DNA from: a virus
Length of the DNA stretch: 64,000 nt
Direction: 5' to 3' (one strand)
IMG/VR virus record: IMGVR_UViG_3300028590_000011
Span: 1-64,000 of that record
Shown here: piece by piece, positions 1-64,000 of the stretch
Position numbering within the stretch: position 1 is the stretch's first letter
Layout: each line of letters begins with the position of its first letter
Position numbers and translations under genes: made by a program
Notes under the pieces: model-generated
The model's input: the letters and a program-made list of their open reading frames with translations, nothing else
Told to the model about the DNA's origin: nothing
The model's database searches: none

Positions 1-754
1 GTGTGGGGCTCGGAGAAGGCGTAGGAGCTGTGGTCCCCCCGGTCCCGCTCTTCTTGGTCACGTCGATGTCGTAGAAGCCCGAGATAGGCCTGTGGTTGGA
101 GTTCTGCCTCGGCCACGCCTTGTAGCGCGCGAACTTGATCCGGCTGTCCGCTGCGTACCGACCAACGGCGTCGACGGTGTTGCGAGTGGTGGGCACCTGC
201 ATGTCCGCGTCGTCCCAGATGGTCATCATCTTGTTGTTGCGGAACAACTTGGTTGGATAGCGCCTCTGGTCGGGATCTACGTTGAGATCTCCTGCCCACG
301 TCACAGGGCCGTACTTCGCCCGGTTCTTGGTAGTGGCGATCAGATCCCCGCTGATCTTGTTCAAGCGCGCAGTGGTCTGGTCGGGAGCGATGGGGAAGTG
401 AGTAGCCACATGAGAGAGCACGATGCCTTCCCAGGCGTAGGTGACCCAGACGACGTAGCGCCCACCGAACCTGTCTGTGACGCTCCTGTACCTACCCTGG
501 TTGCGCATCCTGGCATGTCCATTGCGCAGCGCTACCTGGTTGGCTCCTGCGCCGATGATGGGTGTGTAGCCGTTGGCTCTGGCGAGAGAGCGCATGATCG
601 CGGCGTTCCCGTTGCCCATGGAGGTCTCGGTGAAGGAGACAACGTCGGGCTCCTTGGAGAAGGCGAACTCGAAGTCCTCGCGCGTCTGAGCGTTGGTGTC
701 AGGCGACTCCATCGAGAAGTGCATGACATGCAGACGCTTGATGGTCCTAGCCAT
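1..754 (-). CDS. Endonuclease/exonuclease/phosphatase (EEP) domain protein, runs off the window edge
   Basis: Own translation MARTIKRLHVMHFSMES...PDVVSFTE...WAGDLNVD...NSNHRPI, matching EEP motifs; Thr/Pro linker at the window edge; start overlaps the upstream stop. Confidence 0.7.
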   Translation of the reverse strand, partial: MARTIKRLHVMHFSMESPDTNAQTREDFEFAFSKEPDVVSFTETSMGNGNAAIMRSLARANGYTPIIGAGANQVALRNGHARMRNQGRYRSVTDRFGGRYVVWVTYAWEGIVLSHVATHFPIAPDQTTARLNKISGDLIATTKNRAKYGPVTWAGDLNVDPDQRRYPTKLFRNNKMMTIWDDADMQVPTTRNTVDAVGRYAADSRIKFARYKAWPRQNSNHRPISGFYDIDVTKKSGTGGTTAPTPSPSPT

Positions 755-1175
755 CTACGACGCTCTTCAGGGCGTCGATGTAGGACACTGCCTCTCCTCC
801 CACTACCAGCACCTGAGTGGTGTTGGTCGAGGTCGGCATGTCCATCTGGTTGAGCTTGGCTCGCTCACGGGTGATCTTCAGAGCAGTCTCGATGGCCTTC
901 AGGTCGCCGTAGTCGATCTGCGCCCAGATCTTGCTCAGGTAGTGGTCCAGGCGGGCGTTCTCCAGGGCCAGGAGCATCTGACGCTCCTCATCCCCCAGCA
1001 GCTGTGCTTCGTGCGTCAGCCGCCGCTGGACAGCCTGGTAGATGACGGCAGGAGTGGTGTGCAGCTCGGTTGCGATGTCAGAGGGCGACAGTCCCTGACG
1101 ACGCATCAGGTAGGCGACCTCGGCCATGTCCATCCCTTCGGAGGGGACTGGCAGGTTGGGCTCCTCGTCGCTCAT
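747..1175 (-). CDS. HTH DNA-binding protein, possible terminase small subunit
   Basis: MRRQGLSPSDIATEL HTH followed by LE..RLD....IW....GDLKAIE...KI...RAKL pattern. Confidence 0.6.
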   Translation of the reverse strand: MSDEEPNLPVPSEGMDMAEVAYLMRRQGLSPSDIATELHTTPAVIYQAVQRRLTHEAQLLGDEERQMLLALENARLDHYLSKIWAQIDYGDLKAIETALKITRERAKLNQMDMPTSTNTTQVLVVGGEAVSYIDALKSVVDG

Positions 1176-1620
1176 TGCGGACCACCTCTACGATCTCTTC
1201 GACTGTATGTCCTTCATTGTCCAACATGGCGAACAGTCGCTTCCTGGTGCGGCCACTCGTACCCGCCCACACGCCGTACTCCTCACGCTGAGTGAGTGCA
1301 TGTGTTAGGCACTCCACGAACACAGGACATGCATCACAGAGCTTGCTCGCACGACGTACCTGAGCGATGGACATCGTGGGTTGTTCAGTCTCATCTCCGA
1401 AGTACGCATCTACACCCTGATCTGCGCAGTGTGCTCTCTGCTGCCACTCTGGGTAGAGATCACTCAGTTGATATGAGACATAGCGCTCACTATCAGTGAT
1501 AGGTGTGTCATGTCCTGTGTTCAGTATGTGCTCATCCAGAGACTTCCAACGCGCGGTCTGCGATGAGGGTGCCGTAGTAGCCGATGCAGGCTGCGTCGAA
1601 GCGATCCTGGTCATATCCAC
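1078..1620 (-). CDS. whiB: WhiB family transcription factor (start uncertain)
   Basis: WQQRAHC...LCDACPV..EC...GVWAG: four Cys plus the G(V/I)WxG turn. Confidence 0.9.
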   Translation of the reverse strand: MDMTRIASTQPASATTAPSSQTARWKSLDEHILNTGHDTPITDSERYVSYQLSDLYPEWQQRAHCADQGVDAYFGDETEQPTMSIAQVRRASKLCDACPVFVECLTHALTQREEYGVWAGTSGRTRKRLFAMLDNEGHTVEEIVEVVRNERRGAQPASPLRRDGHGRGRLPDASSGTVAL

Positions 1621-2026
1621 ACAGAACAGCGTAAGCGCTATCGATGCTCGTGATGTGCTTCTGGATCAGATCCTTGCTCGCGTTTCCGTTGCGCAAGACT
1701 TCCTTCTTCCAGGTGCTGACGTTCACCGTATACACACCAAGTGTCATGTCTAGGGTGACCAGGTGGAGGTTGGCTAGGCACGCGCCCATCATCTGAGCCA
1801 ACTGGATGGAGTACTTCACGTTGTTCCCCAGCAGCGTCTCCTCGATAAAGACGTGGTCCACCTGATGTAGCCGTACAGCGTCAGTGAGGAAGTTGCTGAC
1901 CTCTTCCAGCTCTTCTCCCCGGCTGTTCCCCTCGTGCGTGAACGCCTCTGTGTGGGTGAGCAGCCAGTCATCCCAGACCGAGTACGCGATCTTCCTGATC
2001 CCGAGGTCTACGCCCATCACCTTCAT
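1532..2026 (-). CDS. ruvC: RuvC-like Holliday junction resolvase
   Basis: MGVDLG, VFIEE, WKK...GNASKD and D..DA motifs. Confidence 0.9.
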   Translation of the reverse strand: MKVMGVDLGIRKIAYSVWDDWLLTHTEAFTHEGNSRGEELEEVSNFLTDAVRLHQVDHVFIEETLLGNNVKYSIQLAQMMGACLANLHLVTLDMTLGVYTVNVSTWKKEVLRNGNASKDLIQKHITSIDSAYAVLCGYDQDRFDAACIGYYGTLIADRALEVSG

Positions 2027-2319
2027 TAGTGACTCCCGTGCTCGTTGGGATCTCCGAAGACCGCATCAGGGTGATCTCGCCAGTCCTCGTAGTCACCCCA
2101 ATCGTGGTCATAGTTACTCGCCCGAACGTCCTCGATGAACGGGTATATCTTCAGCTCAGGGATCAGCTCATCAGCCTCATCAGCGAGCAGACCTTTGAGC
2201 AAGCAGCCCTCAGCCCTTTCCCGGAGCTCCTCAGGCATAGCCCTGACCTGCAACATCCCCTCGATGTACTCCTCCTGTTTGGTAGTGGCTGAGTGTCCTC
2301 CCAGCTTCCCGAATCTCAC
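2026..2319 (-). CDS. Hypothetical protein
   Basis: ORF coupled to neighbours. Confidence 0.6.
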   Translation of the reverse strand: MRFGKLGGHSATTKQEEYIEGMLQVRAMPEELRERAEGCLLKGLLADEADELIPELKIYPFIEDVRASNYDHDWGDYEDWRDHPDAVFGDPNEHGSH

Positions 2320-2350
2320 AGCTCGTGATCTCCTACGTGGTCAGGACCAC

Positions 2351-2527
2351 TCATGCCAGTCCTCCATCATCGATCTCAGCCTCTGCGCCACAGTCGAGGC
2401 AGATGTACCGAGGTTTCTCGTAGAACCCCTGTGGGTTCACCCCCATGAACTTCTTGAAGTTCTTGATCTCTCCCGTCACAGGACAGACATGCTTGTACCT
2501 GATCCACACTGTCTTGCTGCGCGTCAT
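2351..2527 (-). CDS. Small putative Zn-binding protein (58 aa)
   Basis: Own translation MTRSKTVWIRYKHVCP...YICLDCG; below the ORF-track cutoff. Confidence 0.55.
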   Translation of the reverse strand: MTRSKTVWIRYKHVCPVTGEIKNFKKFMGVNPQGFYEKPRYICLDCGAEAEIDDGGLA

Positions 2528-2583
2528 GTGCTCACCCTATGCAAAAGTCACATCCTATACTGAGTGATCATATTCATCTCACC

Positions 2584-2799
2584 TCAGAGGTTGTTCCTCT
2601 TCCTATACATCCGGATGGCTGTCTCGCTCACTCCCGCGACTGAACCCAGACGAACGTTGCTGATCCTTGCGCGGATGCACTCCCTGAGGGCTTCGTTGTA
2701 CTCGGCCCTTGCTTGTTCGCGGCGGATCACTGCTGCCTCGAACCTGCTCAGTGGCTCTCGCTGCTCTTCAGTGACAGCGAGGTAGTCCTGGATCTTCAT
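2584..2799 (-). CDS. Small HTH protein
   Basis: ISNVRLGSVAGVSETAIR HTH-like segment. Confidence 0.6.
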   Translation of the reverse strand: MKIQDYLAVTEEQREPLSRFEAAVIRREQARAEYNEALRECIRARISNVRLGSVAGVSETAIRMYRKRNNL

Positions 2800-3017
2800 T
2801 CGTTACCCTCCGATGCCGTGGTCTGCTGCCTTATCGGCTTCACCATCGAGGACATGTACTCGTCGTAGGTCTGTCGCGCTATCTGCTCGGGTGGGTCGAT
2901 GTGGTCGGCTGTCGTGCGGAGGATGGCTGCCAGTGCCTTGGGGTGGATATCACCCACCAGCTTCAGCACCTGCTCCTCTTCGTCATCGTCGTAGATCGTG
3001 AGGTCGACGTTGTACAT
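2796..3017 (-). CDS. Hypothetical protein
   Basis: Overlapping start/stop with neighbours. Confidence 0.6.
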   Translation of the reverse strand: MYNVDLTIYDDDEEEQVLKLVGDIHPKALAAILRTTADHIDPPEQIARQTYDEYMSSMVKPIRQQTTASEGNE

Positions 3018-3424
3018 CAGTAGTTGTCTCCTGCGTCGTAGCGCTGCTCACTGAGCAACGCTTCCTGGGTGAGTCGCCTGCTCCCGAGGTCAGCCATCTT
3101 CTTGCTCATCTCGATGAAGCTCCTCAGTTGTCCTGTGCGGAACTTGTACAGCGGGTGTCCCCGGATCACCCGGTTGTGGCTCTCCTCCCAAAGGATCATC
3201 ATCTCGATCTCCAGGGCTCGCGCGTGGTACGCGGAAGCGATCTCCATCAGGGAGAGGTAGGGACTGTCTACGGGCGGATCTACTCGGCCCAGCAGTACGT
3301 CGGTGTAGCTCAGCAACTCGTCGTAGAGCGCGTCTACATCCTCCAGACCCTTGCTCACCGGAACCTCAGTGAGCCTGCGCCCGAACTGAACGTGTGAGGG
3401 AGCCCTAACTACCCTGATGGCCAT
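3017..3424 (-). CDS. Hypothetical protein
   Basis: Coupled ORF, phage-like codon usage. Confidence 0.7.
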   Translation of the reverse strand: MAIRVVRAPSHVQFGRRLTEVPVSKGLEDVDALYDELLSYTDVLLGRVDPPVDSPYLSLMEIASAYHARALEIEMMILWEESHNRVIRGHPLYKFRTGQLRSFIEMSKKMADLGSRRLTQEALLSEQRYDAGDNY

Positions 3425-3632
3425 TGTCGTGCTTCTCCAGGTACTCGTTGAGATCCTTCAGCTCGATCTCGTGGATGGTCTTGTAGGGGACTGTGTGGTG
3501 GAAGATCGCGTGCACCATCCACCCCGCGTTCATCACCTTCAGCAGGCCGTGCTTCTTGGTGAGCGACTGCTCCAAGAGCATCTCCAGCACGCGCTCCTCG
3601 GCTTCCTTCTTCTGCTTGATGTAGTCGATCAC
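3405..3632 (-). CDS. Hypothetical protein
   Basis: GTG start overlapping the upstream TGA. Confidence 0.6.
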   Translation of the reverse strand: MIDYIKQKKEAEERVLEMLLEQSLTKKHGLLKVMNAGWMVHAIFHHTVPYKTIHEIELKDLNEYLEKHDNGHQGS

Positions 3633-3853
3633 CTGAGCGCGGCCCTCAACTTGGACATCTCCCTCTCGTCCTCCAGACCTTCCCGATAGCCCTCTGAGTA
3701 GAGCTCCTGGAGCGGCTGTGTACGCCCGGTGTGTAGATACCTGGCGTTCTTCCCGGAAGTCGTCACACACCACTTGCCCGGAGCGCTCTGGCAGTAGGTA
3801 CACCTGATCCACCTGACTGCGAGGACCTCGATCTTGTCCCACCAGTCGCTCAT
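3629..3853 (-). CDS. Small Zn-finger protein
   Basis: CTYC...C...H pattern. Confidence 0.6.
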   Translation of the reverse strand: MSDWWDKIEVLAVRWIRCTYCQSAPGKWCVTTSGKNARYLHTGRTQPLQELYSEGYREGLEDEREMSKLRAALR

Positions 3854-4044
3854 CGCTCATCCACGATCAGCTTGAAGTAGACCCAAGTGCCCGTCGCGAA
3901 GATCGCCAGACGACCGCCGAGCTTGTCGGAGAAGATGAGGTTGTTCGCTCCGTCAGTGTGGACGTTGTCAGCGCTCACCTGCGCGTTGTACTTGCGGTGG
4001 CTGTTGCCCGAGGGCTCGTTGACGCGAATCTTGTAGGTCTTCAC
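3850..4044 (-). CDS. Hypothetical protein
   Basis: GTGA overlap with the Cas4-like stop. Confidence 0.6.
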   Translation of the reverse strand: MKTYKIRVNEPSGNSHRKYNAQVSADNVHTDGANNLIFSDKLGGRLAIFATGTWVYFKLIVDER

Positions 4045-4811
4045 TCTGCGATCTCCTTGGCGTGGTTGTAGTTCTTGACCTTCAGGCAGCGGTCCCGGAA
4101 GGGACAGCCGCTGTACTGATAGCCCGAGCCCTCGACGCACTTGTCCAAGGGCTCGGGGAGCGTCTCACTGTCGATCAGCCCCCAGATCTGGTCAGTGATC
4201 AACTCAATGTCACGGATCAGTTCGTCATCGATGTTCACGACGAACTCGCGGTACTCCTGTGTGTCCTTGTCCTCGTAGATCACCACGGCCTTGTCGTTGT
4301 CTGTTGCTGCGCCGTAGGTGCCTACCTGGAACTTGTGCTCCTCCTTCACCCCGAAGCTGTTCACGCCCCGGAACCCATTCGAGTTGATGCTCTTCAACTC
4401 CACGATGGAGCCGTCGTACGCGATGCCGTCCTGTGTCCCGGACAGGCGGTACTTGTTCTCACCCACCGGCACTTCAGCCGCGAGCAGCCAGCCCTCAGTC
4501 AGCCCAGCCATCTGCCACCTGATGTGGACGAACGTGCCGTTCTGGAAGATGCCAGAGGTCTTGGGGCTGGGCGGGAGCTCGGTGAACCCGAGGAAGGTGA
4601 AGATCTGCCTGCGCCTACACGAGCCGAGCGAGGAGGCGCTGATGGTCCCCTTACGGTTGCGCGGATACCCCTGGAGGTACAGCTGCTCCTGCGCAAAGCG
4701 AATAGCCTCAGGGGAGTAGGCAGGGTTGGAGTTCTTCTTCATCCACTGGTCGTGGCGTGGCGATACGACGAGCTCAGGCCGCTGATGCTTCATCAGTTCA
4801 CCGAACTTCAC
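4041..4811 (-). CDS. Cas4-like PD-(D/E)XK exonuclease
   Basis: SASSLGSC, GTFVH, G..DG...IVELKS, Q...Y and a C-terminal C..(Y)..CPF...C Fe-S Cys cluster. Confidence 0.85.
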   Translation of the reverse strand: MKFGELMKHQRPELVVSPRHDQWMKKNSNPAYSPEAIRFAQEQLYLQGYPRNRKGTISASSLGSCRRRQIFTFLGFTELPPSPKTSGIFQNGTFVHIRWQMAGLTEGWLLAAEVPVGENKYRLSGTQDGIAYDGSIVELKSINSNGFRGVNSFGVKEEHKFQVGTYGAATDNDKAVVIYEDKDTQEYREFVVNIDDELIRDIELITDQIWGLIDSETLPEPLDKCVEGSGYQYSGCPFRDRCLKVKNYNHAKEIAE

Positions 4812-5008
4812 TTGGTCTCCTCTCCGATCTCGTTCCACAGCTTCATGAAGTCGTTCAGCCTCATCTGTTTGAAACCGGTGTAGATGATCTGCACATGGCT
4901 GTTGGTGGAGATCTCGCACTCGACGTTGGTGATCTCCAGTGGGTCGAGACCCAGCCTGCGGGCGAACGCGAGCTTGATCTCCTTCTCTCGTTCGGCGTCC
5001 ATCTCCAT
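4808..5008 (-). CDS. Hypothetical protein
   Basis: ORF directly downstream of a predicted promoter. Confidence 0.6.
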   Translation of the reverse strand: MEMDAEREKEIKLAFARRLGLDPLEITNVECEISTNSHVQIIYTGFKQMRLNDFMKLWNEIGEETK

Positions 5009-5014
5009 GCCTAG

Positions 5015-5043
5015 AACCTAGTCGTCTGTTCGTTCGAGCACAA
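5015..5043 (-). promoter_or_regulatory. Sigma-A-type promoter TTGTGC-N17-TAGGTT, probably leaderless
   Basis: -10 ends 6 nt before the ATG at 5008. Confidence 0.6.
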
Positions 5044-5066
5044 GGGTTTGAGGAGGATGAGTTGTA

Positions 5067-5264
5067 CTAGTTTCTGCTGCGTGCCTTCGCCCCCTTGTTG
5101 ACGGCACGCGGGGTGTGCCCGAAGTGGAAGTAGTTACCGCACCTGTAGACCGACATCCGGTCGTTGGGGAAGCGCAGGATCACGTACTTCTTGGCTGCCT
5201 TGCGGCTCTTGAAGCGAAGCTTCCCGCAAGTCACGCACTTGCCAACGTGCGCAGGTAGGGACAT
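5067..5264 (-). CDS. Small basic Cys/His protein
   Basis: CVTCGKLRF...YRC...FH pattern. Confidence 0.6.
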   Translation of the reverse strand: MSLPAHVGKCVTCGKLRFKSRKAAKKYVILRFPNDRMSVYRCGNYFHFGHTPRAVNKGAKARSRN

Positions 5265-5348
5265 CAGTCCTCCTCGTGTCTCCGTTCACAGTCACGCGCG
5301 AGACCCGGCACTGCCTTCATCTCACCGCAGTAGCCGCACCGCCACAGG

Positions 5349-5645
5349 TCATCGTGGGTACTTGGCTGTGAGGTACTCGTCCGAGCCTGAGTACTGCGGT
5401 CGTCCGTCTGGTCCTGAGATGACTGAACCATCGATGAGTAGTCCGTTCTCGAATGCTTGACCGAAGTCATGTGCTGCCATGTGGTGCCTGTGGCACAGGT
5501 TGATCAGGTGGTAAGTCTCACCAGCCCTGTCGAGGATCTCTCCTCCCCGTGCTCTGGTCAGTCTGTGATGCAGTTCAGTTGGCCTCCTTCCACACCTTGT
5601 CCACACTCCTGTGGATAACTGGATCATCGCCTCGCACCACCTCAC
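5349..5645 (-). CDS. HNH endonuclease
   Basis: C...C...ELHHRL.R..GG...NLCHRHH. Confidence 0.8.
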   Translation of the reverse strand: MRWCEAMIQLSTGVWTRCGRRPTELHHRLTRARGGEILDRAGETYHLINLCHRHHMAAHDFGQAFENGLLIDGSVISGPDGRPQYSGSDEYLTAKYPR

Positions 5646-8344
5646 AGCCCGCTCAGGGCTCCTCCGTCGATGAGGGCCTTGACGACTCCGGTGAGGTCTT
5701 CTCGGTTGCCGGTCTTGGTGTACTCCTTACCTCGGGAGATTGGGCGCGCGGGGGCACGCTCCAGGAGATCATCGAGGTCTCGGTAAGGGGCAAGGTCAGC
5801 CAGAACCTGTGCTGATCGCTCTCCGACACCATCGATACTGCGGAGGCCCTTGCGGATGGCTCCTCGCTGCTTGTCGACGGTGTAGGTGTCTCCGGACACA
5901 TTGACATGAGGCGATAGAACACGGACTCCCCGTCGTCGGGTGGCGCGGAGGTAGCCAGGTTCCTTCTTGTCTCCTGCTGCAACCGCCAGGAGCGCAGCGT
6001 GGAACTCCACGGGGTGCCGAGCAGCGAGGTAGGCACATCGATACGCCGTAATGCCGTAGACAGTCGCGTGAGCACGGTTGAAGCCATACTCAGCGAAGCC
6101 AGCGATAGCCTCGTCCAGGAACTGCATGTCTTCATCGTTGAAGCCCTTCTCGTGGCACTTCTCGTTGATCCACTGCTGGTAGCCCTTGATGACCTCGCCT
6201 GCCGAGCCAATGTCCTTGTTCGAGGCCTTGACCGCCTTCAAGAACTTGGTGAGGTTCTCCGGGTCCATGCCCAGACCACGCAACATGTCGATCACCTGCT
6301 CCTGGTAGAGCAGCACGCCATAGGTGGGCTTGGTGATGTTCATGAGCATCTCGTGACGCTCAGGGACCTGCTCGCCCGAGTTCTTGCGGCGGATGTAGGC
6401 CTTGGTGCCACCCGAGTTCATCGTGGCCGGGCGGAACAGGGCCATGGCCGCGATCACGTCCTTGATGTGGGTAGGCTTCATGTCCTTGCAACCCCACTTG
6501 GATGAGCCACCCTCCAGCTGGAAGATGCCCTCGGTGCTGCCCGACTTGATGAGCTGGAAGGTAGGTGCGTCCTTGTACTCAATGTTCTCCAGCTCCTCGA
6601 TGGGCAGGCCGAGGTTGTCCATGCACCTGCGGATCACCGTGAGTGTCTTCGAGCCCAGCACGTCGAGCTTGACCAGGCCCAGCGCTTCGATCTGGTCCTT
6701 CGAGTACTGAGTGACGTACCCCGAGTTGCCTCCAGCCCGAGCCATGTAGGCCAGCGGCACGAGGCGATCGAACTCAGCGGGAGAGGACGTGAGCACCACA
6801 CCTGCTGCGTTGGTGCCCATGCCCTTGTAGAGATGACGCTCAGCCAGGTCATGGAGCATGGCCTTGTCCTCGTCCGGAACCTCTTCCCAGGTCTCAGGCG
6901 GGCTCTCATACTTCTTCGCGGCACTGAAGTAGCGGACACGCAGCGAGCCCTTGTCGCCCGTCTCCTCGTCAGCCTCCAGTGAGTAGACAGCCCACGAGCC
7001 GATCTGGTGCGCGGTGAACTTGGTGTCGAGCCACGCGATGATCTCCTCACGACGGTCGTGAGCGATGTCCAGGTCGATGTCAGGAGGCTTGGTGCGGTCC
7101 TTGGAGAGGAAGCGCTCGAACCTCAAGTCCCACTTGATCGGGTCCACGTTGGAGATGCCCAGCAGCCAGCACACCACCGAGCCAGCAGCAGAGCCACGCG
7201 TCTGGAACACAATGCCGTTCTCACGCATGTAGTCGGTCACCTGCGCGACCAGCATCATGTAGCCCGCCATCTCGGAGAACTTGATGACCTCGAACTCCTC
7301 CTCCAACTTGGCGACGTGCTTAGCGCTCAGCTTCTTCTCAGCCAGAGCCGTACGGCAGCGCTGCTCCATCACGTACTGAGGGTTCATCACCACCTCAGGC
7401 ACCGAGTAGGAGTAGGAGTCCAGCACCGGGATGGAGAGCGTGTGCCTGCTCAGCAGGTGTTCAAGACCTTCAACTCCGCGCTCGTAGCGCTTGGCGTGGT
7501 GGTGGTCCTGCATCCACTGGTCGTCAACCATGTGGAAGCCGTCACCAGGGAACACAGCGTCGTCCGGGTCAGGACCGAAGGAGATGAGTCGCTTCAGTGA
7601 CTCGTGCGCGCCACGGTCCTCAGGCTCCACATAGTGGGAGTCCTGCGTGAGGACACACGGCAGCCCCATCTCGTCAGCGATAGCCATCATCGCGTCCGAG
7701 GCCACGTCGTCGCTCCACTCATCATCGTGGTCGATGTTGTGGTTCTGGAGTTCCACATACACCGAGTCCGGGAACCACTGGCTGAGTGTGGCCAGAAAGC
7801 GCTGGGTGACCTCGGGGCCCTGCTTCTCCAGGGTCTGCATCGCGTAGCCGAAGTGACAACCGGTGGTGAGCGCGATGCCCTTGGTCTTACCGTCTTCAGC
7901 CAGTTGAGCCAGCAGCGCATAGTCGAGCGTGGGCTTGTGGAAGTGGTTCTTGTGGCTCAGCGTGGAGAGGGTAACGAGGTTCTCGTACCCCTCAGTGGTG
8001 TAAGCCAGCACGCCCATATGGAAGCGCTCAGCCTTCTTGTGTTTGTTCGCATAGTCCTTGCGGTACTGAGCCAGGTCAGGCACGAAGTACAGCTCGGAGC
8101 CAGGGAACGGAGCGATCCCGGCCTTCTTGCAGGCCAGGTAGAGCTCCACAGAACCAGCCATGTTGCCGTGGTCGGTGAGACCTACAGCCTTCTGGCCGAA
8201 CGACACCGCCTTGTCCACGATCGCTTCCACAGAGGGCATCGCGTCGTTGACCGAGTACCGAGAGTGCGTGTGCGCGCTCCAGTACCGTGCCTCAGACTGA
8301 GACCGGACGATCTTCAGCCGAGGACTTGAACGAAGAATCTTCAC
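5642..8344 (-). CDS. dnaE: DNA polymerase III alpha subunit-like (family C)
   Basis: PHP motifs HTHSRYS, TDHG and DSHY; RGSAAGS; PPDIDLD; KLDVLG; GIFQLE; YGFNRAH; GTG start after AAGGAGG. Confidence 0.95.
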   Translation of the reverse strand: MKILRSSPRLKIVRSQSEARYWSAHTHSRYSVNDAMPSVEAIVDKAVSFGQKAVGLTDHGNMAGSVELYLACKKAGIAPFPGSELYFVPDLAQYRKDYANKHKKAERFHMGVLAYTTEGYENLVTLSTLSHKNHFHKPTLDYALLAQLAEDGKTKGIALTTGCHFGYAMQTLEKQGPEVTQRFLATLSQWFPDSVYVELQNHNIDHDDEWSDDVASDAMMAIADEMGLPCVLTQDSHYVEPEDRGAHESLKRLISFGPDPDDAVFPGDGFHMVDDQWMQDHHHAKRYERGVEGLEHLLSRHTLSIPVLDSYSYSVPEVVMNPQYVMEQRCRTALAEKKLSAKHVAKLEEEFEVIKFSEMAGYMMLVAQVTDYMRENGIVFQTRGSAAGSVVCWLLGISNVDPIKWDLRFERFLSKDRTKPPDIDLDIAHDRREEIIAWLDTKFTAHQIGSWAVYSLEADEETGDKGSLRVRYFSAAKKYESPPETWEEVPDEDKAMLHDLAERHLYKGMGTNAAGVVLTSSPAEFDRLVPLAYMARAGGNSGYVTQYSKDQIEALGLVKLDVLGSKTLTVIRRCMDNLGLPIEELENIEYKDAPTFQLIKSGSTEGIFQLEGGSSKWGCKDMKPTHIKDVIAAMALFRPATMNSGGTKAYIRRKNSGEQVPERHEMLMNITKPTYGVLLYQEQVIDMLRGLGMDPENLTKFLKAVKASNKDIGSAGEVIKGYQQWINEKCHEKGFNDEDMQFLDEAIAGFAEYGFNRAHATVYGITAYRCAYLAARHPVEFHAALLAVAAGDKKEPGYLRATRRRGVRVLSPHVNVSGDTYTVDKQRGAIRKGLRSIDGVGERSAQVLADLAPYRDLDDLLERAPARPISRGKEYTKTGNREDLTGVVKALIDGGALSGL

Positions 8345-8446
8345 GTTCTCCTCCTTGACCAGTGGGTGGGGCGTTGCAGCACCTAGCCGACGAGCTATTG
8401 ATGGTGTCTTCCCCTTACACCCCACCCACTGGCGTCATGGGCGGTA

Positions 8447-8575
8447 CTACCTAGCCTTGCGCGCCTTGATCCGCTTCTTCCCAGGAAGACTCCGGTCGCG
8501 GTCACGCTTCTCACGGGGCTGCACAGGCAGATCCCGGTCCATGTACCTCATCACGAGGCTCTCACCGGTAGCCAT
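8447..8575 (-). CDS. Small basic protein
   Basis: ATG overlaps the SSB stop. Confidence 0.5.
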   Translation of the reverse strand: MATGESLVMRYMDRDLPVQPREKRDRDRSLPGKKRIKARKAR

Positions 8576-9369
8576 TACTGGCTCAGCATCCAGTCCACGA
8601 TGCTGTCCGAGGTCTTGGCGTGCTCCTGCGGAACCTCTCCGTAGCCCTCGTCCTTGCAGAGCTTCACGAGATCCCACGGCTCCATGGCCCTCAGCTCAGC
8701 CTCAGTTACCTCGCGCTCAGGCTCAGGGTCCTTGGGCTCCTCGCGCTTGATGCGAGTACGCCGTGCCTCAGCAGCCAGTTGGTCCTCCAGCGAGGCCTCA
8801 GCCTTGGCCTGCGACGCCTTGGCTGAGGTAGTGGCAGCCTTGGCCGAGTTACCCCAGGCCTCGTCGTACGCAGCAACCAGGAGCTCCTCAGGGTCACGGA
8901 GGCGATCGGTGTCGATCGGGTCGGAGGTCTTGTCCTGACCCTCAACGTCGTAGTCGTAGAAGCCGTTGTCCTTCTTGAAGCGCGTGACGATGTAGTACCG
9001 GTCAGTGACCGTACCGAGACGCTCGTAGCGGGTCTTCAGCTTGTCCGAGACGGTCTTGGGGACCTTCCAGACGTTCACGTAGGCCTTGCCGTCGTACTCA
9101 GAGACAGCGTTGAAGGCAACCTTGCGGGAGGCCTTGGACATCTTCTCGTTGTCCGAGGTGCAGCCGGGGCAGGTGTCCCGCTCGTTGGTGCAAGGGAACG
9201 GGTTGCCGTCCGGGTTGAAGTGCTCCCAGTAATAGACCCACTTGTCGGGCTCATCCGCCACACGGAGGATGTTGTCGCCGTCCTTCATGTACTTCATGAA
9301 GGAGAGCTCGCCACCATCACCGCCACGGGTGTCGGTCGCGGCCTCTTCTGCGCTCTTACCAAACCTCAT
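8575..9369 (-). CDS. Single-stranded DNA-binding protein (gp32-like)
   Basis: F.K..DG...LR, EH, C..CPGC Zn site; position in the replication operon. Confidence 0.7.
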   Translation of the reverse strand: MRFGKSAEEAATDTRGGDGGELSFMKYMKDGDNILRVADEPDKWVYYWEHFNPDGNPFPCTNERDTCPGCTSDNEKMSKASRKVAFNAVSEYDGKAYVNVWKVPKTVSDKLKTRYERLGTVTDRYYIVTRFKKDNGFYDYDVEGQDKTSDPIDTDRLRDPEELLVAAYDEAWGNSAKAATTSAKASQAKAEASLEDQLAAEARRTRIKREEPKDPEPEREVTEAELRAMEPWDLVKLCKDEGYGEVPQEHAKTSDSIVDWMLSQ

Positions 9370-9596
9370 GATGTTGCCTTCCTGACCGTCTCAACGGTCT
9401 CTCTCACAGTTGTCATGACGCCCTCATTGACGCCCTCAGCGGCCCGCTCACGGGCCATCTCAGCAGTCTCACCAGGCTGAACCTTGGTAGAGACTCCGTA
9501 CTTGATCCAGGACTTCTCACCCGAGATGACGATCTCGTGGGTGACCGCTACCTCAACGGTGTCTCCTGGCTGGAGGTAGTTCTTCTGGATCTTCAC
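9366..9596 (-). CDS. Hypothetical protein
   Basis: Coupled ORF. Confidence 0.65.
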   Translation of the reverse strand: MKIQKNYLQPGDTVEVAVTHEIVISGEKSWIKYGVSTKVQPGETAEMARERAAEGVNEGVMTTVRETVETVRKATS

Positions 9597-9907
9597 TTGT
9601 CCACCTGGATGACATGACCCTTGCGCGCCATGTAGGCATCGAGCTCGGCCACATCCTCCTCAGTGAAGAGATAGATCAGCAGACCACCCTGCTGAACAGC
9701 GCTCGACGGAGCGTTGACCTTTGGGGTGCCATCGGAGTTCTCGGCGTGGATGAGACGCCGGATAGTCTGGACATGGACGCCATACCGCTGAGCCATGTCC
9801 TTGACGCCCAGGTAGCCCTCCGGGAGGCTCTCCATGATCATGGAGGCCGGAGACTTCCGCTTCTGCGGAATCGCATCCTCGGCGCGGATGATCTTCAGGT
9901 TGGTCAT
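9593..9907 (-). CDS. MerR/excisionase-like HTH protein
   Basis: LGVKDMAQRYGVHVQTIRR...YLFTEEDV. Confidence 0.7.
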   Translation of the reverse strand: MTNLKIIRAEDAIPQKRKSPASMIMESLPEGYLGVKDMAQRYGVHVQTIRRLIHAENSDGTPKVNAPSSAVQQGGLLIYLFTEEDVAELDAYMARKGHVIQVDK

Positions 9908-10323
9908 TCCTCTGCGTCCTTCTCGGTGTATCGGAGGAAGGGTGTCCCCGGCACTGGCTGGGCGTACTTGGCGACGATCATCGGATCGACCTCGCCCCGG
10001 CCCATGGCCTCCTCCAACGCCTTGCGGTTCAGCTTCTTCTCGGTGTACTTGTCGTAGACCTTGGCAGTCAGGGCCCTTCGCAGGCCCTTCTCGTCCAGCT
10101 GTACTCGCTCTGCGCGGACGTATGTGACCGTCCTGACCTTGTCACCATCGATCATCTTGTAGGTCTTCTGGTGCCGCTCTTCCATGTCGGCTGCCAGCTT
10201 GGCCTCAATGATCTTCAGGTGCCGGTTCGCCTGATCCGCAGCCTGCTTGGCTGCGACGTACTCACCGAGGAGGTCGTGATCTTCAGTCGCGGCTTCGTTG
10301 ATCCGTGCGATGCGGAGTGCCAT
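9904..10323 (-). CDS. Hypothetical coiled-coil protein
   Basis: Start MALRIA 7 nt downstream of a -10 box. Confidence 0.7.
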   Translation of the reverse strand: MALRIARINEAATEDHDLLGEYVAAKQAADQANRHLKIIEAKLAADMEERHQKTYKMIDGDKVRTVTYVRAERVQLDEKGLRRALTAKVYDKYTEKKLNRKALEEAMGRGEVDPMIVAKYAQPVPGTPFLRYTEKDAEE

Positions 10324-11165
10324 GTCGTTGACCCTACACAAGACTGAGCAGTCGATACAAGAGGAGACACAACTTTCTTCAGGCGATCTTCGGAGAGCTC
10401 GCCCACGTCCTTCCCCCACGAACGCGGCCAGGTAAGTCGAGATACCGCACGGTGGGGGAAGGCTCGTTCGGTGTCGCAGTGAGCCTTCCAGCCAGCGTCG
10501 TCATGGTCGTACGCAGTGAAGACGAAGAGAGGGTCCAGTCGGTCAATGAGTCGGACCTGATCTTCTCCCAGACGAGCTCCGTAGATGGCCAGGGCATCCA
10601 CTCCGACACTCCACAGCGCGATAGCGTCCAGGGCTCCTTCACAGAGGACCACCACATCGCTTCGTTGTAGATGGCTGTAGTTGAACAGAAGCCTGCCCAC
10701 GTCGATGCCACGGGGGTAGCGGTACTTGGGCCCCGAGTCAGCATCCAGTGCTCGCCGCACCACTCCCAGCACGGCTCCTGATGGGTCTCGCAGCGGGTAG
10801 GTAACGGCGTTGAAGTCGGGGTCGTATCCGAGTCGGAAGCGAGTCGCAGCAGCCTGCCCCACGCGCGCCAGCCAATAGGGATGGGTTGCCCCAGCGTCCC
10901 ACCTAGCGAGCCATGACTCCGCATAGATCGTCTCCTCAGCCATCTCTTCCTCGAACCACCGCTGCATGACTTCATAGTCAGGTTCAAGGAGAGCGTCTTC
11001 TCCGGTGAGCCCGCCACGGGCTCCGCAGGTGTAGCAGATCCACTTCTGCTTGATGACGTTCACCGACGCGGAGGGGCGGCTGTCTCCGTGTACGGGGCAC
11101 AGGAAGGGCCTCTCAACCCCATGGCCGTAGAGCACGGCCTCCTGGAGTGTCCAGTGCCTCAACAT
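10215..11165 (-). CDS. DNA primase (CHC2 Zn finger + TOPRIM)
   Basis: CPVHGD..PS...CYTCG; LCEGALD; YDHDDAG; KDVGE. Confidence 0.9.
   Translation of the reverse strand: MLRHWTLQEAVLYGHGVERPFLCPVHGDSRPSASVNVIKQKWICYTCGARGGLTGEDALLEPDYEVMQRWFEEEMAEETIYAESWLARWDAGATHPYWLARVGQAAATRFRLGYDPDFNAVTYPLRDPSGAVLGVVRRALDADSGPKYRYPRGIDVGRLLFNYSHLQRSDVVVLCEGALDAIALWSVGVDALAIYGARLGEDQVRLIDRLDPLFVFTAYDHDDAGWKAHCDTERAFPHRAVSRLTWPRSWGKDVGELSEDRLKKVVSPLVSTAQSCVGSTTWHSASHGSTKPRLKITTSSVSTSQPSRLRIRRTGT
10331..10360 (-). promoter_or_regulatory. Promoter TTGTAT-N18-TAGGGT inside the primase 3' end, probably leaderless
   Basis: Hexamer matches; 7 nt to the ATG. Confidence 0.6.
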
Positions 11166-11380
11166 GGCGCTTCGTTGACTGAGTCCGCCAGCTGCTCATC
11201 AATGAAAGGGATGGGCTGGTCGATCTCGTCCCACATCAGGCTGCCCTCACGTAGACGTGGTGCTCGCCGTCGCAATCAGGCCGGATGCACGTCCACTTGG
11301 TGGTGAGCGTGACCTTGGTGTGCTCGGTGACGCCGTCCTCCGAGACGGTCAACGCGGTCGTTGTGCTGCTGATCTCCATG

Positions 11381-12625
11381 TCACAGTTCCTCTGCCATCA
11401 AGGCCATGTCGTCGGCCTGTTCGCGGGTGATCTCATCGAAGACCCCGATGTTGGGGTCGAATGTGGTGCAGAACCTGATGCCGCCCATGCCGTGACGGTT
11501 CTTCTCCAGAGAGAAGAGCGTCGCCACGTTGTGCGCCATGGCTCGCATGGTGACAACCACATCGCCGTCCTGACCGAGAGCGTCGGACTGAGCGAGGGTG
11601 CGGAGGATGGGGGCTTCCTTGCCGTGGTCGCCCTCACGGTTGATCTGGGAGGCCACCAGCATCCGGGTGTTAGCCGTACCCGCCAGCGCCTTCAGGTCGT
11701 TGGAGATGGAAGCGGCGACCCGCCAGTCGTCTACCGACCGAGAGCCGCCGTCAGCGCGCATGAGTCCGATGTAGTCCACGATGTTCAAGTGGTACTCATC
11801 AGCCCCAGAGGCGATGAGGCCAGGCGTGACCACACCTTCGCGCGGAGTGTGGATATCCAGGAAGCCAGCGCCACGCTCTTCGAGGCGGTCAGCGAGCTCT
11901 CCGACGAACTGCTTGTAGGTGTGCAGGTCGACCCTGCGATCCCTCAGGTCCGTGAGGGTGATGCCCTTGTAGCCGAAGACGGTGGCCAGAGCAGCGTGGA
12001 AGCGGAAGCGAACCTCGTTCTCATTCATCTCCAGCGAGTAGAACTTCACCCGGCAGCCGTCAAGGACAGCCCGGACGGCGTAGTTGACGAGGTGGGCGGA
12101 CTTGCCCTGTCCGGGACGGGCAGCGAGGTACCAGATGTTCCCCGGCCGGATGCCACCGGTGTGGCGCTGGAGCGTCCGATAGGGGACCTCGACAGCCTGA
12201 TTGGGCTCGTCCCACGAGTCCAGGAAGTCCATGTCCGTGAGGAGCTTGCGGGGCTTGGGAGCTGTGCGGTGGAGTTCAACACCTTGAAGTACGCCGTGAG
12301 CAGCCGCCACGTCGCCCATCTTCAGGTTCTCCATGGCCTCGGTCATCGAGGCCGTGATCTGGATGCGGTCGTACGCCTTGAAGACCAGGTCAGCAGCAGA
12401 CCGAATGTCCTCGTGCTCGCACTTCGGGAAGTTGGGGAAGGAGGCCTTGAACGCCTCCCAGGTGGGCTCGGTGCCGTAGTACTCCAGGTAGTTCAGGAGC
12501 CAGTTGTACTCGGACTTGTAGCCGATGAAGTGGTGGTTGGTGATGCCGAAGTGAGAGGCAGCCATCACGTCGCCGTTGTTGAGCAGCGCCGAGATGAGGA
12601 TCGCCTCACCTGAGGTCTGGGTCAT
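11381..12625 (-). CDS. dnaB: DnaB-like replicative helicase
   Basis: AARPGQGKS Walker A, SLEM, IVDYIGL, ASQINR, QDGD, EKNRHG. Confidence 0.93.
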   Translation of the reverse strand: MTQTSGEAILISALLNNGDVMAASHFGITNHHFIGYKSEYNWLLNYLEYYGTEPTWEAFKASFPNFPKCEHEDIRSAADLVFKAYDRIQITASMTEAMENLKMGDVAAAHGVLQGVELHRTAPKPRKLLTDMDFLDSWDEPNQAVEVPYRTLQRHTGGIRPGNIWYLAARPGQGKSAHLVNYAVRAVLDGCRVKFYSLEMNENEVRFRFHAALATVFGYKGITLTDLRDRRVDLHTYKQFVGELADRLEERGAGFLDIHTPREGVVTPGLIASGADEYHLNIVDYIGLMRADGGSRSVDDWRVAASISNDLKALAGTANTRMLVASQINREGDHGKEAPILRTLAQSDALGQDGDVVVTMRAMAHNVATLFSLEKNRHGMGGIRFCTTFDPNIGVFDEITREQADDMALMAEEL

Positions 12626-12659
12626 GGGGAGTCCTGTCGTTCAGTTGTTGCGTCTCTGC

Positions 12660-12688
12660 ACCCTACTCACTGAGTGCATACGATGCAA
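12660..12688 (-). promoter_or_regulatory. Promoter TTGCAT-N17-TAGGGT for the helicase operon
   Basis: Hexamer matches upstream of dnaB. Confidence 0.65.
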
Positions 12689-12691
12689 TGC

Positions 12692-13039
12692 TCAGTTTGT
12701 GTAGAGATGAACTTGTTCCGGCCAGACGTAGTCGAACCGGATGTAGGTGTCACCGGGGTCCGAATTGATGGTCGTCTTGCGGTGGGTCCGGGTCAGGGGC
12801 ACCAGGACACCTCCGTTGTGTTGGCAGGGACGGATCTTCTGCTTGTTGCATTCACGACACCACCGGTGAGCGGACGCCAGACGAGGAGCATCTGGGTAGC
12901 AAGTCCGACAAGGCTGTGCCCGACCGATCTCATCCAGGTTCACCTCAGCTGCGACGGACCCGGACTTGGTCAGCTGGAAGCACTCACGGTTCTTGTGGAA
13001 GCGAGGCCGGGTCGTCCTCGTCACGTACACCTTGGGCAC
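12692..13039 (-). CDS. Cys/His-rich hypothetical protein
   Basis: FH...C..L, PC..C, CRECN motifs. Confidence 0.6.
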   Translation of the reverse strand: MPKVYVTRTTRPRFHKNRECFQLTKSGSVAAEVNLDEIGRAQPCRTCYPDAPRLASAHRWCRECNKQKIRPCQHNGGVLVPLTRTHRKTTINSDPGDTYIRFDYVWPEQVHLYTN

Positions 13040-13084
13040 CAGATCAGAGTAAGACGAGAGCCGACCGGATGGAAGCCGAACATG

Positions 13085-13128
13085 GAAGAACCCCCGGAGC
13101 TCCTTGACTAGCTCAACGGGGGTTCTTC
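13085..13128. terminator. Stem-loop, possible terminator
   Basis: GAAGAACCCCC...GGGGGTTCTTC inverted repeat. Confidence 0.45.
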
Positions 13129-13466
13129 ACCTCGAATAAGACGCGGACTCCCCAGTCCCAGTCTCACCTGCACTAGACAGGCTACACACAGCAGCTGTAG
13201 GTTGGCCAGCACAACCGAATAGACGTGTTACAGGACTCCCCAAGCAACACCCAGATCAGCCTGCATGACCACAGCAGTCAGAACGTGGTTGCCGCCTCAC
13301 CAGCGGTGATGTCGAGGGTTAGAGCCTCATCATCCGAGGCTGCCCTGGTGAAGCCTCGTGTCCCTCCTTGGGGGGATATAGGGGGGCGTGTACACAGTGC
13401 GCAGCGCCACTGATCCCTTGCTAGATCATCTGAGATCTGCCTCGAAGAGGCGCTTCCATCTCCATC

Positions 13467-13495
13467 TTGTAGTGACGTGTATGTTGTGATATGAT
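13467..13495 (+). promoter_or_regulatory. Promoter TTGTAG-N17-TATGAT with extended -10
   Basis: Hexamers; TGn before the -10. Confidence 0.6.
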
Positions 13496-13634
13496 GTAGT
13501 CATCAGTTGGTACAGCACCGACTGAGTCACTGAGTGAGACCCCACCCCGAGGTACGAACTCCTCACAGAGGTGTAGTTGCATCCGCTCAGATCTAGCCCG
13601 GTACGGGTCCCTTTAACAAGGGATCTACCGGGCA

Positions 13635-13663
13635 TTGCTGTTATGTATACGTTGTGATATACT
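13635..13663 (+). promoter_or_regulatory. Promoter TTGCTG-N17-TATACT with extended -10
   Basis: Hexamers; heads the plus-strand gene array. Confidence 0.7.
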
Positions 13664-13756
13664 TATCTACGTAGCCCTGCGATAGCTATGTCCTGACCCC
13701 ACGGAGGGACTGGTTGTCGCAGGGCTACTTCTATGTCCGGACAACGTAGGAGAGAG

Positions 13757-13951
13757 ATGGCCAGAGCAGAGCACAAAGCGTTGAGGAGCTTCCTCCTGGG
13801 CTGTATCCACGGCTCAGTGATCAACAAGGAATTCCCGATGAAGATCGAGAAGGTGGAGGTCGTCCCGGATGGAGAGGGAGACCCCGACCATCTGAGAGTC
13901 ACCAGCTTCTCGGGACGAGTCTGGGAGATCTCCGTGGAGGAGGTGACTTGA
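13757..13951 (+). CDS. Hypothetical protein
   Basis: ATG after AGGAGAG. Confidence 0.6.
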   Translation: MARAEHKALRSFLLGCIHGSVINKEFPMKIEKVEVVPDGEGDPDHLRVTSFSGRVWEISVEEVT

Positions 13952-14229
13952 TGAACATCCCTTGTATGTCCTGTGGGCAGTCCACCTCTGAACCACCTCC
14001 TTTGGGCTGTCTCCATGAGCGGAACCACCTCTGCATCTGTGAGACACCTGAAGCCACGGAAGTTGGTCAGACCCACACCTGCACCAAGTGCGGGTTCATC
14101 AACGAGGTACGGGACATGTTCGATCCCAACTCACGCCTCCCGGAGATCACCAGAGAGCGGATGCGAAAGAGGTATCCAGATGGACTCCTTGGGTGGAGCC
14201 GTACACACGAGAAAGGAACAACTGCATGA
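13948..14229 (+). CDS. Cys-rich hypothetical protein
   Basis: CxxC pairs. Confidence 0.55.
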   Translation: MMNIPCMSCGQSTSEPPPLGCLHERNHLCICETPEATEVGQTHTCTKCGFINEVRDMFDPNSRLPEITRERMRKRYPDGLLGWSRTHEKGTTA

Positions 14230-14516
14230 CGCAAGAGGAACGAGACATCTCCTTCCCCTACATGGTGAAGGAGGAGGATGTCTCGGACATCGACGTACGA
14301 GGAGGAGCCTCCCTCCTCAACCCGGTGTACTGCATCGGGTGTGAGCTCGGTGGAGACAAGGAGATGAACCTCTCCCAGGCTCTGGACCACGTCCTCCACA
14401 TCCACAAGGTTCGCAAGCACAGGATCTACAAGCCTGGCGTGGAGAAGTTGCAGAGGAACGAGGAGCGCTACCGGGAGCACATGAAGCGGATGAACCAGGA
14501 GAGGGAGAACGCCTGA
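14226..14516 (+). CDS. Hypothetical protein
   Basis: ATGA overlap; CxxC...H. Confidence 0.6.
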   Translation: MTQEERDISFPYMVKEEDVSDIDVRGGASLLNPVYCIGCELGGDKEMNLSQALDHVLHIHKVRKHRIYKPGVEKLQRNEERYREHMKRMNQERENA

Positions 14517-14665
14517 TGGCGAAGTACAAGCGCAAGGTAGGTCTGGCCCTGGAGGCTCGGAGGAAGTCCTGGGACTCGGCTTCTGCCGATGCCCGCAAGG
14601 GAACCCGACGCCCTGGTTCACAGAACCGGAACAAGGGCTACGGAGTCTCCACGGGCCGACGATGA
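14516..14665 (+). CDS. Small basic protein
   Basis: TGATG overlap; MAKYKRKVG... Confidence 0.5.
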   Translation: MAKYKRKVGLALEARRKSWDSASADARKGTRRPGSQNRNKGYGVSTGRR

Positions 14666-14806
14666 CGACCGTCATCTCTCGGGAGACCTACCTGATCCGG
14701 AGAGGGATCATCCGGCGCATGTCGAACGAGGAGATCAAGCATCTCCTCACAACTGAAGACAAGGACCTCTCCGAGGAGAAGTCCTGGGAACAATGGAAGA
14801 GGGAGT

Positions 14807-15190
14807 ATGAACACTGAGAAGCAGCAGGACATCGAGGGTGACGACCTCGCCCTTCTGTACTGCACCAACGCCGACGATCTGGATCGTCCTCACCCTGAGT
14901 CCGTGAAGATCATGGGTGACTGTGGACATCTCGTCTGGATGAGCCCGTCCACGAAGGACATGTACGACAACCCGGATCTGAAGACCAGAGCGAGATGCTC
15001 GCGATGTGTCCCCAGAGAGGAGCTTCGGAACCTGCTGAAGCAGGGTCTCTTCCGGCACACTCCGGCCTCCAAGCAGGAACTGCTCGACTCCGGGATGCCG
15101 GAGCCCCTCGTGGAGGCGCTCTACAACCTCCTGGGCGTCAAGCCGATGACCGAGGAGGAGTACGACAAGCTGGGAGCAGCCGATGCCTGA
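14807..15190 (+). CDS. Hypothetical protein
   Basis: CGH.VW...C..C pattern. Confidence 0.65.
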   Translation: MNTEKQQDIEGDDLALLYCTNADDLDRPHPESVKIMGDCGHLVWMSPSTKDMYDNPDLKTRARCSRCVPREELRNLLKQGLFRHTPASKQELLDSGMPEPLVEALYNLLGVKPMTEEEYDKLGAADA

Positions 15191-15530
15191 GATCACCCTG
15201 CGGGTCAAGATCAAGTTCCCGCCCATCGACCACGAGGGCGACGTGAACACCGCCGAGGCCTGCTTCAACGCCTCCAACCTCATAGCGGCGCTTGACCACT
15301 ACGCGGACTGCGCGCTGGAGTACGACGGAAGGTACACCGCCGTCGACTCTCTGGAGGTGTCCTTCCTCGGTGCGCAGAAGCCTTCCGAGGATGACATCGA
15401 GGCGATGAAGGACTGGCACAAGGAGCACTGCGCGGGAGAAGACGGGTGTCAATCTCCGGGTTCCACGGAGCACTGCCCGTACGACTGGGAAGAGGAAGAA
15501 GAGGAAGAAGGTCTCTCTTCTTTCGGCTGA
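15183..15530 (+). CDS. Hypothetical protein
   Basis: C-terminal H...C...C...CPYDW, also seen in the 15756 ORF. Confidence 0.65.
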   Translation: MPEITLRVKIKFPPIDHEGDVNTAEACFNASNLIAALDHYADCALEYDGRYTAVDSLEVSFLGAQKPSEDDIEAMKDWHKEHCAGEDGCQSPGSTEHCPYDWEEEEEEEGLSSFG

Positions 15531-15535
15531 GGCTA

Positions 15536-15565
15536 TTGCATGTCGTGTCTATGATGTGCTATAGT
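15536..15565 (+). promoter_or_regulatory. Promoter TTGCAT-N18-TATAGT with extended -10
   Basis: Near-consensus hexamers in an AT-rich patch. Confidence 0.7.
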
Positions 15566-15571
15566 TAATGC

Positions 15572-15728
15572 AATGGGCACCCGGTAGGCTGCCCAGCACA
15601 AGTCTTCCGGACCAATAGGTCGCCACCTGAGGTCCGGGAGTGGTGGATCCGGAGTCCCTTTGGGACCTCGCCCCTTGAAGGCCCTCGGGCTGGAGATTCG
15701 TCTCTGGCTCGGGGGCCTTCTTCTGTTT
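15572..15728 (+). ncRNA. Candidate ~155-nt structured RNA or attenuated leader
   Basis: Promoter upstream, three stem-loops, then a long UUCG hairpin and U-rich tail. Confidence 0.5.
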
Positions 15729-15755
15729 CACCGCCCTTCACAACAGGAGAACAAC

Positions 15756-16511
15756 ATGAAGAAGTCCACCAAGGTCGGCCTGTACGCCGCCTGCTCCCTC
15801 ATCGGCCTGAAGGTCATCGACACGATCAACTCGATGTTCCACGAGTGGGTCGTCAACGAGATCGAGGCTGCCACCTACGACTACTTCTCGGACCACACTG
15901 AGCAGCTCCGTCAGCACGACGACGAGATCACCGAGCTCTGGCTCCGGCACCCCGACGCCAAGGAGATGTTCGGGGACATGGTGGTCGAGGATGTCTCCCC
16001 CTACCCCATGGACGACGTGGCCGGGTACACCAGCTACGCCCCCAAGACATACGCCCCCGGTCCGGGCTCGGAGATCATGCACCGGCAGTTCTGCCACGAC
16101 AAGACCGAGTGCCAGTTCCCGGACGCCATCGAGAACTGCCCGTACGACTGGACGACCATCAAGACCTTCCAGCAGGAGACGCCGGAGGGGCATCTCATCA
16201 CCGAGGGCTCCTGGGAGAACCTGATCACCCCGCAGGAGGACCACTACGGCCCGATGGACCACATCAACGATCTGGAGTTCGTTGGGTCCAACGTCGCGGT
16301 GGTCGTCCAGCAGGACCGCACCAACGACGAGCTGAAGGTGCAACAGATCGCGGAGTCGGAGGGCACCTCCACGAGGCACTTGCTGCACCAGCACCGGCTC
16401 TGCTTCCAGGCCCAGCGGTCTATCACGGCTGGTTGGGCGTACGTGGACGGTGCCTCTGCTGGCTGCGCCATCCACCCGGACGAGCCCGAGCGCTGTCCGA
16501 TGTCCTTCTGA
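15756..16511 (+). CDS. Hypothetical protein with hydrophobic N-terminus
   Basis: ATG after AGGAG. Confidence 0.7.
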   Translation: MKKSTKVGLYAACSLIGLKVIDTINSMFHEWVVNEIEAATYDYFSDHTEQLRQHDDEITELWLRHPDAKEMFGDMVVEDVSPYPMDDVAGYTSYAPKTYAPGPGSEIMHRQFCHDKTECQFPDAIENCPYDWTTIKTFQQETPEGHLITEGSWENLITPQEDHYGPMDHINDLEFVGSNVAVVVQQDRTNDELKVQQIAESEGTSTRHLLHQHRLCFQAQRSITAGWAYVDGASAGCAIHPDEPERCPMSF

Positions 16512-16723
16512 TGGATCAGGTCTATATCGATCAGCAGCGAGCGAAGGGGCTCGCTCAGGTTAGACAGATCGCCATCGACGCACGCACAGCACTTGGTCTT
16601 CCTGACGCTGATATGCGGCTACTGGCCAAGATGCGTCAAGACCCTCCAGGGACCGTAAGGACTCTGGATGAACGGCGCGCATTCGAGCGTCGGTGGAACT
16701 ACCTCGTGAGCCTGCGCTCATGA
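16511..16723 (+). CDS. Hypothetical protein
   Basis: TGATG overlap. Confidence 0.5.
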   Translation: MDQVYIDQQRAKGLAQVRQIAIDARTALGLPDADMRLLAKMRQDPPGTVRTLDERRAFERRWNYLVSLRS

Positions 16724-16726
16724 CCC

Positions 16727-16765
16727 GAGAGGGACCTGTCTGTGGGGCAGGTCCCTCTCGTCTTC
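16727..16765 (+). terminator. Intrinsic terminator-like hairpin
   Basis: GAGAGGGACCTGTC/GGCAGGTCCCTCTC. Confidence 0.55.
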
Positions 16766-16805
16766 CCCAACTGAATAAGTCCATACAGACACAGATGAAT
16801 AGGAG

Positions 16806-17120
16806 ATGCACATGTACGTCTTGGAGATCCGGTTCTGCGACCAGCAGACCGGCGTGGTCGAACTCCGTGGCGATGACCAGGTCGCTCGTGACGCCTGGGC
16901 CGAGTTCGCTGACAAGCTCCTGCTCGGGCAGGACTTCGGCGTCGCAACCCCGGGAGGGACCGGCGCACACCCCGTTCAGGTCAGCTTGGTTGGTTACAAC
17001 CAGCTCGACCCCAACGACCCCGGAGAACTGCACTACTCGGTGTACAGGACCTGCTCGGACCTGCACCCCAAGAGCGCACCGGAGCCGAAGCTCATCGTTG
17101 CGAAGGGAGCACTGCGATGA
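16806..17120 (+). CDS. Hypothetical protein
   Basis: SD AGGAG upstream. Confidence 0.65.
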   Translation: MHMYVLEIRFCDQQTGVVELRGDDQVARDAWAEFADKLLLGQDFGVATPGGTGAHPVQVSLVGYNQLDPNDPGELHYSVYRTCSDLHPKSAPEPKLIVAKGALR

Positions 17121-17608
17121 ACAACAACGAGCTGATCGAAGAGGCCAAGAAGGTTGGCTTCACCTACCACGGCAAGACGCCCAACGGGCACTTGCTGTTC
17201 CTCAACGACGAGGGCAAGAGGGTCACCGCCGCTGGAACCGCGTCGGACTGGCGTTCGCACTTGAACGCTATCGCCGCCATGGAGCGGATCTCCGGCATCA
17301 AGAGGATGAAGCCCAACCACGGGAAGCCCCGGAAGAAGGGCGACACCTCAGGGTTCCTGAACACCATCAGGACAGAATCCGCTGAGCACTGGAGCGAGAA
17401 GGTCGGGTCCATCGTGGACGAGTACAAGACCCTCGCTCTGGAGTTCCGGATCATCTCGTCGGCCGAAGCAGATCGGACCGACTTGAACCGAGCGATGGAG
17501 ATCATCCGTCGCATGGCTCGTCTGGAGGACGTGCTGACCGAGTTGCGTCAGCCCATCCCGCAGACGGACCTCCCCGCCAACATCAACCACATGAAGAAGA
17601 AGGTGTGA
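17117..17608 (+). CDS. HicA-like domain protein with C-terminal helical extension
   Basis: LIEEAKKVGF....TPNGHL.F.....VT..GT.SD.R...N pattern of phage HicA-like proteins. Confidence 0.6.
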   Translation: MNNNELIEEAKKVGFTYHGKTPNGHLLFLNDEGKRVTAAGTASDWRSHLNAIAAMERISGIKRMKPNHGKPRKKGDTSGFLNTIRTESAEHWSEKVGSIVDEYKTLALEFRIISSAEADRTDLNRAMEIIRRMARLEDVLTELRQPIPQTDLPANINHMKKKV

Positions 17609-17609
17609 C

Positions 17610-17870
17610 GTGATCACCGAAGAGGACAAGGGCACGACCGTCGCAGTGAAGTTCTGCGACGCCACGATCCACGAGGAGACGTACGACCCCACCGCCTGGG
17701 GGAACATCTCGGCGGTCGAGGCGTACAACAAGTACGTGAAGCAGGCGAACGACAACCACACGGTCTTCGCCAAGATCCCGCACATCCTCAACGTCGAGAT
17801 GAGCGGCAAGGAGCAGTCCTGCTCCGAGCGCTTCACCTGCACCTGCTCCCGGCAGGCGGTGCCCGCATGA
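17610..17870 (+). CDS. Hypothetical protein
   Basis: ORF in tandem array. Confidence 0.6.
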   Translation: MITEEDKGTTVAVKFCDATIHEETYDPTAWGNISAVEAYNKYVKQANDNHTVFAKIPHILNVEMSGKEQSCSERFTCTCSRQAVPA

Positions 17871-18169
17871 GCACCGTCACGGAGGAGCTGTACGTCCCCG
17901 AGGACATCGACAAGACCGCGCCGTTCACCATCGCCACCTCGTACTGCACGGGTCGGACCACAGTGGACTACCGGACCACTGCTCGCTCGGCGGTGGTCCA
18001 CTACACGCACAAGATCACCTCAGGCGTGCGCTGCGAGGACCAGAACATCGCCGGTGACGTTCCCGTTCACATCCGGCTGGTGTCCTACATCAGCCGCTAC
18101 AAGGACGGCGAGATCCGGCAGCACATCGACTCTGGACCACTGATCTGCCCCTGCACGAGCGCCGAGTGA
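17867..18169 (+). CDS. Hypothetical protein
   Basis: ATGA overlap. Confidence 0.6.
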   Translation: MSTVTEELYVPEDIDKTAPFTIATSYCTGRTTVDYRTTARSAVVHYTHKITSGVRCEDQNIAGDVPVHIRLVSYISRYKDGEIRQHIDSGPLICPCTSAE

Positions 18170-18271
18170 CCGCTCTCGTCCTCATCATCTCGTTCGCCGT
18201 CATGGTTGTAGCGCTCACCTATGGGTGGCTACGCAGCCGTGGCGGCGAACAGTCGTCTACAGGAGAAGAAC

Positions 18272-18400
18272 ATGGGTGATATCGGAGACAACCCGCGCGA
18301 GATCGAGCTCGTGCCGGTGCCGGAGACCTCTCCGCTTCCGGAGCCGATCAAGCTTCCGGAGCCCGTCAAGGAGCCTGAGCCGGAACCGGTGGCTGCCTGA
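18272..18400 (+). CDS. 42-aa Pro/Glu-rich peptide
   Basis: AGGAGA SD; MGDIGDNPREIELVPVPE...; TGATG coupling to the next gene. Confidence 0.6.
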   Translation: MGDIGDNPREIELVPVPETSPLPEPIKLPEPVKEPEPEPVAA

Positions 18401-19170
18401 TGACCGGAGAGACCTTCAACAACTACCAAGTTGACCGCCCCGTCCATCTGGGAACGATCAGGGGCTACCGAGCTTGGGGTGTTGACGACCTCGGTCGTCT
18501 GACTCCAGCCACACGCGCCGACTACATCTGGAGTCCTGGCATCAACCGCGCGGTCTGTAAGTGCGGTAACTACGCGAGGAACGTGGCCGCGCGGCACCAC
18601 AGTTGCGGGTTCTACGCCTACTTCAGTGGCAGCAACGACTACGCGAAGACTGGCGACATCCACGGGATCATCGAGGCCTGGGGAACTACCACGGTCGGTG
18701 ACCGTGGCTTTCGCGCCGAGTACGGCAAGATCCTCGCCTTCGTGGATCCCGTGGTGGTCTACCGCGTGAAGTGGGTCCACCAGTTCGCCAAGTGGTGCCA
18801 CCGCAGGGACTACGAAGTCTTCTTCGGGCTCGGCGGGCTCCTTCTCGGGCTCGGCAGTTTGATCGGAGGCATCTTGTGCATGATCTTCGGGCCAGATTGG
18901 TCGACTCAGCTCTGCGGTGTCGGCCTGGCGCTCGGCATCTTCGGTCTGGTGCACGCGATGCACTCGGATACCTGCGAGTACGAGTCGAAGGACTATCGCA
19001 AGATCCAGCTGGTCAAGCACAACTACCCAGATGTGCAGTGGTTCCGCAACCACCGGGAGATGATCCGCGCCTTCCCAGTCGAGGAGCCATCGGTTCCTGA
19101 GGTCACGCCCGAGAACTACTCGGACTTCTGGACCACCACTGGCACGCCGAATCAGCGCAAGGACAACTGA
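18400..19170 (+). CDS. Hypothetical protein with two predicted TM helices
   Basis: GYRAW, SCGFYAY and GFRA motifs, then a hydrophobic hairpin. Confidence 0.7.
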   Translation: MTGETFNNYQVDRPVHLGTIRGYRAWGVDDLGRLTPATRADYIWSPGINRAVCKCGNYARNVAARHHSCGFYAYFSGSNDYAKTGDIHGIIEAWGTTTVGDRGFRAEYGKILAFVDPVVVYRVKWVHQFAKWCHRRDYEVFFGLGGLLLGLGSLIGGILCMIFGPDWSTQLCGVGLALGIFGLVHAMHSDTCEYESKDYRKIQLVKHNYPDVQWFRNHREMIRAFPVEEPSVPEVTPENYSDFWTTTGTPNQRKDN

Positions 19171-19191
19171 ATACCCAACCAACAACAGGAG

Positions 19192-19959
19192 ATGAGAATG
19201 GCACGAGCAACGACAAAGACCGCCAACCAGGAGCCCACTCTGGAGCAGCTCCAGGAGGAACTGGCGGCAGCGAAGCGCAAGTTGCGTGAGCAGCGGATGA
19301 CCACCGTGCAGGTGGCGCAGAAGTACGCGGCGCAGCACAACCTCTGCTCCGTGGTGGACCAGGCGCTCACCGAGGCAGGTCTGCTCGGTGGCAGTGTCAG
19401 CAAGAAGGTCTCGATGTTGATCCCGGTCGAAGTCGTCATGGGCATCGATGGCGATCTGGTCGAGAACATGACCGAGGAGGAGATCAAGCAGGCCATCGCG
19501 GAGATGGCCAAGCCCACGTCCGTCAACTGGGGTGGATCCATCGGTCCGGTCACCTCGGTGGCCAACGGACGAGTCCGTCGTACCGAGCCTGTCTCCACTT
19601 TCGGAGAAGTGCAGGTGCTCAGTGTCGAGGATCCGCCCTCTCTGACCACCGTGAGCAACGACAACGGCTGGTCGAACCCGCCCAACGGGCACGTCGCGCT
19701 GTACACGGCCCCCGAAGGGCGGAAGCTGCACTTCGTCACGGCGGTGGAGACCAGTCATCACCGCGCGGTTGCGGTCGAGATCAACGGAATGACCTTCTAC
19801 ACCGTCCGCACTCCGCTGTGTGGTGCCTCGGTGTCGTACTACGGCGCTCCGTGGGCCATTGACTCGCCGCGCAAGGTCAGCGTAGGCACGCGCGATGGCA
19901 TCTGCCAGGGCTGCCGTGACCTCGCGCAGACGCGGTACGGATGGAGGCTCGGCCGATGA
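19192..19959 (+). CDS. Hypothetical protein
   Basis: SD and phage codon bias. Confidence 0.7.
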   Translation: MRMARATTKTANQEPTLEQLQEELAAAKRKLREQRMTTVQVAQKYAAQHNLCSVVDQALTEAGLLGGSVSKKVSMLIPVEVVMGIDGDLVENMTEEEIKQAIAEMAKPTSVNWGGSIGPVTSVANGRVRRTEPVSTFGEVQVLSVEDPPSLTTVSNDNGWSNPPNGHVALYTAPEGRKLHFVTAVETSHHRAVAVEINGMTFYTVRTPLCGASVSYYGAPWAIDSPRKVSVGTRDGICQGCRDLAQTRYGWRLGR

Positions 19960-20540
19960 CCGGCACCGACGAGGCGGTCGAGACTGCCAAGCAGGCGATG
20001 GAGGACCAGCGTCCTCTGAACGCCACGCAGGGTCGCAACCTCCAGAGGATCGTGAAGAACGACTTCGAGAGGCTGAAGGCCGAACTGGAGCTCTTCCGGG
20101 TCGAGGAGAGGACTCGCCGTGAGCAGGAGATCCGGGAGAACTACCGGACCAGCAGAGAGAGCCGAACCACGCTGGAGAACGAGATCCGAGTTCTCAACCG
20201 CCAGTACCGGGCGGAAGCGGAGCGCCTCCGAGGCAGAGCGCGCGAGATGGGTCTCACGGTCAACCAGGGCCTCACAGCTCCGAGCGAAGTCGTGGTCTTC
20301 GGCGAGGAGCGCCTCAACCAGGACATCCAAGCGATGTACCGCGAGGTCAACGGAGATGTGAACACTGCTCTCCGTACCGCAGAGGCCAAGTTCTACGAGG
20401 CCGAGCGGCTCGTGCTCATGGCCACCATCACGACCCAGGCAGAGAAGATCCTGTCCGGCATCCCCACGTCTCAGCAGCTCATGGCTGAGGCATACGAGCA
20501 GCGCGCCAAGCGCAAGGAACTCACAGGAGGAACACAGTGA
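19956..20540 (+). CDS. Coiled-coil hypothetical protein
   Basis: E/R-rich helical ORF. Confidence 0.7.
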   Translation: MTGTDEAVETAKQAMEDQRPLNATQGRNLQRIVKNDFERLKAELELFRVEERTRREQEIRENYRTSRESRTTLENEIRVLNRQYRAEAERLRGRAREMGLTVNQGLTAPSEVVVFGEERLNQDIQAMYREVNGDVNTALRTAEAKFYEAERLVLMATITTQAEKILSGIPTSQQLMAEAYEQRAKRKELTGGTQ

Positions 20541-21280
20541 GCATCTCTCTGGAGAAGCGCACCGAGAACGCCGGGATCAGCCTGGTGAAGGTGATGTCCG
20601 AGGCCGCAGCACAGGGTCTGAACGTCGATGACCTCACTGCGCAGTGCGTGCTGGTCATGGACTTCTCGGGCTCGATGGACTACCGCTACCGCAGCGGTGA
20701 GGTCCAGCAGCTCGCAGAGCGGACGCTGGCGCTGTCCCTGACCGGTCTGGACGACGACGGGAACATCCAGATCCACTTCTTCCACACCAAGGTCTTCCCG
20801 GAGATCGAGGTGGACGCGTCGAACTACACCGGCGCGGTGGACGAGTTCACCCGCAAGAACACCATGGGTGGCACCGCCTACGCTCCCGCGATCCGACAAG
20901 TCATCGAGAGCGTCACCGGTGGCAAGACCAAGAAGAAGGGTCTGTTCCGAAAGGAGACCCCAGCGGCTCCGGACGGTCCGGCCATGCCGACGCTGGTCTT
21001 CTTCGTCACGGACGGCGAGCCGAACGACCGGCAGGAGACCATCCAGCTCCTGAAGGACGCTTCGGGGCTGCCGATCTTCTGGCAGTTCCTCGGCGTCGGC
21101 TACTCCCCGGAGTTCCTGAAGGAGCTCGACACCATGGGCGGACGTGTCCTCGACAACGTCGGCCTCACCGAGGTGCCCTCGACGGAGTCCATGTCCGACG
21201 AGGAGTACTACGAGACGGTCTTGAAGGAGTTCGTCTCGTCCTGGGTGCCTGCGGCTCGCGCCAAGAGCATCATCGCGTAA
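20537..21280 (+). CDS. vWA domain protein (TerF-associated type)
   Basis: MIDAS DFSGSM, GGT.YAP, VTDGEP, PIFWQFLGVG, R..DN. Confidence 0.85.
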   Translation: MSISLEKRTENAGISLVKVMSEAAAQGLNVDDLTAQCVLVMDFSGSMDYRYRSGEVQQLAERTLALSLTGLDDDGNIQIHFFHTKVFPEIEVDASNYTGAVDEFTRKNTMGGTAYAPAIRQVIESVTGGKTKKKGLFRKETPAAPDGPAMPTLVFFVTDGEPNDRQETIQLLKDASGLPIFWQFLGVGYSPEFLKELDTMGGRVLDNVGLTEVPSTESMSDEEYYETVLKEFVSSWVPAARAKSIIA

Positions 21281-21311
21281 CCCTTCCAACCAACAAGGAG
21301 AGCAACACATC

Positions 21312-21566
21312 ATGACGAACACCGCAGTGGAGCAGGGGATGCTCTGCATCATGGACAAGACCGGCGACACCCGCATCATGTGGGACCCCCGCAACGCCGA
21401 CGAGGTCGACATCGCCAAGGCCGCGTTCAAGAAGGCCAAGGACAAGGGCATGGTCGCCTACGCCGTCGACAACACCACCGGCGAGAAGGTGGACGGCGAG
21501 GTCATCCGCGAGTTCGACCCGGCGCGCGGCAAGATCATCATGGCCCCGCAGCTCGTCGGCGGATGA
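21312..21566 (+). CDS. 84-aa protein ending in LVGG (candidate ubiquitin-like modifier)
   Basis: Good SD; C-terminal KIIMAPQLVGG-stop. Confidence 0.75.
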   Translation: MTNTAVEQGMLCIMDKTGDTRIMWDPRNADEVDIAKAAFKKAKDKGMVAYAVDNTTGEKVDGEVIREFDPARGKIIMAPQLVGG

Positions 21567-21859
21567 CCGACGAGATCACTGAGGAGACCGTCCTGCGGCA
21601 CATCTGCGAAGGGTGCGGCAAGGACGAGAACCTGACTGTTGCCGAGGCCTTCGAGGCGGGGTGGGACTACCCACCCCGTCTTGGGGTCTTCGGAGTCGTC
21701 TCCCCGCGTACCTGCGGGGAGTGCGGCATCGAGAAGACGCTCTGGTGGCGAATCCAGACCGGCGAGGTTCGTCCCGACGACCTCAGCTCGGAGGAGATGG
21801 AGTTCATCCAACGGGTCGTCAACGAACCCGAGTCCATCCTCGTGAAGGAGGAGAAGTGA
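21563..21859 (+). CDS. Zn-ribbon hypothetical protein
   Basis: CEGCG...TCGECG. Confidence 0.7.
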   Translation: MTDEITEETVLRHICEGCGKDENLTVAEAFEAGWDYPPRLGVFGVVSPRTCGECGIEKTLWWRIQTGEVRPDDLSSEEMEFIQRVVNEPESILVKEEK

Positions 21860-21860
21860 G

Positions 21861-22700
21861 ATGCCACGCATCAGCCAAGAAGTCGCAGCGGAGGTCGTGG
21901 TGGACCTCACCGAGACTGAGCGCGGGATCATCCCGTCCGATGAAGTCCAGAAGGTCGTCTGGCAAGGGTGGGCTGACGTGACACCCACCTGGACCCAGTG
22001 GACCAACAGCACCACCGTCACCTACCGGATCCAGCAGGATCGGGTCTGGAACCGATGGACTGTGGACGACGCCTGGACCGTCATGAACCCGGCGATCAAC
22101 GGGACCATCACGTACAACACCGCGTTCACCACGACGCAGGACTACGTGTGGACCAATTGGAACGCCCAGAGCGACACCGTCTACACCCGGACGTACCACC
22201 AGATGGACACGGGTCGGACGGCCGAGGAGATCCAGCACCTGGCGGATCGTCGTCAGGCGCTGAACGAGGCCGAGTCGCGTCGTCGGCTCCGGTATGAGCA
22301 GGAGCGCGAGCAGGCTGCTGCTCGGGCCCAGGCCCATGACCGGGGCATGGAACTGCTGAAGATGGTCATGTCCCATGAGGAGCTGGCGCTCTTCGAGATC
22401 GCGGGCAAGATCCATGTCCGTGGTTCCGAAGGTGGTCTGTACGAGATCGACACTCAGTACGGAGGCGTGCACGGCAACGTCGTGCAGGTCGATGAACACG
22501 GGTGCCAGCTCGGACGGATCTGCGTCGCACCGCAGATGCGGCTCGACAGCGGCGTGCTGCCGCTCTCGGACGGCTACGTCGGTCAGTACCTGGCGATCAA
22601 GCACCAGGAGGCCCTGTTCCGGGCGACCGGCAACTGGTCTCAACGGCGTACCTGCCAGCAGCCGAACGTCCCGATCCTCGGGGAGCAGCGAGCGGCATGA
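21861..22700 (+). CDS. Hypothetical protein, Trp/Thr-rich N-terminus and Cys-containing C-terminal domain
   Basis: HGNV...GRICVAP...LP..D in the C-terminal domain. Confidence 0.75.
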   Translation: MPRISQEVAAEVVVDLTETERGIIPSDEVQKVVWQGWADVTPTWTQWTNSTTVTYRIQQDRVWNRWTVDDAWTVMNPAINGTITYNTAFTTTQDYVWTNWNAQSDTVYTRTYHQMDTGRTAEEIQHLADRRQALNEAESRRRLRYEQEREQAAARAQAHDRGMELLKMVMSHEELALFEIAGKIHVRGSEGGLYEIDTQYGGVHGNVVQVDEHGCQLGRICVAPQMRLDSGVLPLSDGYVGQYLAIKHQEALFRATGNWSQRRTCQQPNVPILGEQRAA

Positions 22701-22885
22701 GCTACGAGGGTGGAGCGGGGGATGGTCACATCGACATCCCCCGCTTTGCTCTTGTCCCGCGAGGTAAGCAGCGGGTCAAGGGCCGGGTCCTGTCATACGA
22801 AGGGAACGGCTACTTCACCGTTCTCATCCCAGGTGACATCAAGGTGTTCATGCACCGTGATCGTCTGATCTTCGCCAACAAGTAG
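22697..22885 (+). CDS. Hypothetical protein
   Basis: ATGA overlap. Confidence 0.55.
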   Translation: MSYEGGAGDGHIDIPRFALVPRGKQRVKGRVLSYEGNGYFTVLIPGDIKVFMHRDRLIFANK

Positions 22886-23074
22886 GAGAGAGATGCTCAA
22901 CCATCCTTTGGCTAAGCACATCTTGTGGGCGGTCGTGCTGGTCGTCCTTGCCTGCCTCGGCATCGTCGCGTTCGGTGACGAGCAGGCAGTGGAAGTAGCA
23001 AGCGGAGTGCTGGCCGGTATCGGCCTCTGCGTCGTACTGATCATCTTGATGATCCCAATGTTCTAAGGAGAGAA

Positions 23075-23428
23075 GTGAACACCGTACGAATGAATCGAAC
23101 CGAGCTGCTGGAGCAGCTTCGGGACAACCAGACCAAGCACGCGGCTGACTACCGCGAGGCGATGGTGGTCTGGAAGAAGAAGGCAGCCAAGGCTCTGGCG
23201 AAGGCTGCCAAGAAGGCGGAGAAGGGCAAGATCACCCTCAACCCCCTTCAGGACCTCCCCAAGCCCGTCCAGTTCATGGAGGAGTACGACGACGCCATCG
23301 CGCGTGTCATGGTCGACACCCGCGAGGAGTTGGAGCTGGATGACCACCAGTTCCGGCAGTGGGTCCAGGACAAGTGGGTCTGGCAGCACCAGTTCGCTGC
23401 CTCGACCTCTCTCTACAACGGGAGGTGA
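23075..23428 (+). CDS. Hypothetical protein
   Basis: AAGGAG SD. Confidence 0.7.
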   Translation: MNTVRMNRTELLEQLRDNQTKHAADYREAMVVWKKKAAKALAKAAKKAEKGKITLNPLQDLPKPVQFMEEYDDAIARVMVDTREELELDDHQFRQWVQDKWVWQHQFAASTSLYNGR

Positions 23429-23429
23429 C

Positions 23430-23684
23430 ATGAAGACGCGGATCATCGGAGCCGTCCTTCTGGGGGCGGCTCTTCTCATCGGTGGCTGCGCCAAGGTGTC
23501 GGAGCCGTACAACGACGCTGACCGAGGCAAGACCAACAACGACAAAGCGGACATCGTCACCTTCCCGGACGGGTTCTCCAACGTCGCCACCAAGTGCGAC
23601 CACGGAAACCGTGTGTACGTCATCTACAAGGGCGACTCGGCCTACGGCTCCGTCGCCGTGGTACCCAACGCGGAGGATTGCTGA
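23430..23684 (+). CDS. Putative lipoprotein
   Basis: MKTR, hydrophobic stretch, then lipobox-like LIGGC. Confidence 0.7.
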   Translation: MKTRIIGAVLLGAALLIGGCAKVSEPYNDADRGKTNNDKADIVTFPDGFSNVATKCDHGNRVYVIYKGDSAYGSVAVVPNAEDC

Positions 23685-24091
23685 TGGTGAGGAGCGCCCA
23701 CGGCACCAGGTCTGCTGACTTCGTCAAGGAGCAGGGTTGGCGGGTCGGTGACCGCATCGTCGGTGGTCCGATCATGGGCGGTCCTAACAAAGACAGGGTG
23801 GTGGAGGCTGGGTTAACCATCGTGATCACCGCCATCGGCGAGGAGATGGTGCTCACGAAGACCGTCAAGAGAGAGCCCAGCCCTTATGGCTACCGCGACC
23901 GAGAGATGCCCATGACTTTCACGGAGCGCGACTGGGAGAAGATCGAACCCTTCTCGATCGAGAAGGCGATCCAGGAACTCAACAGACACGGTCGGAACTC
24001 GTTGACCGGGCGCGCGATTGATCTGTTGACCGACGTGTTGCTGGTGCACACAACTACAGAGGAGAGGAAAGAGCCGATATGGCCGAAGTGA
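23684..24091 (+). CDS. Hypothetical protein
   Basis: TGATG overlap. Confidence 0.6.
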   Translation: MVRSAHGTRSADFVKEQGWRVGDRIVGGPIMGGPNKDRVVEAGLTIVITAIGEEMVLTKTVKREPSPYGYRDREMPMTFTERDWEKIEPFSIEKAIQELNRHGRNSLTGRAIDLLTDVLLVHTTTEERKEPIWPK

Positions 24092-24276
24092 CGGAGATGA
24101 CCGAGGAAGAGCGCCTCGCTGAGTTCGAGACGCTGTGCGTCGAGTACAAGCTCCAGAAGGATGCGTTGGTGAAGGCGTCCCTGGCCCTCTTGGAGTCCGG
24201 AGTGCCGTTCCCCACCGTGCTCCGACTGATGGCTCAGCACGGCGCTGTCGACCACGCCCCGAAGGGGATGGCATGA
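24079..24276 (+). CDS. Hypothetical protein
   Basis: ORF in array. Confidence 0.55.
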   Translation: MAEVTEMTEEERLAEFETLCVEYKLQKDALVKASLALLESGVPFPTVLRLMAQHGAVDHAPKGMA

Positions 24277-24464
24277 GTGAGAACACCGCGCTCGCCGTCT
24301 ACATGACCATGCTCATCCTCACGCTGATCGTCGCTGGCGTCAGCGCCTTCGCCTACTACAAGAGCAAGGGCGAGATGGGCGGGATCGTGTTCATCCTGGC
24401 CGCATGTGCCGCTATCGCGCTGGGTTCGTATCTCATCGACGCAGCGGAAAGGGCACTCGCGTGA
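24273..24464 (+). CDS. Small 2-TM membrane protein
   Basis: Two hydrophobic segments. Confidence 0.6.
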   Translation: MSENTALAVYMTMLILTLIVAGVSAFAYYKSKGEMGGIVFILAACAAIALGSYLIDAAERALA

Positions 24465-24579
24465 TCAACGACATGTTGCAGGTTCTCTGGACCCTGCGCT
24501 TCCACATCGGCTTCGGGCTGCTGCTCGTTCTGGGTGGCTACCTGTACGCCTGCGGCTCTACCGTGAGGATGGAGGACTG

Positions 24580-25281
24580 ATGGAGGTCCCGGACGGACAC
24601 TTCAGCTTGCCGATGGCGATGATGTTGGCTCGGTCCAACGTCGTCTCTGAGGCTCATGAGATGGACGAGAGGATTCGTCCATTCCCGGAGCAGTACGCCA
24701 TGGGTCCTGGTTGCTACGGGATCGTGGCGAGTTCCAGGTCCATGGTCGAGCAGGACTTCACACTCTTGAAGCTGCTCGATCCCGAGGAGCACAAGGACGC
24801 CTTCCCGAACTGGGAGGAGCGGTTGCAACGCTCCTACGTTCTGTGCGAGTGGCTCTCCAACGACGACCCCGAGGGCGACATCGGCTGGTTCAGCCGCGTG
24901 AAGCTGGTGGAGATCACCGAGGAACAGTACGCCGAGGTGAAGACCTGGATCAGGGAAGACGCGCTCCCCGACGAGCCGCCCGACTGGTTGGACGAGGCCT
25001 ACGCGCTCTACACCGAGCGGCTCTCCAAGATGGCCCCGGACGATGTCACCGTGAACGTCCTGTGCGGTGAGTGTGGGTCGCGCAAGGTCGAGATCCACAT
25101 CTACCACGCCATCCGCAAGGCTGCCCCCGCTGGTCAAGTCGAGAAGGACGGCAAGACCGTCTTCCTCCCCATGGGTCATCGCGGCTCGTCCGACTGCGTC
25201 GCGCAGATCCACCTGCACTGTCAGGACTGCAACGCGCGACGCGACCTGGACGACGACGAGATCGGCTTCGACGCCCACTGA
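24580..25281 (+). CDS. Hypothetical protein with C-terminal Zn ribbon
   Basis: CGECG...HCQDC. Confidence 0.7.
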   Translation: MEVPDGHFSLPMAMMLARSNVVSEAHEMDERIRPFPEQYAMGPGCYGIVASSRSMVEQDFTLLKLLDPEEHKDAFPNWEERLQRSYVLCEWLSNDDPEGDIGWFSRVKLVEITEEQYAEVKTWIREDALPDEPPDWLDEAYALYTERLSKMAPDDVTVNVLCGECGSRKVEIHIYHAIRKAAPAGQVEKDGKTVFLPMGHRGSSDCVAQIHLHCQDCNARRDLDDDEIGFDAH

Positions 25282-25284
25282 GGG

Positions 25285-25313
25285 TAGATGTATAGCATGA
25301 AATGTGCTATACT
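25285..25313 (+). promoter_or_regulatory. Promoter TAGATG-N17-TATACT with extended -10
   Basis: AT-rich patch; shares downstream sequence with the 13635 promoter. Confidence 0.65.
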
Positions 25314-25351
25314 TATCACGTCCCTGCGAGAGCTATGCCTTCGCACACCAC

Positions 25352-25384
25352 AGCCCCAAGCTAACCCGGCTTGGGGCTTTCTTT
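25352..25384 (+). terminator. Terminator-like hairpin just downstream of the promoter
   Basis: AGCCCCAAGC...GCTTGGGGCT followed by TTCTTT. Confidence 0.6.
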
Positions 25385-25406
25385 ATGTCGAAAGGAAGTG
25401 ACAGAC

Positions 25407-26513
25407 ATGGCTACTGCCACTGTCATTGCGGACGGGCCTCCGATGACGGAGCCCGTTGCGCACAAGAAGTCCTCCAAGGGCTTCTGGCGTTCCATCGGGG
25501 ACGCCATCTCCAGCGCGGGTCACCGCGCATGGGAGGCCATCAAGTTCGGTGGCCGCAAGACCCTGGAGGGTCTGAAGTTCTTGGGTCGTCAGGCCGTCCG
25601 TGGAGCGAAGGCATCTGGAAACCTCGCTCTCCGTGGGGTTGGCTACCTGGGTGCTGGGATCATGTGGCTGGCGCTGACCATCCTGAACGTCGCCACCGCG
25701 CTCGTCGTGGGCGTCGTGATGGTGCTGGCCATGATCATCGTCGGCGTGCTCATGCTCGCCGGTGTCTTGATCGGCAAGGTGATCGACATCCTCGACTACT
25801 GGGTGCTCGGCTCCTTCCGTTGGCTCGCTCTCGGGCGACCCGCTCCGTTCAATGAGTTCCTCGCGGACCGTCGCGCTGCTGCGCTGGACAAGAACATGAT
25901 CCGCATCGAGAAGCTCGGCAACTGGGTCATGCGCAAGTTCAACCTGCCCACCGCAGAGGACTACACGCGACTCCTGGACGACGACATCGTGGTCGAGGAC
26001 TACGACTACGACCCGGACGACCCGATCCGCATCAAGCAGCAGCAGGCGCTGGAGGACAAGGTCGCGGTGCGGTTGCAGGAGGACGTGGACAACAAGACCA
26101 TGTCCTTCCCCGGTGGTCGAGCCCGCATGGTCGACCACGACGACCCGTTCGCGGAGGGCACCGACTACACCGCCAGCATCCCGCTGATGCTCGCACCGGA
26201 GAACGAGGGCAAGACCTTCATCGAGTACGACTGGACCTCCTACGTCCACGACCCGGACTTCCCCGTGATGATCGACATCATGGAGAACACCACGATGGTT
26301 CCTTCGGAGAAGGCCTACTGGGTGGGTCGCCGGGAGATGATCAAGTACTACAAGGACAACCCGGACGGGCTGGACGAGCACGGTCGGGCGTGGGCGGCGG
26401 TCTACCACCGCTACCGCAAGCAGACGGCACTGCCCATGAAGTACATCCGTACCGGCTTCATGGACATGGTGAACGAGCTGAAGGCCGCTCGCCGGTCCGC
26501 TGCCTCGGTCTAG
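25407..26513 (+). CDS. Membrane protein
   Basis: Long hydrophobic segment near residues 75-130. Confidence 0.75.
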   Translation: MATATVIADGPPMTEPVAHKKSSKGFWRSIGDAISSAGHRAWEAIKFGGRKTLEGLKFLGRQAVRGAKASGNLALRGVGYLGAGIMWLALTILNVATALVVGVVMVLAMIIVGVLMLAGVLIGKVIDILDYWVLGSFRWLALGRPAPFNEFLADRRAAALDKNMIRIEKLGNWVMRKFNLPTAEDYTRLLDDDIVVEDYDYDPDDPIRIKQQQALEDKVAVRLQEDVDNKTMSFPGGRARMVDHDDPFAEGTDYTASIPLMLAPENEGKTFIEYDWTSYVHDPDFPVMIDIMENTTMVPSEKAYWVGRREMIKYYKDNPDGLDEHGRAWAAVYHRYRKQTALPMKYIRTGFMDMVNELKAARRSAASV

Positions 26514-26519
26514 GCGTTC

Positions 26520-26882
26520 ATGAGGCGATCACCAGTCGATCCAGATCTGAAACTCGCGCTGAAGCGCATCGCTCGTGAGCGTCGTGGCTACGAGCAGACG
26601 ATCTGGATCGGCTTCGACAACCGTGATCACCTCGCCACTCCTGGACCACCGCTGAATCGGGGGGATCTCATCCTCCTCAACACCACGATGAAGTCGCTTT
26701 GCTACAAGGCAGTCATGCAGATCTCGATGCCTGAGGTCGGCCGGGTCAGGGCTACGACAGTCCTGCTCGGCTCTGGAGAGGCCTTCGCGCTGAACGTGTA
26801 CGACCGTGGTGAGTACTGGGCTGAACCAGATCAGATGGATCTGGTTCAGCTCAGTCAGATCAGACTGTGGATCCCCGAGTGA
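26520..26882 (+). CDS. Hypothetical protein
   Basis: ORF in array. Confidence 0.55.
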   Translation: MRRSPVDPDLKLALKRIARERRGYEQTIWIGFDNRDHLATPGPPLNRGDLILLNTTMKSLCYKAVMQISMPEVGRVRATTVLLGSGEAFALNVYDRGEYWAEPDQMDLVQLSQIRLWIPE

Positions 26883-26951
26883 CCCATTCCTGGGCGCGAG
26901 GTCCACCAACTTCCCCAACTCAACAACAACCCAACCAACAGGAAGAAGAAG

Positions 26952-27206
26952 ATGGCAACACTCACTCGTTTCACCGCCGACCTCGTCACCCAGGAGGCGC
27001 TCTCCGAGCGTCGGGTCGAGATCATCTCGCGTCAGCTGACCGAGTACCTCCACACCCTCATCGTGGAGGACGACGACCGCCCGCACCTGGAGGTCGACAA
27101 GAACGCCCACGGCCACGTCCACGACACGGCCGATGGTGACCGCTGCGGCTACTGCCTGGAGGAGTCCAGGGACTACCGCAACGGCGACTCCGTCGTCAAC
27201 GCGTGA
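26952..27206 (+). CDS. Hypothetical protein
   Basis: CA-rich leader plus SD; H.H...C..C. Confidence 0.65.
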   Translation: MATLTRFTADLVTQEALSERRVEIISRQLTEYLHTLIVEDDDRPHLEVDKNAHGHVHDTADGDRCGYCLEESRDYRNGDSVVNA

Positions 27207-27250
27207 CGACAACCTTCCAACAACACACCACAGAGAGAGATCAAGACAAC

Positions 27251-28843
27251 ATGCCTTCCATCGAAGCGAACACGTTCACCGACCGCGTCTCCAAGAAGAG
27301 CACCCAGGAGACCCTCGCCAAGCTGCGCGAGATCGGCGGTGGCAAGATCACCGAGGAGTCGGGGATCAAGTACCACAACGGTCGGGAGATCCTCCTGCCC
27401 GAGGGGATGGCCCTGAAGACGGCGGCGAAGCTCGTCACCGCGCAGGCCGTCTCCATGGAGGAGCAGCACGACTTCACGAAGGTCTTCAAGTACCGGCCTC
27501 TGGACGGCGCGTACGCGTTGCAGGAGACCCTCCGTGAGATCTTCGGCCTGTCCGGCACGGGCAAGGCCATCCACACGATGTTCGGCAGCCAGCCGCCGCA
27601 GTACATCAACGTGGAGATCGGCATCGGCGTCGAGGTCCGGGTCCCCTGGGGCCACATCGACTTCCCGCCGTTCGAGGGCATGTTCATGACCGGGGCGAGC
27701 CACGACCCGGACTACGGCCTGCTCTTCCAGGTGACCTGCCGCGCACCGAAGAAGTACGAGCCCGAGATCGAGGGCCTCTGGCTCGCGGTCGAGGACACCC
27801 TGCGCCGCAAGTCCATCTACAAGGGCAAGGCGATCGTCGGCGTCGGCCGGGTCACGCGGGAGGGCATGGAGAGCCCGAAGTTCCTCAACCCGTTCGCCGT
27901 CGACCCCAACACCGTCGCCTACTCGCAGGACGTGCTCAACGCCCTGCGGTCGTCGCTGTGGGGCCCGATCCGCACCGCCGAGCTCCAGCGGGCGGCGGGG
28001 CTGAAGCTCAACCGCAAGACCCTGCTGTACGGCACCTTCGGCACCGGCAAGTCGCTGGCCGGTGCACTCACGTCCCGCGCGGCGGTCAACAACGGCTGGA
28101 CCTTCATCCAGACCAAGACCGGCGACGAGGACCTGGAGAAGGTCCTGAAGACCGCCGAGCTCTACGCCCCGGCCGTGGTCTTCATCGAGGACATCGACAC
28201 GCTCATCGAGTCGGACCCCTCGGAGATGGCCAAGCTGCTGGAGCTGTTCGACGGCATCGGCAGCAAGGACAAGGAGGTCATGGTGCTGATGACCTCCAAC
28301 TACATCGAGGCGCTCAGCAAGGGCATGACCCGCGTCGGGCGCATCGACGCGGCGGTCGAGATCGGTGACCTCGACCAGGGCGCCATCCGCAGGCTCATCT
28401 CGAACTCCTTCGAGGACACCGAGCCCTACGACGGCAGCGTGGACCACGGCATCTTCGAGGCCATGTCCAAGCGCCTCAACACCTCGGACTTCAACGTCAA
28501 GAAGGGCAGCCAGCTCTCCGACGACGTGGACTTCGAGAAGGTCCTGGAGTCCATGAAGGGCTACGAGCCCGCCTTCATCATGGGCACGTTCAACCTGGCG
28601 AAGTCCAACGCCATCATCCGCACGGAGTCGCTCAACTTCGAGCTGACCACCGAGGACTTCGTCCTGGCGGCGGACACCCTCCGCAACCAGCACGACACCC
28701 ACCAGAACGCGGCGGACCGCCCCGCCGTGGACACCTTCGGGCAGTCGCAGAAGAAGCTCATCGCGGAGACCGTGGCCGAGCAGCTCCAGGGCCACAAGGT
28801 GGACCTCAGCGACGAGGGTCAGCTCATCACCCTCGAAGCCTGA
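27251..28843 (+). CDS. AAA+ ATPase (classical clade-like)
   Basis: Walker A GTFGTGKS, Walker B VVFIEDID, second region of homology TSN...TRVGRID. Confidence 0.9.
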   Translation: MPSIEANTFTDRVSKKSTQETLAKLREIGGGKITEESGIKYHNGREILLPEGMALKTAAKLVTAQAVSMEEQHDFTKVFKYRPLDGAYALQETLREIFGLSGTGKAIHTMFGSQPPQYINVEIGIGVEVRVPWGHIDFPPFEGMFMTGASHDPDYGLLFQVTCRAPKKYEPEIEGLWLAVEDTLRRKSIYKGKAIVGVGRVTREGMESPKFLNPFAVDPNTVAYSQDVLNALRSSLWGPIRTAELQRAAGLKLNRKTLLYGTFGTGKSLAGALTSRAAVNNGWTFIQTKTGDEDLEKVLKTAELYAPAVVFIEDIDTLIESDPSEMAKLLELFDGIGSKDKEVMVLMTSNYIEALSKGMTRVGRIDAAVEIGDLDQGAIRRLISNSFEDTEPYDGSVDHGIFEAMSKRLNTSDFNVKKGSQLSDDVDFEKVLESMKGYEPAFIMGTFNLAKSNAIIRTESLNFELTTEDFVLAADTLRNQHDTHQNAADRPAVDTFGQSQKKLIAETVAEQLQGHKVDLSDEGQLITLEA

Positions 28844-28878
28844 GGCTTCACCGCAGTACCTGTTGGAAGGGGAAACCT

Positions 28879-28926
28879 CATTGGGGGCGGGCTTCGGCCT
28901 GCCCCCAGTGGGGCCTTTCTGCGTTT
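28879..28926 (+). terminator. Intrinsic terminator
   Basis: CATTGGGGGCGGGC-TTCG-GCCTGCCCCCAGTG followed by a T-rich tail. Confidence 0.7.
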
Positions 28927-28961
28927 ACCCCCAGACCCATAACAAGCACATAGGGAGAGTC

Positions 28962-29276
28962 GTGGACGTACCCGAAGCGTTCTACGCGGAGAACCTCATC
29001 ACCGCCGAGGTGACTGAGGCAGAGATCAACGAGATCTACGAGTGGTCTGAAGAGATCATCAAGGATCTGCGCGAAACTGTGTCGCAGGTGTCCGAACTGA
29101 AGCCGGACGAGATCGACATGCAGACCATGGCCATCGAGTGCCTGAAGCTCGGTTTCCTCGCTGGGACTGTGTTCCAACGGGAGAACGGCCCCGCCCGGGT
29201 TTCCATCCCGGTGGAGATGTCCCCGGAGGCCGTGACCGCCTTCATCAACTTCCTCGTGGAGAGGGTCTCGGAATGA
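28962..29276 (+). CDS. Hypothetical protein
   Basis: GTG after GGGAG. Confidence 0.6.
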   Translation: MDVPEAFYAENLITAEVTEAEINEIYEWSEEIIKDLRETVSQVSELKPDEIDMQTMAIECLKLGFLAGTVFQRENGPARVSIPVEMSPEAVTAFINFLVERVSE

Positions 29277-29415
29277 GGGCCATCTGGATTACGGTGACGG
29301 CGATGGTGATCCGGTGCATCCGCCGCTTCTTCGCCAACACCCCTGCCAACAAGTACGAGCGCATCGTCTTCTCAGCGGTGCGTGACTCAGCAACTGCGTT
29401 CGGGAAGGCATACGC

Positions 29416-30096
29416 ATGAGCGAGCTGACGGATCAGATCGAGAAGGCTCTCGCCAAGCTCTCCGAGATGAACCCAGGCGAGGTGGTCGATGCCACCGACA
29501 TCAAGGGCGTGACCGACCAGGACACTATGCCTGGGTTCCAGGAGTACATCTCCAAGGAGAGCATGAAGACGATGCGTCGTCTCTACCGGCGCTTCGCCGG
29601 TTCTCCAGAGTTCGAGTCCTCGCAAGAGGCTCTGGACAAGACCGAGGACGCCTGCATCAAGGAGTTCTCCAAGTTGTGCGCCTCCTCTCTCGCGGACGGC
29701 ATCCTCGTCGGTCAGGGCAAGATCGGCCCGGTCCGCAAGGCTGCCTTCTTCAAGAAGACGGGCGAGGTGTTCGACAAGGAGGGCTTCCGCTCGGAGTCCA
29801 ACCTCTTCGTGCTCAGCGCTCAGGATGAGTTCGACTTCAACGAGGCCATCGAGCGGTACTTCCGGATGTCGATCACCGTTATGGCGTCTTCGACCGGCTT
29901 CGCTGGCCCGACGTTGACCATGATCTCTGGCCTCGGCCAGACGCACCACAAGGTCTGGGATCTGTGGTTGCTGGCTGCCAACTCCACCTGCGTGGGGCTC
30001 TACGCCTCTGGGTTGATCATCGGCAAGGAGTGGGCCGAACAGGATGTCCTCGCGGGCATCATGAGCGCCACGGCTGCGGTGGAGGAGAGCGAGTGA
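29416..30096 (+). CDS. Hypothetical protein
   Basis: ORF in array. Confidence 0.7.
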   Translation: MSELTDQIEKALAKLSEMNPGEVVDATDIKGVTDQDTMPGFQEYISKESMKTMRRLYRRFAGSPEFESSQEALDKTEDACIKEFSKLCASSLADGILVGQGKIGPVRKAAFFKKTGEVFDKEGFRSESNLFVLSAQDEFDFNEAIERYFRMSITVMASSTGFAGPTLTMISGLGQTHHKVWDLWLLAANSTCVGLYASGLIIGKEWAEQDVLAGIMSATAAVEESE

Positions 30097-30335
30097 ACGA
30101 CACCAACCTCCGCAAGTCGAACGAGATCGGCTACATCGCCTCGATCACTACCGAGCAGGCGGTGAACTGCGCGCTGAACCTGTGCTCAGCCGCGCTCCGG
30201 CACTACAAGGTCGATGAGATCGCGGAGCTGTCGGAGCGGAAACAACAGAACCTGATCGCCATGGTGAACCGGACGCTGAAGGCGCTCGGCATCAAGGAGA
30301 TCACCGTCGAATGGAGAGAGGAAGTGTCGGCGTGA
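30093..30335 (+). CDS. Hypothetical protein
   Basis: GTGA overlap. Confidence 0.6.
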   Translation: MNDTNLRKSNEIGYIASITTEQAVNCALNLCSAALRHYKVDEIAELSERKQQNLIAMVNRTLKALGIKEITVEWREEVSA

Positions 30336-31111
30336 GCAGCTTGTACGCGGCGAGCGAGGACTTCAAGAACGAGATCCGTGCGAGGAAAGAACACTGGGTG
30401 CATCAGCACCCTGAAGCAACCGATCTACCCGTCCACGTGTTCCCCTTTAGGGGAGGAGACCGCGTGGGCGAGGCGCTTCTGGCTGATCCTCACAAGCTCA
30501 TCGATCTGGCACGGGCCATGGCGTTCGGCACCGCTGCCGATGAGATCATTCTCCTCGCGGAGACCTACACCACTCCGCTTCCCGAGAACCCCAAGACAGA
30601 GATGCCTTGGGAGTCCGGTGAGCTGGAGTTCATGGCCAACGAGTACCCCGAGTCTCTGGAGCAGGGGTGGGTCGCTGAGGCGATCACTGTCATGGCCGTG
30701 AACCGCGATGGTGTGGCCTACAACGGGATGTTCCCGTTCCGAGTCGAAGGTGACACGGTCATCTGGGACGAGGAAGCCGAAGCGGGCACAGAGATCCCGA
30801 TGGATCAGGTCGCAGGCGCGATGCAGATGCTCATGGAGATCATGAACTCCCCGCATCTGGTGCAGGCGCTGGAGAACTCGATCGGCAAGGAGCTGATCGA
30901 CGCCCTGCTGGGGCCTGATGGGGAGAAGGAGATGGTTGCACGCGACTTCGCGACCATCTCCTTCTGCATGGAGCAGGGCCTGGCCGACGCAGCGATGCTG
31001 GCGGGCAAGCCTGGCACCGAGCGTGTCGAGCTGATCAAGAAGCTGATGGAGCAGCCCTCCATCAAGGAGAAGTACAAGGCGGTCGTGATCGACCCCGAGG
31101 ACAACGAGTAG
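30332..31111 (+). CDS. Hypothetical protein
   Basis: GTGA overlap. Confidence 0.7.
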   Translation: MSSLYAASEDFKNEIRARKEHWVHQHPEATDLPVHVFPFRGGDRVGEALLADPHKLIDLARAMAFGTAADEIILLAETYTTPLPENPKTEMPWESGELEFMANEYPESLEQGWVAEAITVMAVNRDGVAYNGMFPFRVEGDTVIWDEEAEAGTEIPMDQVAGAMQMLMEIMNSPHLVQALENSIGKELIDALLGPDGEKEMVARDFATISFCMEQGLADAAMLAGKPGTERVELIKKLMEQPSIKEKYKAVVIDPEDNE

Positions 31112-31135
31112 CCCGTCTCTGGACGGGCTTTCTTC
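31111..31135 (+). terminator. Intrinsic terminator
   Basis: GCCCGTC-TCTG-GACGGGC followed by TTTCTT. Confidence 0.7.
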
Positions 31136-31154
31136 ATATCTGGATAGGAGAACA

Positions 31155-31508
31155 GTGGAAACCGAAGACATCCGCGAGGCGATCGAGAAGGTCGAGCGCG
31201 AGCACGAGGCGATGACGCAGGACCAGCGGAAGGCGGCTGCTCAGCGGGCGCTCGATGACCTCGGCATCACTCAGGAGCACCTGGCCGAGTTCGAGTTCAT
31301 GAAGAAGTGCTACGAGGAGGCGGCGACCGGAGACCAGCTTCCTCCGGAGATGCTGAAGGTCAGCAGGAACGGTCTGCGTCTCTTCGAGTCCTACATGCAG
31401 GCCGAGGCCGTCAGCCACGGGGAGATCAAGGACCTCGAATCCTTCACATTCGGGATCATCATGGGTCTCTGCATCGGAGCGGAGATGGTGGAGCGGCGTC
31501 ATGCCTGA
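31155..31508 (+). CDS. Hypothetical protein
   Basis: AGGAG SD. Confidence 0.65.
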   Translation: METEDIREAIEKVEREHEAMTQDQRKAAAQRALDDLGITQEHLAEFEFMKKCYEEAATGDQLPPEMLKVSRNGLRLFESYMQAEAVSHGEIKDLESFTFGIIMGLCIGAEMVERRHA

Positions 31509-31932
31509 CACCTACAGCAACCCGTTCGAGGGGATCAGCACGAACTCCACAGCTGAGGAGCTGGAGGCTGCCTCTGCGAAGGCCGAGGAGATGCTGAACA
31601 ACCTCGACCCGGAGAAGCAGGAGTGGCTGAAGGAGTACGTCCTGGAGAAGGCCGGTCTGTCCGAAGACGACGCTGGGATGGGTCAGGTCATGATCGAGAC
31701 CTTTCTCCAAGTCTGGGACGGGCTCAACGAGCCTGGCGCGGAGACGGAAGACATCTACGGCGTCTCCGAAGGCGCGATGCAGATGTTCCACGCCTTCCTC
31801 ATCATGCACGGCGCGCACATCGAAGACCTGAAGGGGATGAGTCTCCACGAGGCCTTCGCAATCGGCGCGGTCATCGGGCTCGCCCATGGGCTTCAGGTCC
31901 AGTTGGCCGCAGAAGAGGTCGCGGATGAGTGA
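31501..31932 (+). CDS. Hypothetical protein
   Basis: ORF in array. Confidence 0.65.
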   Translation: MPDTYSNPFEGISTNSTAEELEAASAKAEEMLNNLDPEKQEWLKEYVLEKAGLSEDDAGMGQVMIETFLQVWDGLNEPGAETEDIYGVSEGAMQMFHAFLIMHGAHIEDLKGMSLHEAFAIGAVIGLAHGLQVQLAAEEVADE

Positions 31933-32224
31933 GTGGCGCAAGGTGCCGAGCACCGCTCTGGAGCTCATGAACGATGTGCGTCAGCGCATCTGGGATGCCG
32001 TCCAGAGAACCAGTGGCCCCGAGGAGATGAGCGAAGCGATCGGTCTCGATTACAAGACGGCAGCTGAGCACACCAAGCAGACCCTGCTCGCGCTGTCGGA
32101 CTGGCTTGCAGGTAAGGAGATGCCTCCCACGGAGGACAACGGAATGACCATGTCCGTCATCTACCTGCTGGGTTTCGCTGCCGGACACCGCTACGCGCAG
32201 GAGGACGACCACGAGGAGGACTGA
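31925..32224 (+). CDS. Hypothetical protein
   Basis: ORF in array. Confidence 0.6.
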   Translation: MSEWRKVPSTALELMNDVRQRIWDAVQRTSGPEEMSEAIGLDYKTAAEHTKQTLLALSDWLAGKEMPPTEDNGMTMSVIYLLGFAAGHRYAQEDDHEED

Positions 32225-32397
32225 TGCCCAAGCGCAGGATGAAGGGCGGTGACGAGCGCGACGCGTTCACACGTTGGCGTCACTACCTCCACTGGCGTCC
32301 TGGTGAACGCAAAGCGATCAAGGCTCGCGCCAACAGGCGTGAGCGACGTACGGAACGTCAGCGACTTGCTGACGACAACAGAAGAGGAGAGCAATGA
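32224..32397 (+). CDS. Small Arg-rich protein
   Basis: MPKRRMKGGDERDAFTRWRHYLHW...; coupled at both ends. Confidence 0.65.
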   Translation: MPKRRMKGGDERDAFTRWRHYLHWRPGERKAIKARANRRERRTERQRLADDNRRGEQ

Positions 32398-32624
32398 GCC
32401 TGAACCACGCGGTTGTCGAGGTGTTGCATCACGCACCGGACGACAGCCTCACCGACCAGGCCGACATGGTTGTCGGCAAGGTCAAGGACCTGATCCGGAA
32501 CCCCGAGGTCAGGCGTCAGGTATACATCGAGGCCACCGAGACAGTCGACGGCCTCTCCATGATGGAGATCCACACCGTGTTGGACTCCCTGATCGAAGTG
32601 TTGGGAGATGCAGATGGCGACTAA
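32394..32624 (+). CDS. Hypothetical protein
   Basis: ATGA overlap. Confidence 0.6.
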   Translation: MSLNHAVVEVLHHAPDDSLTDQADMVVGKVKDLIRNPEVRRQVYIEATETVDGLSMMEIHTVLDSLIEVLGDADGD

Positions 32625-33516
32625 CCGTCGCGCGCCGGACCCGAAGGTTGGATACGAGACCTGGACCCCGGCCAACGCTGAGAACGCGCTCAGCAAGAAC
32701 GAGATCAACCGCAACATCCGCCGCTCGCGGGTGGAGCAGTACCAGCGGGACATGGAGAACGGGGACTGGAACCCCCACTCCGCACCGATCGTGTTCGACT
32801 CCACCGGAAAGCTGATCGACGGTCAGCACCGGCTCACCGCGCAGGTCAACGCGAACATCACCATCCGCTGGATGGTGGTCCGCGAGGTCCCCCCGGAGAC
32901 CCAGACGGTGATGGACACCGGCGCTGGTCGCTCGGTGGCTGACCTGCTGTCCTTCGGCGGGGAGAAGAAGGCTGGTCTCCTCGTTGCTGTTACCCGACTC
33001 GTGCATCTGGTGATCGAGAAGGGGATGCAGGGCTCGCGGTACTCCCAGTCGGCGTCGGAAGTGCTCCGCACTCTGGAGGAGCACCCCGAGATCCGGGTGT
33101 CCGTGGACATCTGCGACTGGTTCAACCGCACACGGATGGTGATGATCACGCCTTCCGTGATCGGGTGCGCGCACTGGATGATCTCCCAGGTGAACGGTCG
33201 CGAAGAGGCCGACGCCTTCATCCACCGCATCGGCACGCTGACCAATGAGAAGGAGGGCTCTCCGGTCCTCGCGCTCGCGCGTCGCGTGAACGAGATCAAG
33301 CGCAACCAGCAGCGAGTCCACGGGCGCGACATGCTCAACCTCGTCATCAAGGCGTGGAACTACGACGCCGAAGGCAAGCGGGTCGGCAAACTCTCGCTCT
33401 ACTCCAAGACCGGTGAGTACAAGCTCCTGGAGGTCAAGAAGCGGCTCGTGCCGCTGGAGGAGCCCGAGGACCACACCGAGGACCAGCAGGACGAGGTCAC
33501 GGAGGAGTCCGCGTAG
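32614..33516 (+). CDS. ParB-like nuclease-fold protein
   Basis: N..NR.I....V..Y..DM..G.W; LIDGQHRL; DTG..RS. Confidence 0.8.
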   Translation: MATNRRAPDPKVGYETWTPANAENALSKNEINRNIRRSRVEQYQRDMENGDWNPHSAPIVFDSTGKLIDGQHRLTAQVNANITIRWMVVREVPPETQTVMDTGAGRSVADLLSFGGEKKAGLLVAVTRLVHLVIEKGMQGSRYSQSASEVLRTLEEHPEIRVSVDICDWFNRTRMVMITPSVIGCAHWMISQVNGREEADAFIHRIGTLTNEKEGSPVLALARRVNEIKRNQQRVHGRDMLNLVIKAWNYDAEGKRVGKLSLYSKTGEYKLLEVKKRLVPLEEPEDHTEDQQDEVTEESA

Positions 33517-33525
33517 TACCAACCT

Positions 33526-33559
33526 GAGGGGGCCTCTCCCCATGGGGAGAGGCCCCCTC
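33526..33559 (+). terminator. Stem-loop terminator
   Basis: GAGGGGGCCTCTCCCC/GGGGAGAGGCCCCCTC. Confidence 0.6.
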
Positions 33560-33574
33560 GTGCATAGGAGAATC

Positions 33575-33982
33575 ATGAACGACACGATCGATGAGTTGGA
33601 GAAGTCCATCGCCACCATGCAACGGCAGATGGCGCTGCTGAAGCGTCTGCCGATGGAGGACGAGTTCTCGTTGGGAACCGTCATTCGGTACAGGCACTCG
33701 GAACGAGCGGACTGGACATACTTCGTCAAGAGCAAGACGAGCATGTGGTCAAGGCCAACTGTGGTCCAGCACTACTACTGGGGTCAGGTTACGGCCATGA
33801 TGAAGAACGCCATCGAGGTGGAGATCAGCACTGGCTGGAACAACCTTCTCGCTGACCCGAAGCCCACTGTGGAGATCTCTCACGACGGCGCTCGCTTCGT
33901 CCTGACCGACACCGTGACTGGCGACACCTGGGAACGCAAGGGCTCCAAGTGGAAGTTGGTCGAGGAGGATGAGGACGAGTGA
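33575..33982 (+). CDS. Hypothetical protein
   Basis: AGGAG SD. Confidence 0.65.
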   Translation: MNDTIDELEKSIATMQRQMALLKRLPMEDEFSLGTVIRYRHSERADWTYFVKSKTSMWSRPTVVQHYYWGQVTAMMKNAIEVEISTGWNNLLADPKPTVEISHDGARFVLTDTVTGDTWERKGSKWKLVEEDEDE

Positions 33983-34236
33983 GGTTCGCCGTCACCTTCG
34001 GGCAGCGCTACTACAGCGAGGAGCACCCGATCTCACCCGAGATCAAGGGGAACTCCTACTACGTCATCGAGGCGGATGACGAGATGTCCGCTCGCAAGGA
34101 AGCCCACGACATCTTCGATGGTCGCTGGGCCTTCATCTACGAGCTGGAGGAGTTCCAGCCGCAGATCGTGAAGTGGGATCTGGAAGAAGTACAACTCAAC
34201 CAAGGAGAGCAAGATGGACGCACCCAAACTGAATGA
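33979..34236 (+). CDS. Hypothetical protein
   Basis: TFG...HP...W.F.Y pattern. Confidence 0.65.
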   Translation: MRFAVTFGQRYYSEEHPISPEIKGNSYYVIEADDEMSARKEAHDIFDGRWAFIYELEEFQPQIVKWDLEEVQLNQGEQDGRTQTE

Positions 34237-34690
34237 GAAGCTCATCATGGAGATCTGGGACTGGATCTCCTTCAAGGCCGGTACCGATGGTTTCCCGGCC
34301 TACAACCAGGGGACCTGGCACACCACGGAGATGTTGATGGACGAAGTGCTGGAGGTCACGCTCGCCCGCGAGCCGGAGTACCAGCACGGCGTGGCCTCGT
34401 ACCAGGAGGGCTACTGCGGCACCGCCTGCTGTGTCGCCGGGTACGCCCTGTTGGAGAACACGAACCCGAAGACCGGGCAACTCCTCGAAGGCACCAAGGT
34501 GACCAACGTCGAAGGCGAGGATGTGATCATCAACTACGACACTCGTGACTGGTGGGCGCTCGGCGCGCACAAGCTCGGCCTCACCGACGAGGAGGCCACG
34601 AGCATCTTCAGCGGAGACAACAAGATCGAGGATGTCCGGGCCAAGTTCAACAAGGTGCTCGCGGCTCGTGGATCGGCGCTGCGGCTGTGA
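34214..34690 (+). CDS. CGTACCVAG-motif protein, paralog 1
   Basis: Shares WDWI.FKAG, NQ..W and YCGTACCVAGY with the next ORF. Confidence 0.75.
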   Translation: MDAPKLNEKLIMEIWDWISFKAGTDGFPAYNQGTWHTTEMLMDEVLEVTLAREPEYQHGVASYQEGYCGTACCVAGYALLENTNPKTGQLLEGTKVTNVEGEDVIINYDTRDWWALGAHKLGLTDEEATSIFSGDNKIEDVRAKFNKVLAARGSALRL

Positions 34691-35196
34691 GCGCGCTGCC
34701 GAAGATGGACCTGAAGAAGGTCCAAGAGGTCTGGGACTGGATCGAGTTCAAGGCCGGAGTCGACGGTGAGCCAGCCTGGAACCAGGAGCATTGGGCAACG
34801 GTTATCACCACTGACGAGGAAGCGCAGAACAGCCTCCGTAGCGCTGCACGCGACGAAGTCGTCCGTGTTCACGGAGTGAACCTCTTCGAGGAAGAGTACT
34901 GCGGCACGGCCTGCTGCGTCGCTGGCTATGTCCTGAAGGACAAGACCGACTTCACGTACGTCAAGGAGAGCGGCTTCCCATCTCCGATTCTGTTGGTGGG
35001 CGAGAAGGTCTTCAACGTCGAAGACGAGTACATGATCATTGAGGATGAGCGCGACTGGGAGTACTACGCCGCGTTCGCGCTGGGCATCACCTTGGAGGAA
35101 GCCAACAAGCTCTTCGGTGGGTGCAACACCGCAGAAGAGATCAAGGCGCTCTTCAACGAGTTCCTGGAGAAGCGCGGAGAGGCGATGCGACTGTGA
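34687..35196 (+). CDS. CGTACCVAG-motif protein, paralog 2
   Basis: Tandem duplicate of the previous ORF. Confidence 0.75.
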   Translation: MSALPKMDLKKVQEVWDWIEFKAGVDGEPAWNQEHWATVITTDEEAQNSLRSAARDEVVRVHGVNLFEEEYCGTACCVAGYVLKDKTDFTYVKESGFPSPILLVGEKVFNVEDEYMIIEDERDWEYYAAFALGITLEEANKLFGGCNTAEEIKALFNEFLEKRGEAMRL

Positions 35197-35354
35197 TCCT
35201 CTACCACTACAACAAGGACGATCCGTTCGATACGGACAACGTTCTCTGCCGCCACAAGCCGGAGGACGGCGAGACCGTGGGCGTCACTCAGCGGAGTGAG
35301 GACGTAACCTGTCCCGACTGCCTGGTGAGGGTTCTCGGGGAGGCGATCACATGA
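35193..35354 (+). CDS. Small Cys-rich protein
   Basis: LC...VTCPDCL. Confidence 0.55.
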   Translation: MILYHYNKDDPFDTDNVLCRHKPEDGETVGVTQRSEDVTCPDCLVRVLGEAIT

Positions 35355-35542
35355 GCAATATCGTTGTGTACAGCGACCGTGGCGTGAACGTCTGGGCGAA
35401 GGCGTACGCGTCTCGCGATGAGGCTGTCGCCTTCGCTTCTCAGATCGAGCCAGAAGTCGTCTTGCAGGACTTTGGCTACAAGCTGGGCGGCGTCTCCGAG
35501 AACGGCCTCAGAGTCATCGAGATCTTCGAGGAGCGACCATGA
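35351..35542 (+). CDS. Hypothetical protein
   Basis: Coupled ORF. Confidence 0.55.
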   Translation: MSNIVVYSDRGVNVWAKAYASRDEAVAFASQIEPEVVLQDFGYKLGGVSENGLRVIEIFEERP

Positions 35543-35832
35543 TGTTCGGGCCGGTGTTGGTCACCGGTGCCGTGCACGACGTGGAGATCGGTTTCTGGGA
35601 GATCGGTCGAACTGAAGCTCTGAAGGACCCGACTGCACCTGACGACGAGGTGCATGTCTACGAGTACAACATCAAGTCCAAGAAGCGCCTCACCGACGAG
35701 GTGGAGATCTTCGAGGGTCTGGTGGAGCATCGTTACGGCGACGGCTGGATGGTGCTGATGTACAAGGTCCTGTCGGATGCCTTGGGTGTGGAGGCGAGTC
35801 TGGAACTCTCCACACCCGGTCCTGGCAGCTAG
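35539..35832 (+). CDS. Hypothetical protein
   Basis: Last plus-strand gene. Confidence 0.6.
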   Translation: MMFGPVLVTGAVHDVEIGFWEIGRTEALKDPTAPDDEVHVYEYNIKSKKRLTDEVEIFEGLVEHRYGDGWMVLMYKVLSDALGVEASLELSTPGPGS

Positions 35833-35929
35833 GTAAGAACGGGCAGTGGTGCAGGCTGCTGCTGCATGTGATCCAGATCTCTGCCCGTCACCGTGTGACA
35901 ACTGAATAGGGACCCTCTCTCCGTCCCAA

Positions 35930-35999
35930 GCCCCAAGGGGGCCTCTCATCTCAGCTTCGGCTGGGGTGGGAGGCCCCCTTCGTGGGCCTTTCTGCGTTT
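35930..35999. terminator. Terminator between the converging gene blocks
   Basis: AAGGGGGCCTC...TTCG...GAGGCCCCCTT long hairpin with a T-rich tail. Confidence 0.75.
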
Positions 36000-36007
36000 C
36001 TGGACCT

Positions 36008-36373
36008 TTATCCGAAGGAGATGGCCAGATCGCCCTGGTACAGGATGTAGCCGAAGCCGTTGAGGATAGTGACCTTCTCAGGCAGTCGCGCGTACGCCCG
36101 GAGTCGTCCAGCAGTGGCAGCTGAGTTCACCCCGAAGTGGGTGATCTGTGTCTGAACCAGCCCGGTGAAGCGAGCGTCCGACAGCGACCAGATGGACCTG
36201 TTAGCTGGGTCAGTGAAGGACACCTGCGCGCGGACATAGCCGCCTCCGGAGATCTCGCAGTTGCCTACGCCCGCCAGTCCGGGGGTGTCGTAGTGCAGGG
36301 AGATCCAGGCTCCGTCAGCGACCTCCTGGAGCCATTCGTGCACCTGGTCGTCGGTGAAGCTGCCGTCCATCAC
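36008..36373 (-). CDS. Minor tail protein
   Basis: LH..TPG..G..EISGGGY.R...F pattern; end of the tail module. Confidence 0.7.
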   Translation of the reverse strand: MMDGSFTDDQVHEWLQEVADGAWISLHYDTPGLAGVGNCEISGGGYVRAQVSFTDPANRSIWSLSDARFTGLVQTQITHFGVNSAATAGRLRAYARLPEKVTILNGFGYILYQGDLAISFG

Positions 36374-38571
36374 TGGGTCCCCGGTTCTGCTCGGAAGAAG
36401 CGGCCCATGAAGTACACCGGCTCAGGGCCCTGCTCATCACAGTAGATCATCACGAACAGCATCCCGGCGTACTCCATGTTCGCGTTGTTCTCGGGGCTGA
36501 GCAGGTCGAGTGTATTGCTCAGATCCCACGCCCAGGAGGTGTCGTCCTCCAGCAGACCAGTGCGTGCAGCGCCCCGAGAGAAGCGGCCAGGAGAGTAGCC
36601 AGCGGGCTCGTAGTAGTTGCCCCAACCGATGATCAGGTCAGAGCCCTCAGCAGGCAGATAGGCGTCGTTGTCGTACGCCGTACCGTCCTCCTGGACACGC
36701 TCCCAGGCGTTCTCGAAGAACGGGTTGCCCTGCGCAGCACCGTAGTTGGTGGTGATGTTCTGGGGCTTCAGGTACTTGATTCCAGTGGCCTCAGGGTCAG
36801 CAGGGAAGCGCGGCATCGCCTGCGGGGAGACACCGTTGTTGGCGTACACCGAGGCGTGGAAGCGGACCGGCAGGACGTTGCCGTCCTTGTCGTACGCCGC
36901 GATCTGGGAGCGCTTGATCGAACCAGCCTGAGACATCCGGATCGGAATAGCGAGGATGGACTGACCATCTCGCGCGACACCAGACCAGTTCTTGTTCGAG
37001 TCGGTCTCGTTGGTGGGGTTGATCCGGACGTAGTAGCCCTTGTAGGCCGGATTCGACGGTGGGTACTGCCGGGTGTAGTCCTCGTACGGGAACACCGCAG
37101 TCGAGGGGAGCTTCTCGTTGAAGAACTCCTTGGAGCCCATCGGGACACAGCCAGAGCCCTCACTGTAGCTCCACGGGAGCACCAGGTCCTGGACGGTGTT
37201 GGAGTACTTGCCCGTCTGGAGTGCTCGCAACGGCGTCAACGCGTCGCGGGTACGCGCCTTCACCTCGTCCACGGTCAACTGGTCGCGGTACTTGGAGTCG
37301 AACTCCAGGGTCATGGTGAGACTCATGAAGTCCGCCGAAGCACTGGTGACGTGGCAGATGAGTCCCTCCGGCAGCCCGAAGAAGTTCTTGACCCGCAGGG
37401 TGGTGCCTGCCTGCATCAGCATCCGAGGGCAGATCCGTCCATCGGCGTAGCGAGGGTCGGTGGAGAGGGTGATCGTGCCGGTGATCCCAGGATCAGAGAA
37501 GCGCTGGAGCTGACCCTGCGCGATCTTCTGCGCGGTGACCGCGTCCACTCCGTCCTGGAACCTGATCATCGTCTCCTTGGCCCGCAGGTCCGGGTTGTAG
37601 AGCGGGTTCTGGTACCGAGGCCACACCTGCGGCTCGTACGCGAAGGGGCGGTAGGTGGTGGTCTTCCCATCCGGCGAGACAGTCATCCCCGAGTAGGAGA
37701 CGCCCGAGTCGTCCACGCCCTGACCGAAGATCACCGAGGCACGCTGGGTGAAGTCCCTACTCCCGGAGAAGGTGACGCCAGGCGAGCCGAGGACTACCTC
37801 GATGATCTCCTCGGAGTCGTCCTCAGGGATCTGACGGAGGTACAGCTCAGGACAGCGGTAGCCCCGGTTCCGGATCGTCCACTGCGCCCCACCCTCGGCA
37901 AACATCACACTCAGCAGGCTCTGTACGTGGCCGGTGAGGACCGGCTCCCAGGATCCGGTGGAGCGACTCGTGAAGCCGGTCCAGCGCTGTCCAGTGGCCA
38001 CACCCCACGGCTTCAGGAAGCTCAGGTACGCCGCATCGTTGTACTCCGGAACCCTCTGTTCCCACCATGCAGGCCACAGTACGCGGAACTGACCGAGATG
38101 GGCAGGATGCTGGGTCTGGTCGAATGCCTGTGCGATCAGGATCTCGTAGGGGATCGGTCGCTTCGGATAGGAGGGGATGGCCAGGTAGTCATCCAGCGCG
38201 TAGAGCGCGCCCTTCAGGTCGATGCTGAAGGTGTTCTCTCGGCCAGAGATACCGAACTGGTAGGAGACGATGAACCCCTCCCAGCGCCAGTCGATCCCGT
38301 AGTCTCCGGTGTTCTGCCAGACGATGTCGATGTCGCTGTTCGGGGACAGCCAATCGAGGTCGCCCTTGCCGGGGTTGTCGAACAGGGTCACTTGCGGCAG
38401 CGAGATCTGCGCCGTCTGGTGAGTGAAGGGGTCACCGAAGACGGCGCTGGTGAGCACGATGGGCGCACCACGGAAGATGGTGATCTCCTTGCGCTTCCCA
38501 CTGGGGGTCTTGGCGAAGATCCGGAAGTAGCCGAGGCTCTGCGACTCGGTGGGGTGGGCAGACAGCGTCAC
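36370..38571 (-). CDS. Minor tail (hub/Tal-like) protein
   Basis: Large ORF downstream of the tape measure. Confidence 0.7.
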   Translation of the reverse strand: MTLSAHPTESQSLGYFRIFAKTPSGKRKEITIFRGAPIVLTSAVFGDPFTHQTAQISLPQVTLFDNPGKGDLDWLSPNSDIDIVWQNTGDYGIDWRWEGFIVSYQFGISGRENTFSIDLKGALYALDDYLAIPSYPKRPIPYEILIAQAFDQTQHPAHLGQFRVLWPAWWEQRVPEYNDAAYLSFLKPWGVATGQRWTGFTSRSTGSWEPVLTGHVQSLLSVMFAEGGAQWTIRNRGYRCPELYLRQIPEDDSEEIIEVVLGSPGVTFSGSRDFTQRASVIFGQGVDDSGVSYSGMTVSPDGKTTTYRPFAYEPQVWPRYQNPLYNPDLRAKETMIRFQDGVDAVTAQKIAQGQLQRFSDPGITGTITLSTDPRYADGRICPRMLMQAGTTLRVKNFFGLPEGLICHVTSASADFMSLTMTLEFDSKYRDQLTVDEVKARTRDALTPLRALQTGKYSNTVQDLVLPWSYSEGSGCVPMGSKEFFNEKLPSTAVFPYEDYTRQYPPSNPAYKGYYVRINPTNETDSNKNWSGVARDGQSILAIPIRMSQAGSIKRSQIAAYDKDGNVLPVRFHASVYANNGVSPQAMPRFPADPEATGIKYLKPQNITTNYGAAQGNPFFENAWERVQEDGTAYDNDAYLPAEGSDLIIGWGNYYEPAGYSPGRFSRGAARTGLLEDDTSWAWDLSNTLDLLSPENNANMEYAGMLFVMIYCDEQGPEPVYFMGRFFRAEPGTQ

Positions 38572-39584
38572 TCCGCGCCTCCGTAGCAACGAGAGAGCAG
38601 AGCGAACTCGTTCTGCACCTCAACCGGGGTGAGCTGGTTGGCATAGATGCTCAGGTCGAACAGGGCCATGTCCGCAGTGTGCAGGACATCTCCAGTGCTG
38701 CGCCCGAGGACCACGCCGTCGTCCAGGTGAGCCATCCCCAAGCCGGTGGGAGTGGAGCTGATCCTGATGTCCTCAGGGCCAGAGCCGACGTAGATGGTGA
38801 CCGTGGGGTAGCCGAAGATCATGGCCAGGAACATCGGTGCGTTGGAGTTCAGCTCCGGGGTGATCGAGCCCATCCGCACCGGTGCCTTGCTCTCAGTGGC
38901 GAAGTACAAGTAGCCGCCCTGCATGGTCACTGAGTGCCAGGAGTCTCCGATGTCCTCAGCGAAGGACTCACCTTCAGGGGTGGCTCGTCCCGGACACCAC
39001 AGCCCGTTGTAGGGGACTGCTACGTTGTTGCCGTAGGCCGAGTTGGGGCTCATCACCATGATTACGGTGTAGCCGGTGGAGCCACCGATGCTGCCCGTGA
39101 AGTCCGCCCACATGTGGTTGCGGGTGTCGGAGTCGAAGTTGAGCGCGGTCTGTACGAAGCGCTCGTCCTTGACTCGGTATTCGTAGTCGTTGACCAACAC
39201 CGGCGCGTACTCCACCGAGGTCTCCCAAGTGGAGATCCCACCAGTCGCGTCCTGGAAAGGTCGCCAGATCAGCGCGTCCTCGTCGTAGTAGTCCGGGTCA
39301 GCGATCCACCGGATGAGCGCTCCGGTCTCGATGGCGGTGCTGTCGTCGCGGAGTGCGATCACCTCGCCGGAGGCCGAGATGAGAGTGTTGCAGCGGATGT
39401 CATACGCCGGTACCTCTACAGGCCAGCCCTGCCTGATCCGGAACTCGTCCATCTCGAACGACTTGGTCTGTAGTGGGTAGAGACCTCCGGGAGCCTCGTT
39501 GACCTGAGGAGGCTCGACTGACAGTCGGACCTGGCCACTGACGATGATCTCCACGGGCTCTGGAGTGAACTCCTTCAGTGCCAT
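38568..39584 (-). CDS. Minor tail protein, possible LamG-like domain
   Basis: Position; C-terminal L.IY...LT..EV. Confidence 0.6.
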   Translation of the reverse strand: MALKEFTPEPVEIIVSGQVRLSVEPPQVNEAPGGLYPLQTKSFEMDEFRIRQGWPVEVPAYDIRCNTLISASGEVIALRDDSTAIETGALIRWIADPDYYDEDALIWRPFQDATGGISTWETSVEYAPVLVNDYEYRVKDERFVQTALNFDSDTRNHMWADFTGSIGGSTGYTVIMVMSPNSAYGNNVAVPYNGLWCPGRATPEGESFAEDIGDSWHSVTMQGGYLYFATESKAPVRMGSITPELNSNAPMFLAMIFGYPTVTIYVGSGPEDIRISSTPTGLGMAHLDDGVVLGRSTGDVLHTADMALFDLSIYANQLTPVEVQNEFALLSRCYGGAE

Positions 39585-40021
39585 CAGTTCGCCTCGTTGA
39601 AGAACGGCCCCAACGACACCGACAGGGTTCCGGATGGGATCATCACTGTGTCACCGGTGTCGATGACATCAGGCTCAGCGAACTTGCCGATCATGTAGAT
39701 GAAGCCGTCCACGACCGCGTTGCAGATCGCCCAGTACCGGATGGTGCCCCAGTCCTCCTGAGCCGTGGTGAAGGTCAGGTCCGTCTCGCAGACAGTGATC
39801 TGGATAGCGCCCTCGTTGGACCACACCGAGGTCTCGTTGACGACCGCCACCCGCTCGTACTCCGGCGCGTCCGGCTCATCCAGCTCAGCACCAGAGAGGA
39901 ACGGGGTGGGCGCTACGTCCTTGATCAGCGCCACGTAGAAGATCGGAGGTGGCTCAGCGGTCCGAGAGAAGAAGGTGTTCAGTAGCTCGCCAGCGCCCCA
40001 CAGGGTGATCTTCCCGCTCAC
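39584..40021 (-). CDS. Minor tail protein
   Basis: YVAL...E....Y.R...F..A..DWG.I pattern. Confidence 0.7.
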   Translation of the reverse strand: MSGKITLWGAGELLNTFFSRTAEPPPIFYVALIKDVAPTPFLSGAELDEPDAPEYERVAVVNETSVWSNEGAIQITVCETDLTFTTAQEDWGTIRYWAICNAVVDGFIYMIGKFAEPDVIDTGDTVMIPSGTLSVSLGPFFNEAN

Positions 40022-40500
40022 TATGCGATCCTCTCACGAGTCACGTCCGGGTAGCGGGGAACGTTGAACGTCTCGATTGCCATCTGGTTGTGTGTCCAGA
40101 CATGGCCGCGCGAGAGCACCGAATCCGCGAGCTGACACCGCCAGTACTCCCGGTACTCGTTGAAGGTCCATCGGATGCGATAGTCCATCTGCTCGAACAG
40201 GCTCTGGAGGAACCAGTAGTTGTCCGCCAAGTCAGTCTGGTCCTCGCCGCCAACCCAGACCGATACGGTCTCCATCACCATGTCCGGAACAGCGTGCACC
40301 AGATAGCTACCGCCCAGTACAGGTGACTCAGCGACCGTCTTGCGCCACGACTTGGCAGACTGCTCGCGGGTCTGGTCAGCGTTGATCCGGAACTTGTCGC
40401 CGTCGTTGATGTTGACCCAACGAGAGCCGTAGGACACCTCGACAGCTAGATAGGACAGCCCCTTGCTCTCAGGGGCGACTACGCCGTACGGGACCTTCAT
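40021..40500 (-). CDS. Distal tail-like protein
   Basis: Immediately after the tape measure. Confidence 0.55.
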   Translation of the reverse strand: MKVPYGVVAPESKGLSYLAVEVSYGSRWVNINDGDKFRINADQTREQSAKSWRKTVAESPVLGGSYLVHAVPDMVMETVSVWVGGEDQTDLADNYWFLQSLFEQMDYRIRWTFNEYREYWRCQLADSVLSRGHVWTHNQMAIETFNVPRYPDVTRERIA

Positions 40501-43500
40501 CGCTTGCCTCCAAGCGCTGCCTGCGAGAGCGCCTGGATGCGCTGGCGCTGCTGCATCTGCTGGATGAACTCGGCCGGGTTGTTGGCCGCAACAGTGATGT
40601 TGCCCGAGAAAGTCGTGGACCGGTCGATCTGGTACGTGTTGATGGTGTGCGTGACGATGGGCGTCCCACCAGTCAGGTGAGAAGCCTTGCCCTCAGAGCC
40701 GACGTGCATCTTCTGCATGATGTCCGCGATGAACATCGCACCCCGGTCGTCCAGGGGCAGCACCATCTCCGGACCCTTCTCACCCACCCCGATGATGTTG
40801 GGGTCAGCGAAGATTCCGCCATGGCCATACCAACTGAGCGGCTCGTGGTTGTCCGGGTTCGGGCTCGTGTAGTGCCGGTAGCCGAGCTTGGCCATCCGAT
40901 TCAGAGCGTTGGACCAGGAACCTCGCTCGAAGCCGCCACCGATCTTGACCTTGCCCGCAGCCCGCTCCACGTTCGGGTACTCGTCCTTCAGCACGTCAGC
41001 CAGTGACATCCCGATGGCGACACCAGCAGCGCCGGAGCCGAGCATGACCGGACCGGTCCCGCCCATGATCTCGAAGTGCAGGTGGGGGCCTGAGGAGTTA
41101 CCGGTGCTACCCACGCGGCCGATCTGCTGGCCACGGACGACCGAATCACCGGGCTTCACACTGATCGCGGAGAGGTGGGCGTACAGGGTCTGTTCGTCAG
41201 TCTTGGGGTGGTTGACCCGGATGTGGTTGCCGTATGAGTAGTTCCAGCGGTTCACCAGCGCGATGACGCCGTCCTTGTAGGAACGGACCGGGTTGCCGTA
41301 GTCACCAGAGCCAGGGACGTTGATGTCGCCCGCCCAGCGAGCCCAGGGGTAGCCACCCTCGTGCTGGTGCCAACCACCGACAGCCGGGATAGTGCCGCCA
41401 GCAGCGAAGCCACGGCGAGCCATCTCGTTCATCTTCTTCACGGCCTGCGGGCCACCGACCTGGTCCACCCACTCCGGAACCATGATCGCCTCGCCACCAG
41501 CCAACGAGAGGGCCCCGTGCTTGGGGGAGAAGAAGTGCATGTCGTCACGGCCGATGGAGCGTCCAGGCAGCACACCACCATCGGCGTACTTGCGTCCTCC
41601 CGGACCCATGTCGTACTCGAACTTGTTGGTCCGACGACCCCCACCAGGGTTCTCCACCGGGGTGTACTTGAAGCCGAAGATCTCAGCCAACTGGGTCATG
41701 ATGTCGTTACCCTCGACACCCAGCTCCGTGCGGAGCTTGGAGAAGGTACCGAGCACCAGGCGAGCCTGCGTCGCGCTCTTGCCGTTCAGCTCCTTGGTCG
41801 CTCGGACCAGGATCTCGGTCATAGAGCCGGAGATCTCCTCGGCCATCCGGTCCATGTCCTCCTTGGCACGAGCCATGGAGGTAGCGAAGTCAGTACTCAT
41901 GTTCCGGACTGCGCGACCGTAGTCCTCAGCACCTCGCGACATCGAGAGGGAGAAGGCCTTCTGCTGGCGCTCCTGAGCCGTCTCGTAGTCGGTCGCAGAG
42001 CGAGACATCGACTTCTGGAAGTCGTCCTCCATCTGCTGCATCTGGAGACGGAAGTCCTTGCGGGCTCGCTTGACCGACTTCTCGAAGTCCGCAGTGGCGC
42101 GCGTACGAGACAGCTCGTACTGCCGCTGGAACTCCTCCCAGTCCTTAGAGGATTCGTCGGTGACCAGCTCCCGAGCAGCACCCAGCCGCTCCTTGATGGC
42201 GGTGTTGAACTGCTCGATGATCTGTGGGTTGTTGGCGGCCTCAGCCACGAACCTGGAGAGCTGCTGAGCGTTGTTGCTGTCCGTCAGACCGAGTTGCTGG
42301 ATTGCATCGTCAGACAGCCCCATCCCGCGCACACGGTCCAGGTTGCTGCTCTGGTTCCGCATCTGCTCCAGCTGATCCTGGGCGTTGACCAGCATGTAGG
42401 AGGCAGACGAAGTGCGCTGCACCCGCATCCGCTCGTAGATGTTGTACATCTGCTGAGCAGCCTGCTCGGCCATCAACACAACCTGGTGGTTGTAGTCCTG
42501 TTCCTGGCGCAGCCGGGAGGTGTTGAAGTCCTCCTGGCCCCGTGTCATGGACAGGGTGAACTGGTACTGGCCACGTTCACGAGAGAGGTTGTAGTCCTCT
42601 TCAGCCCGACGCCGGGAGAGCTGGTAGTCCTGCTCCTGGTACATCCGCTGGAGATGGAAGTCAGCCTGCGCACGCCGACGCGAGATGCCGTACTCCTCAT
42701 CCATCCGCGCGCGCGAACGACCGAAGTCCTCCTGGGCCCGAGCCTGGGAGACATTGAACTCCCTCTGCTGGTAGAGCAGCTGCTGGAAGTACTGCACCTG
42801 CTGCATGGTGTTCTGGATGAAGCCCGCCTGGGCCTCCTCCATCTTCTCCATCTGGTTCGGGTCACCGGCCATGGTGTTGGCCTGCGTGGCGAACAGATTC
42901 GCCTGCTGCTGGTATCCCGCAGAGCGTCCCATGAACGGCTGCTGGTAGCCGAGGGTCTGCTTGGCCTTGTCCAGGATCGCCTGGTTGAGGATGTACTCCG
43001 GATCGTCCGCAGTCATCCCCTGAGCCAGCACGTCGCCGCTCTGGCGTACGACACCCAGCGGGGTAGCCCCATCGCGCAACAGCCGCGAGTAGGTGCTGTT
43101 GATCGCCCGGTACTGGAGGTTTACATCCTCAGGAAGCGCGAGGGCGCTCTTCACGTCCTGGCTACCCATGAAAGTGGCACCGGTGTAGTTGGTTCGCGCG
43201 ATCCGATCCCACAAGCCGGTGGACTTACCAGGAGAGGTGATCTGGTCGATCATCTTCTGGTAGTCGTCAGCGTTGTACTTGCCTCCACCCATCAGGCCCA
43301 GAAGCCCCTGCACAGCAGGGTTGTCCATGTCCGCCTGGGAAGCGACGAAGGCCTGCTTCAGGTCCTCGAACGTGATCCCGAGCTCGTCCATGTTGGGCTT
43401 CAGCTTCATGATCACTTCATCAAGCTTCTGCATCTGGGTGGCATAGTCACCCACCAGCTTCACGTCAGTCGCGTCAGCCAGACCAGTAGCGGCACCCTTG

Positions 43501-45926
43501 GACGCTTCCAGGTCGGCATACTGAGCGTTCGCCTTGTCGAAGGCTTCCTCAGAGTCGGACTTCCCGAACAGCCCTTCGACCATGTTCTTGGCGTTGGCAG
43601 CTGACGCGGTGAAGTTGGTGAACGCGGAGTGCCACTTGGCTCCGTCAGAGAGCTTGTCGCTGAGCTTGTTGTACTCCTCCAGCATGTCGTCGTAAGACGA
43701 GTCGAGCTCAGCCAGGGAGTCGCTCTTGCGCTGCACCGTATCGAAGGTCTTAGCGGCTTCCTCGAAGTCGTTGTTGGTCTTCGAGGCATCCATCACCAGA
43801 CCGACGCCAGCACCGATACCAGCACCCCAAGGGCCAGCCATGCCACCCATCAGACCCATGGCCAGGGTGTTCTGGAGACCGGTGTTAGCGCCAGCGCCAG
43901 TCATCAGCAGACCAGCACCAGCAGCCATGCCGATGTTGCCCCAGCCGATCTTGTTGCCGACTGCGCCGATACCGCCACCAATGACGCCCGCGCCCAAGCG
44001 CGCGGTGTTGAGCGCAGCCGAGGACATCGCCGCAGCGAGCGTTCCCGAGGAGCGCGTGAGGTTAGCGAACATCCGGGAGAGAACGCCGCTCTCACGCGAG
44101 ACAGCAGTAGTAGCGGACGCTCGCGCAGCAGCCGCAGCAGCCTCACTGGCGTACTGGCCACCGGGCATACGCGGACCTTCGTATCCCTGTCGGGAGTACA
44201 TCCGCTCGTTGAAGTCGATCCGACCCTGGTTGAACCACTGGAACGGAGCCGAGCCCAGGAACCGAGGCGAGTCGAACATCCGTATCCGGCGAGTCGGGTC
44301 GTTGTAGCCCGCAACACCCAGCGGGGAGTAGATCGGCGCGAGAAGGTTGCGCATACCCCATGCCGCCACGTTCCCCGGCATAGCCGCAGCGCGCTGCCAC
44401 AGCGGCGGACCGCCGCCCGGAGGCAGCAGACCAGAGGTGCCACGCCCCACTACGTTCCCAGCGTTGTAGCCCATCCGCTGTAGCCAAGAACCGTTCGCGG
44501 CTACCTGCTGCCCAGTAGTGCCCATCGGTCCAGCACCACCGACTGAGCCCATACCCGCTCGTCCCTCCAGGAACCCGCGCATGGGAGAGCCACGTAGCAC
44601 CATGGCACCAAGGGCGAGCTTGGAGAGCGCACCAGCCATCAGCAGCACGCTGCCCGCGAATGCAGCGGCGGCTCCAGCGCCGGTACCGAGGAAGGTCATG
44701 AACGCCCCGAAGGGTCCCTGCATGAGTTCGTTCAACCCACTGGTGAGCGAGCCGACCCCTTGCAAGATCTTGGTCACCATCTCCGCGAAGGGCTTGCCGA
44801 TCTCCTCAGCGATGGAGGCGATGTCCGAGCGAATGTTCTGGAGTTCGTCCACCATCCCCTTCATGGAGGCGGCAGCGCCCTTGCCAGTTGCGTCTGAGTC
44901 GAAGCCCATCTGCGACTCACGGATAGCGTCTCGGATACCACCACCAGACTGAGACATCAGCGCGGTCATCGTGCGGACGGTTCGCATACCGTCCAGACCC
45001 ATCCGGTTCAGGTCAGTGATGACCTTGGGGCCACCAGCGGAGATGGCCTCCATCACCTTGATGATCTGCTCAGAGCCTTCGAGCGACTTGAACTGCTCGA
45101 CGGTCATGTTGACGAGGTTCGCGTACTTGCTCAGCTCCGGAGATCCGGTCTGCGCAGCGTAGGCGATGTTGGTCGTCAGCTGAGAGAAGGTGTTGGCGGC
45201 GGCGTAGCCGTCCTGACCGGCCTTGGCGAAGGCGGTGGCCATGCCAGTGACTTGAGTCTGGTTCAGCTCCAGCAGTCGCCCGACCGGGGCGAGTTGTGCG
45301 GTGAACTCAGCGAGACCCTGAGCGGAGAGGTTGGTCTGCTGCGACAGGTAGGTGATCTGGTCGGCGTACTTCTTGGTAACGCCAGAGCCAGCGGTGTTGG
45401 TCCCCATGATCTTCTGGAGGTTCAGCACCGAGGTGGCCAGTCCAGTCGAGGACTCGCCCGTCGCCTTGGACATGGCAACGAAGGTGTCGGAGGTGGCCTT
45501 CAGCTCTCGCTGAGTGTTGCGGCCAGTGATCTTGGAGATGGTCTCAACGAGCTTGGAGCCCTCGGAGACCGTGGTTCCGTACGTCTTGCGGAGCCCATCC
45601 ACCGCAGCGGTGTAGGACTCCATCGTCTTCTTCTCAGCATCCCGAGAGCGCGTGACGATGGCTGCCTGAGCCTGGAGCCGAGACATCTGCTGCTCGTAGG
45701 CGGCATAGGCAGCAGTGGCGCCGGTGATGATCGCTACGTCAGCAGCAGCGATCCCCACCAGCTTGCGACCAGCAGACTTGCTGAGGTCGTTGATCTTCTT
45801 CGTGAGGGAGTCAACCGAAGCAGCCAGGACATCCGTGGCGGATGCCGACGACTGCATCGCCTGGTCGTACTGCGTGTTGTTCGCTGTGAGTACGACTTCA
45901 GCGTCGATCGGCTGATCCATGTTCAC
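40497..45926 (-). CDS. Tape measure protein with C-terminal M23 peptidase domain
   Basis: 1809 aa, Ala/Gly-rich and helical; YGNH, LYAHL and GPHLHFE M23 motifs. Confidence 0.92.
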   Translation of the reverse strand: MNMDQPIDAEVVLTANNTQYDQAMQSSASATDVLAASVDSLTKKINDLSKSAGRKLVGIAAADVAIITGATAAYAAYEQQMSRLQAQAAIVTRSRDAEKKTMESYTAAVDGLRKTYGTTVSEGSKLVETISKITGRNTQRELKATSDTFVAMSKATGESSTGLATSVLNLQKIMGTNTAGSGVTKKYADQITYLSQQTNLSAQGLAEFTAQLAPVGRLLELNQTQVTGMATAFAKAGQDGYAAANTFSQLTTNIAYAAQTGSPELSKYANLVNMTVEQFKSLEGSEQIIKVMEAISAGGPKVITDLNRMGLDGMRTVRTMTALMSQSGGGIRDAIRESQMGFDSDATGKGAAASMKGMVDELQNIRSDIASIAEEIGKPFAEMVTKILQGVGSLTSGLNELMQGPFGAFMTFLGTGAGAAAAFAGSVLLMAGALSKLALGAMVLRGSPMRGFLEGRAGMGSVGGAGPMGTTGQQVAANGSWLQRMGYNAGNVVGRGTSGLLPPGGGPPLWQRAAAMPGNVAAWGMRNLLAPIYSPLGVAGYNDPTRRIRMFDSPRFLGSAPFQWFNQGRIDFNERMYSRQGYEGPRMPGGQYASEAAAAAARASATTAVSRESGVLSRMFANLTRSSGTLAAAMSSAALNTARLGAGVIGGGIGAVGNKIGWGNIGMAAGAGLLMTGAGANTGLQNTLAMGLMGGMAGPWGAGIGAGVGLVMDASKTNNDFEEAAKTFDTVQRKSDSLAELDSSYDDMLEEYNKLSDKLSDGAKWHSAFTNFTASAANAKNMVEGLFGKSDSEEAFDKANAQYADLEASKGAATGLADATDVKLVGDYATQMQKLDEVIMKLKPNMDELGITFEDLKQAFVASQADMDNPAVQGLLGLMGGGKYNADDYQKMIDQITSPGKSTGLWDRIARTNYTGATFMGSQDVKSALALPEDVNLQYRAINSTYSRLLRDGATPLGVVRQSGDVLAQGMTADDPEYILNQAILDKAKQTLGYQQPFMGRSAGYQQQANLFATQANTMAGDPNQMEKMEEAQAGFIQNTMQQVQYFQQLLYQQREFNVSQARAQEDFGRSRARMDEEYGISRRRAQADFHLQRMYQEQDYQLSRRRAEEDYNLSRERGQYQFTLSMTRGQEDFNTSRLRQEQDYNHQVVLMAEQAAQQMYNIYERMRVQRTSSASYMLVNAQDQLEQMRNQSSNLDRVRGMGLSDDAIQQLGLTDSNNAQQLSRFVAEAANNPQIIEQFNTAIKERLGAARELVTDESSKDWEEFQRQYELSRTRATADFEKSVKRARKDFRLQMQQMEDDFQKSMSRSATDYETAQERQQKAFSLSMSRGAEDYGRAVRNMSTDFATSMARAKEDMDRMAEEISGSMTEILVRATKELNGKSATQARLVLGTFSKLRTELGVEGNDIMTQLAEIFGFKYTPVENPGGGRRTNKFEYDMGPGGRKYADGGVLPGRSIGRDDMHFFSPKHGALSLAGGEAIMVPEWVDQVGGPQAVKKMNEMARRGFAAGGTIPAVGGWHQHEGGYPWARWAGDINVPGSGDYGNPVRSYKDGVIALVNRWNYSYGNHIRVNHPKTDEQTLYAHLSAISVKPGDSVVRGQQIGRVGSTGNSSGPHLHFEIMGGTGPVMLGSGAAGVAIGMSLADVLKDEYPNVERAAGKVKIGGGFERGSWSNALNRMAKLGYRHYTSPNPDNHEPLSWYGHGGIFADPNIIGVGEKGPEMVLPLDDRGAMFIADIMQKMHVGSEGKASHLTGGTPIVTHTINTYQIDRSTTFSGNITVAANNPAEFIQQMQQRQRIQALSQAALGGKR

Positions 45927-46258
45927 TCCCCTCGGCTACGCATCATTCTCGCTCGTTTCTTCGCCATTACGAGCATCTCTGCCTTCAACTGGGGTGTCGT
46001 CGGGATCAACTTGACGTTGGTACCCGGCAGAGACTTGGACTGCGTGTCCTGGAAAGTCGACTTCTGGTAGCAGCCTTGGCAGAACTCCTCGACCGCTGTG
46101 TAGGCGAAGCGGTTCTCCTCCCACTCCCATGGAGCGGTCCCGCACTGAACACAGCGCAGAGACCGCTCCATAGCGTAGGCGAGCACCTTGGCCCGGTCCT
46201 CGGGTTCCCATTCGAGGAACTCCGAGTGTGGGATGCCGTTCTCGTAGCAGTACGACAT
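45923..46258 (-). CDS. Tail assembly chaperone, C-terminal (-1 frame) part
   Basis: Open -1 frame continues from the slippery site at 46300-46306. Confidence 0.75.
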   Translation of the reverse strand: MSYCYENGIPHSEFLEWEPEDRAKVLAYAMERSLRCVQCGTAPWEWEENRFAYTAVEEFCQGCYQKSTFQDTQSKSLPGTNVKLIPTTPQLKAEMLVMAKKRARMMRSRGE

Positions 46259-46284
46259 CTCCAGACTGAAGGTCGGGTCTGCCC

Positions 46285-46716
46285 TCAGCCGTTCTCGCTG
46301 AAAGGGATGTCGATACCTCTGTTGTTCAGTTCGACGGCGTTGCGGAACAGGACCATCAGGTCACCACGCGACCAGTCCTCCGAAGACCAGATCTCGTTCG
46401 CGTCCTCCACCGAGATCTCTGGATCGACAGAGACGGCAGCGATGAGGGCCGGAGCGAAGGTGTCCATGTTGAAGGACGCGCCCTCAGCACGCTGCTCGGG
46501 CTTCGGTGGGTGCTTGGCCACGAGCTTGTCGTAGTTGCGAGCGCCAATGGCCTGGAACTTCAGCGTGAGCTCCTGAGTCTCCCCGTCCTCATCCTTGATG
46601 AAGATGGAGAACTCAGAGGTGGCTCGCGGCTTGTTCTTCATCAGATCCAGCGTGGCGCGCTTGGACGCCTCACGCTGCTTCTGCTTGGCCGTGACCTTCT
46701 GGGCTTCGTCGGGCAT
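46285..46716 (-). CDS. Tail assembly chaperone
   Basis: Between the major tail and tape measure genes. Confidence 0.8.
   Translation of the reverse strand: MPDEAQKVTAKQKQREASKRATLDLMKNKPRATSEFSIFIKDEDGETQELTLKFQAIGARNYDKLVAKHPPKPEQRAEGASFNMDTFAPALIAAVSVDPEISVEDANEIWSSEDWSRGDLMVLFRNAVELNNRGIDIPFSENG
46300..46306 (-). other. Programmed -1 frameshift heptamer C CCU UUC
   Basis: X XXY YYZ in the correct phase at the chaperone 3' end. Confidence 0.75.
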
Positions 46717-46790
46717 GTGCTTCTCCTTGGGCGGTAGGAGTTGGATGTATTGAGTTGTCAGTCTATCCAGTCCCGGAGGACGGATAGGAG

Positions 46791-47273
46791 TTACGCAGCG
46801 ACCGTGGCGTCCTCATCGGGCTCCACATTCACCGAGCAAGACGCGGTGAAGGTGAGGACCGTGTTGGACGACATGTTGGCCATGGTGCGGGAGGTAACCA
46901 TGACCGGCCAGACCTCCACCTTGTCAGTGGCGATCGGCAGGTTGTCGGTACCGGTGCCACCGAATCGGGAGATGATGAAGAAGCCACGGGTGCCACGCGG
47001 GAGAGTCTCCCAGGCGGTGTCGTCCTCATCGTCGCGGTAGAAGTCAGCGTCGAAGGTCGCAGCCGAAGTGCCAGCGGTGCTGGTCTCGAACAGCGAGTCG
47101 AACGCCGGGGTCGGGACCGTGTTGCCACGGCTCGACGCGTTCAGCGAGATCGTGAACCCCGTGAGATTCACCGCAGCAGCAACCTGCGCCGCAGTAGGCG
47201 CAGAGATGTTGGTGATGGCTCCGTCCGCAGCGAAACCAATCCAGGTGTTCTCGTTAGGAATGATGCGAGCCAT
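46791..47273 (-). CDS. Major tail protein
   Basis: SAPTAAQ..A..NLT; VEVWPV; position. Confidence 0.8.
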   Translation of the reverse strand: MARIIPNENTWIGFAADGAITNISAPTAAQVAAAVNLTGFTISLNASSRGNTVPTPAFDSLFETSTAGTSAATFDADFYRDDEDDTAWETLPRGTRGFFIISRFGGTGTDNLPIATDKVEVWPVMVTSRTMANMSSNTVLTFTASCSVNVEPDEDATVAA

Positions 47274-47275
47274 CG

Positions 47276-47485
47276 TTACTCCTCAGTCTTGTCGTTGACA
47301 TCGAAGAACAAGGGGCTGTTGACGACCTCTACGGGCGCGTCCTCAGTCGGCTCCTCATCCTTCTCAGTGCTAGTTCCATCATCTACAGCGGTCCAGCCGT
47401 TCCTCTCCCACGCGGGGAGCGAAGAAGGAAGGCACTTGCCCTTCTGGCCGTCCTTCTCGATCTCGATGTACTTCGGCTTAGCCAT
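47276..47485 (-). CDS. Small hypothetical virion-module protein
   Basis: W..NGW pattern. Confidence 0.6.
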   Translation of the reverse strand: MAKPKYIEIEKDGQKGKCLPSSLPAWERNGWTAVDDGTSTEKDEEPTEDAPVEVVNSPLFFDVNDKTEE

Positions 47486-47487
47486 GG

Positions 47488-47955
47488 CTATCGTCCCTTC
47501 GATACGAGTAGCTCGAACGTGTCTACCTGGGTGAAGTAGTCGGGGAAGGTGGAGCCGATCCGGTTCACCCTGCCGACAGTCGTGCACGCAAGCTTCTGGA
47601 TCTTCCAGTCACCAGTGGAGGTGGTGATCAGCTCACGCTCGATGTTGACGAGAGCGGCGCGCATCTTGTCTGCGAGCGCCTCGACGTGCTTCCGGGACAG
47701 TCCTGCGTAGAACACCTCGTAAGGCAGCATCCACTCAGTGCCAGTGTCCCCGAGTCCCCCGTTGGGTCGCTGAGGCTGACCCGTGAGTGTGCCAACAGAC
47801 ATCCAGGGGATGAAGTTGGAGGTCTCCGCACCCGGCTCTCCTTGCCAGCCGTATGCATCTTCCGGAGCCTGGTTGTCGCCAACCGGCAGGCCCTCTTCCT
47901 TCAGCTCCTGAATGACTCGCGTGGTGACAGGTCCACGCCTGATGACGCTAGGCAC
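47488..47955 (-). CDS. Tail terminator-like protein
   Basis: Synteny. Confidence 0.6.
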   Translation of the reverse strand: MPSVIRRGPVTTRVIQELKEEGLPVGDNQAPEDAYGWQGEPGAETSNFIPWMSVGTLTGQPQRPNGGLGDTGTEWMLPYEVFYAGLSRKHVEALADKMRAALVNIERELITTSTGDWKIQKLACTTVGRVNRIGSTFPDYFTQVDTFELLVSKGR

Positions 47956-48400
47956 CGGCTTCCTCCCTCAAGACCTTCACATTGGCCTCTGCTACATCTC
48001 TACCCAGGGTGGCTACCCAGGCATCGAAGGCGGGCCGAACAAAGGGCTGTGCAGGTGTACCTGGGTGATTCACCACGCGCGCGTAGACCTGCTGCCCATT
48101 GACCTTGAAGGCGAGTACCCCACCGGGCTTCTTGGGCTTGATCTCGTGCGGACGTGTACCGAACTCCACGTAGGTGGCGTACGGGACATCAGGGCCCACT
48201 CGGATGGTGGTCCCCTCGATCCTCACGCCGATCGAATCCCGGAGCTTCCCGGAGTCCACAGGCACTCGGACCTGCATCTCCACCACGAGGAAGTTGGCTG
48301 CCTCGATCAGAGTGCGCTGAGTAGTGGCATCCGCGTCGCGCCCGGTACGTCGGAGAGCCTCTGCGATCCGGGTGATGTCGGCGCTGGCGATGGCACTCAT
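47948..48400 (-). CDS. HK97 gp10-like neck protein
   Basis: PVDSGKLRDSI, YATYVEFGT, PAQPFVRPA. Confidence 0.85.
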   Translation of the reverse strand: MSAIASADITRIAEALRRTGRDADATTQRTLIEAANFLVVEMQVRVPVDSGKLRDSIGVRIEGTTIRVGPDVPYATYVEFGTRPHEIKPKKPGGVLAFKVNGQQVYARVVNHPGTPAQPFVRPAFDAWVATLGRDVAEANVKVLREEAGA

Positions 48401-48813
48401 CGCTCGACCGCCTTCACGTTGTACCTGCGCGTGGCTCGGAGCTCACCAGCACGAGCCGAGGAGATGATCTCGAACCGCTTGCCCAGCATCGAGGTGTCCT
48501 GTGTGGGCGCGTAGGTGATCACGATCTGATCGTTCTTGCGCAGGATCGGGGAGTTCCAGGGCAGCGAGAGCTGGACGTTCTGGACCATGATGTCGGTCTC
48601 TCCGAGCATCACAGCGCCTGCTCCCTGGATCTCCCAGATCCTGCACGGGGAGTCCTCGATGATGAGGGTCCGAGAAGTAGCCGGGATGGTCAGGTCGTCT
48701 CCATCCTCGAAGTCCACACGCGTCAGGCGCTCTGCATCGCAGCGGTACTCCATGACCGCCGTGGCACGAGAGCGCACATAGTTGCGCGCGCGAGGAGAGA
48801 TGGGAGAGGCCAT
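48397..48813 (-). CDS. Head-to-tail stopper-like protein
   Basis: Synteny; L.LP.....L...D motif. Confidence 0.6.
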   Translation of the reverse strand: MASPISPRARNYVRSRATAVMEYRCDAERLTRVDFEDGDDLTIPATSRTLIIEDSPCRIWEIQGAGAVMLGETDIMVQNVQLSLPWNSPILRKNDQIVITYAPTQDTSMLGKRFEIISSARAGELRATRRYNVKAVER

Positions 48814-49031
48814 CAGATCATTCCTGTTACGGCTCGTCCGAGCGTGCGAGCGACACCGAGAGTGGGATGTTGCGGACTGAGAGTGCCGATCTTGTTAGCA
48901 ACCTTCACGGTCGTCAGCTGTCGCCGCGTGACCGCCTTGCGCGCTCCAGCCTTGTGCTTGGGGTTGACGACCTTGGGCTGGAGTAGCGCCTTGGAGACCT
49001 CGCCATGGTCTACTCCGAAGGCGCTGATCAT
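48813..49031 (-). CDS. Small basic protein with N-terminal SAFGVDH tag
   Basis: MISAFGVDHGEVSKA. Confidence 0.75.
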   Translation of the reverse strand: MISAFGVDHGEVSKALLQPKVVNPKHKAGARKAVTRRQLTTVKVANKIGTLSPQHPTLGVARTLGRAVTGMI

Positions 49032-49243
49032 CAGGACGCCAGGAGACCGGCTGCCCGCAGCGAGGCGAGCAGGGCGTTGACCTTGGCCACCGTGGTCGGC
49101 AGGTCAGCACCGCCAGCGAGGTTGGCCACCGCAGCAGCGGGCTCCAGGTTCAGCGGAGAGTCCGAGTCCGCCAGAGCGAGAGCAATGGGGCGCGGGACCT
49201 CCAGAGACCGGAGTGCGTCGTACTTGTCCTTGTCGTATGCCAT
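49031..49243 (-). CDS. Head fiber-like small protein
   Basis: KVNALLASLRAAGLLAS C-terminus. Confidence 0.6.
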   Translation of the reverse strand: MAYDKDKYDALRSLEVPRPIALALADSDSPLNLEPAAAVANLAGGADLPTTVAKVNALLASLRAAGLLAS

Positions 49244-49244
49244 C

Positions 49245-49721
49245 TCAGACTCCTGGGTTCTCTTCCGGGTAGTACTCGGGGAAGTCCTGGCTGCCGTAAT
49301 CCTGGCGACCAGCGGACTTGTCGTCGTGCATCCCCGTGCCGAACGCGAAGGGCTTGATCTCTGGGTGCGTCCCCTCGTAGGGGGAGACGCCGCCCACGTC
49401 TGGGAACCCCCCTACGAGGGAACTCTTGTGCTGCTCCCGGAGGGAAGCAGCGAGTTCACGGAACTGCTGGGCTACCGCTCCGAGGTTGATGGAGACGCCA
49501 TCCGCGCTGTACGACACCTCGCGCGCGTACCGAGCAGCCAGGGAGTCCGCGATGGCCGCAGCCACGAACTCCAGGGTGCCGTACAGCGGCTTCCACTTGG
49601 AGATCATGTAGTTGATCTCCTCGTCCTGCGCGAACCACTCAGAGTCCGCGCCGGTGTCCTGGATCAGGAACCGGACTACGTCCTTGTCAGTGGCCAGCGA
49701 GGGGTCGTATGAGGTGGTCAC
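49245..49721 (-). CDS. Head-to-tail adaptor
   Basis: D.VRFLIQDT.....F.QDEEI.Y. Confidence 0.75.
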   Translation of the reverse strand: MTTSYDPSLATDKDVVRFLIQDTGADSEWFAQDEEINYMISKWKPLYGTLEFVAAAIADSLAARYAREVSYSADGVSINLGAVAQQFRELAASLREQHKSSLVGGFPDVGGVSPYEGTHPEIKPFAFGTGMHDDKSAGRQDYGSQDFPEYYPEENPGV

Positions 49722-50059
49722 AGCTTCGTCTCGGTCTTGTTCTTCTTGCGGCCGGACTTCCAGGTGCTGTAGCCAGCACCGCCCAGCACAGCGGCACCGG
49801 TGACAGCAGGCTTCGCTGCCACAGCCTTGCCAGCGAGCTCAGCGACACGACCGACTCCACGACCGACATCAGCGACGCTCACCTTGGCGTTGGCAGCCTT
49901 GCCAGGGATCGCGGTCAGCTTGCCGAGGCGAGCCTTGTTCCGGGCGTAAGCAGCCTGCTGGTTGGCGCGCACGTTGGCCTTGTGCTGCGCCTTACGACGA
50001 CCAGCGGGGGTCAGCGCCTTGGAGACTTCTCCATGCTCGACCCCGAACGCGCTCTCCAT
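49718..50059 (-). CDS. Basic protein with N-terminal SAFGVEH tag
   Basis: MESAFGVEHGEVSKA. Confidence 0.75.
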   Translation of the reverse strand: MESAFGVEHGEVSKALTPAGRRKAQHKANVRANQQAAYARNKARLGKLTAIPGKAANAKVSVADVGRGVGRVAELAGKAVAAKPAVTGAAVLGGAGYSTWKSGRKKNKTETKL

Positions 50060-50060
50060 G

Positions 50061-50387
50061 TCAGGCCCCCTTCTTCCGGTTGGCGTAGACACCACCGGTC
50101 AGACCGACAGCGCCGCCGCCAATGACAGCCTTGCCGGTAGTCGTGCCCGCGAAGCCCTTGGCGCTGTTGCCAGCGGCACCAGCGAAGGACTTGGCCTTCT
50201 GGCCCATGGTCGACTGGAACGCCTTACGAGCGCCACCAGCAGGCGCGCCAGGCTTCTTCTGAGCACCAGTCATGGACTGCTGCCCCAGCCTCTTCAGGTT
50301 GCCGCCCATGGCGCTGACCTTGCCCGTGGGCATGGAGAAGGCCTTGGAGACCTCACCGTGCTCTACTCCGAATGCGCTCTCAGACAT
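50061..50387 (-). CDS. Basic protein with N-terminal SAFGVEH tag
   Basis: MSESAFGVEHGEVSKA. Confidence 0.75.
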   Translation of the reverse strand: MSESAFGVEHGEVSKAFSMPTGKVSAMGGNLKRLGQQSMTGAQKKPGAPAGGARKAFQSTMGQKAKSFAGAAGNSAKGFAGTTTGKAVIGGGAVGLTGGVYANRKKGA

Positions 50388-51090
50388 TGTCGAGGATGCC
50401 CTTCCGCTTCTTGTTGGCCTGCTCCACAGCCACCACGCGGTTGTACTCCTCTTCGGAGATGTCGCTCGCGAGGTAGTCCATGACCTCATCCACGGTGTGC
50501 TCCGTGGGGTCGTAGAGGTCTTCCTCAGTGATCACCGGCTCGTCATCTTCGAGATCCTCGCCCTCAGAGACGACGTTCTGTCGTTCTCCGGATAGAGCAG
50601 CGGTCTCTTCAGCAACAGGGTCGTCGCCACTCTCGTCGCCAGGGACAGTGTCGTCCCCATCGAGAACATCATCAGATCCCTCTGCGTTCTCGTCATCCAG
50701 CACCTTCTCCGTCAGGGCGTTGGCGTGAGCCTCGGCCTTCAGAGCAGCGGCGACATCCTGGTCCTCGTACTTCTTCGCCGGGGTGGTCTCCACCGACGGG
50801 AACGTGAGGTCATGCTGCTTCGGCTTGTTGTACGCCGACTCACCCAGCGCAGTGCCGAGCTTGGCGTCGATGACTTCCCGAGACCAGACGTGGTGGTGCC
50901 AGTGGCGCGGCTGGTCAGCGGGGTCATCGACCACCGCGAAGAGACGCCGCGTACGGATGAGCAGATCGATACGACCGGTGGCCTCGTCCTGAGGGAACTC
51001 TTCCCCCATCGAGTAGTCCTTACCGGCGTACGTGAAGTTGCGAGCGCAGATGAAGTACACCGCGCCGTTGTTGTAGAGCTGGGACGGCAT
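50380..51090 (-). CDS. Acidic hypothetical protein after the capsid gene
   Basis: C-terminal TVDEV..YL...E....KRKGIL. Confidence 0.7.
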   Translation of the reverse strand: MPSQLYNNGAVYFICARNFTYAGKDYSMGEEFPQDEATGRIDLLIRTRRLFAVVDDPADQPRHWHHHVWSREVIDAKLGTALGESAYNKPKQHDLTFPSVETTPAKKYEDQDVAAALKAEAHANALTEKVLDDENAEGSDDVLDGDDTVPGDESGDDPVAEETAALSGERQNVVSEGEDLEDDEPVITEEDLYDPTEHTVDEVMDYLASDISEEEYNRVVAVEQANKKRKGILDNV

Positions 51091-51110
51091 CTCTATCTCC
51101 TCAGATAGTG

Positions 51111-51144
51111 AGAGGGGGCCAGGGACTACTCCCCAGCCCCCTCT
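51111..51144 (-). terminator. Hairpin after the major capsid gene
   Basis: AGAGGGGGC/GCCCCCTCT inverted repeat. Confidence 0.55.
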
Positions 51145-51160
51145 ACAGGTAACGCGTGGA

Positions 51161-52159
51161 TCAGGCGACAGCGTCCGCGAGGAAGATGCCCATGTCGGGG
51201 GAGACGACCTTCATGTCGTAGGTCATCTCGCCCTCGATGCGGTCCGAGGCGATGTGCTCCATCCGGAAGTTCTTCATCCGGATGCCGTAGCTGTTGCCAG
51301 CCAGATAGCCGTTCCAGGTGAAGATGTAGCCCGAAGCAGGAGTCATCAGCGACGGAGACGACGGCGTGTAGCACAGGAGCGCGCTCTTCGAGTTGCTCAT
51401 GAAGCTGTACGACGCGGCAGCGTCCTGGGTGTCAGCGTCGTTGCGCTCAGCGACATCCGTGAAGGAAGCGTACGAGACCAGGATCTTCTCCACGTCGAAG
51501 AGCGACGCGAGGAGGTCGGTGGTCACGACACCCTTCTGGGTGTACTTGATCCGGTCGATGATGTCCGGGTGGTTCTTCAGCGAGGTGATCGCCTCAGCAC
51601 CGAGGACCAGGGTGTTGGCCTTCCGACCAGACTGGAGGACGAAGTCCGTCTGGAGGTTGGCGAACTGCACGATCGGGTCCGACGCGGCGTCGTTCCACTG
51701 GAGGAACTGCGAGCCAGACGGAGCGGCAGCAACACCAGCAAGGTCGGTGCCCCAGACACCGGTCTTGAAGTAGGCGTTGTTCCAGTCCAGGTCACGCTTC
51801 AGCAGGAGCTGGTTGGTGACGAACTTGGTCGCGTCCTTGTCCAGGCTCCAGTTGGAGTCGGCGTTGGCACGGGTCTGGTCGTCCAGGTCCTTGTGGACCG
51901 CGTACACCTGCGCGTAGTAGGTGTCCGTGTCGACCTTGTAGCCGATACCAGCGGACTCGGTACCCGGCGCACGCTTCTGGACATCGGTCCGACGCCAGTC
52001 GGACTTGCTGTACTTCCAGAAGAGGTCCGACTGCTTCTGCACCGGAACTCGCGGGAAGACCTTGTCAGCGATGAACGTCGCAGTGTCCTGCATGTACGCC
52101 ACGCTGACGTTGGTCAGCGGTGCGTTGACGTGGAGATCGCTCTGAGTCGGGTTAGGCAT
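51161..52159 (-). CDS. Major capsid protein
   Basis: LTNVSVAY.Q...FIADKVFP.VPV; W....SDPI; position. Confidence 0.88.
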   Translation of the reverse strand: MPNPTQSDLHVNAPLTNVSVAYMQDTATFIADKVFPRVPVQKQSDLFWKYSKSDWRRTDVQKRAPGTESAGIGYKVDTDTYYAQVYAVHKDLDDQTRANADSNWSLDKDATKFVTNQLLLKRDLDWNNAYFKTGVWGTDLAGVAAAPSGSQFLQWNDAASDPIVQFANLQTDFVLQSGRKANTLVLGAEAITSLKNHPDIIDRIKYTQKGVVTTDLLASLFDVEKILVSYASFTDVAERNDADTQDAAASYSFMSNSKSALLCYTPSSPSLMTPASGYIFTWNGYLAGNSYGIRMKNFRMEHIASDRIEGEMTYDMKVVSPDMGIFLADAVA

Positions 52160-52174
52160 AGCTCGCTCCTCCTA

Positions 52175-52591
52175 TCAGAGCTGGATCAGAAGGAGAACCG
52201 AGATCAGCTCTCCAGCGTTGGCAACGGACGAGACCGCCACACCGACGCAGAGACCGCCGCCGCCAGTGGCGTCAGTGGCCTGTCCGTCAGCAGAGACGAA
52301 GACCTTCTCGCCAGCGTCGATGGCCTTGTCAGCCACCACCTTGCTGACACCTCGGATACCGACAGTGGCAGCGCCACCCGTGACCTGAGGCTTGTTCTGC
52401 ACGACACCGATCACGCCGGTGTCGTCCGCGTCCGCGAGACCGACCTGATGCGCGCCGGTCACCTTCACGAAGTGGTACTGCTTACCACCGTTGGGCGAAG
52501 CGCTGCCAGGCTGGCCGGGGACGCCGGTGTACTGCGCCAGGGTCGCATCCGCGTTAAGCGTGATGGACCGGAGGCTCTCCTCGTACGCCAT
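52175..52591 (-). CDS. Capsid decoration/cement protein
   Basis: GVVQNKP...G.A.V...G.SKV.A. Confidence 0.75.
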   Translation of the reverse strand: MAYEESLRSITLNADATLAQYTGVPGQPGSASPNGGKQYHFVKVTGAHQVGLADADDTGVIGVVQNKPQVTGGAATVGIRGVSKVVADKAIDAGEKVFVSADGQATDATGGGGLCVGVAVSSVANAGELISVLLLIQL

Positions 52592-52614
52592 GAGATTCCC
52601 TACCCTTCCTTATC

Positions 52615-53418
52615 TCAACGTCCCCGCGAAGCGAGGTACTCGTCGTATGCCTGCGGGTTGTCGTCCAGGACATTCACGATGTCCGTGGCACCAGCGGACT
52701 TGCCGATCGTCTCCGAGGCGTAGGCGGTCACAGTGTCCATGACATCGGCGTTGTCGCCGCCGCCCCGGTAGCCGACCTCCTGGAAGAGAGCCTCACCGGC
52801 AGTCTCCAGGCACTTGGCGATGACCGCGCAGTCCTCGTAGCTCATCGTCTCGGCCATCCGATACAGGACCGGGCCGAGCTCCTCACCGGAGACCGGGAGG
52901 TTGTAGCTGTCCGCCTTGGAGATGTACTCGCGGGTCAGGCGCAGGTCACGCTCGGCCTTGGCAGCCTTGGCGATCTCCTGGGTCTGCTTCTCCAGCTCGT
53001 CCACTCGGCCGAGCGCCTTGGAGATGATCTTGTCGCGGTCCTCGTCGCTGAACGCCTTCGACAGCTCTTCGAGCACCGACTGGGCGAATCCGCCCTTGGG
53101 GGCCTGGGTCTGGTCGAAGAAAGCCGACTTACCAACGGTAGCCAGTTCCTTGTCCTCGACGTTCTCCTCCTCCGTCAGGGTGAACTCGTAAGCGTTCCCC
53201 TCGGAGTCGTATACGACCTGGCCGTCCTCCAGGGTCTCCTGGTCCAGGGCCTTGCCGTTCTCATCGAACAGGTCGATCTCTGCGGGCATGTTGTCCTCCT
53301 CAGGAGCCCTCTTAGCGATGGTGATCATTGCGTGCTGATTGGCACCCTTGTCGACCAGAGAGATCTCATCGATCTCCATGTTGGTCAGGTTCTTAATCGG
53401 CTTCGGCATCTCCATCAA
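52615..53418 (-). CDS. Scaffolding protein with N-terminal protease strand
   Basis: DEISLVDKGAN N-terminus; helical body with repeated I/V/L-x-K-A/S. Confidence 0.7.
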   Translation of the reverse strand: MMEMPKPIKNLTNMEIDEISLVDKGANQHAMITIAKRAPEEDNMPAEIDLFDENGKALDQETLEDGQVVYDSEGNAYEFTLTEEENVEDKELATVGKSAFFDQTQAPKGGFAQSVLEELSKAFSDEDRDKIISKALGRVDELEKQTQEIAKAAKAERDLRLTREYISKADSYNLPVSGEELGPVLYRMAETMSYEDCAVIAKCLETAGEALFQEVGYRGGGDNADVMDTVTAYASETIGKSAGATDIVNVLDDNPQAYDEYLASRGR

Positions 53419-53449
53419 CCTCTGTTCTTAGTCTCGGGTGTACGTCTAG

Positions 53450-54223
53450 TCAGTCATGAACGATGCCGAAGGCCGACTCGTTCGAGCTCTTCTTGAAGTT
53501 CTGGCGACGGCGCTGGTTGATCTTGTGTTGCTGATAGGTGTGCTGTCCCTTGGCCCCCGCGCCAACAGCGGCAGCAGTTCCAACGAGAGCGGCTCCACCC
53601 ACGCCAGCGGCTACGGTCTTCTTGGCCTTCGCTGCGCCAGAGACGATCTTCCCAGCAGACTTAAGTCGTCCACCGGCCTTCAACCCCATCGTCCTGTTCA
53701 CGCGGTCAGCGGTCTTCAGGTTGCTACCGAGACGCTTGAAGGACTTCGAGTCGCTGTTATACGCCGCAGCAGTGACACCAGCACCGAGAGCAGCACCAGC
53801 GCCAGCTGCGCGCATCACCTTGCGATCTCTGCGCTGAGTCTGTTCCCGCTGATCGATCGTCTTCCAGTTCCCGAACTTGGAGATCTCGAAGGGGTCGTTC
53901 TTCTTCACGGGAGTCCTCTTCCTCGACTCAGCATTGGTGTACGCGGCGAAGTTGTAGCCGCCCACACCGCCGATGCCACCAGAGACCACACCGATGTTCT
54001 TAGCCTGGTCTCCAATCTTGTTGCCGACAGCCTTGACTTGGTTGTCGGTCCGTCCGGAGTACTTGGGGATCTTGCGCAACATCCCCGGCTTCTTCTTCAG
54101 AGCAGCACCAGCACCCAGTAGTCCCAGACCAGTCAGCCCCAATGTGGAGGTGGTCTGGGAGATGTGTCCTTGGACCTTCTTGCGGCGCTTGATCTCCGCG
54201 TCGCTCATGATCCGGTTAGCCAT
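53450..54223 (-). CDS. Basic Gly/Ala-rich protein with C-terminal SAFGIVH tag
   Basis: Ends FKKSSNESAFGIVHD. Confidence 0.75.
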   Translation of the reverse strand: MANRIMSDAEIKRRKKVQGHISQTTSTLGLTGLGLLGAGAALKKKPGMLRKIPKYSGRTDNQVKAVGNKIGDQAKNIGVVSGGIGGVGGYNFAAYTNAESRKRTPVKKNDPFEISKFGNWKTIDQREQTQRRDRKVMRAAGAGAALGAGVTAAAYNSDSKSFKRLGSNLKTADRVNRTMGLKAGGRLKSAGKIVSGAAKAKKTVAAGVGGAALVGTAAAVGAGAKGQHTYQQHKINQRRRQNFKKSSNESAFGIVHD

Positions 54224-55079
54224 GGTCTACCCCGAACGCGCTCATGGTGTCCGACTTGGAGATGCCGCGCTTCTTCCGGCTGTGGTGCACCGCAGCAGTC
54301 GCGCCAGCAGCCCCCAGGCCCAAGGTGATGGCTCCACCGGACTTGCCGGTGTGTGTCACGGCGAGCGTCCGCTTCATCTTCCCGCCAGGCAGATCCTTGG
54401 GGTAGTTGCGGAAGAACTGCCGGAACCGAGGATCGCCAGCGGTCATCCCCTTCGGGCGGTACTTGTCCTCATGCGCCTTCATCTTCTTGCGCATCCCAGG
54501 GTTCGACTTGATCTTCTTCTCGTTCTTCCAGTCGAGGGGCTTGGTAGCCATCACCCCACCCTGGTATCCGAGCATGGCTCCAGCACCACCGGCGTACGCA
54601 GCCGTGGTGTCCTTGCGGTCCATCGCCTTGCCGAACTTCTCGTTCTTCTTCGCCTGGTGCATGGCACCGGCGTACGACAGTGGCAGGCCCACGCCTACAG
54701 CGCCCAGCCAGAGTTTCGACTGCTTGGGGTAGACCTTCGGCTTGATCGCCCTGCGCGCGACCTTCAGATCGTTCAACTTGCGGTACCCAGCCTTGCGCTC
54801 AGCGCGGAGTGCTTCCTTCGCAGCGGGCTTGTGCCGGTTCAGGGTCGAGTCACCCTTGCGGTTCTCCTGCTGCCACGAGCCCCGAGCAGGTCGCTTCGGG
54901 ATGGCTGCCTCAGCACGGGCGATCTTCTTGTCCGCAACGTTCTGTCGTACCGCGATGGTCTTGCGCTCGACCCGAGAGACAGCAGGAACACCCAGCGCCA
55001 TCGCGCCGCCACCCACAGCAACAGCAGCGCCACCGTGGGTCTTCTTGTCCTTCTGCTTCCGGAACTCCTCGAAGTCCAT
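54216..55079 (-). CDS. Basic Gly/Ala-rich protein with C-terminal SAFGVDH tag
   Basis: Ends ISKSDTMSAFGVDHG. Confidence 0.75.
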   Translation of the reverse strand: MDFEEFRKQKDKKTHGGAAVAVGGGAMALGVPAVSRVERKTIAVRQNVADKKIARAEAAIPKRPARGSWQQENRKGDSTLNRHKPAAKEALRAERKAGYRKLNDLKVARRAIKPKVYPKQSKLWLGAVGVGLPLSYAGAMHQAKKNEKFGKAMDRKDTTAAYAGGAGAMLGYQGGVMATKPLDWKNEKKIKSNPGMRKKMKAHEDKYRPKGMTAGDPRFRQFFRNYPKDLPGGKMKRTLAVTHTGKSGGAITLGLGAAGATAAVHHSRKKRGISKSDTMSAFGVDHG

Positions 55080-55080
55080 G

Positions 55081-56046
55081 TCACTCTCCCATCGGTGTAC
55101 GCATCCCGCGCCCGTGGATGGAGAAGCCGGTGCGCTCACCGTTCTTCACCTTGCTCCACAGTTCGGGGTCGTTGATCTGGTAGCCAACCCACCAGCCAAC
55201 CGGCATCTCCTCAGGGAGACCCAGCGCCTTCTTCTTCTCCGGGGTCACTACAAAGGACTCGATCATGTCCGACTTGTGCACCGGAGCATCACCGTCGCGT
55301 AGGTGCATGTCGCCACCCTTGCGGGACTTGTGCACGTACTCGTACGCGGACTTCTCTACCTCGCTGATGGAGATGTAGTCGCCCTGGAGATCGACCACTG
55401 GCTCGCCGTTCATCTCCACGATGGAGGCCCAGCCGAAGACCTGCTGCTTGTCGGAGTCGACCTTGGAGATCTCACCCTCCCAGCGCACGTCGAACTCATC
55501 AGCCTTCTTGGAGACCTGGGACTTCAGCCGGATCATCCCCTGCTTCGTCCCGCACTTGACCTTGGTCTCGACATGGTTCCCAGCCTTGGTGAGCACCTTG
55601 CGCTTCAGGGCACCGGTGGAGATGTGCAACTCCGACTGATCCGGGCTGGCCTTGTGGACCCTGGCCTTCTTGGGCTTGCTCGATGCAGAACGTGCGAGCA
55701 CGCGGTTGGCGACAGCGTCTCCGGCGATGTTAGCCACCTGGAGACCGAGAGCGCCACCAGCCAGCGCTGCGCCCGTCTTACCAGCCTTGGACGAGATCGG
55801 CTTCGGGATCTTCTGACCCGTCGCGTAGATCTTCCGAGAGAGCTTCCCGCCCTCCTTGAACCGGTCGTCGCGCAGAGCGGCAGCAGTACCAGCCACACCC
55901 GCACCGAGGCCAACGATGTTCGAGGCGAGACCCACCTGGGCCTGTCGCTTCTCGCGCTTGGCCTGAGCGTCCATCTTGGCCACAAGGTCGTCAGCGCCGC
56001 CTCCATACAGAAGGTTCGCTACCTCACGGAACGCATCAGTGCTCAT
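55081..56046 (-). CDS. XkdF-like capsid maturation protease with N-terminal extension
   Basis: QVFGWA, D.QGD.I, MH, GWWVG, W..VKNGE.TGFSI.G. Confidence 0.8.
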   Translation of the reverse strand: MSTDAFREVANLLYGGGADDLVAKMDAQAKREKRQAQVGLASNIVGLGAGVAGTAAALRDDRFKEGGKLSRKIYATGQKIPKPISSKAGKTGAALAGGALGLQVANIAGDAVANRVLARSASSKPKKARVHKASPDQSELHISTGALKRKVLTKAGNHVETKVKCGTKQGMIRLKSQVSKKADEFDVRWEGEISKVDSDKQQVFGWASIVEMNGEPVVDLQGDYISISEVEKSAYEYVHKSRKGGDMHLRDGDAPVHKSDMIESFVVTPEKKKALGLPEEMPVGWWVGYQINDPELWSKVKNGERTGFSIHGRGMRTPMGE

Positions 56047-56068
56047 GTTCCTATCGTCCTTCCCTGCG

Positions 56069-58051
56069 CTACTCATCGTGATCACCGAACTCCTCCATCT
56101 CCACGTCCGGGAGTGCATCGAACACCGGGAAGAAGAACCGGTTGTTCGCGGTGCCTACGCGCTGCTTGGTGTCTTCCAGTACGTAGTCGCCTTCGGTGAC
56201 CCAACTCTCCAGCCCGTTCCGAGTCGGAGCATCAGCCTGGTAGGTCCTACCCAGCGAGGAGTCATGACCCTCGTCCAAGCGCAGGACCATGAAGGTCAGG
56301 TTGTCTGGGTTGACCCCCCACTCCCGAGCCAGTTCGCCGTAGGTGATCTGGTCAGGCATCTTGTAGTCAGGAACTCCACCTTCAGTGGTGTACCAGTCCA
56401 GGTTGATCTTGGTGTTCTCGCCAGTCCAGTCCGGGTCGCCGTTGGCGTTCCCAGAAGCGATGGCTTCTACCAGAGCGAAGATGTCATCATCCTCGATGAA
56501 GGCGTGGTACTTGTTGCCGTCCTCGCCGTACATCTCGACCATGCCGCCCGTGTGGTCCTTGATGGACTCGTACTCGTCCATGATCGCCTCATCGAGGCGC
56601 TGCACTGCTCGCTCTGCGATCAGCACCTCGTCCGGGCTCCACACTATGCTGCTGTTGGCGTTCAGGTAGTCGTTGTAGGTGCTCAACTCATGCGGCGTGA
56701 CGACTGTGTACACGGGGTACTGCTTGCCGTTCTCAGACTGGATCTTGACCGTAGGCGAGTAGAAGACTCGGTTCCTCGGCTTCTCCAGCGCCTTCAGTCG
56801 AACCAGGTCACGGGCCACATCCTCGGTCAGCGCCAGCTTCTGGAGCGGAGGCATCCCCAATCGGGTCTTGGTCTGCTCCTCGCGACCGAGTGAGACCTTC
56901 TCCGCAGTCTTATCGCTCAGCGAGACATGTTCGATCGGAGTCAGACGGACCTTTCGCTGAGGAGACAGACGAACTTTGCGATCCTCAGAGAGCCGTACCT
57001 TCTGCTCCGGCTCCAGCCTGACCTTCTCCTGCTCTCGGATCACCGGCTCAGCGTCGCGCACGCGCTGCGCTTCTCCTACCAGGTTGTCCAGGAAGGCCGA
57101 AGGCTTGTCCTGGGTCTTGACCGCGAACCGTCCGTCCGAGGTGCGCTTGTACTCGTCGTCGTACCAGCGATCCGCCTTGGAGACGATCGGGTCTACAACC
57201 TTCACCTCGCACCGGCAGTTGGGGTGAACACCGGGAACCCACATCTCGATCTTGTTGGGCAGCACGAAGCGCTCGCTGACGCCCACTCGCTTGCCGTGCA
57301 TCGGGCCGCAGATGGCGCAGGTCTTCTCGTCCTTGGCCGTCAGCCAGACCTTCTCGGCCTCAGCTGAGAGAGCCCCGTGATCCTGCATCCAGAGCCACGC
57401 CGTCTGCTTCGCCTGGAGGTCGAGGTTGTGAACCTCCTGCTTAGCGAACACCTTCAGGCGGCTCCTGATGGAGCGACCGATGTACTCCCTGACCATCTGC
57501 TTGGCAGACATAGGCTGCGCGCTGGTGATCTTCTTCTTCACGTCCAACGCAACGTAGCCACTCATCTGGCGAGGAGTGAGCCCGTACGCGTCCAGCGCCC
57601 GGTCCGCAGCAACGCGGACAGGAAGCTGACGATTGACGAAGGAGTTGAACCCCTGGAGCAGCGCGTCCTTGGAGGTGGCATCGAAGTACTCACCGATCCG
57701 GCGAGTGTGCTGCTCAGCCAGTGCGTAGATAGTCGTCATTGGCACATCGCCAGCGCCAGCAGCGCGGTACGCGCGCACGTACGCCTCAGCAGCAGCCGGA
57801 CCGAGGATCGCGTTCTTCCGACCCAGGAACAGAGCCGAAGCCTGGTCCAGGAGAGCCACCAGTCGAGATCCAGTGATCTCTGGCTCCTTGGCGATCTGCT
57901 CCTTGATGTAGTTGATGACCAGCAACCGGTGCGACATCAGTGCCGAGTGGATCATCTCCTCCAGGCTGCCGAGGTGCTTCTCGTCTGCACGCTTCAGAGC
58001 CCCCACCGCAAGGTCAGGGGCTAGAAGCTCTACATAGGGAGCAGTGGTCAC
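56069..58051 (-). CDS. MuF/SPP1 gp7-like head morphogenesis protein with C-terminal extension
   Basis: KVWLTAKDEKTCAIC..MHG...HPNCRC. Confidence 0.8.
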   Translation of the reverse strand: MTTAPYVELLAPDLAVGALKRADEKHLGSLEEMIHSALMSHRLLVINYIKEQIAKEPEITGSRLVALLDQASALFLGRKNAILGPAAAEAYVRAYRAAGAGDVPMTTIYALAEQHTRRIGEYFDATSKDALLQGFNSFVNRQLPVRVAADRALDAYGLTPRQMSGYVALDVKKKITSAQPMSAKQMVREYIGRSIRSRLKVFAKQEVHNLDLQAKQTAWLWMQDHGALSAEAEKVWLTAKDEKTCAICGPMHGKRVGVSERFVLPNKIEMWVPGVHPNCRCEVKVVDPIVSKADRWYDDEYKRTSDGRFAVKTQDKPSAFLDNLVGEAQRVRDAEPVIREQEKVRLEPEQKVRLSEDRKVRLSPQRKVRLTPIEHVSLSDKTAEKVSLGREEQTKTRLGMPPLQKLALTEDVARDLVRLKALEKPRNRVFYSPTVKIQSENGKQYPVYTVVTPHELSTYNDYLNANSSIVWSPDEVLIAERAVQRLDEAIMDEYESIKDHTGGMVEMYGEDGNKYHAFIEDDDIFALVEAIASGNANGDPDWTGENTKINLDWYTTEGGVPDYKMPDQITYGELAREWGVNPDNLTFMVLRLDEGHDSSLGRTYQADAPTRNGLESWVTEGDYVLEDTKQRVGTANNRFFFPVFDALPDVEMEEFGDHDE

Positions 58052-61000
58052 TGGGACTTCCGCTTGTCGGCGTACATCTCCATGGTGAGCCTCTCGGCTT
58101 CCTTGACAGTGTCAGCCCCGCCGAACACACCGCCACGGAGGTCTTCCACATCCTCATGCGACTTCACTCGCTGCCGCTCATCGTGCAGAGCCTGAGCGGC
58201 GATGTAGAGAGTGTCAGCAGCGTTGTCGTTACCCAAGTCGGCGTAATACTGAGCAGCCTTCTCGAACTCGCTGATGAGCGTCGACACTCGACCCTGGGGC
58301 CGGAGCTTCTCCTCAGCGGTCACAGGAGCGTTTCGGATGACGATGTCTCCCGACTCCTGGCGCATGGTCCCCTCAGGGCCCTGTCCGTCCTTCAGCGCGC
58401 GCATCCGGTGCACCGTCTCCAGTTGCGCGGTGATCTGCTTCGGGTCAGAGACCAGTCGGGTCACGACCGGCGAGTTACGCACGACCTGGAGATCACGAAG
58501 CAGTTCCACACGGTCCATCGCAGGCAGGTCGTCCGGACCCTGACCGAGGAAGGTACGCATCTCCTTCAGGACGTTGTACTCGTCCTTCAGCTCAGCCTCG
58601 TTCATCTCAGAGAGTGGCTTGTCGTGCCGTACGCCACCCGAGTCGATCTTCTTCATCTCGGCCATCCGAGCGCTCAGATCAGCACCGGTCTCGTAGGCAG
58701 CACCAGAGAAGGCGAAGGGCTTGTCGCCCCAGACCCCAGCCACATCAGCGCCGTACTCCTTGCGACCGACATGACCAGCAGCCACCTTGTACGCTGCACC
58801 AGCCTCACCGAGCCTGACGTTGGCGCTAACTGCGCGCGACACCAGCGAGTCGAACTTGGCCTGGTTCTCCGGCTGGGCCAGCTCCTCCGGGGTGAGGTTG
58901 AGAAGCTTGGCCTCTTCCTCGTTCGGCTCGATCCGGTCCTTCAGCACAGCCTGCACAGAGACCGCAGCCTCCGCGTAGTTCTGCGCCGCACGGCGCTCAG
59001 CCACCACGCTCTTGACCGACTTCTTCTGCTCACCGGTGGGGTTGAGCTGGAAGTTCTTCGCATCGAAGGGAGCAGGGCCATCCGGTGAGGGAGCGCCCCG
59101 TCGCGGACCACCGCTACCCCGACCACCCTGGTAGTCGGCCTCAGATGCCGAGAACTTCCCACCAACCATGGTGGGGTTGCGCTTGGCGTTACCGAACAGA
59201 CCAGCGGCTGCGTAGGTCGGGCGGTTGCGTCCCGGCTCCACGTAACCACGGTCGAGCGAGGTCTCCATGCGGTCCATGTGACGACGCGGGACAGCGTTGG
59301 CGTCCTTGATGTAGTACGGGAACTGCTCCTGGAGCGCGATGAGGGCAGCCTTGTAACCCTCGCCGTTCAGCCGGTACTTGTACTCCTTCTCGGCGGCGAG
59401 TTCGTTCATCACGTCGCCCATGAAGTCGTCCGCGTCCTTGCCCTGCGAGCCCTGAGCGCGCTGAGTAGCGATGAACCGGGCCAGCCGCTCGTCGTGGTCG
59501 CTCAGTTCCGGAGACGACTTGAACTCGTCCACGCGGCGGTTGATCTCGGTCTGGATGTCCTTACGCGGGGCGTACCCGCCCATCTCCTCCATGACCTCGG
59601 TCTTGATCGCCTCGCGGATCTCCGGGTTGAGAGACATCCGATCGACCTGCTCCGACTGCACTGCGTCGAGGAGCTGCTCATAGCGCCGAGTCATCCGGCG
59701 AGCTTTGTCGTTGTAGCGACGACCACCGGTGAAGTCCTGCTCGAACTCCATGGTGAAGACACCCGAACGAGAGACCACCGTGACCTGGCGAGCACCAGAC
59801 ATGAGACCGGTGTAGACATCCTCGGAGGTGAGGCCACCGACAGAGCGGTTGCGGATGTACTCCCCGCCCTTCAGACCCTTCAACTTGCGGAGGTTGAAGG
59901 GCAGATAGTGGTCGTCTCCATAGCCCACGGCCTGGTCTACGACCTTGCCGTCCTTGTCGATGATCACGCCCTCAGACGGAGGGGTGTTGCCCGAAGCGAG
60001 CTGGAGGTCGTAGAGCTTCTGGCTCGGAATCCTCCGCGACAGGTACTCGACCGCCACCGCCCGACCGTTGGCTCGCTCCTCCCAGGTAGGAGCGCGTCGC
60101 TCAGCCGAGATGCGGGCAGCAGCCATCTGCACCGGCGAGAGTTCCTGCGGGCGCTTCAGGTTGGCCTTCTTACCCTCCGGGGTGTTCCGGTACGGGTCGT
60201 TGGCAGTGGCCAACTTCGCATCGCGCATGGCGCGGTCCACAGCACCGACGACCACCTTGTCCGGGGTCTTGGAGGTGCCCCGGTAGCGGTAGGCGGTCTT
60301 ACGCGCCGAAGGGCCGAAGACAGCCTCAGCCTCCGAGCCATGGTCACCGACGAACTGAGCCATCCGCGCTGCGAGCTGAACCTTGGACCCAGCCGGAGCG
60401 ATCTCGCCGACGATCTTGGAGCCAGCGGACAGTCGTCCGTACAGACGCGCGTTCGAGTCCCGGCCGTCTACCTGCTGGTTCCAGTCCTGCTCGAAGGATC
60501 CGAAACCGGAGTCGACAGCGTTGATGCCGCGCATGGTCTCGTAGCGCTGCTTGGAGCCGTCCGCGCCCAGAGAAGTAGACAGACCGAAGTACGCCCCACC
60601 AGCGGTGAGCGCGTTCGGACGCGCATCCAGACCCACCAGGTCCTCGTGCTTGGGGTCCCACATCTTCGGGTCCGGTCGCGTCGAGGAGGTAGTGACGGTG
60701 TACACCTGGCCGTTGTGCTTGTTCCGGATGTGGGCGATCACGTCGCTGTCGCCGGGGTTGCGAGAGGACGCGTGAACGGCCCCGAGGAAGTTGGTCAGCT
60801 GCCGGTACTGGTCCTGGTAGGCAGCAGCACGACGCGGCGGGAGACCCTCGACATCCTTGCCATGCGGGAGCCCCATCGACTCAGCCGTACGCCCCTTGAT
60901 GGGCTTCACCTGAGAAGTGGTCACCTTGGCCCGGAACCGACCAGTGCCGGGGTCACGGCTGAAGTCGGACTCCTTGAACCGGTAGCCGTAGTCGTACGGG

Positions 61001-61317
61001 GTCGCCTTGGAGATCTCCGAGAGAGCCTTGGCGAACTCCACAGCGCCGTCCGTGTCCTTGGCAGCAGCACGCATCGTGGCGCGCTTCAGCACCTCCACGC
61101 GCTTGGAGATGACCTTGTTCAGGTGACGCTGGAGAACGGGCAGATTCTTCTCGATCGTCTCTTCGACCATGTCGTTGGCGACGTGGTAGCAGAACTCGCG
61201 AGCCTCTTCCTCGTCCATCTTCATGATGAGGTCGTAGACCTTCTGGGCAGCCTTGTAGTTGAAGTCCGGGTTGTCGGACTTGAAGATCGAACCGCGCTCG
61301 ATCGGCGTGAGAGTCAC
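58048..61317 (-). CDS. Large (1089 aa) putative virion protein with a JAB-like segment
   Basis: Coupled between portal and MuF. Confidence 0.7.
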   Translation of the reverse strand: MTLTPIERGSIFKSDNPDFNYKAAQKVYDLIMKMDEEEAREFCYHVANDMVEETIEKNLPVLQRHLNKVISKRVEVLKRATMRAAAKDTDGAVEFAKALSEISKATPYDYGYRFKESDFSRDPGTGRFRAKVTTSQVKPIKGRTAESMGLPHGKDVEGLPPRRAAAYQDQYRQLTNFLGAVHASSRNPGDSDVIAHIRNKHNGQVYTVTTSSTRPDPKMWDPKHEDLVGLDARPNALTAGGAYFGLSTSLGADGSKQRYETMRGINAVDSGFGSFEQDWNQQVDGRDSNARLYGRLSAGSKIVGEIAPAGSKVQLAARMAQFVGDHGSEAEAVFGPSARKTAYRYRGTSKTPDKVVVGAVDRAMRDAKLATANDPYRNTPEGKKANLKRPQELSPVQMAAARISAERRAPTWEERANGRAVAVEYLSRRIPSQKLYDLQLASGNTPPSEGVIIDKDGKVVDQAVGYGDDHYLPFNLRKLKGLKGGEYIRNRSVGGLTSEDVYTGLMSGARQVTVVSRSGVFTMEFEQDFTGGRRYNDKARRMTRRYEQLLDAVQSEQVDRMSLNPEIREAIKTEVMEEMGGYAPRKDIQTEINRRVDEFKSSPELSDHDERLARFIATQRAQGSQGKDADDFMGDVMNELAAEKEYKYRLNGEGYKAALIALQEQFPYYIKDANAVPRRHMDRMETSLDRGYVEPGRNRPTYAAAGLFGNAKRNPTMVGGKFSASEADYQGGRGSGGPRRGAPSPDGPAPFDAKNFQLNPTGEQKKSVKSVVAERRAAQNYAEAAVSVQAVLKDRIEPNEEEAKLLNLTPEELAQPENQAKFDSLVSRAVSANVRLGEAGAAYKVAAGHVGRKEYGADVAGVWGDKPFAFSGAAYETGADLSARMAEMKKIDSGGVRHDKPLSEMNEAELKDEYNVLKEMRTFLGQGPDDLPAMDRVELLRDLQVVRNSPVVTRLVSDPKQITAQLETVHRMRALKDGQGPEGTMRQESGDIVIRNAPVTAEEKLRPQGRVSTLISEFEKAAQYYADLGNDNAADTLYIAAQALHDERQRVKSHEDVEDLRGGVFGGADTVKEAERLTMEMYADKRKSQ

Positions 61318-63158
61318 TTCTTACCGTCCTTCTTGGGTGCGGGCTTCTTGGCAGCCTCGCGCTGCTTGATCTTCAACTGCTCCATCGCGCGCTGGTGCTT
61401 CTTCTGCTCAACGGCTTCCTGGAGAGTCATCTTCTCCTTCTCGCGCTTCAGGCCAGAGTCGGCGCTCCGCTCTTGGAGAGCCATCTTCTCCTTCTCGCGA
61501 GCGTGCTGCTTCTCAGCGTTGGGGTCCTCAGGCGGCGGCTGGTTCTGCATAGCCAACTGCTGCTGCTCCTTGGCCTCGTCCATCTGGCCGACCGGGTGCT
61601 GACGACGGATCAGCTCCGCGTCCATCTCATCGCTGGCCATCTGCTGCTGCATCTCGGGCGTCGGCATGTTCTGGACCTGGTCAGCCTGCTCCGGGCTGTA
61701 GCCCTGGGCTGCCATCTCCGCACGCTGCTGGAGACCGATGAGACCCATCTGAGAGTCAGCGAACTGCATCGCCTGCTCCTGGACGAGCATCTGCCGCTTG
61801 AACTCCTCGGACTCCGGAGTCATCTCCGGGAGGCGAGCGATGTCGCGAACGAACTTCTCCAGCTCCGGGTCCGGGAACCACTGCATACCGGCACCAGCCG
61901 TAGCCGAGATGAAGCCAGCGAGCTGGTTCAGGTCAGGCGGGTCGATGTCGGTGGGCTCGAACTTGGGCAGTTCGTCCAGCTTCCAGCCGTTCACTGCGAA
62001 CAGCTTGGGGACCAGGTGTCGATTCAAGGTGTCCGCGATCGACTTCACGATGGCGTTCAGGGCAGCCCGGAAGATGCCCGTCTTGTCAGTGTGCAGTGAG
62101 TAGGAGCCGACCTGCTGGTGGCCCACCAGGATGAAGTCCGCGAGAACGCTCATCAGGATGCGCTGCTCGTACCGCTGGATGATCGAGTTGGTGTCGAACT
62201 GACGCGAGCCCGAGGAACTCATCAGCTCGAAGTCGAAGAGCGGCTGCTTGGTGTCCCGGTCGTACTGGACAGGGAGGACCAGGCCCTCGTTCTCGTCCCT
62301 GCGCACGCCACGGACCATCTTACGAAAGGCCTCGACCGTCTTGGCCTGGTCGGTACCAGGCTGCGCCTTCATGAACTCGGCAGGCACCTTAGCGACCGGC
62401 ATACCCGCGAGGTCACGCTCGACACCGATGGCCTCGAACTCCTCCAGGCGCTTCTTGAAGTACCAGGAGCGGTAGGCGGTGCGGAGCAGGCTGACGCCCT
62501 CCGGGTTGCCCTTGGCGATCGAGGTACGGAACAGCAGCGACTTCTCGATCGGGATGACAGTGGTCTGGTAGACCGGGGGTGCCATCTGCACCATGGACTT
62601 GATCCCGCCCGACTCATCGAAGGACCAGCGGAGCATGGTCTCCTGCGAGCGAATGGGCATCTTGCGGATGCCGAACTTCCCATCCGTGTGCTTGGAGCGC
62701 TTCGACGGGTCCTTCTCCCAGGGTCCGACCCTCTTCTTGAAGACGATCTCGTGCCAACTCCACCCGTAGGTGAGCATGGAGAGAACCTCACCGATGAAGT
62801 CGTCCCAGGAGTGGCTCATGTCGTCCATGCAGGACTCCAGGAACTCCTTGGCAGCCTCAGCATCCTTGCCGTTCTCCGGAGGCAGGACGTTCCACTCCAC
62901 CTCGCGGATCAGCTTGTCGATAGCGAACAGCAGCGACCCCACCATGGAGTCGTTGGTCGACATCTCGCGGTAGACCTTGACTGCCTTGCGACCTCGGAGT
63001 GCCGGGAGGAACTCCTCATCGATATAGCCCGCGACGCGCTTGACACCCGTGACACCCAGCTCCTGGAGCGGGCCAACGTTCTTCGGGACTTCGTCTCCGA
63101 CGTTGTCGTCATAGCCACGGTCGCCCATCGGCAGGCCCTCGGGCAGTCGTGTCGTCAT
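61314..63158 (-). CDS. Portal protein
   Basis: GNPEG.SLLR.AY..W.FK; follows the terminase. Confidence 0.88.
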   Translation of the reverse strand: MTTRLPEGLPMGDRGYDDNVGDEVPKNVGPLQELGVTGVKRVAGYIDEEFLPALRGRKAVKVYREMSTNDSMVGSLLFAIDKLIREVEWNVLPPENGKDAEAAKEFLESCMDDMSHSWDDFIGEVLSMLTYGWSWHEIVFKKRVGPWEKDPSKRSKHTDGKFGIRKMPIRSQETMLRWSFDESGGIKSMVQMAPPVYQTTVIPIEKSLLFRTSIAKGNPEGVSLLRTAYRSWYFKKRLEEFEAIGVERDLAGMPVAKVPAEFMKAQPGTDQAKTVEAFRKMVRGVRRDENEGLVLPVQYDRDTKQPLFDFELMSSSGSRQFDTNSIIQRYEQRILMSVLADFILVGHQQVGSYSLHTDKTGIFRAALNAIVKSIADTLNRHLVPKLFAVNGWKLDELPKFEPTDIDPPDLNQLAGFISATAGAGMQWFPDPELEKFVRDIARLPEMTPESEEFKRQMLVQEQAMQFADSQMGLIGLQQRAEMAAQGYSPEQADQVQNMPTPEMQQQMASDEMDAELIRRQHPVGQMDEAKEQQQLAMQNQPPPEDPNAEKQHAREKEKMALQERSADSGLKREKEKMTLQEAVEQKKHQRAMEQLKIKQREAAKKPAPKKDGKK

Positions 63159-63184
63159 ACTCTCAGTCTCCCTACGTCAACCAC

Positions 63185-64000
63185 TCACACCATGAGGGTG
63201 AACTCTTGTTCTGCGGCTGCTGTCTTGTTCTGTACGCCGCCGATGTTCCAGGACGATCCGGTCCGAGACGAAGCGTGGTTCTGCTCCATCTCCTTCTCCA
63301 TCCAGTTCGGCTCCTGGCTGTTCGGAAGCACCATCGGCTGGACCGCAACCGCCCGCCGAGACACCAGGTTCCAGGCTAGAGCCATCGAGCAGACTTCGTC
63401 GGGAAGGTGGAACTCCTTGCCCCGCGAGTACACGTCCTCGACCGAACAGTAGAGGTGGGCCTTGTAGTAGGAGTTGATCCGGGGCGAGACGATCTTGTTG
63501 TTCTCCACCGCCGAGATGTACTCGCTCAGCATGTTGTCGCGCTGAGCACCGGTCATCAGGAAGCCGTACGCACGGTTGTCGATGTAGTCCGCGATCACAC
63601 CACCGAGACCAGTGGCATCGTGGATGCCCTCCGCGTGGTACTTCTTCATCAGCTCGTTGTACCGCCCGATCATCACCGGGTAGGGGCGACGCCGCATCCG
63701 GAGCATGTACACCGGGCGCACTGGGAGTGAGGTCGCATCCAGCACGGTGATGACCGTGAAGTCCTGCGCCTTGGCCCAGTCAGCCGCGATGACGTACTCA
63801 CGGTCCATCCGATGCTCCTCGAACAGGTACTCCTCGTAGTCCTTCTGGACCTTCTGCCACAGTGGACGGGGCTCGATGGAGAAGGTCTCCTCCACCTTGT
63901 TCGAGTCGAAGGCACGGTTGCCGATGGAAGGCTCACCGAGCTCGTACTCGACTCGCCACATCTCGGCAGGGATCTCGCGCTTCTTCTGCTCGATGAACGC
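63185..64000 (-). CDS. Terminase large subunit, C-terminal nuclease part (partial)
   Basis: ADWAKAQDFTV, DATGLG, HLPDEVCS.ALA. Confidence 0.88.
   Translation of the reverse strand, partial: AFIEQKKREIPAEMWRVEYELGEPSIGNRAFDSNKVEETFSIEPRPLWQKVQKDYEEYLFEEHRMDREYVIAADWAKAQDFTVITVLDATSLPVRPVYMLRMRRRPYPVMIGRYNELMKKYHAEGIHDATGLGGVIADYIDNRAYGFLMTGAQRDNMLSEYISAVENNKIVSPRINSYYKAHLYCSVEDVYSRGKEFHLPDEVCSMALAWNLVSRRAVAVQPMVLPNSQEPNWMEKEMEQNHASSRTGSSWNIGGVQNKTAAAEQEFTLMV

What the first reader, a model, noticed from the sequence alone, without database searches (positions are those of the whole stretch)
20537..22700. Candidate phage ubiquitin-like conjugation module: LVGG-ending small protein plus E2-like Cys protein, with vWA and Zn ribbon
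Seen: the 84-aa protein (21312-21566) ends in a hydrophobic strand then PQLVGG-stop. Two genes on, 21861-22700 has VHGNVVQVDEHGCQLGRICVAP. A vWA gene and a Zn-ribbon gene flank the small gene. Established: Ub/ThiS/MoaD/SAMP proteins end in strand-P-x-x-x-GG, E2 enzymes carry HPN(V/I)...G.IC, and prokaryotic Ub operons can include vWA and JAB genes. Inference: a minimal modifier-ligase pair, perhaps using a host E1 or decoying Ubl-based antiphage systems. Caveats: the N-to-Cys spacing is longer than in canonical E2s, and no E1 is visible.
Basis: partly seen in the sequence, partly recalled or inferred. Interest (0 to 1): 0.75.

Follow-up and report, generated by a model that had tools for sequence, protein, structure and literature searches.

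The report
Phage GG-tailed ubiquitin-like protein with partner
Many uncultured phages carry an unannotated two-gene unit, a small ubiquitin-shaped protein always ending in Gly-Gly and a partner with an E2-like fold and one invariant cysteine, which may be a phage protein-tagging device lacking its own activating enzyme.

Summary
The 84-aa protein (21312-21566) ends LVGG-stop, and the 279-aa protein (21861-22700) carries the quoted Cys motif.

The two genes form a conserved module:
- In 28 non-redundant viral loci, the small gene lies directly upstream of the partner gene in 27. The 28th is cut at a contig end.
- 29 of 30 copies of the small gene end exactly in GG-stop.
The family spans about 7,800 clusters at 50% identity and has no Pfam, PHROG, NCBIfam or PADLOC model.

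A complex prediction scores 0.81 against 0.01 for the best control. It lays the Ubl tail along residues 221-226, heading towards C221.

The vWA and Zn-ribbon genes are local neighbours, not conserved parts. No E1 or JAB gene is present in the complete phage genomes searched.

Verdict: a Ubl plus E2-like pair is likely, but its chemistry is unproven. It is new and interesting.

The parts
21312..21566 (+). Ubl-like gene: 84 aa, predicted strand-strand-helix-strand-strand-strand, ends QLVGG-stop.
   Evidence: ORF. The AF2 model has pLDDT 79.6. The best fold matches are all beta-grasp types but weak.
21861..22700 (+). Partner gene ('E2L'): 279 aa. It has a low-confidence, Trp/Thr-rich N-terminus, long helices at residues 89-169, and a conserved C-terminal domain.
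   Evidence: It lies directly downstream of the Ubl gene in 27 of 28 loci.
22308..22700 (+). C-terminal domain of the partner (residues 150-279). Predicted order is helix, four strands, two helices. This is the UBC/RWD-like part that is predicted to bind the Ubl.
22521..22523 (+). Codon of Cys221, the invariant cysteine and candidate catalytic residue.
   Evidence: Kept in 182 of 182 representatives. Invariant in alignments A2, A3 and A4. It lies in the predicted interface next to the Ubl tail.
22476..22478 (+). Codon of Asn206. The G-N pair is invariant.
   Evidence: N206 100%, G205 99%.
22569..22571 (+). Codon of Asp237. It is invariant and sits in the predicted interface.
21563..21859 (+). 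98-aa Zn-ribbon gene with two CxxC pairs, inserted between the pair in this phage only. Its start overlaps the Ubl stop.
   Evidence: It is not found in the other loci.
20537..21280 (+). vWA-TerF-like gene. It is a neighbour, not a conserved part of the module.
   Evidence: Pfam PF10138 at E 6e-45 and phrog_5359 at E 8e-56. Absent from the other loci.
22697..22885 (+). 62-aa ORF whose start overlaps the partner gene's stop. No relatives were found.

Best explanation
This is a phage-borne two-gene unit. One gene encodes a small ubiquitin-like (beta-grasp-type) protein whose free C-terminal Gly-Gly is its working end. The other encodes a cognate partner whose C-terminal domain has a UBC/RWD-like fold.

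The partner is predicted to hold the small protein by its sheet face. The tail is laid in a groove formed by residues 221-226 and the following helix, so the Gly-Gly comes to the invariant Cys221, beside the invariant Gly205-Asn206 and Asp237.

The most likely chemistry is E2-like. The activated Gly-Gly carboxylate would be taken over as a thioester on Cys221 and passed to an amine of a host or phage protein. The phage has no E1, so activation would have to come from a host E1-like adenylating enzyme (MoeB/ThiF/MoeZ type) or from an unknown route.

Shown here: the pairing, the conservation, the lack of an E1, and the predicted binding mode.
Inferred: the thioester, the transfer, the source of activation and the targets.

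The vWA and Zn-ribbon genes are local neighbours only.
For: 1. Terminal GG. It is invariant in 16 of 16 close homologues and in 47 of 47 family members that align to the end. 29 of 30 genomic copies end exactly GG-stop.

2. Linkage. Loci were picked from the Ubl side and, independently, from the partner side.
- The Ubl gene sits directly upstream on the same strand in 27 of 28 non-redundant loci. The exception is cut at a contig end.
- Stop and start often overlap.
- No third gene is conserved.
- The pair also occurs in a 595-kb low-GC phage.

3. Inheritance as a unit.
- Three phages carry two pairs each.
- The second pairs of L009 and L016 are each other's best match for both the Ubl (59%) and the partner (51%), but only 29-39% identical to the sibling pair in the same genome.
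- Distance matrices correlate at r = 0.79, with 0 of 2,000 permutations reaching that value.

4. Polar invariants in the partner. N206, C221, P234 and D237 are kept in 182 of 182 representatives, and G205 and Q242 in 99%. There is no invariant His, which fits an E2-type site better than a Cys-His peptidase.

5. Folds.
- Among the partner domain's matches that are not coiled coils, most belong to the UBC/RWD/UEV group:
- About a dozen further E2 entries align in the same register.

6. Complex prediction.
- Score 0.81; best of 3 controls 0.01. That mark was reached by 58 of 80 solved complexes and 2 of 110 mismatched pairs. These counts hold only roughly, because my own alignments were used.
- The runs agree in at least 97% of their contacts, and the partner chain's pLDDT is at least 80.
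- The interface holds Ubl residues 78-84 (the whole tail) and partner residues H204, G205, C221-M226 and D237.
- Tail residues 79-81 run antiparallel to partner residues 222-225.
Against: - No E1/ThiF gene in three complete phage genomes or three partial ones, and no Prok-JAB gene in this one. No E2 is known to work without an E1, and every described bacterial Ubl system encodes one (PMC11601596).
- No UBC, Prok-E2 or ThiS profile matches either protein, even at E 0.1. Profiles of both families find nothing among PDB sequences.
- The G-N pair lies before strand 3 of the model, not after strand 4 as HPN does in E2 enzymes. The active-site geometry is therefore not the canonical one.
- A very confident interface of about 100 contacts looks more like a stable heterodimer than a transient E2-Ub encounter.
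- No conjugate, thioester or target has been observed.
Confidence: 0.5

Rival explanations
1. The two proteins form a stable non-covalent heterodimer with no conjugation chemistry. It could be a regulator, or a decoy or inhibitor that soaks up a host E1-like enzyme or a host Ubl-based defence (Bil, Bub, type II CBASS). The conserved residues would serve binding only.
For: The predicted interface is large and very confident, at about 100 contacts. The phage has no E1 or deconjugating peptidase. UEV and RWD domains, which are non-catalytic, rank as high as true E2s among the fold matches.
Against: The strictly invariant residues are Cys, Asn, Asp and Gln, clustered where the tail ends. The exact GG-stop end is kept in 29 of 30 copies. 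Binding alone would tolerate more variation at both places.
Confidence: 0.2
2. The pair is a carrier protein and its synthase, like MoaD-MoaE, ThiS-ThiG or CysO-CysM. The Gly-Gly end would be adenylated and thiocarboxylated by a host MoeB/ThiF/MoeZ enzyme. It would then deliver sulfur, or another group, to a small molecule or nucleic acid in the partner's active site, with Cys221 taking part.
For: The tail is predicted to insert into a partner groove in a stable complex, as in molybdopterin synthase (established knowledge of MoaD-MoaE). Dependence on a host E1-like enzyme is normal for such carriers. Some partners carry an N-terminal phage DNA-binding zinc finger (PF24623 in 4 of 36), and one is fused to a phosphoesterase-like domain.
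Against: Neither protein matches ThiS/MoaD, MoaE, ThiG or PLP-enzyme profiles. The partner's fold matches are UBC/RWD-like, not those of the known synthases. No biosynthetic genes are conserved nearby.
Confidence: 0.15
3. The partner is a cysteine peptidase or transpeptidase that acts at the Gly-Gly site. It would process extended precursors or remove the Ubl from targets.
For: The tail is predicted to lie over an invariant Cys. Rare family members read on past GG: L022, P0197 and P0198.
Against: No His is invariant. H204 and H213 are lost in diverged members. 29 of 30 copies need no processing. No peptidase fold or profile matches.
Confidence: 0.1

Closest known systems
Bacterial Bub systems (type I: Ubl-E2 fusion BubAB, JAB-E1 fusion BubCD, BubE)
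   Different: Bub always has an E1 and usually a peptidase. It works through Ser/Tyr oxyesters and is a bacterial, presumably antiphage, system. Here there is no E1 or JAB, the invariant residue is Cys, and the carrier is a phage. No sequence relation was detected.
Bil systems (BilA Ubl, BilB E2, BilC JAB, BilD E1) and type II CBASS Cap2/Cap3
   Different: These are host defence operons with an E1 and a JAB (PMC11601596, PMC10557695). The present pair is on the phage side, has two genes only, and belongs to unannotated families.
Eukaryotic E2 enzymes and their non-catalytic kin (UBC, UEV, RWD)
Sulfur-carrier pairs (MoaD-MoaE, ThiS-ThiG, CysO-CysM) and E2-less conjugation (TtuB, SAMP, Urm1)
   Same: A small beta-grasp protein ends in GG. 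Activation is by an E1-like enzyme encoded elsewhere. The tail inserts into the partner.
   Different: There is no ThiS/MoaD profile match, and the partner fold is unlike the known synthases. TtuB and SAMP conjugation needs an E1 but no E2, which is the opposite of what is seen here.

Membership tests
Ubiquitin-like modifiers (beta-grasp proteins with a conjugatable C-terminus) | Beta-grasp fold | tested here: inconclusive
Ubiquitin-like modifiers (beta-grasp proteins with a conjugatable C-terminus) | Exposed C-terminal Gly-Gly | tested here: met
   GG is kept in 47 of 47 aligned members, and 29 of 30 genomic copies end GG-stop.
Ubiquitin-like modifiers (beta-grasp proteins with a conjugatable C-terminus) | Covalent attachment to targets through the C-terminus | not testable with these tools
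   This needs biochemistry or proteomics.
UBC/E2 superfamily | UBC fold (helix, four-stranded sheet, crossover helix) | tested here: inconclusive
UBC/E2 superfamily | HPN motif preceding the catalytic Cys by about 8 residues | tested here: not met
   Only G205-N206 is invariant, and H204 is lost in diverged members. The spacing from N to the invariant C221 is 15 residues here and 13-21 elsewhere. The motif lies before strand 3 of the model.
UBC/E2 superfamily | Invariant catalytic Cys between strand 4 and the crossover helix | tested here: inconclusive
   C221 is kept in 182 of 182 representatives. It ends strand 4 and lies 14 residues before helix 235-248. Catalysis was not tested.
UBC/E2 superfamily | Match to a UQ_con or Prok-E2 sequence profile | tested here: not met
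   There is no Pfam hit at E up to 0.1 for the 279-aa protein, none in 36 representatives, and none in NCBIfam or PADLOC.
Prokaryotic Ubl conjugation operons (Bil, Bub, type II CBASS) | E1 (ThiF-family adenylating enzyme) encoded with the Ubl and E2 | tested here: not met
   PF00899 is absent from this 99%-complete genome, from two 100%-complete relatives and from three partial ones. No such gene was found among the flanking ORFs scanned.
Prokaryotic Ubl conjugation operons (Bil, Bub, type II CBASS) | JAB/JAMM peptidase in the operon | tested here: not met
   PF14464 is absent from this genome. It was not searched in the other records.
ThiS/MoaD sulfur carriers | Match to the ThiS/MoaD profile and a known synthase partner | tested here: not met
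   There is no Pfam or NCBIfam hit. The Atlas's nearest named cluster is ThiS at 0.75, which is chance level.
Pup (actinobacterial prokaryotic ubiquitin-like protein) | Disordered protein ending in GGQ or GGE | tested here: not met
   The protein is predicted to be folded and ends in GG-stop.
vWA-TerF-like (PF10138), for gene 20537-21280 only | Profile match above the curated cut-off | tested here: met
   154 bits against a cut-off of 29.4. This gene is not a conserved partner of the pair.

The most novel reading that the evidence does not exclude
Tailed phages, from soil actinophage-like viruses to 600-kb huge phages, carry their own minimal ubiquitin-like tagging machinery: a GG-ended modifier and a cognate E2-like Cys enzyme. 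It would hijack a host E1-like sulfur-carrier activating enzyme, or use an unknown activation route, to tag host or phage proteins during infection. This would be the first Ubl conjugation system found on the viral side of the phage-bacterium conflict, and the first to work without an E1 of its own.
Probability: 0.35. Interest if true: 0.9.

Novelty: new variant of a known kind. Interest (0 to 1): 0.78.

Why it matters
All prokaryotic ubiquitin-like conjugation systems described so far (Bil, Bub, type II CBASS Cap2) are host defence operons with an E1 (PMC11601596, PMC10557695). My searches of the paper library found no report of a phage-encoded Ubl/E2-type pair.

Here both proteins belong to families without any Pfam, PHROG, NCBIfam or PADLOC model. 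Even so, the partner domain alone spans about 7,800 clusters at 50% identity.

If the pair conjugates proteins, it opens three questions:
- how phages use Ub-like tagging against their hosts;
- whether an E2-like enzyme can be served by a sulfur-carrier E1;
- how E2 and Ubl chemistry diversified.

If it does not conjugate, it is still a very common and unexplained phage heterodimer. It comes with a clear, cheap experimental handle: GG and C221 mutants.

Tried and rejected
- The cultured and GenBank phage collection gave almost nothing.
  - There was no DNA match for the region.
  - There was no tblastn match for the Ubl, for the L008 partner, or for the diverged partners P0148 and P0167.
  - The window's partner gave a single weak hit, in huge phage LR756511.1, and this proved to be a true pair.
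- Agrobacterium phage Atu_ph07 was suggested by a BFVD row. It has no profile match and was dropped.
- Pattern scans of 185,579 prokaryotic species genomes found no relatives with either family. These patterns reach close relatives only. The genome search cannot draw relatives for a virus record.
- Profiles of both families found nothing meaningful among PDB sequences.
- Foldseek against PDB gave nothing significant for the partner.
- The ESM Atlas gave only unnamed, mostly viral clusters.
- Zn ribbon as a third component: CxxC...CxxC ORFs occur at 0.19 per kb near the pair and 0.12 per kb farther away. This crude regex even missed the window's own ribbon, so the association is not established.
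- vWA link: no vWA recurs by BLAST clustering.
  - One neighbour in L022 has a TROVE domain.
  - One in L008 looked TROVE/vWA-like by eye, but Pfam did not confirm it.
- Longer forms of the Ubl: three were found, none fused to the partner.
- Sequencing runs: six soil metagenome DNA holders were listed, and no RNA holder.
Full report
**What is there**

The window belongs to an 80,039-bp virus record that is 99% complete by CheckV.
- It has a GC content of about 0.62 and no tRNA genes.
- It encodes PolIII-alpha, DnaB, a Mu-type portal and a MuF-like protein.
- Its portal is closest to those of Arthrobacter phages, at about 45% identity.
- The DNA is held in soil metagenomes.

The finding lies in a plus-strand block of small genes.

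| Coordinates | Product |
|---|---|
| 20537-21280 | vWA gene (PF10138, E 6e-45; phrog_5359) |
| 21312-21566 | 84-aa protein ending QLVGG-stop |
| 21563-21859 | 98-aa protein with two CxxC pairs |
| 21861-22700 | 279-aa protein with VHGNVVQVDEHGCQLGRICVAP |
| 22697-22885 | 62-aa ORF |

Stops and starts overlap or abut, so the last four genes are probably translated as one unit.

**The small protein**

It has no Pfam, PHROG, NCBIfam or PADLOC match. Fifteen metagenomic homologues were found. In their alignment the last two residues are GG in 16 of 16 sequences.

Adding diverged copies from viral loci brings the set to 48 sequences.
- G18 is kept in 100%.
- D25 and D69 are kept in 98%.
- F39 and F68 are kept in 96%.
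- GG is kept in all 47 sequences that align to the end.

Of 30 genomic copies in non-redundant loci, 29 end GG-stop. The exception (L022) has ...RGG and then reads on. Two database proteins also read on past GG.

The AF2 model (pLDDT 79.6) has the order strand-strand-helix-strand-strand-strand. Its best structural neighbours are all beta-grasp types but weak.
- FAT10, ubiquitin and SUMO2 match at Foldseek E 0.02-0.1.

**The partner**

The 279-aa protein likewise matches no library. It has 48 homologues in the first search.

The model shows three regions:
- a low-confidence N-terminus rich in W-x-x-W and Thr;
- long helices at residues 89-169;
- a confident C-terminal domain made of a helix, four strands and two helices.

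I built a profile of that domain from ten diverged copies (A3). It finds 7,787 clusters at 50% identity with E up to 1e-3, and 3,626 at 1e-10. In the 150 best matches listed, the domain sits at or near the C-terminus of proteins of 75 to about 520 aa.

In 182 representatives, conservation is as follows:
- N206, C221, P234 and D237 are kept in 100%.
- G191, G205 and Q242 are kept in 99%.
- P224 and N258 are kept in 97%.

H204, H213 and C215 are conserved only in the near subfamily. The more E2-like spacing from N206 to C215 is a subfamily feature only.

Foldseek finds nothing significant in PDB.

- RWD domains;
- UEV domains;
- a FANCL-complex chain;
- a chain of the BubCD-BubB-BubA entry;
- the E2 part of Cap2;
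- BRISC UEV-like chains;
- kinetochore RWD proteins.

These scores lie in the range that the tool calls common, so the fold call is a consistent lead and not a proof.

The spacing argument is my inference. C221 lies 14 residues before helix 235-248, as Cys85 of UbcH5 lies 14 residues before its crossover helix.

Against a canonical E2: the G-N pair precedes strand 3 in the model, whereas HPN follows strand 4 in E2 enzymes.

**The pairing**

Nine viral loci were fetched with the Ubl as query. All carry a partner gene directly downstream once diverged copies are read.

Nineteen further loci were fetched with partner subfamilies as query. All carry a Ubl gene ending in GG directly upstream, with two exceptions: one locus cut at the contig end, and L022.

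The non-redundant tally is partner in 28 of 28 loci and Ubl in 27 of 28. No other gene family is shared across the loci.

In several loci the partner's GTG start lies 8 nt before the Ubl stop.

A 595-kb low-GC uncultured phage has the pair with one gene in between.

Three phages have two pairs each.
- The second pairs of L009 and L016 are each other's best match for both proteins (59% and 51% identity).
- They are only 29-39% identical to the sibling pair in the same genome.
- The two distance matrices correlate at r = 0.79, and 0 of 2,000 permutations reach that value. Shared descent inflates this number. The within-genome paralogues are the cleaner argument that Ubl and partner are inherited and diverge as a unit.

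**Predicted binding**

I folded the partner domain (residues 150-279, alignment A3) with the Ubl (alignment A1).
- The score was 0.81, and the best of 3 controls was 0.01.
- That mark was reached by 58 of 80 solved complexes and 2 of 110 mismatched pairs. These counts hold only roughly, because my own alignments were used.
- The runs agree in at least 97% of contacts, and the partner chain's pLDDT is at least 80.

The model supports binding but does not show it. No similar solved complex was found by sequence, so a pass from memory is unlikely.

The interface contains:
- the Ubl's first hairpin, strands 3-5 and the whole tail (residues 78-84);
- on the partner, H204, G205, C221-M226, residues 230-234, 236-238 (which include D237), and the following helix.

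The lowest-error pairs put tail residues 79-81 antiparallel to partner residues 222-225. By extrapolation, G83-G84 reach C221 and G205. This step is inferred, because I could not read coordinates.

The arrangement resembles the closed E2~Ub state. The sheet face sits on the first helix after the Cys, and the tail runs in a groove towards the Cys.

**What is missing**

- No ThiF-family E1 is present in this genome, in two 100%-complete relatives or in three partial ones.
- No Prok-JAB is present in this genome.
- None of the 20 flanking ORFs scanned is an adenylating enzyme or a peptidase. They include an SNF2 helicase, a Band 7 protein, a TROVE protein, a glycosyltransferase and an AAA protein.
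- The vWA and Zn-ribbon genes are not conserved neighbours.
- Some partners carry an N-terminal phage zinc finger (PF24623 in 4 of 36).

**Reading**

The pairing and the conservation are firm. The mechanism is inferred.

I favour an E2-like role for three reasons:
- an invariant Cys with Asn and Asp, but no invariant His, sits at the predicted end point of an invariant free Gly-Gly tail;
- the domain's only fold neighbours are UBC/RWD-like;
- Ubl and E2 encoded as one unit has a precedent in the Bub systems, where they are fused (PMC11601596).

The absence of an E1 is the main difficulty. It forces the assumption that a host E1-like enzyme, or something unknown, activates the tail.

The rivals are:
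- a non-catalytic heterodimer or decoy;
- a MoaD/ThiS-like carrier with its synthase;
- a peptidase acting at the GG site.

This is not a member of the Bil, Bub or Cap2 systems, because it has no E1 or JAB and no profile match. Membership of the UBC superfamily is unproven.

No paper describing such a phage pair was found. Earlier notes of this scan are untested first-reader notes on the same stretch.

Noticed in passing
window 21950-22180 (partner residues about 30-105); also N-termini of P0017-P0063: The partner's N-terminal region is built of repeated W-x-x-W motifs set in Thr-rich stretches. It is predicted at low confidence (pLDDT below 50). It is present in most homologues but variable in length and absent from minimal forms of 107-135 aa.
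   Followed up: partly
L028:2646-4274: A second partner-family gene in this locus is fused at its C-terminus to what looks, by eye, like a calcineurin-like metallophosphoesterase (GDxHG and GNHE motifs). This was not checked with Pfam.
   Followed up: no
L022:2127-2903; proteins P0197 and P0198: Rare Ubl copies read on past the GG. L022 has no stop after ...RGG. P0197 continues into a Cys/His-rich, HNH-like tail. P0198 has a 94-aa extension. These could be precursors that need processing, or assembly or gene-calling errors.
   Followed up: partly
L002:5589-6755, L004:5224-6222; P0022, P0038 and others: Some partners carry an N-terminal CPxC...C zinc finger (Pfam Phage_zn_bind_8, PF24623, in 4 of 36 representatives). 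In this window a separate, unrelated-looking Zn-ribbon gene sits between the pair instead.
   Followed up: partly
L022:3908-5512; L008:2955-4442: A TROVE (Ro60-like) domain gene lies about 0.9 kb downstream of the pair in L022 (E 3e-18). A 495-aa gene upstream of the pair in L008 looks TROVE/vWA-like by eye, but Pfam did not confirm it.
   Followed up: partly
window 19941-20540 and 20537-21280: A 199-aa coiled-coil-like protein with no family match ends in an overlap with the GTG start of the vWA-TerF-like gene. The two may form a separate coupled pair.
   Followed up: no
window 24406-25281; L009:6397-7185: A protein of about 260-290 aa with a C-terminal Cys cluster appears in the same neighbourhood in this phage and in L009. 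The likeness was seen by eye only, and neither has a Pfam match.
   Followed up: no
window 27203-28843: A 546-aa AAA-family ATPase (PF00004, E 1.6e-13) lies 4.5 kb downstream on the same strand. It was not tested for linkage with the pair.
   Followed up: no
BFVD entries A0A1P8DIP4 and A0A1P8DIR1: Two unnamed viral proteins with neighbouring accessions (268 and 245 aa) are the only confident BFVD structural matches to the partner model (E 5e-4 and 7e-3; rmsd 2.5 over 106 columns). They may be a two-pair phage already in UniProt.
   Followed up: no

Follow-up and report, generated by a model that had tools for sequence, protein, structure and literature searches.

A short terminal peptide on unrelated basic proteins in the head module of an uncultured soil phage: a candidate head-loading label resembling the T4 capsid-targeting sequence

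The analyzed stretch of DNA (the window, 64,000 nt) lies within the 80,039-bp genome of an uncultured soil phage and contains a Mu-type head module. A preliminary description had reported five head-module proteins in the window that share a terminal SAFG[VI]xH peptide (the tag). Scanning the window and the complete genome in all six frames recovered all five where they had been described; the motif occurs in exactly five copies, all on the minus strand, all at protein termini and all inside the head module. The tagged genes and the other head genes are given below, a slash marking the candidate cleavage site.

48990-49031, minus strand: N-terminal tag and site of g72N, MISAFGVDHGEVSK/A (gene 48813-49031)
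50018-50059, minus strand: N-terminal tag and site of g113N, MESAFGVEHGEVSK/A (gene 49718-50059, strong RBS upstream)
50343-50387, minus strand: N-terminal tag and site of g108N, MSESAFGVEHGEVSK/A (gene 50061-50387, start overlapping the stop of the upstream gene)
51161-52159, minus strand: major capsid protein, lambda E / Mu T-like, without the delta domain; candidate receptor
52175-52591, minus strand: cement/decoration protein (PF09956)
52615-53418, minus strand: acidic scaffold of pI 4.3, which probably starts at the ATG at 53409
53450-53488, minus strand: C-terminal tag of g257C, FKK/SSNESAFGIVHD and stop (gene 53450-54223; FKK is the predicted release site)
53876-53899, minus strand: internal 8-residue spacer of g257C, VKK/NDPFEISK/FG
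54216-54254, minus strand: C-terminal tag of g287C, ISK/SDTMSAFGVDHG and stop (gene 54216-55079; ISK is the predicted release site)
55081-56046, minus strand: prohead protease, XkdF-type (PF14550, 68.4 bits against a cut-off of 24, E 7.8e-19)
56069-58051, minus strand: MuF-like head morphogenesis protein
61314-63158, minus strand: Mu-type portal protein (PF06074)

No read-through fusion of a tagged gene to the protease, scaffold or capsid gene was found among the neighbors checked, which lie in different frames.

In related IMG/VR phages, 87 distinct tagged ORFs were identified (2-8 tag copies per phage), of which 67 carry the tag N-terminally, 19 C-terminally and one internally. A profile search among 1.84 billion proteins recovered 463 protein clusters at E<=1e-3, and independent gene calls placed the tag within residues 1-5 in 135 of the best 150 matches. 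The start codons of the tagged window genes, already supported by a strong RBS or by stop/start overlap, can be trusted for this reason as well. The clusters also include polyproteins with 2-4 internal tags; in polyproteins P0006, P0034, P0036 and P0084 the internal tags have candidate sites on both sides. The tag therefore sits at protein termini or polyprotein joints, and its N-terminal, C-terminal and internal copies on many unrelated basic bodies bear out the earlier view that it is portable and position-independent. The hundreds of tagged clusters are nearly all unannotated.

The peptide is conserved while its codons drift freely. In the window, the DNA of the five copies differs at synonymous positions, and the 87 tagged ORFs use 83 distinct 24-nt versions, with serine encoded by all six codons; selection therefore acts on the peptide, as had been proposed from the window copies. 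A chance origin is excluded, because a reversed control pattern gave 0 matches in four related genomes against 22 forward matches. Among sister lineages, the L028 clade carries the variant S-x-W-G-[VI]-[DE]-H, with F changed to W, and the L034 lineage carries GH[DE]AFF; both variants are terminal and followed by a VSK-type site. Homologs of g257C that carry the C-terminal tag occur in nine of 11 related phages. Some sister lineages are tagless, and g257-like proteins apparently do without the tag there, which speaks against a need for it in loading; in L034 such a protein is fused to the protease and itself carries no tag.

The bodies behind the tag were described as unrelated and rich in lysine and arginine, and the analysis agrees: the five window bodies are basic (pI 10.6-11.9), and pairwise BLAST among them showed no similarity outside the tag. 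They were also described as mostly Gly-zipper-like, which is clear in g257C, g287C and g113N, but the pattern is weak in g108N and absent from g72N. The Gly/Ala-rich segments of the window bodies are only weakly hydrophobic (KD19 0.96-1.7). In g257C the internal spacer, flanked by two candidate sites, divides the protein into two Gly-zipper/basic units. Across the relatives, BLAST grouped 86 tagged bodies into at least 56 families; each body has a pI above 8 (median 11.8 when N-tagged and 10.8 when C-tagged), and 60 of the 86 combine an uncharged Gly/Ala-rich segment with a terminal basic cluster. A Pfam scan of 105 tagged proteins yielded one GNAT and one Gly-zipper_YMGG match, and one tagged protein showed a weak actinobacterial holin match below threshold. 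No match to the bodies was obtained in a PHROGs scan, the ESM Atlas returned unnamed viral clusters and weak membrane-protein matches only (TM under 0.5), and a word-indexed homolog search with g72N found a single close relative.

On its body-facing side, every tag adjoins a hydrophobic-x-Lys site, in all five window proteins, where a V/I/F-x-K site had been pointed out before, as well as in 67 of 67 N-tagged and 19 of 19 C-tagged ORFs. The first lysine after an N-terminal tag is preceded by V, I or F at P3 in all 67, with S at P2 in 72% and A or G at P1' in 69%, and the last lysine before a C-terminal tag has a hydrophobic P3 in all 19. The distance between tag and site varies (3-8 residues after the histidine, 1-7 before the serine). 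In its strict form, [VIF][SAGE]K[AGS], the site is 19-fold enriched in the scaffold (five in 267 aa, compared to 0.099 per 100 aa genome-wide). Judged from these sequence patterns, hydrophobic-x-K is probably the cutting site of the head protease.

The protease itself appears to be built from several parts. Residues 1-24 are predicted to form its own propeptide, which contains FG and ends at a hydrophobic-x-K site (LVAK/M); residues ~25-135 form a cargo-like module of a Gly/Ala helix and a basic stretch, ending in ARVHK/A; and residues 192-315 correspond to the PF14550 (XkdF-type) domain. The candidate catalytic residues His248, Ser259, Ser264, Ser309 and His311 are shared by all 19 relatives compared. 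The AF2 model of the full protein is poor outside the catalytic domain and, because the pLDDT of the N-terminal half is under 60, uninformative on docking of the propeptide onto that domain. Compared with 48,161 chains, the best fold match of the model was T4 gp21 (5jbl_A, rmsd 3.9 over 114 residues), 2 Z above the next chain, with a Z of 7.0, which is under 8, and a pLDDT of only 60-89 in the protease domain. The model thus suggests that the genome encodes a protease with a prohead-protease fold, the likeness to gp21 being at the fold level only. All relatives have a cargo-like module fused to the N-terminus of the protease, and L034 has one at the C-terminus; by Rosetta-stone logic, such direct fusions hint at an interaction between cargo and protease.

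In 16 scaffolds compared, nine hydrophobic-x-K sites are conserved, including the tag-like VGK/SAFF. The K/SAFF element is suggestive when compared to the tag type in lineages with F-tags (SAFF, AFGF) and inconsistent in W-tag or tagless lineages. The idea that the tag mimics the N-terminal strand of the scaffold (E-I-S-L-V-D-K-G-A-N) was rejected, as hhalign gave a probability of 0.3% over three aligned columns; the profile of this strand had no match in the PDB.

Searches outside the IMG/VR relatives were negative. The tag DNA pattern matched 71 times in 185,579 bacterial genomes, and prophage or bacterial copies are ruled out since all 71 matches are non-terminal, look to be in the wrong frame and lack a K site; they serve as a negative control only. 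A tblastn search of 50,697 phage records with a tagged N-terminus and a 4-tag polyprotein returned nothing relevant. Judged by the capsid protein, the closest cultured relatives are ValentiniPuff, Kovu and Kharcho (~45% identity), which have no common terminal peptide. Literature searches did not find the tag strings in a phage context, nor anything on the cleavage specificity of XkdF.

The closest parallel is found in phage T4, whose diverse internal proteins have only a cleavable capsid-targeting sequence (CTS) in common, removed by the protease gp21 (PMC3012670, PMC7411985). As with the CTS of IPI-III and Alt, a short peptide is the sole common part of diverse, fast-evolving, basic small proteins and adjoins a prohead-protease site, here a candidate one; gp21 is also the best fold match of the protease. 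However, the tag has no sequence similarity to the CTS and no L/I-x-E site; while the CTS is only N-terminal and is cut at L/I-x-E, the tag also occurs in 19 C-terminal and in internal polyprotein copies, beside a hydrophobic-x-K candidate site. T4 is a myovirus with a T4-type core, whereas here a Mu-like head is combined with a separate acidic scaffold and an XkdF-type (PF14550) protease. In the giant phages SPN3US and phiKZ, a gp21-like protease processes numerous proteins of the head interior at a single consensus site, and the propeptides of their ejection proteins, proposed to target the prohead, are long, mutually dissimilar and cut at A/S-x-E (PMC7411985). These propeptides lack a common 7-residue tag, and C-terminal or polyprotein forms are unreported for them; both are present here.

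Terminal peptides of other shells share single aspects with the tag. The herpesvirus scaffold/assemblin has a C-terminal capsid-binding tail, released by the maturation protease at the M site just upstream, and a C-terminal capsid-binding tail of the HK97 gp4 protease is reported by Duda, Oh and Hendrix (2013, cited in PMC7411985). The predicted cut just upstream of the C-terminal tags matches the herpesvirus arrangement; however, the herpesvirus and HK97 gp4 tails each belong to one scaffold or protease protein and, unlike the tag, are not known to be shared by unrelated proteins or to occur N-terminally or internally. Encapsulin cargo-loading peptides are short terminal peptides that direct unrelated cargo into an HK97-fold shell, but neither removal of these peptides nor a portal, protease or DNA is known for encapsulins. 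In contrast, the tags are flanked by portal, MuF, protease, scaffold and tail genes, each has a candidate cleavage site beside it, and their sequence is unrelated to encapsulin peptides. A family of RiPP leaders and precursors was rejected, since tags also occur C-terminally on proteins of 250-650 residues and no maturase domain was found among the scanned head-module proteins.

The tag is thus most likely a head-loading address label of the T4 CTS kind, but one that is usable in either orientation. That it works as a removable handle, which brings cargo into the prohead and is then cut off by the XkdF-type protease, seems to us about an even bet. The steps that we infer are binding, cleavage, encapsidation and ejection. 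SAFG[VI][DE]H would recruit otherwise unrelated, strongly basic proteins to the assembling prohead by binding one conserved component; candidates are the protease, the core formed by the acidic scaffold, and the inward-facing surface of the capsid protein. Once active, the XkdF-type protease would cut after lysine at hydrophobic-x-K sites, which follow an N-terminal tag, precede a C-terminal one and flank an internal one on either side. As the site always lies between tag and body, we propose that the handle is removed and the cargo freed inside the head. Cutting at the same sites may dismantle the scaffold. Once free, the cargo would remain associated with the DNA and exit with it at infection, like the T4 internal proteins; it had been suggested that such cargo may form an entry channel, condense DNA or counter defenses. 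More tentatively, and with odds that we place somewhat below even, the tag may represent an orientation-independent address code in a large clade of uncultured soil phages: read by a single conserved prohead receptor at either terminus or between polyprotein modules, and always excised by the protease, it would load a rapidly evolving set of cargo proteins (basic, of Gly-zipper type and, in some cases, enzymes such as GNAT) for delivery into the host with the DNA, and receptor and tag would co-evolve (F to W, and the permuted GH[DE]AFF).

Part of this evidence could also be read without any role of the tag in head entry. The tag might be only a protease-docking (exosite) or processing signal, with the XkdF-type protease cutting at the nearest hydrophobic-x-K to mature small basic or membrane-active proteins and polyproteins. 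Each module of the multi-tag polyproteins retains a complete tag with sites on both sides; as one tag should suffice for loading, a processing signal explains this no less well than a handle. The fusions of cargo-like modules to the protease also agree with it, as does the presence of some tagged genes distant from the head module (G002:3548 and G004:10248). Nevertheless, we consider it unlikely. The scaffold has many conserved sites and no tags, so the protease apparently cuts without needing one; a site on either side and at variable distance is unusual for a recognition element; and prohead proteases are normally active only inside proheads, which means that the substrates must enter anyway.

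The architecture of the bodies resembles that of tail-anchored membrane peptides, with the Gly/Ala segment and terminal basic cluster seen in 60 of 86, and together with the Gly-zipper_YMGG and sub-threshold holin matches it agrees with a pro-sequence or chaperone handle. Such a handle would keep Gly-zipper/basic proteins soluble, inactive or membrane-directed until late infection, and the proteins, rather than being packaged, would act for example in lysis, in superinfection exclusion or as an entry channel that forms in the producing cell. This reading, including these roles, appears improbable: a peptide of seven residues would hardly mask a body of 100-450 residues, the segments are only marginally hydrophobic, the tag is just as present on bodies that lack them (g72N, the GNAT protein), and in nearly all relatives the tagged genes are interspersed with genes for head and connector proteins. 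Very improbable, in our view, is that the excised peptide of 11-16 residues is itself the product, made in multiple copies from several precursors and either retained in the head like the T4 internal peptides or used as a signal. In its favor, no body approaches the conservation of the peptide core, each genome carries several copies, and the repeat units of the polyproteins are flanked by processing sites. However, the released peptide would have different ends depending on whether the tag is N-terminal, C-terminal or internal, it has no associated export or receptor gene, and the bodies are long and basic with a common C-terminal architecture and are therefore not mere spacers.

If the removable-handle reading is true, capsid targeting would not be peculiar to T4-like and giant myoviruses but a general strategy, with an independent origin among phages that combine a Mu-type head with an XkdF-type protease and in a form that is free of orientation constraint and extends to polyproteins. 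The tag combined with hydrophobic-x-K would then provide a simple sequence rule to find virion-delivered proteins in metagenomes, and a candidate cleavage specificity for the uncharacterized PF14550 protease family. It would also offer a very short handle, usable at either protein end, to load foreign proteins into Mu-like or HK97-fold shells. No counterpart has been described for the tagged cargo, a set of extremely basic proteins with a terminal Gly/Ala-rich helix, which may have a bearing on DNA condensation or on the passage of DNA across the envelope.

The source record is a single virus contig of 80,039 bp with a G+C content of about 62%, and its first 64 kb form the window. Between 46 and 63 kb the minus strand encodes a head and head-tail module of Mu type, listed here as transcribed:

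61314-63158, minus strand, portal (PF06074, Mu-type)
58048-61317, minus strand, unannotated 1089-residue protein, between portal and MuF
56069-58051, minus strand, MuF-like protein
55081-56046, minus strand, protease; its C-terminal 125 residues match PF14550 'XkdF' (E 7.8e-19)
Minus strand, between protease and scaffold, two proteins of 287 and 257 residues (g287C and g257C)
52615-53418, minus strand, acidic scaffold
Minus strand, between scaffold and major capsid protein, cement protein
51161-52159, minus strand, major capsid protein, lambda-E/Mu-T-like
Minus strand, five small ORFs interleaved with connector genes (DUF6093, HK97-gp10-like)
Minus strand, tail tube protein, last in the module

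No close cultured phage was found; the best capsid matches, Microbacterium phage ValentiniPuff and Arthrobacter and Rhizobium phages, are about 45% identical. The 1089-residue protein is without Pfam match, is 38–48% identical across all relatives and shares with them the N-terminal motif ..AAQKxxDLxMKMD... The MuF C-terminus (56069-56090), ..VEMEEFGDHDE before the stop, weakly resembles the tag (FG.DH), a likeness not conserved among the MuF C-termini of six relatives.

In a six-frame scan the tag, the peptide SAFG[VI]xH, had exactly five copies; all lie in the window, and the rest of the 80,039-bp genome adds none. Each copy is on the coding strand and where the preliminary description had reported it. 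In three small ORFs the tag starts at residue 3 or 4 and continues with GEVSK/A (the slash marks the predicted head-protease cut); in the 257- and 287-residue proteins it forms the C-terminus, with FKK/S and ISK/S at the junction. Third positions vary among the five DNA copies, as had been noted when selection at the protein level was proposed. Among 87 tags there were 83 distinct 24-nt sequences, and all six codons were used for Ser (AGY 44, TCN 43) and all four each for Ala and Gly, so that it is the peptide, rather than its DNA, that is under selection.

A degenerate DNA pattern for AFGV[DE]HGEV matched 22 IMG/VR contigs, and >100 further loci were reached via protease and capsid protein. 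Related contigs hold 2–8 tags each, all on the strand of the head genes; in four related genomes a reversed control pattern gave 0 matches. The earlier expectation that the motif is terminal in homologs held for 67 N-terminal and 19 C-terminal cases among 87 tagged ORFs and failed in one, where the tag is internal. N-terminal tags begin at residue 3 in 55 of the 67, and C-terminal ones lie 0–19 residues before the stop. Tag words were also the dominant signal in an unbiased search for N-terminal 5-mers common to different ORFs of one locus. A profile of the N-terminal unit returned 463 clusters (50% identity level) from 1.84 billion proteins at E<=1e-3. In the best 150 clusters, from independent gene callers, the tag lies within residues 1–5 in 135, and nine are polyproteins with 2–4 tags. 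Genuine copies were found neither in the cultured phage records searched nor among 185,579 bacterial genomes, and in the literature searched no text on phages contained the tag strings.

A V/I/F-x-K-A/S site had been said always to separate tag and body. In N-tagged ORFs the first Lys stands 3–8 residues past the tag His; its P3 residue is V, I or F in 67 of 67, with P2 Ser in 72%, P4 Glu in 69% and P1' Ala/Gly in 69% (n=67). Upstream of C-terminal tags, P3 of the nearest Lys is Y, V, F, I or L in 19 of 19, and internal tags of polyproteins have the site on both sides (e.g., ...MSK/SAFGVDHEVSK/A...). As the predicted site is on the body side in every context, the tag is set up for excision in either orientation. 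The same hydrophobic-x-K site looks like a general head-protease target. The proteome of ~24,200 residues contains 24 instances of its strict form, [VIF][SAGE]K[AGS], and five of them fall within the 267-residue scaffold (1.87 per 100 residues, vs. 0.099 genome-wide). The strict form is enriched in the head block over the rest of the genome (odds ratio 5.3, p = 6.5e-4). Hydrophobic-x-K is conserved at nine positions across 16 scaffolds, compared with 0–4 in capsid, connector and tail proteins.

With tag and site removed, 86 bodies fell into 56 BLAST families, all with pI > 8 (median 11.8 for N-tagged, 10.8 for C-tagged); for comparison, pI is 4.3 for the scaffold and 5.0 for the capsid protein. 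In 60 of the 86 the C-terminal end combines an uncharged, Gly/Ala-rich stretch with a Lys/Arg cluster after it, frequently as ...RxPGLTG-(G/A-rich)-NRKKK. The window bodies, described before as basic and mostly Gly-zipper-like, are indeed basic (pI 10.6–11.9), but their Gly/Ala segments are only weakly hydrophobic (KD19 0.96–1.7) and absent from g72N, one of the N-tagged proteins. Pfam recognised almost nothing in the bodies, with one GNAT and one Gly-zipper_YMGG match. The GNAT acetyltransferase domain (PF00583, 27.1 bits) lies in an N-tagged 135-residue protein of a related locus (L023:1758-2162), the sole enzymatic cargo candidate found. The head module has long included the g257-like protein, whose gene lies between those of protease and scaffold in every relative. 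In tagless sister lineages the protein ends without a tag; in the related locus L034 it forms with the protease a single ORF of 947 residues, which ends at the would-be site. At 53876-53899, g257C has an 8-residue spacer between two candidate sites, VKK/NDPFEISK/FG. In the same place the homolog of the distant genome G001 reads VSK/AFFEDVSK/L, resembling the variant tag GH[DE]AFF.

That variant, followed by GEVSK, is found at both N- and C-termini in L034 (capsid protein 62% identical to that of the window), and the L028 clade (69%) has N-terminal S-x-W-G-[VI]-[DE]-H-G...[VI]SK. Other sister lineages with nearly complete genomes hold zero tag copies or one of this W-type, and G001, which is complete (capsid protein ~50–57% identical), has the canonical tag twice. 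Occasional tagged genes are found away from the head module: for example, two genomes have one next to a collagen-like gene, and in another genome one lies between portal and 1089-residue protein. In two relatives (L015:3539-3814 and L137:2237-2542) a tagged small basic gene in a conserved cassette ~20 kb from the head module adjoins a collagen-like (G-x-y repeat) protein. In a sister lineage scored tagless by pattern (L184:4310-4750), a Gly-zipper protein directly after the protease starts with ..RRNTAFSK/S, which may be an even shorter variant tag.

The protease has its own 24-residue N-terminal propeptide (55975-56046), conserved in 19 relatives as ...F-R-E-V-A-x-L-L-[FY]-G-G-G-x-D-x-L-[IV]-x-K/M, and tag-like in its FG, acidic residue and terminal hydrophobic-x-K. 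A cargo-like module, ARVHK/A and the catalytic domain follow in this order, and His248, Ser259/264 and Ser309-His311 are invariant. The AF2 model is confident in the catalytic domain only. Its best fold match among 48,161 PDB representatives was T4 prohead protease gp21 (5jbl_A; Z 7.0, rmsd 3.9 Å, 114 residues), the next being two Z units lower. Scaffolds of lineages with the SAFG form contain a tag-like VGK/SAFF or VGK/AFGF element. The scaffold N-terminus (residues ~12-36) has a conserved strand motif, EIDEISLVDKGANQHA..IAK, without profile similarity to the tag; PHROGs places this motif within protease-scaffold fusion proteins, and here it and the PF14550 domain belong to different genes, separated by two cargo genes.

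Judged from sequence, the tag is built like a removable handle: a predicted protease site separates a conserved epitope from very diverse bodies, and the epitope would have to bind one conserved partner. Because the predicted scissile bond can lie on either side of the tag and at variable distance, the tag is not simply an extended active-site substrate; it is an independent module of predicted binding function. Herpesvirus scaffold proteins have a C-terminal capsid-binding tail released at the M site, which the C-terminal form of the tag resembles. The nearest precedent is the capsid-targeting sequence (CTS) of T4, the sole conserved part of diverse basic internal proteins, which binds the scaffolding core and is removed by gp21 (PMC3012670, PMC7411985). 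Given this anatomy, the T4 precedent and the herpesvirus-like C-terminal form, we favour encapsidation followed by trimming, to which we give about an even chance.

The receptor could be scaffold or shell, for which the charge complement of basic cargo and acidic scaffold, the tag-like scaffold elements and the tag-like propeptide count, or the protease, for which cargo-protease fusions and the tags kept at every polyprotein joint count. That the tag is a pure docking or processing signal is the main rival reading and appears rather unlikely. We consider a pro-sequence serving the solubility or delivery of membrane-active peptides improbable, and slightly more so that the excised peptide is itself the product. 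The CTS principle is already known; new in the proposed reading are the orientation independence, the internal use in polyproteins and the hydrophobic-x-K site, in a Mu-type head with an XkdF-type protease and Gly-zipper/basic cargo.
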